A stretch of DNA of 12,749 bases from Candidatus Nanohalobium sp. (GTDB lineage: Archaea; Nanohalarchaeota; Nanosalinia; Nanosalinales; Nanosalinaceae). Where the stretch lies: the NCBI GenBank assembly GCA_042216335.1, contig JBDGTY010000029.1, positions 1-12,749 of the forward strand, written 5' to 3'. Position numbers and translations under genes: made by a program. The notes below the pieces were generated by a model that did not search any database, was not told the DNA's origin, and worked only from the letters and a program-made list of their open reading frames with translations. The stretch's first letter is position 1, and each line of letters begins with the position of its first letter. This document shows positions 1 through 12,749 of this stretch, in pieces.

Positions 1-32
1 AGACCAGAGCTATTGCTGTTTGGGCAACAGGC

Positions 33-47
33 AAAAGATACTTAAGT
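33..47 (+). promoter_or_regulatory. Candidate archaeal BRE/TATA promoter of the DUF6516-wHTH operon
   Basis: A purine-rich AAAAG run is followed by TACTTAAGT about 36-44 nt before the GTG at 83. An SD-like AGGTG lies at 73-77. Confidence 0.45.
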
Positions 48-82
48 TCTGACACTTAATACAGGAAACATCAGGTGTTGAA

Positions 83-373
83 GTGGCTGAGAAACTACTG
101 GAAAGAGAGTTCACGACCAGTGACGGCACCAAGATAGAGGTGCTCGCATGGAAAGTACCGGAAAGCGAGAAATATCCGGAAGGAATCAAGTACAAGTTTC
201 AGGCCTACAGGCCAGAAGATGGAGAAACCATCCTTCGATACGACAACCACAACAGACATGCGGGAAGCAGACACCACAAACACGTCGGAGAGGACAAAAC
301 TGAAGCAACAGAATTCGATAGCCTTCAAGAACTTTACACAAAGTTCATAGAAGAGGTGAAACGACATGAATAA
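83..373 (+). CDS. DUF6516 / TumE-like putative toxin of a toxin-antitoxin pair
   Basis: 96 aa with GTG start and upstream AGGTG. Contains the family-typical pattern WKVP..YPEGIKY..Y....ILRYDN....HHKH. Overlaps the downstream HTH gene. Confidence 0.8.
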   Translation: MAEKLLEREFTTSDGTKIEVLAWKVPESEKYPEGIKYKFQAYRPEDGETILRYDNHNRHAGSRHHKHVGEDKTEATEFDSLQELYTKFIEEVKRHE

Positions 374-797
374 AGATATAGAAGTAAAGCCAGAAGAACT
401 GGAAGGAAAAACACTGATAGTCACACATATGAGCCAGGACAAATTCAACACTGAGACAGTGGAAGACCTTGGTAGACTGGAGGAAGGGGAAGAGGTTCCA
501 TCAAAAAAGGTGTTTGAGGATCCAGGAGAACTGGCCAAGCTTTTCACGGAGAAGAGAAAGGAACTTGTTAAAGAGGTCAAGGAGAATCAACCAGGAAGCA
601 TAAGTCAGCTGGCGGAAAACCTGGAAAGAGGGAAGAGCGAGGTCTACAGCGACCTCAAGCTACTGGAAAAACACGGAATAGTATTCTTCGAAGAGGATGG
701 ACAGGCCAAAAAGCCGCGGATACCGTATGACGAGATAAAAGTAGAGTTCAATCTTCTCGGAGAGAACTCAAAAATAGGAGACGGAATCAAGGCCTAG
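366..797 (+). CDS. HVO_A0114-like winged-HTH DNA-binding protein, putative antitoxin/regulator
   Basis: 143 aa. LFTEKRKELV...PGSISQLAENLERGKSEVYSDLKLLEKHGIV...KKPRIPYDEI matches the wHTH family that accompanies DUF6516. Strong SD GAGGTGA at 353-359, 8-nt overlap with the upstream gene. Confidence 0.8.
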   Translation: MNKDIEVKPEELEGKTLIVTHMSQDKFNTETVEDLGRLEEGEEVPSKKVFEDPGELAKLFTEKRKELVKEVKENQPGSISQLAENLERGKSEVYSDLKLLEKHGIVFFEEDGQAKKPRIPYDEIKVEFNLLGENSKIGDGIKA

Positions 798-879
798 GCA
801 TGAAAAAAGATTATATGCCGGAATACGGCTACTAGCTTTGAATCAAACTCTACAGCATAAACCACAGAATGAAAGGAAG

Positions 880-1194
880 CTATTGAAGTTCCATGACTGC
901 CCCGGCTACGTCTTCAGCGCTTTTCAGGGCTTCTCTGGCTTCTTCTTCGCTGCAGTCCGTTTTTTCCTGCACCAGTTCGATGTCTTCCTGGTCGGGGTCT
1001 GTATCCTTTTCTTCTTCTGTGTAGTTGCCCTGTAGGTTGAATAGTTCCTGTCCCTGTGCGTCGATCTTGGAGAGATCCGGGTTGTTGAATACCAGTTTTT
1101 TGTCGCCTACGTGGACTTCGACCTTGTCTGCGTCGATTTCTTCCATGTCCATGCCCATCTGCTTCATCATCTGCTGCATGTTTCCGCCGAACAT
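880..1194 (-). CDS. nac: Archaeal nascent polypeptide-associated complex (NAC) protein
   Basis: 104 aa from the ATG at 1194. MQQMMKQMGMDMEEIDA.KVEV..GDKKLVFNNPDLSKIDAQGQ is the NAC domain. EDIELVQEKTDCSEEEAREAL..AEDVAGAVMEL is the UBA-like C-terminus. The longer 1353 start overlaps the divergent gene and is rejected. Confidence 0.93.
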   Translation of the reverse strand: MFGGNMQQMMKQMGMDMEEIDADKVEVHVGDKKLVFNNPDLSKIDAQGQELFNLQGNYTEEEKDTDPDQEDIELVQEKTDCSEEEAREALKSAEDVAGAVMELQ

Positions 1195-1216
1195 AGAAAC
1201 TTGTTGTGCGGCATTC

Positions 1217-1224
1217 TTTTTATG
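1217..1224. promoter_or_regulatory. Candidate shared TATA box in the 58-bp divergent nac / tctA-like intergenic region
   Basis: TTTTTATG is the only TATA-like run in the gap. It lies 23-30 nt from the nac ATG (1194) and 29-36 nt from the permease ATG (1253). Confidence 0.4.
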
Positions 1225-1252
1225 ACTGAACAAACCCAAGATTGAAGCAAAA

Positions 1253-2416
1253 ATGCTGGACCTCATCAGCCTGGCTCTTATCGGAGTACTCGCAGGAGCT
1301 TTCACGGGAATAGTACCGGGGATACATCCGAACACAGTCATCTTCACCTCCATACCGTTCTACCTTTCCACATCGATGGCCTTCATGAGCTATGCAGCAT
1401 TCATCTCGGGTCTTTCCGTCTCCCATACCTTCCACGACTTCCTTCCCAGTATCTACATGCAGGCGCCTGACGCCAACACCGCACTATCCACGATGCCAGG
1501 AGCAGAAAAAGCTGCAAACGGGGAGGGACCTGAAGCATTCCACTCGACGCTTATCGGCGGGATAGTATCGATAGTTGCTCTGATACTGGCGCTGCCGGTT
1601 CTGACACTTTTCCTGGAAGATTTCTACACTTTTATCGAGCCTTTCATGGCGTATATCGTCGCGTTCTTCCTCTTCTTCCTGATATTCAGGAATAAGTTCA
1701 GGCCGGCGATTATTACAGCGGTTCTGGCCGGCGCACTCGGCATGATCTCGTTGAACAGCTCGCTCGGCGGCCAGTTCATATTGATGCCTGTCTTCGGAGG
1801 ACTATTCGCTGTTCCAGCCGTTATCTCCTCACTGGAGAAGGACTTCGAACTTCCCCAGCAGGACTTCGAAGCAGGTTTTTCAGGCGGCAGGGGCGGCCTG
1901 GCTGGCCTGCTCTCAGGCTTGATCGCAGGGACTGTTCCCGGTGTCGGGGCCGCAGGCTCCACGACATTTCTGTCGCCTTTGATGGATGACGGCTCGGAGT
2001 TCCTGGCAGGTATGGGAGGAGTTAATACCACGGATATCGTGGTTTCCTTACTGGCGCTACTTTTGATCGGGAAGGCACGATCCGGAGCCTCAGTCGCACT
2101 TCAGAGCCTCTCTACACCGGTCCGACATGAGATCTTCCTTTTGATCGGGCTTTCGGTTTTCTGTGCGGGCATCTCGGCGTTGCTGGCCCTGCGGACGGAG
2201 AGGTTTTTCCTGAAGGTTATAGAGTTAGTGAACTTCCGGAAAGCGGGCGTAGCTGTACTTTCCATAGTCTGTGTGCTTTCCTTCGTCCTGTCTGGCTGGT
2301 TCGGAGTCCTGACTCTGGCGACGGCTTCCTTCATCGGTTTTTACAGCCTGGAGAATTCGTGTCGTGCAGCCTGTATGGCGGTGCTTCTGGTGCCTTCCAT
2401 CGCCTTCTTCATGTAG
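1253..2416 (+). CDS. Tripartite tricarboxylate transporter TctA-family permease (archaeal type)
   Basis: 387 aa polytopic membrane protein. N-terminal GAFTGIVPGIHPN, SHTFHDFLPSIY..AP and LSTMPG motifs, GLFAVP, and the internal repeat GLIAGTVPGVG are typical of archaeal TctA (COG1784-like). Confidence 0.88.
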   Translation: MLDLISLALIGVLAGAFTGIVPGIHPNTVIFTSIPFYLSTSMAFMSYAAFISGLSVSHTFHDFLPSIYMQAPDANTALSTMPGAEKAANGEGPEAFHSTLIGGIVSIVALILALPVLTLFLEDFYTFIEPFMAYIVAFFLFFLIFRNKFRPAIITAVLAGALGMISLNSSLGGQFILMPVFGGLFAVPAVISSLEKDFELPQQDFEAGFSGGRGGLAGLLSGLIAGTVPGVGAAGSTTFLSPLMDDGSEFLAGMGGVNTTDIVVSLLALLLIGKARSGASVALQSLSTPVRHEIFLLIGLSVFCAGISALLALRTERFFLKVIELVNFRKAGVAVLSIVCVLSFVLSGWFGVLTLATASFIGFYSLENSCRAACMAVLLVPSIAFFM

Positions 2417-2417
2417 T

Positions 2418-2452
2418 AAAAGGTTTTTTATCGGTTCAGACCTGACTCAGGT
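2418..2452 (+). promoter_or_regulatory. BRE/TATA (AAAAGG-TTTTTTA) plus 13-bp palindrome ACCTGA-C-TCAGGT upstream of the AI-2E gene
   Basis: TATA at 2424-2430 is 25-31 nt before the ATG at 2455 (leaderless geometry). A perfect palindrome at 2440-2452 lies between the TATA and the start. Confidence 0.55.
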
Positions 2453-2454
2453 AT

Positions 2455-3456
2455 ATGAACAGTCAGCGCGGCTTCCTGCTCATCCTCGTTACATCGCTGC
2501 TTTTCGTCGCCGGGCTGATGCTGAAGCCATTCCTGGGGTATATCCTGGGTGCACTGCTTCTCGCGTTCATCCTGATGCCTCTACAGGACCGGCTTTCTAA
2601 CCTTATCGGAGACAAGCTTTCGGCTCTGACACTGATAGTTTTAACTTTTGTAGCAGTATCCGTGCCTTTTGCCCTGATATTCGGGGCTGTAGCGAACGAT
2701 GCACAGGACGTTATCGGAGAGGTGAACCAGACGCAGCTATTTGATATCCAGAAGGCCGAACAGATAATAATGGAGTACACAGGGCAGCAGGTGAACCTTG
2801 AGCAGGAGATAAGAGAGGTTCTCAACCAGTTCGTGTCTACCACGCTCGGAGGAGTATCCGAATTCCTCAACGTCCTCACAGGCATAGCCATAGGCTTCTC
2901 AGTCATGCTCTTCCTGCTCTACTACCTACTGAAAGATGGCAAGGAGTTCACAGGATATTTAAAGGGCATAATACCGCTTCCGGAAGATATAGTGAATAGA
3001 CTCCATCGGAAGACCTACCAGACTACCTGGGCTGTCATCAAGGGTCATATACTTGTCGCTGTGATCCAGGGGCTTATAGCCGGCGTCGGACTCTGGTTCA
3101 CCGGAGTACCCAACTTCGCTTTCTGGACTTTCGTCATGATTTTGCTGGCTTTCATACCGATAATCGGAGCCTTCATGGTCTGGGGACCGGCATCGATCTA
3201 CCTCCTGGCCATCAACAGGCCTATAGCAGCCATCGTACTGGCCGTCTACGGCAGCATAGTGGTTGGATTAACGGACAACTTCCTCAGGCCGCTGCTGGTC
3301 GACAGGAGCGGCGACCTGCACCCAGCAGTGATACTTATCGGAGTTATCGGAGGCGTCTACGTCTTCGGGGCCGCAGGACTCTTCATAGGGCCCGTAGTAT
3401 TCGGAGTACTGAAAGCAGTGCTGGAAGTCTTCAAGAGCAACTACCAGGATCTCTGA
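2455..3456 (+). CDS. AI-2E family (PerM/TqsA-like) membrane transporter
   Basis: 333 aa. Hydrophobic N-terminal helices, FLLYYLLKDG, VAVIQG, FIPIIGAFMVWGP, DNFLRPLL and LHPAVILIGVIGGVYVFGAAGLFIGP are characteristic of AI-2E. Confidence 0.93.
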   Translation: MNSQRGFLLILVTSLLFVAGLMLKPFLGYILGALLLAFILMPLQDRLSNLIGDKLSALTLIVLTFVAVSVPFALIFGAVANDAQDVIGEVNQTQLFDIQKAEQIIMEYTGQQVNLEQEIREVLNQFVSTTLGGVSEFLNVLTGIAIGFSVMLFLLYYLLKDGKEFTGYLKGIIPLPEDIVNRLHRKTYQTTWAVIKGHILVAVIQGLIAGVGLWFTGVPNFAFWTFVMILLAFIPIIGAFMVWGPASIYLLAINRPIAAIVLAVYGSIVVGLTDNFLRPLLVDRSGDLHPAVILIGVIGGVYVFGAAGLFIGPVVFGVLKAVLEVFKSNYQDL

Positions 3457-3497
3457 AACCTGCCCCTTTTTGAAAGAAAGAAGAAACAAGGTTTTCC

Positions 3498-4325
3498 ATG
3501 CCGGAGATACGTGAATCAGTTATCTTAGCAGCGCTCGCTGTCATATTGATTTCCATCCCGGCAGCTTCACAGAACGTTGAGATAACAGAAGAGGACAGAT
3601 ACAGCGGAAAGATAGACTCCAGGTTCTCCGACATGTTCAAAGTAGACTTCAGGCCCGGAAAGATAGTTATGGAGTTGATCGACAGCGAAGCCCGACTCCA
3701 GGTAAACAAAAGCTACCGGAAAAACACCTACTTGCTTCGGACACCGGAAGGATACGTGAAAAAGGTCGAAACCAGTAACTCGACGATCAAGATTGTGCAG
3801 ACGCCTTACGGCAGGTTTGTCTCAGGCTTCAGGAACGGAGAGAACATCTCGAAGTTTGAATCCAGCAGGGAAGAAGCCAGTGACTCAGTAAAGGCCGAGG
3901 CCAGAAAGATGAAGAAGGAGCTGATGAAAAGGTTCGAGGAAAGGCTTGCCGAGACCAGGGACAGGAAGCAAATCGTGATGGATCGGATCCTGCCGGATAT
4001 CGAGTTAGGTGTAGAGGCAGATGAAGACACCGCCGAACACTTCGTACTGGAGAACACAGGAAACCAGACCCTGGATCTGTCAGGCTGGAAGATCGCGGCC
4101 AGAGACTCGAATGGAGAAGTCGGCGATACTCTCAGGCTCGAAAGAGAGATCGGTCCGGGCGAAAAAGTGGTCTTTTACTCGAATAAACGCAAGGACGTGA
4201 AGGATGTAGTCGACAGCATACCGGAAGATGCGATCTTTGATTCAGGAGTCAATATATTCAACGATGGCGGCGCTGTCAAGCTGTACAACGGGAAGGACAG
4301 GCTTATCGACTCCTACAGTTACTAG
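3498..4325 (+). CDS. Secreted/surface protein with C-terminal lamin tail domain (LTD)
   Basis: 275 aa with an N-terminal signal peptide (VILAALAVILISIPAAS). A central charged helix/coiled coil is followed by EHFVLENTGNQTLDLSGWKI...IGPGEKVV...IFNDGGAVKLYNGKDRLIDSYSY, the LTD pattern. Confidence 0.82.
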   Translation: MPEIRESVILAALAVILISIPAASQNVEITEEDRYSGKIDSRFSDMFKVDFRPGKIVMELIDSEARLQVNKSYRKNTYLLRTPEGYVKKVETSNSTIKIVQTPYGRFVSGFRNGENISKFESSREEASDSVKAEARKMKKELMKRFEERLAETRDRKQIVMDRILPDIELGVEADEDTAEHFVLENTGNQTLDLSGWKIAARDSNGEVGDTLRLEREIGPGEKVVFYSNKRKDVKDVVDSIPEDAIFDSGVNIFNDGGAVKLYNGKDRLIDSYSY

Positions 4326-4603
4326 AGTTTTTCTACGTCCCCTTTAACCCTGTACTTCTCTCCGGTCAGAAGCTTCCTCATCTTCATCTCCTCTCCTTCC
4401 GCAACGATAACCAGGTTCTCCAGGTACGGTTTGATAGGCGTGGCAAGTTCGGACTTGACGTTGACGAGGATAGTCGAGACTATGAAAAGGTAGAGTATGA
4501 CAGAGAGGCTTGTCGAGCTGAATCCCATGGCCTGGACGATCGTGTAGGCTGCTCCTGCGATGACTGCTCCGTAGACAGCGCCCTCGATCGCATCCTGTTT
4601 CAT
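4322..4603 (-). CDS. Small hypothetical membrane protein (two predicted TM helices)
   Basis: 93 aa with two hydrophobic segments in the N-terminal half. Its start overlaps the cupin stop (ATGA, 4600-4603), indicating translational coupling. Confidence 0.7.
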   Translation of the reverse strand: MKQDAIEGAVYGAVIAGAAYTIVQAMGFSSTSLSVILYLFIVSTILVNVKSELATPIKPYLENLVIVAEGEEMKMRKLLTGEKYRVKGDVEKL

Positions 4604-4968
4604 CCTTCTCTCCTGTCCTCGTATGGATCCTCTACACGGGTTATATCATCCGGTTTGTACGGGAAGGATATCTCCAGTACGGTGGCGACATCGCCCTGGA
4701 TGTTCTGGAGCTGGTGCTTCTCTCCCGTCCTTATTATCTTGGCTTCGCCCTTCTCAAGCTTCTGCATGCCGCTCTCCGTCCTGAGAACCACAGTTCCCTC
4801 CTGGAGGTAGAGGATGTCCTGCTGGTATTCATGATAACAGTAGGACGTCATCTCGTCGGCGTTGATGACGAGTCGGCGCATCCCCAGCATTCCGGTTTTG
4901 TCGCCGACATCGACCTGGGTCGCCAGAACCTGCTCCTCGTATCCCCACGGCTTGTCAATCTTGCTCAT
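4600..4968 (-). CDS. Cupin-domain protein, mannose-6-phosphate isomerase (type II PMI C-terminal domain)-like
   Basis: 122 aa from the ATG at 4968. Motifs KPWGYE, TSYCYH....DILYLQEG, GEKHQLQN and VLEIS....DDITRVEDPY.R match the cupin/PMI-II C-terminal pattern. Confidence 0.8.
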   Translation of the reverse strand: MSKIDKPWGYEEQVLATQVDVGDKTGMLGMRRLVINADEMTSYCYHEYQQDILYLQEGTVVLRTESGMQKLEKGEAKIIRTGEKHQLQNIQGDVATVLEISFPYKPDDITRVEDPYEDRREG

Positions 4969-5001
4969 CACACCAGTATTTCTTGGCAACGGTTTTAGGC
5001 T

Positions 5002-5937
5002 TTAGGTGTAGAACTCCACGGTCTTCTCCAGTCCTTCCTCAAATGAGTATTCGGGCTCCCAGCCAAGCACCTCCCTCGTCCTGGAGATATCGGCCCGGTG
5101 CTCCATAACATAGTTGTCACGCGGGTTCTCGATCCTCTCAGCCTCAATATCAGTGCCGAGAGCATTGTTCAACTCTTCGACCACCTGGTTGAAGGTCTGA
5201 GGATTACCTGTGCCGACATTGAAAACCTCGCCGTTTGCTTCTTCGATCCTCTGGGCCGCTGCGATGTTGGCCTCTGCCACATCCTCAACGTAAATCAGGT
5301 CGCGTTCTTGGTCGCCTTCACCCCAGATAACCGGCTGCTCTCCATCCTGCATCTTCCACAGGAACTGGGTGAGTACGTTCGCGTACTTGCCCTTCGCCTT
5401 CTCGTGAGGTCCGAAGACGGAGAAGAACCTGAGGCCGGTGAACTGGACATCGGTCTGGACAGAATAAGTCTTCGCGTAGAGCTCACGGGACATCTTCGAC
5501 GCCGTGTAAAGGTTCATCGGATACTCTCCCGAATCCACCCTGTGCGGCGGCTCCACACTGCCATACATAGAGCTCGTGGACGCATAGACAACCTTCTCCA
5601 CGCCTTCATCCTCCGCAGCCTCAGCAACATTGATGAAACCTTCAATATTCACCCTAGCTCCTTCAGCCGCATCATCCTTGTGCATTGGAGAAGAACTCCT
5701 CGCTGCGAGATGGAAAACCGTATCACATCCCTCGATAGCCTCCTCGACGGTTTCGACGTCAAGTACCGACCCATCGATAAACTCCACCTCGTCCCTAACC
5801 CTGTCAAGGTTGGATTCGTCGCCAAGGTACTGAGAATCAAGTACGACGACCTCGACATCCTTTTCCACAATTTTTTCCACGATATTCGAGCCGATGAACC
5901 CGGCTCCACCAGTCACAAGCGCTTTATCCATTTCCAT
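5002..5937 (-). CDS. NAD-dependent nucleotide-sugar epimerase/dehydratase (extended SDR)
   Basis: 311 aa with Rossmann motif TGGAGFIG, FHLAA, ASTSSMYG, catalytic YTASK (YxxxK), LRFFSVFGP, RDLIYVEDVA and FNVGTG. Confidence 0.96.
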   Translation of the reverse strand: MEMDKALVTGGAGFIGSNIVEKIVEKDVEVVVLDSQYLGDESNLDRVRDEVEFIDGSVLDVETVEEAIEGCDTVFHLAARSSSPMHKDDAAEGARVNIEGFINVAEAAEDEGVEKVVYASTSSMYGSVEPPHRVDSGEYPMNLYTASKMSRELYAKTYSVQTDVQFTGLRFFSVFGPHEKAKGKYANVLTQFLWKMQDGEQPVIWGEGDQERDLIYVEDVAEANIAAAQRIEEANGEVFNVGTGNPQTFNQVVEELNNALGTDIEAERIENPRDNYVMEHRADISRTREVLGWEPEYSFEEGLEKTVEFYT

Positions 5938-5939
5938 AA

Positions 5940-6800
5940 TTATCGATCTTTCATAGAGTTTTTTAGATGTGTTTTGTCAGGCAGTGCGGACATCGCCCCT
6001 TTCTCCTGTATTGATAGAGAGGCTGCGTGAACAGCTTTTCTCAGAGCTTCCTCCTTTCCCTGCTCTCTGAATGTGAGGTAGGCTCCCGTCAGTGCGTCAC
6101 CTGCTCCGGTGGTGTCTACTGGTTCTACTGGAGGCGAGGATGCCTTGAAGGAATCTTCCACAGTTCTAACCAGTGCTCCTTCCTCTCCCCTGCTTTCAAC
6201 TACCTCATCTACCTTCTGAAGGATTTTATCGGTGCCACCAAGCCGGTTCATCTCTTCTTCTGCAGCAAAAAGGATATCCGTTCTCTTAATCACGTTCTCT
6301 AGAGTTTCGATGTATTCCTCATCCACGAGTTCTTTCCTCAGATTGGGATCGAAGCTGACCTTGCCTTCAAAGTTTTCCAAAGTCTGCAGTATGTTCTCCG
6401 CAGTTTCCTGATTCGTTAGAGGCAACGAGCCCAAATGAACTATATCTGATTCTGTTTCTATATCGTGTAGTATCTTCTCGTCAGCTCCTCTGTAAAAGCT
6501 GAATTCGGGTTTAGACTGTTTGTCAAGCGAGACAAAAGCCAGCGTAGTTTTTTCTTCGAGCTGTTCTACATTTATTTTAACATTTTCATTTCTCATTCTT
6601 TCAATGAGAAATTTTCCAAAAGCATCATTCCCTACCGACGCCGTTATGGATGTTTGAGCGCCGAGCCTTGAAGCTGCTACAGCTACGTTGGCTGGTGCTC
6701 CTCCAGCCCTCTTCACGAATTCTTCTGTATTTTTTAAGCCTCCTGTCTGGTTACCTATCATATCTACAAGGAGTTCGCCTACGCAGTTGATTCGTACGAT
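5940..6800 (-). CDS. PfkB/ribokinase-family carbohydrate kinase (fructokinase-like); start codon uncertain
   Basis: GGAPANVAVAASRLG, VGNDAFG, FDPNLR and DTTGAGD are PfkB signatures. The first ATG is at 6761, but the in-frame upstream codons read IVRINCVGELLVD, the conserved first strand of PfkB kinases. The gene therefore probably starts near 6797-6800. Confidence 0.9.
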   Translation of the reverse strand: MVRINCVGELLVDMIGNQTGGLKNTEEFVKRAGGAPANVAVAASRLGAQTSITASVGNDAFGKFLIERMRNENVKINVEQLEEKTTLAFVSLDKQSKPEFSFYRGADEKILHDIETESDIVHLGSLPLTNQETAENILQTLENFEGKVSFDPNLRKELVDEEYIETLENVIKRTDILFAAEEEMNRLGGTDKILQKVDEVVESRGEEGALVRTVEDSFKASSPPVEPVDTTGAGDALTGAYLTFREQGKEEALRKAVHAASLSIQEKGAMSALPDKTHLKNSMKDR

Positions 6801-7714
6801 TGTCTCACCCTTTCGTATGCGGAGAGTGCTTCGAGCGTTGCTGCGTTCCAGTGCCTTCCTGGCTCGACCTCCGCTAGCTCATAGTTTTTGTCGCCAAGGA
6901 ACATTTCCGCCCTCTTTTCTGCGCTTTCTATGCTGCTAGTCGAGTAGAGCTCATCAAATATAAGGTGGAGTACACTGACTGTTTCATAGTTACTGTCTTC
7001 CGAGGCTATCACTGATGCGTATGGTTCTGCACCTTCCTCTATGGCTATAGCCTGGCCTCCTGCGCGGACCGAGTCGTCCATGAAGTCTGCGTCCGTCGCT
7101 GAGTCGCCGACAGCTATAGGCGCGAATTGGTCGAGATTCGACATTGAGTCGGAGATGCGGCCAGGTTTCTCGGATCTTCCACAGTAATCTGCCTCATAAC
7201 CTTCCCCATTCTGCTTTATGTCTGCGCCCGTGACACCTATATCGTAGTCTTCTAGGAGGTCTGTTGCGGCTGCGTTGACTCCAGCTGTGACTATCTCAAT
7301 TTCACTGTCACGCATATAGATGTCTTCGTGCTCGAGAAGGTCGCTGAAGCCGCCTCTGATATGTTCTGTGTTCTGCGATTCAGTTAGGACACGTTCTATT
7401 TCATCTAGGTCTGCATCTGATTCTTCGACTATTATGTTCGCTTTTTCAGAGCCTCGGGATATATCCTCCCGTCCGTTTCTCCGTTCATCGACTTTGGTGG
7501 AGAAGTCATCCAGATTCTCTACTCCAATTATATGGCTTTCATCGTGTTGCGCTGCCAGTTGGCCCACGTCACCATCGTAGACTGTTCCATCGAAATCCAC
7601 GAGGTGAGCAACATCATTACCGTATCGCTGATGAGATGGCATTTCCTCCAGCCCTATCTTTAGTTCCGGCACTTCCACATCGGAGATGTTGTCTGCCTCA
7701 CTCGATTTGGCCAT
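6779..7714 (-). CDS. HAD-superfamily phosphatase/phosphotransferase (C1-cap type), substrate unknown
   Basis: 311 aa, very acidic. Motif I LVDFDGT, motif II IVTAG, motif III Lys in GRSEKP, motif IV AVGDSATD. Confidence 0.8.
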   Translation of the reverse strand: MAKSSEADNISDVEVPELKIGLEEMPSHQRYGNDVAHLVDFDGTVYDGDVGQLAAQHDESHIIGVENLDDFSTKVDERRNGREDISRGSEKANIIVEESDADLDEIERVLTESQNTEHIRGGFSDLLEHEDIYMRDSEIEIVTAGVNAAATDLLEDYDIGVTGADIKQNGEGYEADYCGRSEKPGRISDSMSNLDQFAPIAVGDSATDADFMDDSVRAGGQAIAIEEGAEPYASVIASEDSNYETVSVLHLIFDELYSTSSIESAEKRAEMFLGDKNYELAEVEPGRHWNAATLEALSAYERVRQSYESTA

Positions 7715-7738
7715 GGTATTACGATGTATTACTTTTCA

Positions 7739-7746
7739 CTTTTAAA
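7739..7746 (-). promoter_or_regulatory. TATA box of the HAD-kinase-epimerase-cupin run
   Basis: The minus strand reads TTTAAAAG 25-32 nt upstream of the ATG at 7714, consistent with a leaderless archaeal transcript. Confidence 0.55.
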
Positions 7747-7791
7747 GGTTCTTAGTTTCTGCATAATCTCTGAATATTTCAGGAAAAGGCC

Positions 7792-8337
7792 CTATTTGTA
7801 TTTACTCAGAACAGTGTCGAACATGTTGGATTCCTCGAACTGCGCCACTATCCTCTCGCCTCCAGCCTTCAATTCAAAGCTTTCAGCGTACCGCATTATA
7901 GGTTGAACTCCGAACAAAGGCGTGTCAACTTCTCTAGGTATAATATTCACGATACTCGTGAACTCGAATCCGTTCTCCATCTGTAGGCCCACAGGATGAA
8001 GATAGGACTGTATATCTTCTCCGTTTGCCAGAGTTGAGGTTACCCGGATAGATTTCTTAGAGTGTTTCTTCCAGGTGTTGTGTAGAAAACTGTAGGGAGC
8101 CCTCGACCCGTGACTGTGCCACTGGTTTCTCAACTCTGGGTTCTCCTCTGATCTAAAGTCTATCCCCAGTTCTTTGGCAACAACCTTTGAAACAGTCGTC
8201 CACGAAGCACCCGTATCCAGCAGCAGGGAACGGTGTGAATCACCGCTGCCGGTGAAGAAACGCGCATCCTTCAGGTAATAACCATCTTTGTTCTGGCGTT
8301 CGCCATCGATCAATCTATCGAAAACTACCTTGCTCAT
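7792..8337 (-). CDS. Retropepsin-like (clan AA) aspartic protease, single domain
   Basis: Catalytic motif LLLDTGASWTTVS (Asp codon 8215-8217), helix VAKELGI, flap-like TLANGE, and C-terminal PLFG. ATG at 8337, alternative TTG at 8340. Confidence 0.85.
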   Translation of the reverse strand: MSKVVFDRLIDGERQNKDGYYLKDARFFTGSGDSHRSLLLDTGASWTTVSKVVAKELGIDFRSEENPELRNQWHSHGSRAPYSFLHNTWKKHSKKSIRVTSTLANGEDIQSYLHPVGLQMENGFEFTSIVNIIPREVDTPLFGVQPIMRYAESFELKAGGERIVAQFEESNMFDTVLSKYK

Positions 8338-8347
8338 CAACAGCTCA

Positions 8348-8578
8348 CTATATCAACCGGGCTTTGCTGTCATCAGGCACCTTAGTCAGAAGAAAATTCT
8401 CGGAATCAGACCTACTCTCCGCCTTTTGATACGCCTGCATCTCGCTACTCTCTATCGCTATGATTTCTCCTCTACTAATAGCTATCCAGTTCCCTTTAGC
8501 CTCTTCAGGGATATCCCCTTCCTCTAAAAATTCGGAGTTCTCCCTGTCAAAGTTTGAGACATCTTCTTCAAGTGTCAT
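8348..8578 (-). CDS. DUF5678-like small protein
   Basis: 76 aa. KGNWIAISRGEIIA...MQAYQKA.......FLLTKVP matches the DUF5678 pattern as I recall it. It sits directly upstream of the aspartic protease. Confidence 0.75.
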   Translation of the reverse strand: MTLEEDVSNFDRENSEFLEEGDIPEEAKGNWIAISRGEIIAIESSEMQAYQKAESRSDSENFLLTKVPDDSKARLI

Positions 8579-8745
8579 GGCAGACTCAGATACAAATATA
8601 GTTCACCGTGATTTGCCCTTACCGAATCAATGCTCCTCAAGCGATTTAAAAATTGCAGATAGAGGTCACTACTTCGCCACTCTGAAGCGATAATCGCCTT
8701 CCACCACAAAGCCAACCAAGTTCAAAGAGGAAAATATCCACAGTC

Positions 8746-8751
8746 TTTATA
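8746..8751 (+). promoter_or_regulatory. TATA box of the membrane protein gene
   Basis: TTTATA lies 25-30 nt upstream of the ATG at 8776. Confidence 0.55.
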
Positions 8752-8775
8752 GCAGAAAGTCTCGAAAACTCTCCT

Positions 8776-9195
8776 ATGCTGAACAAAAACTATCTTCAGG
8801 CCCTTCTCGCCGGCGAGTCCCGTGCCTACGGATTCACCATCGCTTTCTGGGGTTCGGGCGCACTGCTGATCAAGGCTAACGGGCTTCCCGTCATAGGCGA
8901 GGCCTTGCTGTACGGCCTGGGCGCCGTCGTAGGTTTCGGCGTACTGGCGGCCGCTGCGTTCGGCGAAGCCAGCAGAGAGGTAGAGTACGACAACCCAAGT
9001 TATCTGGTCCTGGGAATGGTTCATTACCTGGCCGCGCTCGTACCTATGCTGGTGGCGCACGCGATCACGACTGCGTCCGTTCCTGCGACAGCCGACTTCT
9101 TCCTATCCGGTTTCGCGGTATCGACGACCTACAACCTGCTGGCAGTGCTTGAAGAGGACGTGACAGAGGTCATCGGCAGGTTCACCCCTGTTTAA
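8776..9195 (+). CDS. Hypothetical integral membrane protein (about four TM helices)
   Basis: 139 aa, hydrophobic throughout, with ESRAYGFTIAFWGSGALL at the N-terminus. It has a correctly placed TATA box and overlaps the next gene convergently by 14 nt. Confidence 0.8.
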   Translation: MLNKNYLQALLAGESRAYGFTIAFWGSGALLIKANGLPVIGEALLYGLGAVVGFGVLAAAAFGEASREVEYDNPSYLVLGMVHYLAALVPMLVAHAITTASVPATADFFLSGFAVSTTYNLLAVLEEDVTEVIGRFTPV

Positions 9196-9928
9196 AATCC
9201 TTCCACTTACCGCCGTAGATGTAGCCCGTCAGCTTTCCCTCTTCCGCCAGTTTCTCGAACTCCTCCTCGATACTGTGCCGATTCAATCTTTCGAATATCT
9301 CCGGCTCGAAGATGTAAGTGCCTGCGTTGATGAGTCTGGAAGGTTCTTCACCTGGCTCGGGCTTCTCCTCGAACCCGAGTATCTTCCTGCCCTTCAGCCG
9401 TGCAACCCCGTACTCCGAAGGGTTTTCAACAGTCGTCAAAGCCATCGTGGCAATCCTGTCCTCCTCTCTGTGGACCTCCAGCATTTCATCGATGTCGACG
9501 CCGCTGATGACGTGGCCGTTCACCACCAGAAAGCTGCTTTCTATCCTGTTCTCGATCTTCTCCAGTGCGCGGGCCGTTCCCTCCGGCTCATCGGAAACGT
9601 ACTCCAGAGCCATCTCACCGTGCCGTGAGCCGAAATGCGACTCGATCTCCTCACGGTTAGGGCCGGTTAGAAGTATGGCACGGGAGACATACTCGGAAAG
9701 GTCGTCAAGGACATGGCCGAGCACCGGTTTACCACTCCACGTGTTCAGCGCCTTGGCCTCGGGATCACCACAGAAAACGACAGCAGTACTTATCTTTCTC
9801 TCACTGAGATACGATTCGATTATATCTTCGACCATCCGCGAGCGGTTGACTCCCTTCTCCTCCGCCTCTTCATCCACCTTTTCCACGAGTTCTTCGTTCA
9901 GCGTGAGAGAAATCCTTTTCTTCGCCAT
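9182..9928 (-). CDS. Ribbon-helix-helix (CopG/MetJ-like) domain fused to a degenerate sugar-phosphate nucleotidyltransferase domain
   Basis: Residues 1-43 (KRISLTLNEELVEKVDEEAEEKGVNRSRMVEDII) form an RHH. Residues about 46-248 carry NTP_transferase landmarks GKPVL, GTARAL, FLVVNG, NPSEYGVA, FEEKP, INAGTYIFEP and WKD. Confidence 0.88.
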   Translation of the reverse strand: MAKKRISLTLNEELVEKVDEEAEEKGVNRSRMVEDIIESYLSERKISTAVVFCGDPEAKALNTWSGKPVLGHVLDDLSEYVSRAILLTGPNREEIESHFGSRHGEMALEYVSDEPEGTARALEKIENRIESSFLVVNGHVISGVDIDEMLEVHREEDRIATMALTTVENPSEYGVARLKGRKILGFEEKPEPGEEPSRLINAGTYIFEPEIFERLNRHSIEEEFEKLAEEGKLTGYIYGGKWKDFKQG

Positions 9929-9961
9929 GCCTGATTAAAGCTGGGTTATCAGGCTTAATTA
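9929..9961 (-). promoter_or_regulatory. Inverted repeat GCCTGAT-N12-ATCAGGC (candidate operator) plus TATA-like TAATTAA
   Basis: Perfect 7-bp arms at 9929-9935 and 9948-9954 abut the start codon (9928) on one side and the AT-rich box (9955-9961) on the other. Confidence 0.6.
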
Positions 9962-10060
9962 TTCTTCCGGAATACTGGCCGAACAACTGTCATTGGGAAA
10001 AATCCAGTTTTTTGCCATAAAGAACTTAAAATTAGTCAAATAGTATTGAAGTGAGGCAAT

Positions 10061-10300
10061 ATGTCAAAGACTGCTGTGGATTCACATGGCCGACTCTATC
10101 TTCCGAAAGAGATCAGGGAGAGACACGGGAAGGAGTTCAGAATCGTGGAGTTCGAAGGAGAGGTAAGGCTTATCCCGGTAGCTGAGAACCCGCTGGAGGA
10201 TTTGAGGCAGCGAACAAAGAAGTTGAGGGAAAGCGATAAATCCGTTGAACAGTTAAAGCAGGAAGCGCGGGAAGAACTGGAAGAACTCGCAGGTGAATGA
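10061..10300 (+). CDS. vapB: AbrB/MazE/SpoVT-family antitoxin (VapB-like)
   Basis: 79 aa. VDSHGRLYLPKEIRERHG.EFRIVEFEGEVRLIPV is the swapped-hairpin AbrB pattern. ATGA overlap with the PIN gene; TATA-like CTTAAAA at 10025-10031. Confidence 0.88.
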   Translation: MSKTAVDSHGRLYLPKEIRERHGKEFRIVEFEGEVRLIPVAENPLEDLRQRTKKLRESDKSVEQLKQEAREELEELAGE

Positions 10301-10677
10301 AGATCGGAAAGTACGCCGACACAGACTTCATACTGGCACTTATAAAGGAAGAAGACTGGTTGAAGGAGAACGCTGAAGATATTCTGGCGGAAGAGGACAG
10401 GATAGAGACTTCATACCTCAGCATACTTGAATCGATAATGGTTCTGAAGAGATCAGGAATAGAGGACACAGTAGAGATAGTAAAGGACATCCTCGATATC
10501 GCAGAGTTAATACACGTCGATGAAGAGACAGTGCTAAAGGCCGCGATATTTATGGAGGAGAAAGATGCAAACCCATTCGACGCCTTCCACGCAGCCCTAG
10601 CGCAGGAAAGAACCATAATAAGCTCCGACTCCATATACGACGAGATAGGGAAAGAAAAATCAGACCTCAGAGAATAA
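10297..10677 (+). CDS. vapC: PIN-domain ribonuclease toxin (VapC-like)
   Basis: 126 aa with the acidic PIN residues in YADTDF, SILE, FDAFHAA and ISSDSIYD. Coupled to the AbrB gene. Confidence 0.9.
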   Translation: MKIGKYADTDFILALIKEEDWLKENAEDILAEEDRIETSYLSILESIMVLKRSGIEDTVEIVKDILDIAELIHVDEETVLKAAIFMEEKDANPFDAFHAALAQERTIISSDSIYDEIGKEKSDLRE

Positions 10678-10685
10678 CAAAAATC

Positions 10686-11360
10686 TTACGAAGAACTCTT
10701 ACCCACTTCCACATCCAAAAAGTATTTCTCACCGTTCCTCTCGAAGTAGGCGGTTTCATGGTCGGAAAACTGCAGGGCACGGAGCCTGTCCAGGAACTCT
10801 CCGAAAGTTCCCTTCTCTTCCAAGTCCAACTCACATAGCTCGTCTAAATCATCGCGGTAATGGACAGTCCCTCTCTCAAGGTTCTGCTCACGGCCCTCAA
10901 CACCCTCCTTGATTTTCCCCCAGTTATCTTTGAACTGGTGGAACTGCTCCTCCTGGAGTCGATCATAAAGTGTTTCAGCAGTGTCGTCCGGCCTGACCTC
11001 GACCTCCCTCCTGTCGATAATCGGGCCTTCATCGATCTCCTCCGACATGTAGTGGATGGAGACACCTGCCGGCGTATCCTCGACGATCGGCCAGATGTAC
11101 GGGTGAGCACCACGATTATACGGCAGGAAAGACGGATGCAGGTTGACTACACCCTTCTCCGGAACATCGATTATCTCTTCCGGAACCTTGTGCTCGAAGC
11201 CGGAGGCTATGACGATCTCCGGTTCCAGATCCCTGATGAGCGAGAGCTGGCTCTTCTCGGTTAGAAGCGCGAGGACTTCTACATCTTCTTGCTGGTTCAG
11301 CCAGTCGTATACTTTTTCCCCTGCAGGGTTTGTTCCGAGGAAGATCGCGCGGATAGACAT
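10686..11360 (-). CDS. Formyltransferase, most similar to NDP-4-amino-sugar N-formyltransferases (VioF/Rv3404c-like)
   Basis: 224 aa. NLHPSFLPYNRG, GVSIHYM and IDEGPII supply the Asn/His/Asp catalytic residues. The short C-terminus LCELDLEEKGTFGEFLDRLRAL...AYF resembles sugar N-formyltransferases rather than the Fmt tRNA-binding domain. Confidence 0.85.
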   Translation of the reverse strand: MSIRAIFLGTNPAGEKVYDWLNQQEDVEVLALLTEKSQLSLIRDLEPEIVIASGFEHKVPEEIIDVPEKGVVNLHPSFLPYNRGAHPYIWPIVEDTPAGVSIHYMSEEIDEGPIIDRREVEVRPDDTAETLYDRLQEEQFHQFKDNWGKIKEGVEGREQNLERGTVHYRDDLDELCELDLEEKGTFGEFLDRLRALQFSDHETAYFERNGEKYFLDVEVGKSSS

Positions 11361-11439
11361 AAGTAGTACTCAGAATGTAAAGTGAAAAGAATTTTTGTAG
11401 GTTGAAGAAGGAAAAACTTTTCGAGCAAAGGTTGACACA

Positions 11440-11565
11440 ATGAAGGACATAGATATAGGCGAGGAAACATACCGGAAGCTGGAGAAGCTGAAAGAAGAGA
11501 AAGACGTCGAGTCGATTGACAAGCTGCTCAACAGGATAGCAAACCAGAAATTGAACAACCCTTAG
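11440..11565 (+). CDS. Short RHH-type antitoxin-like protein (VapB-like), possibly truncated; not in the ORF track
   Basis: Manual translation gives MKDIDIGEETYRKLEKLKEEKDVESIDKLLNRIANQKLNNP* (41 aa). This fits the archaeal antitoxin pattern M-K-x-I-x-I-x-E-E-T-Y-x-K-L-x-x-L-K...S-x-D-x-L-L. Confidence 0.6.
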   Translation: MKDIDIGEETYRKLEKLKEEKDVESIDKLLNRIANQKLNNP

Positions 11566-11573
11566 TGAATTAA

Positions 11574-11717
11574 ATGAGGAAGGAACTGGAAAACTCTCTC
11601 GGCAGGGAGGTAGATGTGCTAATTTACAACTCCGTACACCCCAACATCAGGGAAAGAGTTGAAGAGGAAGCAGTGGAAATACGAGGAAAATATTCAAGAG
11701 ATAAGAAAAGAATGTGA
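11574..11717 (+). pseudogene. C-terminal fragment of a minimal nucleotidyltransferase (MNT of MNT-HEPN systems); not in the ORF track
   Basis: Manual translation gives MRKELENSLGREVDVLIYNSVHPNIRERVEEEAVEIRGKYSRDKKRM*. ELE..LGR.VD and P.IRER...EAV.I are the MNT C-terminal half. The N-terminal GS...DxD motif and a HEPN partner are absent. Confidence 0.7.
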
Positions 11718-11751
11718 TAAGAACTAAGAAAGCTTCAAAGAGCCTAAAACC

Positions 11752-12666
11752 TCACATATAGCCTAATTTTCGAAGCTTATCCATAATCTCCTTGTCGTCC
11801 TTGTTCTGAGCTCTTCCTGCTCTTTCTTTGGTGTTTTCCACGTCCTGTAGCCAGGCTGGTTCTTCCGCGGACTTGTCTGTGGATACTTCTGACCCGAGGC
11901 TTCTGAATCCTGCCCAGTACTTCGGAGAGATCGGTACATCCTCCTTTGTAAGGCCTTCAGGAAGATCGTCTTCATCTTCAGGGTACTCCTTGATGTCTAT
12001 TCCTGTGATGTCGGGCACCATGTGGAACCATGATACATCCCATACGTCTCGCTCGTTGAGCTGCAGGATCGGGTGGACTCTGATGTGGTCTGGATCGCTT
12101 CTTGGAGAGTAGAAGTCCTCGTCACCTCTGGACTCGTGCTCGTCCCACCTTACTCCGTTGATGACTGCCTTGATTCCGTGGTTCTCCAGCAGCTCGTTCA
12201 TAGGAACGGTTTTCAGCAGGTGGTTTCCGGCCTCTGTGTCCATCAGCCATGGTACTTCTTCGTAGTCACCTACTTCTTCCGCAGCCTTCTGGTTGCGTTC
12301 GTTGAGTTCTGCGACAGGTACCTTGTCACCCGGGTTGTCTGCCTTCTCGATCAGGTCTTCGTTCTTCGCCACCATCACGTCGAATCCCCAGTCGTCGGCC
12401 AGTCTCTCGACGTAGTCTTCTAGTTCGTCGAAGTGCTGTCCGTGGTCCACGAACATGAAGTCCGGCTTGTCGAAGCCGTGTTCTTCGCAGACTCTTTTGA
12501 CGAGCCATGCTGTCAGTGTGGAGTCCTTTCCTCCGGTGAATCCGATTACTACGTTGTCGGTGTCGTATTCTTCCAGAGCTCTTTTGACGACTTCTTCTCC
12601 TGCTTTTATCTTGGCTTTTATCGGTGCGTTCTCGATCTCGTCCCGTGTTACAGGTGCTTCTGGCAT
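11752..12666 (-). CDS. PAPS-reductase-family PP-loop protein, haloarchaeal CysD-like (sulfate adenylyltransferase subunit 2-like)
   Basis: 304 aa from the ATG at 12666. PP-loop FTGGKDS, GVRWDEHESR, RVHPILQLNERDVW, GFRSLG, ERAGRAQ and C-terminal LGYM. The CysH catalytic ECG(L/I)H tail is absent. Confidence 0.85.
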   Translation of the reverse strand: MPEAPVTRDEIENAPIKAKIKAGEEVVKRALEEYDTDNVVIGFTGGKDSTLTAWLVKRVCEEHGFDKPDFMFVDHGQHFDELEDYVERLADDWGFDVMVAKNEDLIEKADNPGDKVPVAELNERNQKAAEEVGDYEEVPWLMDTEAGNHLLKTVPMNELLENHGIKAVINGVRWDEHESRGDEDFYSPRSDPDHIRVHPILQLNERDVWDVSWFHMVPDITGIDIKEYPEDEDDLPEGLTKEDVPISPKYWAGFRSLGSEVSTDKSAEEPAWLQDVENTKERAGRAQNKDDKEIMDKLRKLGYM

Positions 12667-12685
12667 AGAAAATTCACTTTTGAAT

Positions 12686-12716
12686 ATGCATAAGTTATGC
12701 ATGATGGTTAATAAAG
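12686..12716 (-). promoter_or_regulatory. Perfect palindrome ATGCATAA-G-TTATGCAT with upstream TATA-like TTTATTAA
   Basis: 8-bp arms at 12686-12693 and 12695-12702 lie between the minus-strand AT box (12708-12715) and the ATG at 12666. Confidence 0.55.
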
Positions 12717-12749
12717 GCAGGTCTGTTCTAGTCCTGAAGAATTTCTTCA

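Follow-up and report, generated by a model that had tools for sequence, protein, structure and literature searches.

CopG (the pMV158 repressor; 2cpg, 1b01), Arc and MetJ are small, stand-alone RHH proteins, and MetJ operators consist of met-boxes, which are short repeated subsites. NikR pairs its N-terminal RHH with a sensor at the C-terminus, and the ligand of this sensor governs binding to the operator. DNA-binding domains have also been joined to enzymes of the pathways that they control, as in PutA (which carries an N-terminal RHH), BirA and NadR, all of which are catalytically active. In other archaea, glycolysis and gluconeogenesis are controlled by TrmB and Tgr, which act in a sugar-dependent manner through the TGM motif, a 17-bp palindrome near the TATA box. 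Nucleotidyltransferase folds can also serve NDP-sugar sensing without catalysis, as in GMPPA and GalF, and according to the abstract of PMC11228364, GMPPA is a paralogue without catalysis that regulates GMPPB and binds GDP-mannose.

The window that we compare with these systems, a 12,749-nt stretch of DNA from Candidatus Nanohalobium sp., carries on its minus strand (9182..9928) the gene for a 248-aa RHH-NTP_transferase-like protein, P0001, which is supported by an intact ORF with its translation and by more than 100 orthologues of 243–253 aa and 58–75% identity. Evaluating its architecture with Pfam revealed an RHH (CopG-type) DNA-binding domain at residues 1–45 (9794..9928, minus strand), with RHH_1 (PF01402) matched at residues 5–41 (E 3.2e-7, 30.5 bits vs a cut-off of 20.5), and then an NTP_transferase-like (GT-A type) putative sensor domain at residues 61–244 (9197..9748, minus strand), where NTP_transferase (PF00483) is matched over profile positions 25–228 of 245 (E 7.1e-22) and where a search of the genome finds the same range. 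Pfam reported no hexapeptide or beta-helix family on P0001, which stops at residue 248 just past its W.D motif, no NikR_C (the ACT-like metal-binding domain), the C-terminal domain being NTP_transferase, and no TrmB domain (PF01978), genes for which sit elsewhere in the genome. The AlphaFold2 model (mean pLDDT 94.5) has GDP-mannose pyrophosphorylases, RmlA and GalU as its top Foldseek matches, with GMPPB 7d72_E at E 9.5e-18 and a TM of 0.72 normalized to the query, and GMPPB and GMPPA are the top matches in both sequence and fold; the predicted homodimer scored 0.37 vs a mark of 0.42, to which we give no weight either way. The domain and fold matches bear out the preliminary description of the sequence, which had seen an N-terminal RHH followed by an NTP_transferase fold without a C-terminal beta-helix, and the HMM domain scan that it had suggested as a check matched both domains. 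All NCBIfam enzyme models fell below cut-off for P0001, the best being Arch_glmU with 98.6 bits vs 292.1.

Among solved structures, residues 1–50 are closest to CopG (2cpg/1b01, E 1.2e-4), which shares the strand-helix-helix layout and whose base-contacting residues R4, T6 and T8 align with R5, S7 and T9 of P0001. These positions are nearly fixed among the best 120 matches (K3 in 119, R5 in 118, S7 in 119 and T9 in 120), as is the turn (N28 in 119, R29 in 120 and S30 in 120), which in the CopG-DNA structure corresponds to the turn in contact with the DNA backbone. Whereas CopG, Arc and MetJ end with their RHH, P0001 adds a 200-residue enzyme-derived domain after it, in the same order as in NikR (PDB 1q5v), the fourth-best match to the RHH of P0001 (E 6.8e-3). 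The NikR sensor, however, is an ACT-like nickel-binding domain, while the putative sensor of P0001 has a GT-A-type nucleotidyltransferase fold and presumably binds a sugar phosphate or a sugar nucleotide.

In active sugar-1-phosphate nucleotidyltransferases the GxGTR loop binds the NTP phosphates and the Asp of (N/G)GD binds Mg2+, and the Arg and Asp of these motifs are essential in RmlA and GlmU. In P0001 the GGxGTRLxPLTxxxPKPLxPxxGKP signature is replaced by a shortened, degenerate loop at residues 47–72, STAVVFCGDPEAKALNTWSGKPVLGH (9713..9790, minus strand), which includes the stretch in which the preliminary description had placed the signature loop (residues 49–61, AVVFCGDPEAKAL). Profile positions 1–24 of PF00483, which hold the GxGTR loop, are unmatched, and by alignment the loop is ~10 residues shorter than in canonical relatives. 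The NGD metal-binding motif is in turn replaced by NGHV at residues 137–140 (9509..9520, minus strand; His139 codon 9512–9514), with His139 aligned to the Asp of 'NSD' in human GMPPB. These changes are shared by the best 120 matches, query included, such that the segment G54 to G66 spans 13 residues in 120/120, GxG[TS]R occurs in 0/120, and position 139 is His in 110, Asn in 8 and Asp in only 2.

Other motifs are present: EKP at residues 188–190 (9359..9367, minus strand; K189 in 117/120 with R in 3, P190 in 120/120), the encompassing FEEKP at 186–190, YGV at 173–175, INAGTY at 200–205 and WKD at 242–244. The base- and sugar-phosphate motifs are near-invariant among the best 120 matches, and 75 of the 248 columns are at least 95% identical, spanning both the RHH and the pocket motifs; judged by these alignment columns, strong purifying selection acts on the motifs that contact the base and the sugar-phosphate. 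K59 lines up with the catalytic PK Lys of GMPPB, and among the best 120 matches this position holds K in 69, R in 27 and some other residue in 24 (K or R in 96/120), so some phosphate contact may remain. A canonical paralogue (C13, 322 aa, with GGHATRLWP..AKP and GGDN) is encoded in the same genome, which suggests that the enzyme function is covered elsewhere. Every motif string that the preliminary description had listed thus lies where it had been located, the loop deletion and the Asp-to-His change that it had singled out proved to be conserved, and its contention that catalytic elements were selectively lost while sugar-binding elements were kept is supported as far as sequence analysis reaches.

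RHH-NTP_transferase fusions are widespread in DPANN and Altiarchaeota, with one Asgard record, and many have canonical catalytic motifs, including those of Woesearchaeota, Altiarchaeota, Diapherotrites and the Asgard record. The architecture is therefore not peculiar to the Nanohaloarchaeota lineage but common in DPANN and other archaea and often catalytically canonical, which makes the nanohaloarchaeal form a derived, loop-deleted variant. When sorted by eye, 87 fusions fell into loop classes of 8 canonical, 34 long degenerate and 45 short. For phylogeny we built a FastTree tree of 145 rows, omitting rows with <140 domain residues, and from this tree, whose backbone is unresolved (support 15), we used only the 6-row clade of the query and its short-loop sisters. 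Deeper nanohaloarchaeal families combine the short loop with a retained NGD, which indicates that loop loss preceded the Asp-to-His change. PutA, BirA and NadR are the best analogues of the DPANN relatives with intact motifs, whereas the nanohaloarchaeal form is without the catalytic loop and Asp. This breadth of fusions across archaea and the DNA element described below are what our analysis adds to the preliminary description.

Enumerating k-mers over all intergenic DNA of the orthologous loci revealed a 17-nt element, GTAWTAC-N3-GTAWTAC, that lies, at the adjoining operon, downstream of the TATA box and upstream of the start codon. In the window it is the candidate operator GTAATACATCGTAATAC (7716..7732, minus strand), which comprises two 7-nt GTAWTAC half-sites at 10 nt centre to centre, stands 1 nt upstream of the next operon's ATG and is the sole match in the window at ≤2 mismatches, vs 0.04 expected. 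Its short repeated subsites resemble the met-boxes of MetJ. A TATA box read from the sequence, TTTAAAA (7740..7746, minus strand), lies 7 nt upstream. The putative target operon (4600..7714, minus strand), in which genes are separated by gaps of 2–17 nt, encodes a HAD-IB phosphatase-like protein (6779–7714; HAD-IB/phosphoserine-phosphatase-like matches), a PfkB sugar kinase (5940–6761), an NAD-dependent epimerase/dehydratase (5002–5937) and a cupin (4600–4989), the last three named by Pfam and all four on the minus strand, and its gene order is conserved across loci. Across nanohaloarchaeal loci, 12 of 16 have a site with ≤1 mismatch at the first promoter downstream of the RHH-NTP gene.

The promoter of the RHH-NTP gene itself has a TATA-like box, TAATTAA (9955..9961, minus strand), read from the sequence 26 nt before the ATG, and orthologous loci have a (T)AATTAAA-like box at equal distance. 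In the window this promoter holds no GTAWTAC-N3-GTAWTAC at ≤2 mismatches, and alignment and k-mer counts of the gene's own upstream regions brought out nothing beyond the TATA box and GTAAcAC-like half-sites that are weak. Own-promoter sites are likewise weak or absent in family f1; in the deep-branching families f4 and f5, 8 of 14 gene-bearing genomes have a site that overlaps the TATA box of the RHH-NTP gene and sits 6–10 nt upstream of its start codon, and one further case (L021) also has a site at this promoter. A different palindrome, GAAAATC-N3-GATTTTC, came from our first genome-wide palindrome search (9 exact copies). Its variants keep complementarity (GAAGATC..GATCTTC, GAAACTC..GAGTTTC) and its copies lie mostly 3–30 nt past stop codons, with none in the intergenic part of the window, and we read it as terminator-like hairpins unrelated to the RHH-NTP gene.

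Searching the whole 1.02 Mb genome for GTAWTAC-N3-GTAWTAC revealed 3 exact and 4 one-mismatch sites, whereas neither kind occurs in any of 10 Markov-simulated genomes. All but one of the seven are intergenic, and they lie −2 to 12 nt (one 39 nt) from the start codons of genes for PGK, FBA-FBPase, GAPDH, a canonical nucleotidyltransferase and an 82-aa ORF, and of the HAD/PfkB/epimerase/cupin operon. Across the phylum, the exact element occurs in 54 of 70 genomes while a reversed control occurs in 0 of 70, and at ≤1 mismatch there are 268 sites vs 17 control sites. A set of 21 exact sites (20 loci, 9 genomes) includes 11 that precede PGK (3), GAPDH (3), FBPase_3 (2), PEPCK (2) or PPDK_N (1), with 7 others adjoining ORFs of no certain family; for genes beside sites in other genomes, tblastn recognized only PGK and one GAPDH and the rest were named by Pfam. 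These positions modify the earlier proposal of a sugar sensor for surface-glycan genes: sugar-nucleotide genes do fall in the likely regulon, but its centre is gluconeogenesis (PGK, GAPDH, FBA/FBPase, PEPCK and PPDK).

Taking protein and element together, we think that P0001 is probably a one-component transcription factor that senses a ligand and would repress genes of gluconeogenesis and of sugar-nucleotide synthesis via GTAWTAC-N3-GTAWTAC. Its CopG-type RHH would bind DNA as a dimer, and its C-terminal nucleotidyltransferase fold is predicted to catalyse no longer, having lost the GxGTR loop by deletion and carrying His in place of the metal-binding Asp. This domain appears to retain a pocket for a nucleotide base and a sugar-phosphate, and by virtue of that pocket we propose that it senses an NDP-sugar or a hexose-1-phosphate. 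With its ligand bound, the protein most likely occupies the 17-bp candidate operator as two dimers, and since the element falls in the interval from TATA box to start codon, or in some promoters overlaps the TATA box, such binding would block transcription initiation. The predicted regulon comprises PGK, GAPDH, FBA/FBPase, the canonical sugar-1-phosphate nucleotidyltransferase and the adjoining sugar kinase/epimerase operon, to which other genomes would add FBP aldolase/phosphatase, PEPCK and PPDK/PEP synthase, so that the logic may be one of end-product feedback on sugar synthesis. The predicted role is the same as that of TrmB/Tgr, namely sugar-dependent gluconeogenic control via a 17-bp palindrome near the TATA box, although TrmB binds DNA by a winged helix and its sugar-binding domain has another fold than that of P0001.

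That likeness raises a competing reading, in which P0001 is likewise a transcription factor that senses a ligand and has a dead enzyme domain, but the element is the site of some other regulator, such as one of the TrmB family, and the RHH-NTP protein controls only itself or a few neighbours via a different site. A TrmB-like protein of 289 aa is encoded by 69 of 70 genomes, the window's own RHH-NTP promoter is without a site, and the element is self-complementary and palindromic as a whole, such that a winged-helix (HTH) dimer could read it equally well. Further, two genomes keep sites with no detectable RHH-NTP gene, these being G047 (same genus, closed, 973 kb, 99% complete), where neither a protein nor an alignment query found the gene and 5 one-mismatch sites remain, one of them at the FBA promoter, and G031 (93% complete), where the gene was not found, 6 sites remain and the gene context around the exact site differs and is uninformative. 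Sites without a detected full RHH-NTP gene occur in 13 genomes altogether, most of them 68–81% complete, and 2 of these hold gene fragments, one at a contig end. We nonetheless consider this reading unlikely, as the site lies in the RHH-NTP gene's own promoter in L021 and in the 8 genomes from families f4 and f5, and beside the gene in the 12 of 16 loci. TrmB-family genes, by comparison, track the motif less well: all 5 genomes without a site at ≤1 mismatch have the universal TrmB-like protein while 4 of the 5 are without the RHH-NTP gene, a second TrmB-like gene is found in just 12 of 70 genomes and is thus too sporadic, and no site lies near the TrmB-like gene in this genome.

Other readings differ over what the protein itself does. 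It could be a bifunctional enzyme-repressor that still makes NDP-sugar via an unusual active site, like PutA, BirA and NadR, given that many RHH fusions have a fully canonical GGxGTR..PK and NGD, that its gene lies in a sugar-nucleotide cluster with a kinase, an epimerase and a formyltransferase, and that K59 aligns with the PK Lys while EKP and W.D are kept. This seems improbable: 120/120 of the best matches lack ~10 residues, among them the Gly-rich loop with its Arg, the metal-binding Asp is His or Asn in 118/120, the enzyme models score far below their cut-offs and a canonical paralogue is present in the genome. Absence of DNA binding seems more improbable still; here the pseudoenzyme domain would regulate a catalytic paralogue by protein contact, in the manner of GMPPA and GalF, with the RHH serving only for dimerization. 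GMPPA contacts GMPPB through its C-terminal beta-helix domain, which P0001 is without, having instead a DNA-binding domain and a deleted signature loop. R5, S7, T9 and the NRS turn are moreover kept in 118–120 of 120 matches, beyond the needs of dimerization, and a conserved DNA element tracks the gene, which together outweigh the points in favour, namely that P0001 matches GMPPB and GMPPA best in sequence and fold, that paralogous transferases are present in the genome and that the abstract of PMC11228364 describes GMPPA as a non-catalytic regulator. Simple decay of a nucleotidyltransferase gene into a functionless remnant is the least credible reading and has next to no likelihood in our estimation: within the genus the gene is absent from one genome and split into two reading frames in another, but here the frame is intact, the more than 100 orthologues at 58–75% identity have an identical loop length, and the highly conserved columns include the RHH and the pocket motifs. 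The preliminary description had named close homologues with intact motifs, together with signs of relaxed selection in this copy, as the mark of such decay, and this is contradicted by the best 120 matches, all of which share the short loop.

With P0001 read as a ligand-sensing repressor, the wider family can be arranged, tentatively, as an evolutionary series that leads from intact enzyme-repressors, through loop-deleted forms that keep the Asp in deep nanohaloarchaeal families, to forms in which loop and Asp are both lost. The P0001 family would be the end point, and, derived from a dead NDP-sugar pyrophosphorylase that monitors how much of an activated sugar is present, it may be the master feedback repressor of gluconeogenesis across Nanohaloarchaeota, though we hold this extended proposal with less assurance than the repressor role itself. 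No description of an RHH-nucleotidyltransferase fusion was found in our search of published articles, and this accords with the earlier statement that no characterized regulator of this architecture is known; PMC5882156 contains no occurrence of the terms searched for the fusion, and passages of PMC6393860 mention RHH only as antitoxins.

Our comparisons offer a concrete circuit, with a candidate regulator, a 17-bp candidate operator whose positions are given, and a proposed regulon of PGK, GAPDH, FBA/FBPase, PEPCK, PPDK and sugar-nucleotide genes, and this candidate circuit is conserved across a phylum with a cultivable member. To our knowledge, almost nothing is known of how central carbon metabolism is regulated in DPANN archaea, host-dependent organisms with tiny genomes. 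The family would also provide a natural example of an enzyme turned ligand sensor, with intermediates surviving in related lineages, and if the series is true, a moonlighting enzyme became a pure sensor and assumed the role that TrmB-type regulators have in other archaea. More broadly, many archaeal genes annotated merely as 'nucleotidyltransferase' probably encode proteins that bind DNA too.

The RHH-NTP gene (window 9182-9928, minus strand) spans 248 codons with its reading frame intact, and a Pfam scan of its product matched the two domains that the preliminary description had proposed, with RHH_1 at residues 5-41 (30.5 bits vs. a cut-off of 20.5) followed by an NTP_transferase fold at residues 61-244 (profile positions 25-228 of 245, E 7.1e-22); the motif strings quoted in that description were likewise all found in place in the translation. 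The protein has nothing to match profile positions 1-24 of NTP_transferase, the stretch containing the Gly-rich signature loop, and it falls far under every cut-off of the NCBIfam enzyme models (top model Arch_glmU, 98.6 vs. 292.1 bits). An AlphaFold2 model with a mean pLDDT of 94.5 (111 sequences as input) had its top Foldseek matches among GDP-mannose pyrophosphorylases (7d72_E, E 9.5e-18), RmlA, GalU and related enzymes. Human GMPPB was the best solved relative by sequence (E 2.4e-13), with His139 aligned opposite the Asp of its 'NSD' and K59 opposite the Lys of its PK motif, while residues 1-50 were nearest to the plasmid repressor CopG (2cpg/1b01, E 1.2e-4), then to an RHH antitoxin and NikR.

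Work on RmlA and GlmU has assigned functions to the GxGTR Arg, the NGD Asp and the EKP Lys. A word-indexed protein search with the RHH-NTP query returned 271 proteins, and conservation was counted over the 120 listed (query included), which are 243-253 aa long, share 58-75% identity with the query (itself aside) and, where sources are named, come from Nanohaloarchaea throughout. All 120 have a G54..G66 segment of 13 residues, none with GxG[TS]R, and at position 139 they carry His (110), Asn (8) or Asp (2), such that the catalytic losses described from the single sequence extend to 120/120 (loop shortening) and 118/120 (Asp replaced by H or N) of the listed nanohaloarchaeal orthologues. Over the same 120, retention was near complete at G117 (120), T118 (114), Y173-G174-V175 (119/120/119), K189 (117), P190 (120), N201-A202-G203 (120 each), Y205 (120) and W242 (119), and the RHH positions K3, R5, S7, T9, N28, R29 and S30 are each kept in 118-120. 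Judged by these alignments, the gene is conserved and not decaying. Within the window genome's genus, the closed genome G047 yielded no copy and G048 has the gene as two overlapping frames (residues 1-108 and 105-246); it seems dispensable or on its way to being lost in this genus, unless the G048 split is an assembly error.

The window's own genome also encodes a canonical nucleotidyltransferase paralogue on contig C13 (322 aa, GGHATRLWP..AKP, GGDN). Two more paralogues, both with a beta-helix tail, are near neighbours on contig C50 (L002 1462-2562 and L003 1477-2763) with a membrane-protein gene between them; in the 366-aa one the signature loop is degenerate (PAAKKKEDMFPFS) and NGD is retained, the loop of the 428-aa one is near-canonical, and they may form a GMPPA/GMPPB-like regulatory pair.

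To cover the wider family, 1.84 billion representatives were searched exhaustively with HMMER, yielding 9330 matches at E <= 1e-3, and the 150 listed matches plus the query, after dropping rows with <140 domain residues, left a family set of 145 in which 87 possessed an N-terminal RHH. Loops in these 87 fusions, scored by eye, were canonical in ~8 (e.g. GGKGTRLRPLTYELPKP), full-length but degenerate in 34 and short in 45, and the Asp column held D in 77, H in 6, N in 3 and T in 1. Searching with a canonical-loop member (P0141) revealed at least 120 relatives, itself included, of ~265-299 aa; 98 of the 120 listed satisfied both regular expressions (RHH and loop), and the other 22, by eye, all had an N-terminal extension of ~45 residues and mostly GGKGTR-type loops. 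Their sources include Woesearchaeota, Nanoarchaeota, Altiarchaeota, Aenigmatarchaeota, Parvarchaeota, Diapherotrites and Ca. Atabeyarchaeum (one Asgard record). Because so many RHH fusions appear both in the family set and among the P0141 relatives, the architecture is common, and its sources annotate it merely as nucleotidyltransferase; the members whose catalytic motifs are fully canonical, abundant among these sources, are candidate bifunctional enzyme-repressors. A FastTree phylogeny of the 145 rows, with an unresolved backbone, placed the query in a starred clade of six short-loop rows whose sisters have a short loop and keep the Asp. As the deep nanohaloarchaeal families f4 and f5 also combine a short loop with NGD, loop loss seems to have preceded the Asp-to-His change.

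The gene sits in an island conserved in 16 nanohaloarchaeal loci, which usually runs from a PAPS-reductase-like gene through a sugar N-formyltransferase, in many cases an epimerase transcribed divergently, then RHH-NTP itself, a convergent membrane-protein gene and a same-strand HAD-like, PfkB kinase, epimerase and cupin run to glycosylation genes. The formyltransferase (window 10686-11360, minus strand; Formyl_trans_N plus an N_formyltrans_C dimerisation domain) suggests that the island makes a formylated amino sugar. Between it and the RHH-NTP gene lies a VapB/VapC-like pair (window 10061-10677, plus strand), composed of a MazE/AbrB-like gene (79 aa, weak Pfam match) and a PIN-domain gene (126 aa) overlapping by 4 nt, which looks like an insertion because the RHH-NTP gene directly follows the formyltransferase at another locus (L017).

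Counts of 9-mers over all non-coding DNA of the nanohaloarchaeal loci picked out TCGTAATAT-like words that resolve into GTAATACATCGTAATAC, which sits downstream of the RHH-NTP gene, after a TTTAAAA box and ahead of the ATG that opens the next gene on that strand. The window's copy (7716-7732, minus strand) lies 1 nt before the HAD-like gene start and 7 nt after the TATA box, and since GTAATAC, the half-site, matches its reverse complement at every position but the central one, the 17-nt element is best written GTAWTAC-N3-GTAWTAC. The window's genome (1.02 Mb) holds 3 exact and 4 one-mismatch sites, vs. 0 exact, 0 one-mismatch and 0-4 two-mismatch matches in ten first-order Markov simulations of it. 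Six of the seven are intergenic, just ahead of start codons, and sites precede the genes for phosphoglycerate kinase, class I FBP aldolase (then class 1 FBPase), type II GAPDH and the canonical C13 nucleotidyltransferase, an 82-aa ORF and the HAD/PfkB/epimerase/cupin run. Across the phylum, 54/70 genomes carry the exact element and 0/70 its reversed control, with 268 vs. 17 sites at <=1 mismatch. Among 21 exact sites examined at 20 loci of 9 other genomes, 11 directly precede PGK (3), GAPDH (3), FBP aldolase/phosphatase (2), PEPCK (2) or PPDK/PEP-synthase (1), and the others precede NUDIX genes (2), a GH15-like gene (1) and uncharacterised or uncertain ORFs (7).

A separate 17-nt palindrome, GAAAATC-N3-GATTTTC, has 9 exact copies in the same genome outside the window (e.g. 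C19:37991-38007, C29:2219-2235, C34:15920-15936, C59:1703-1719) and variants that keep complementarity (GAAGATC..GATCTTC, GAAACTC..GAGTTTC, GAAATTC..GAATTTC); as most copies lie 3-30 nt past stop codons, they look like terminator-type hairpins.

From the placement and distribution of the GTAWTAC element, we infer that the RHH-NTP protein reads it. A site with <=1 mismatch occurs at the neighbouring promoter in 12/16 loci, and one overlaps the RHH-NTP TATA box, 6-10 nt ahead of the start codon, in 8 of the 14 gene-bearing f4/f5 genomes and likewise at locus L021, a placement typical of RHH repressors that regulate their own genes. In the window, the gene's own promoter lacks the element and seems rearranged. 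There, a perfect 7-nt inverted repeat, GCCTGAT-N12-ATCAGGC (9929-9935, 9948-9954), occupies the TATA-box-to-ATG space, and the first 25 nt of the gene (9904-9928) are repeated 90 nt upstream (9994-10018) at 76% identity, reading as a remnant start, ATGGCAAAAAAC.

The main alternative is that a TrmB-family protein reads the element, the candidate being a 289-aa protein (G000:C16:15071-15937, minus strand, in the window's genome) found in 69/70 genomes of the phylum at 51-86% identity; a second TrmB-like gene occurs in 12/70. Four of the five siteless genomes also lack the RHH-NTP gene, whereas all five have the 289-aa TrmB-family gene. Against RHH-NTP as reader, neither its gene nor the PfkB kinase was found in G047, a closed 973-kb genome of the window genome's genus that retains five one-mismatch sites (one before FBA), and the gene was not found in G031 (93% complete), which has six sites. 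In all, 13 genomes have sites and no detected full-length RHH-NTP gene, of which most are 68-81% complete and two carry gene fragments (that of G046 at a contig end); because the genomes are related and not independent, no test statistic is attached to this co-occurrence.

With RHH-NTP as reader, RHH dimers would bind two palindromic half-sites 10 bp apart on the same DNA face, and as the transcription start, or even the TATA box, falls within the predicted site, occupancy should repress. The putative sensor domain keeps the base- and sugar-phosphate-binding motifs and has lost the loop for the NTP beta- and gamma-phosphates, which makes an NDP-sugar or hexose-1-phosphate the more likely effector than an NTP. 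In the simplest logic, plentiful activated sugar would lead to repression of gluconeogenesis and sugar activation, though direction of control and ligand identity are guesses. GMPPA is reported to use the same fold as a non-catalytic NDP-sugar sensor (PMC11228364).

No description of an RHH-nucleotidyltransferase fusion was found in the article text searched. That transcription factors can carry sensors derived from enzymes is an established principle, as in the NikR-type architecture, PutA and BirA, and further in NrtR and ROK repressors. The RHH-NTP protein and the 17-nt element present a well-defined, testable candidate circuit in a poorly understood phylum.
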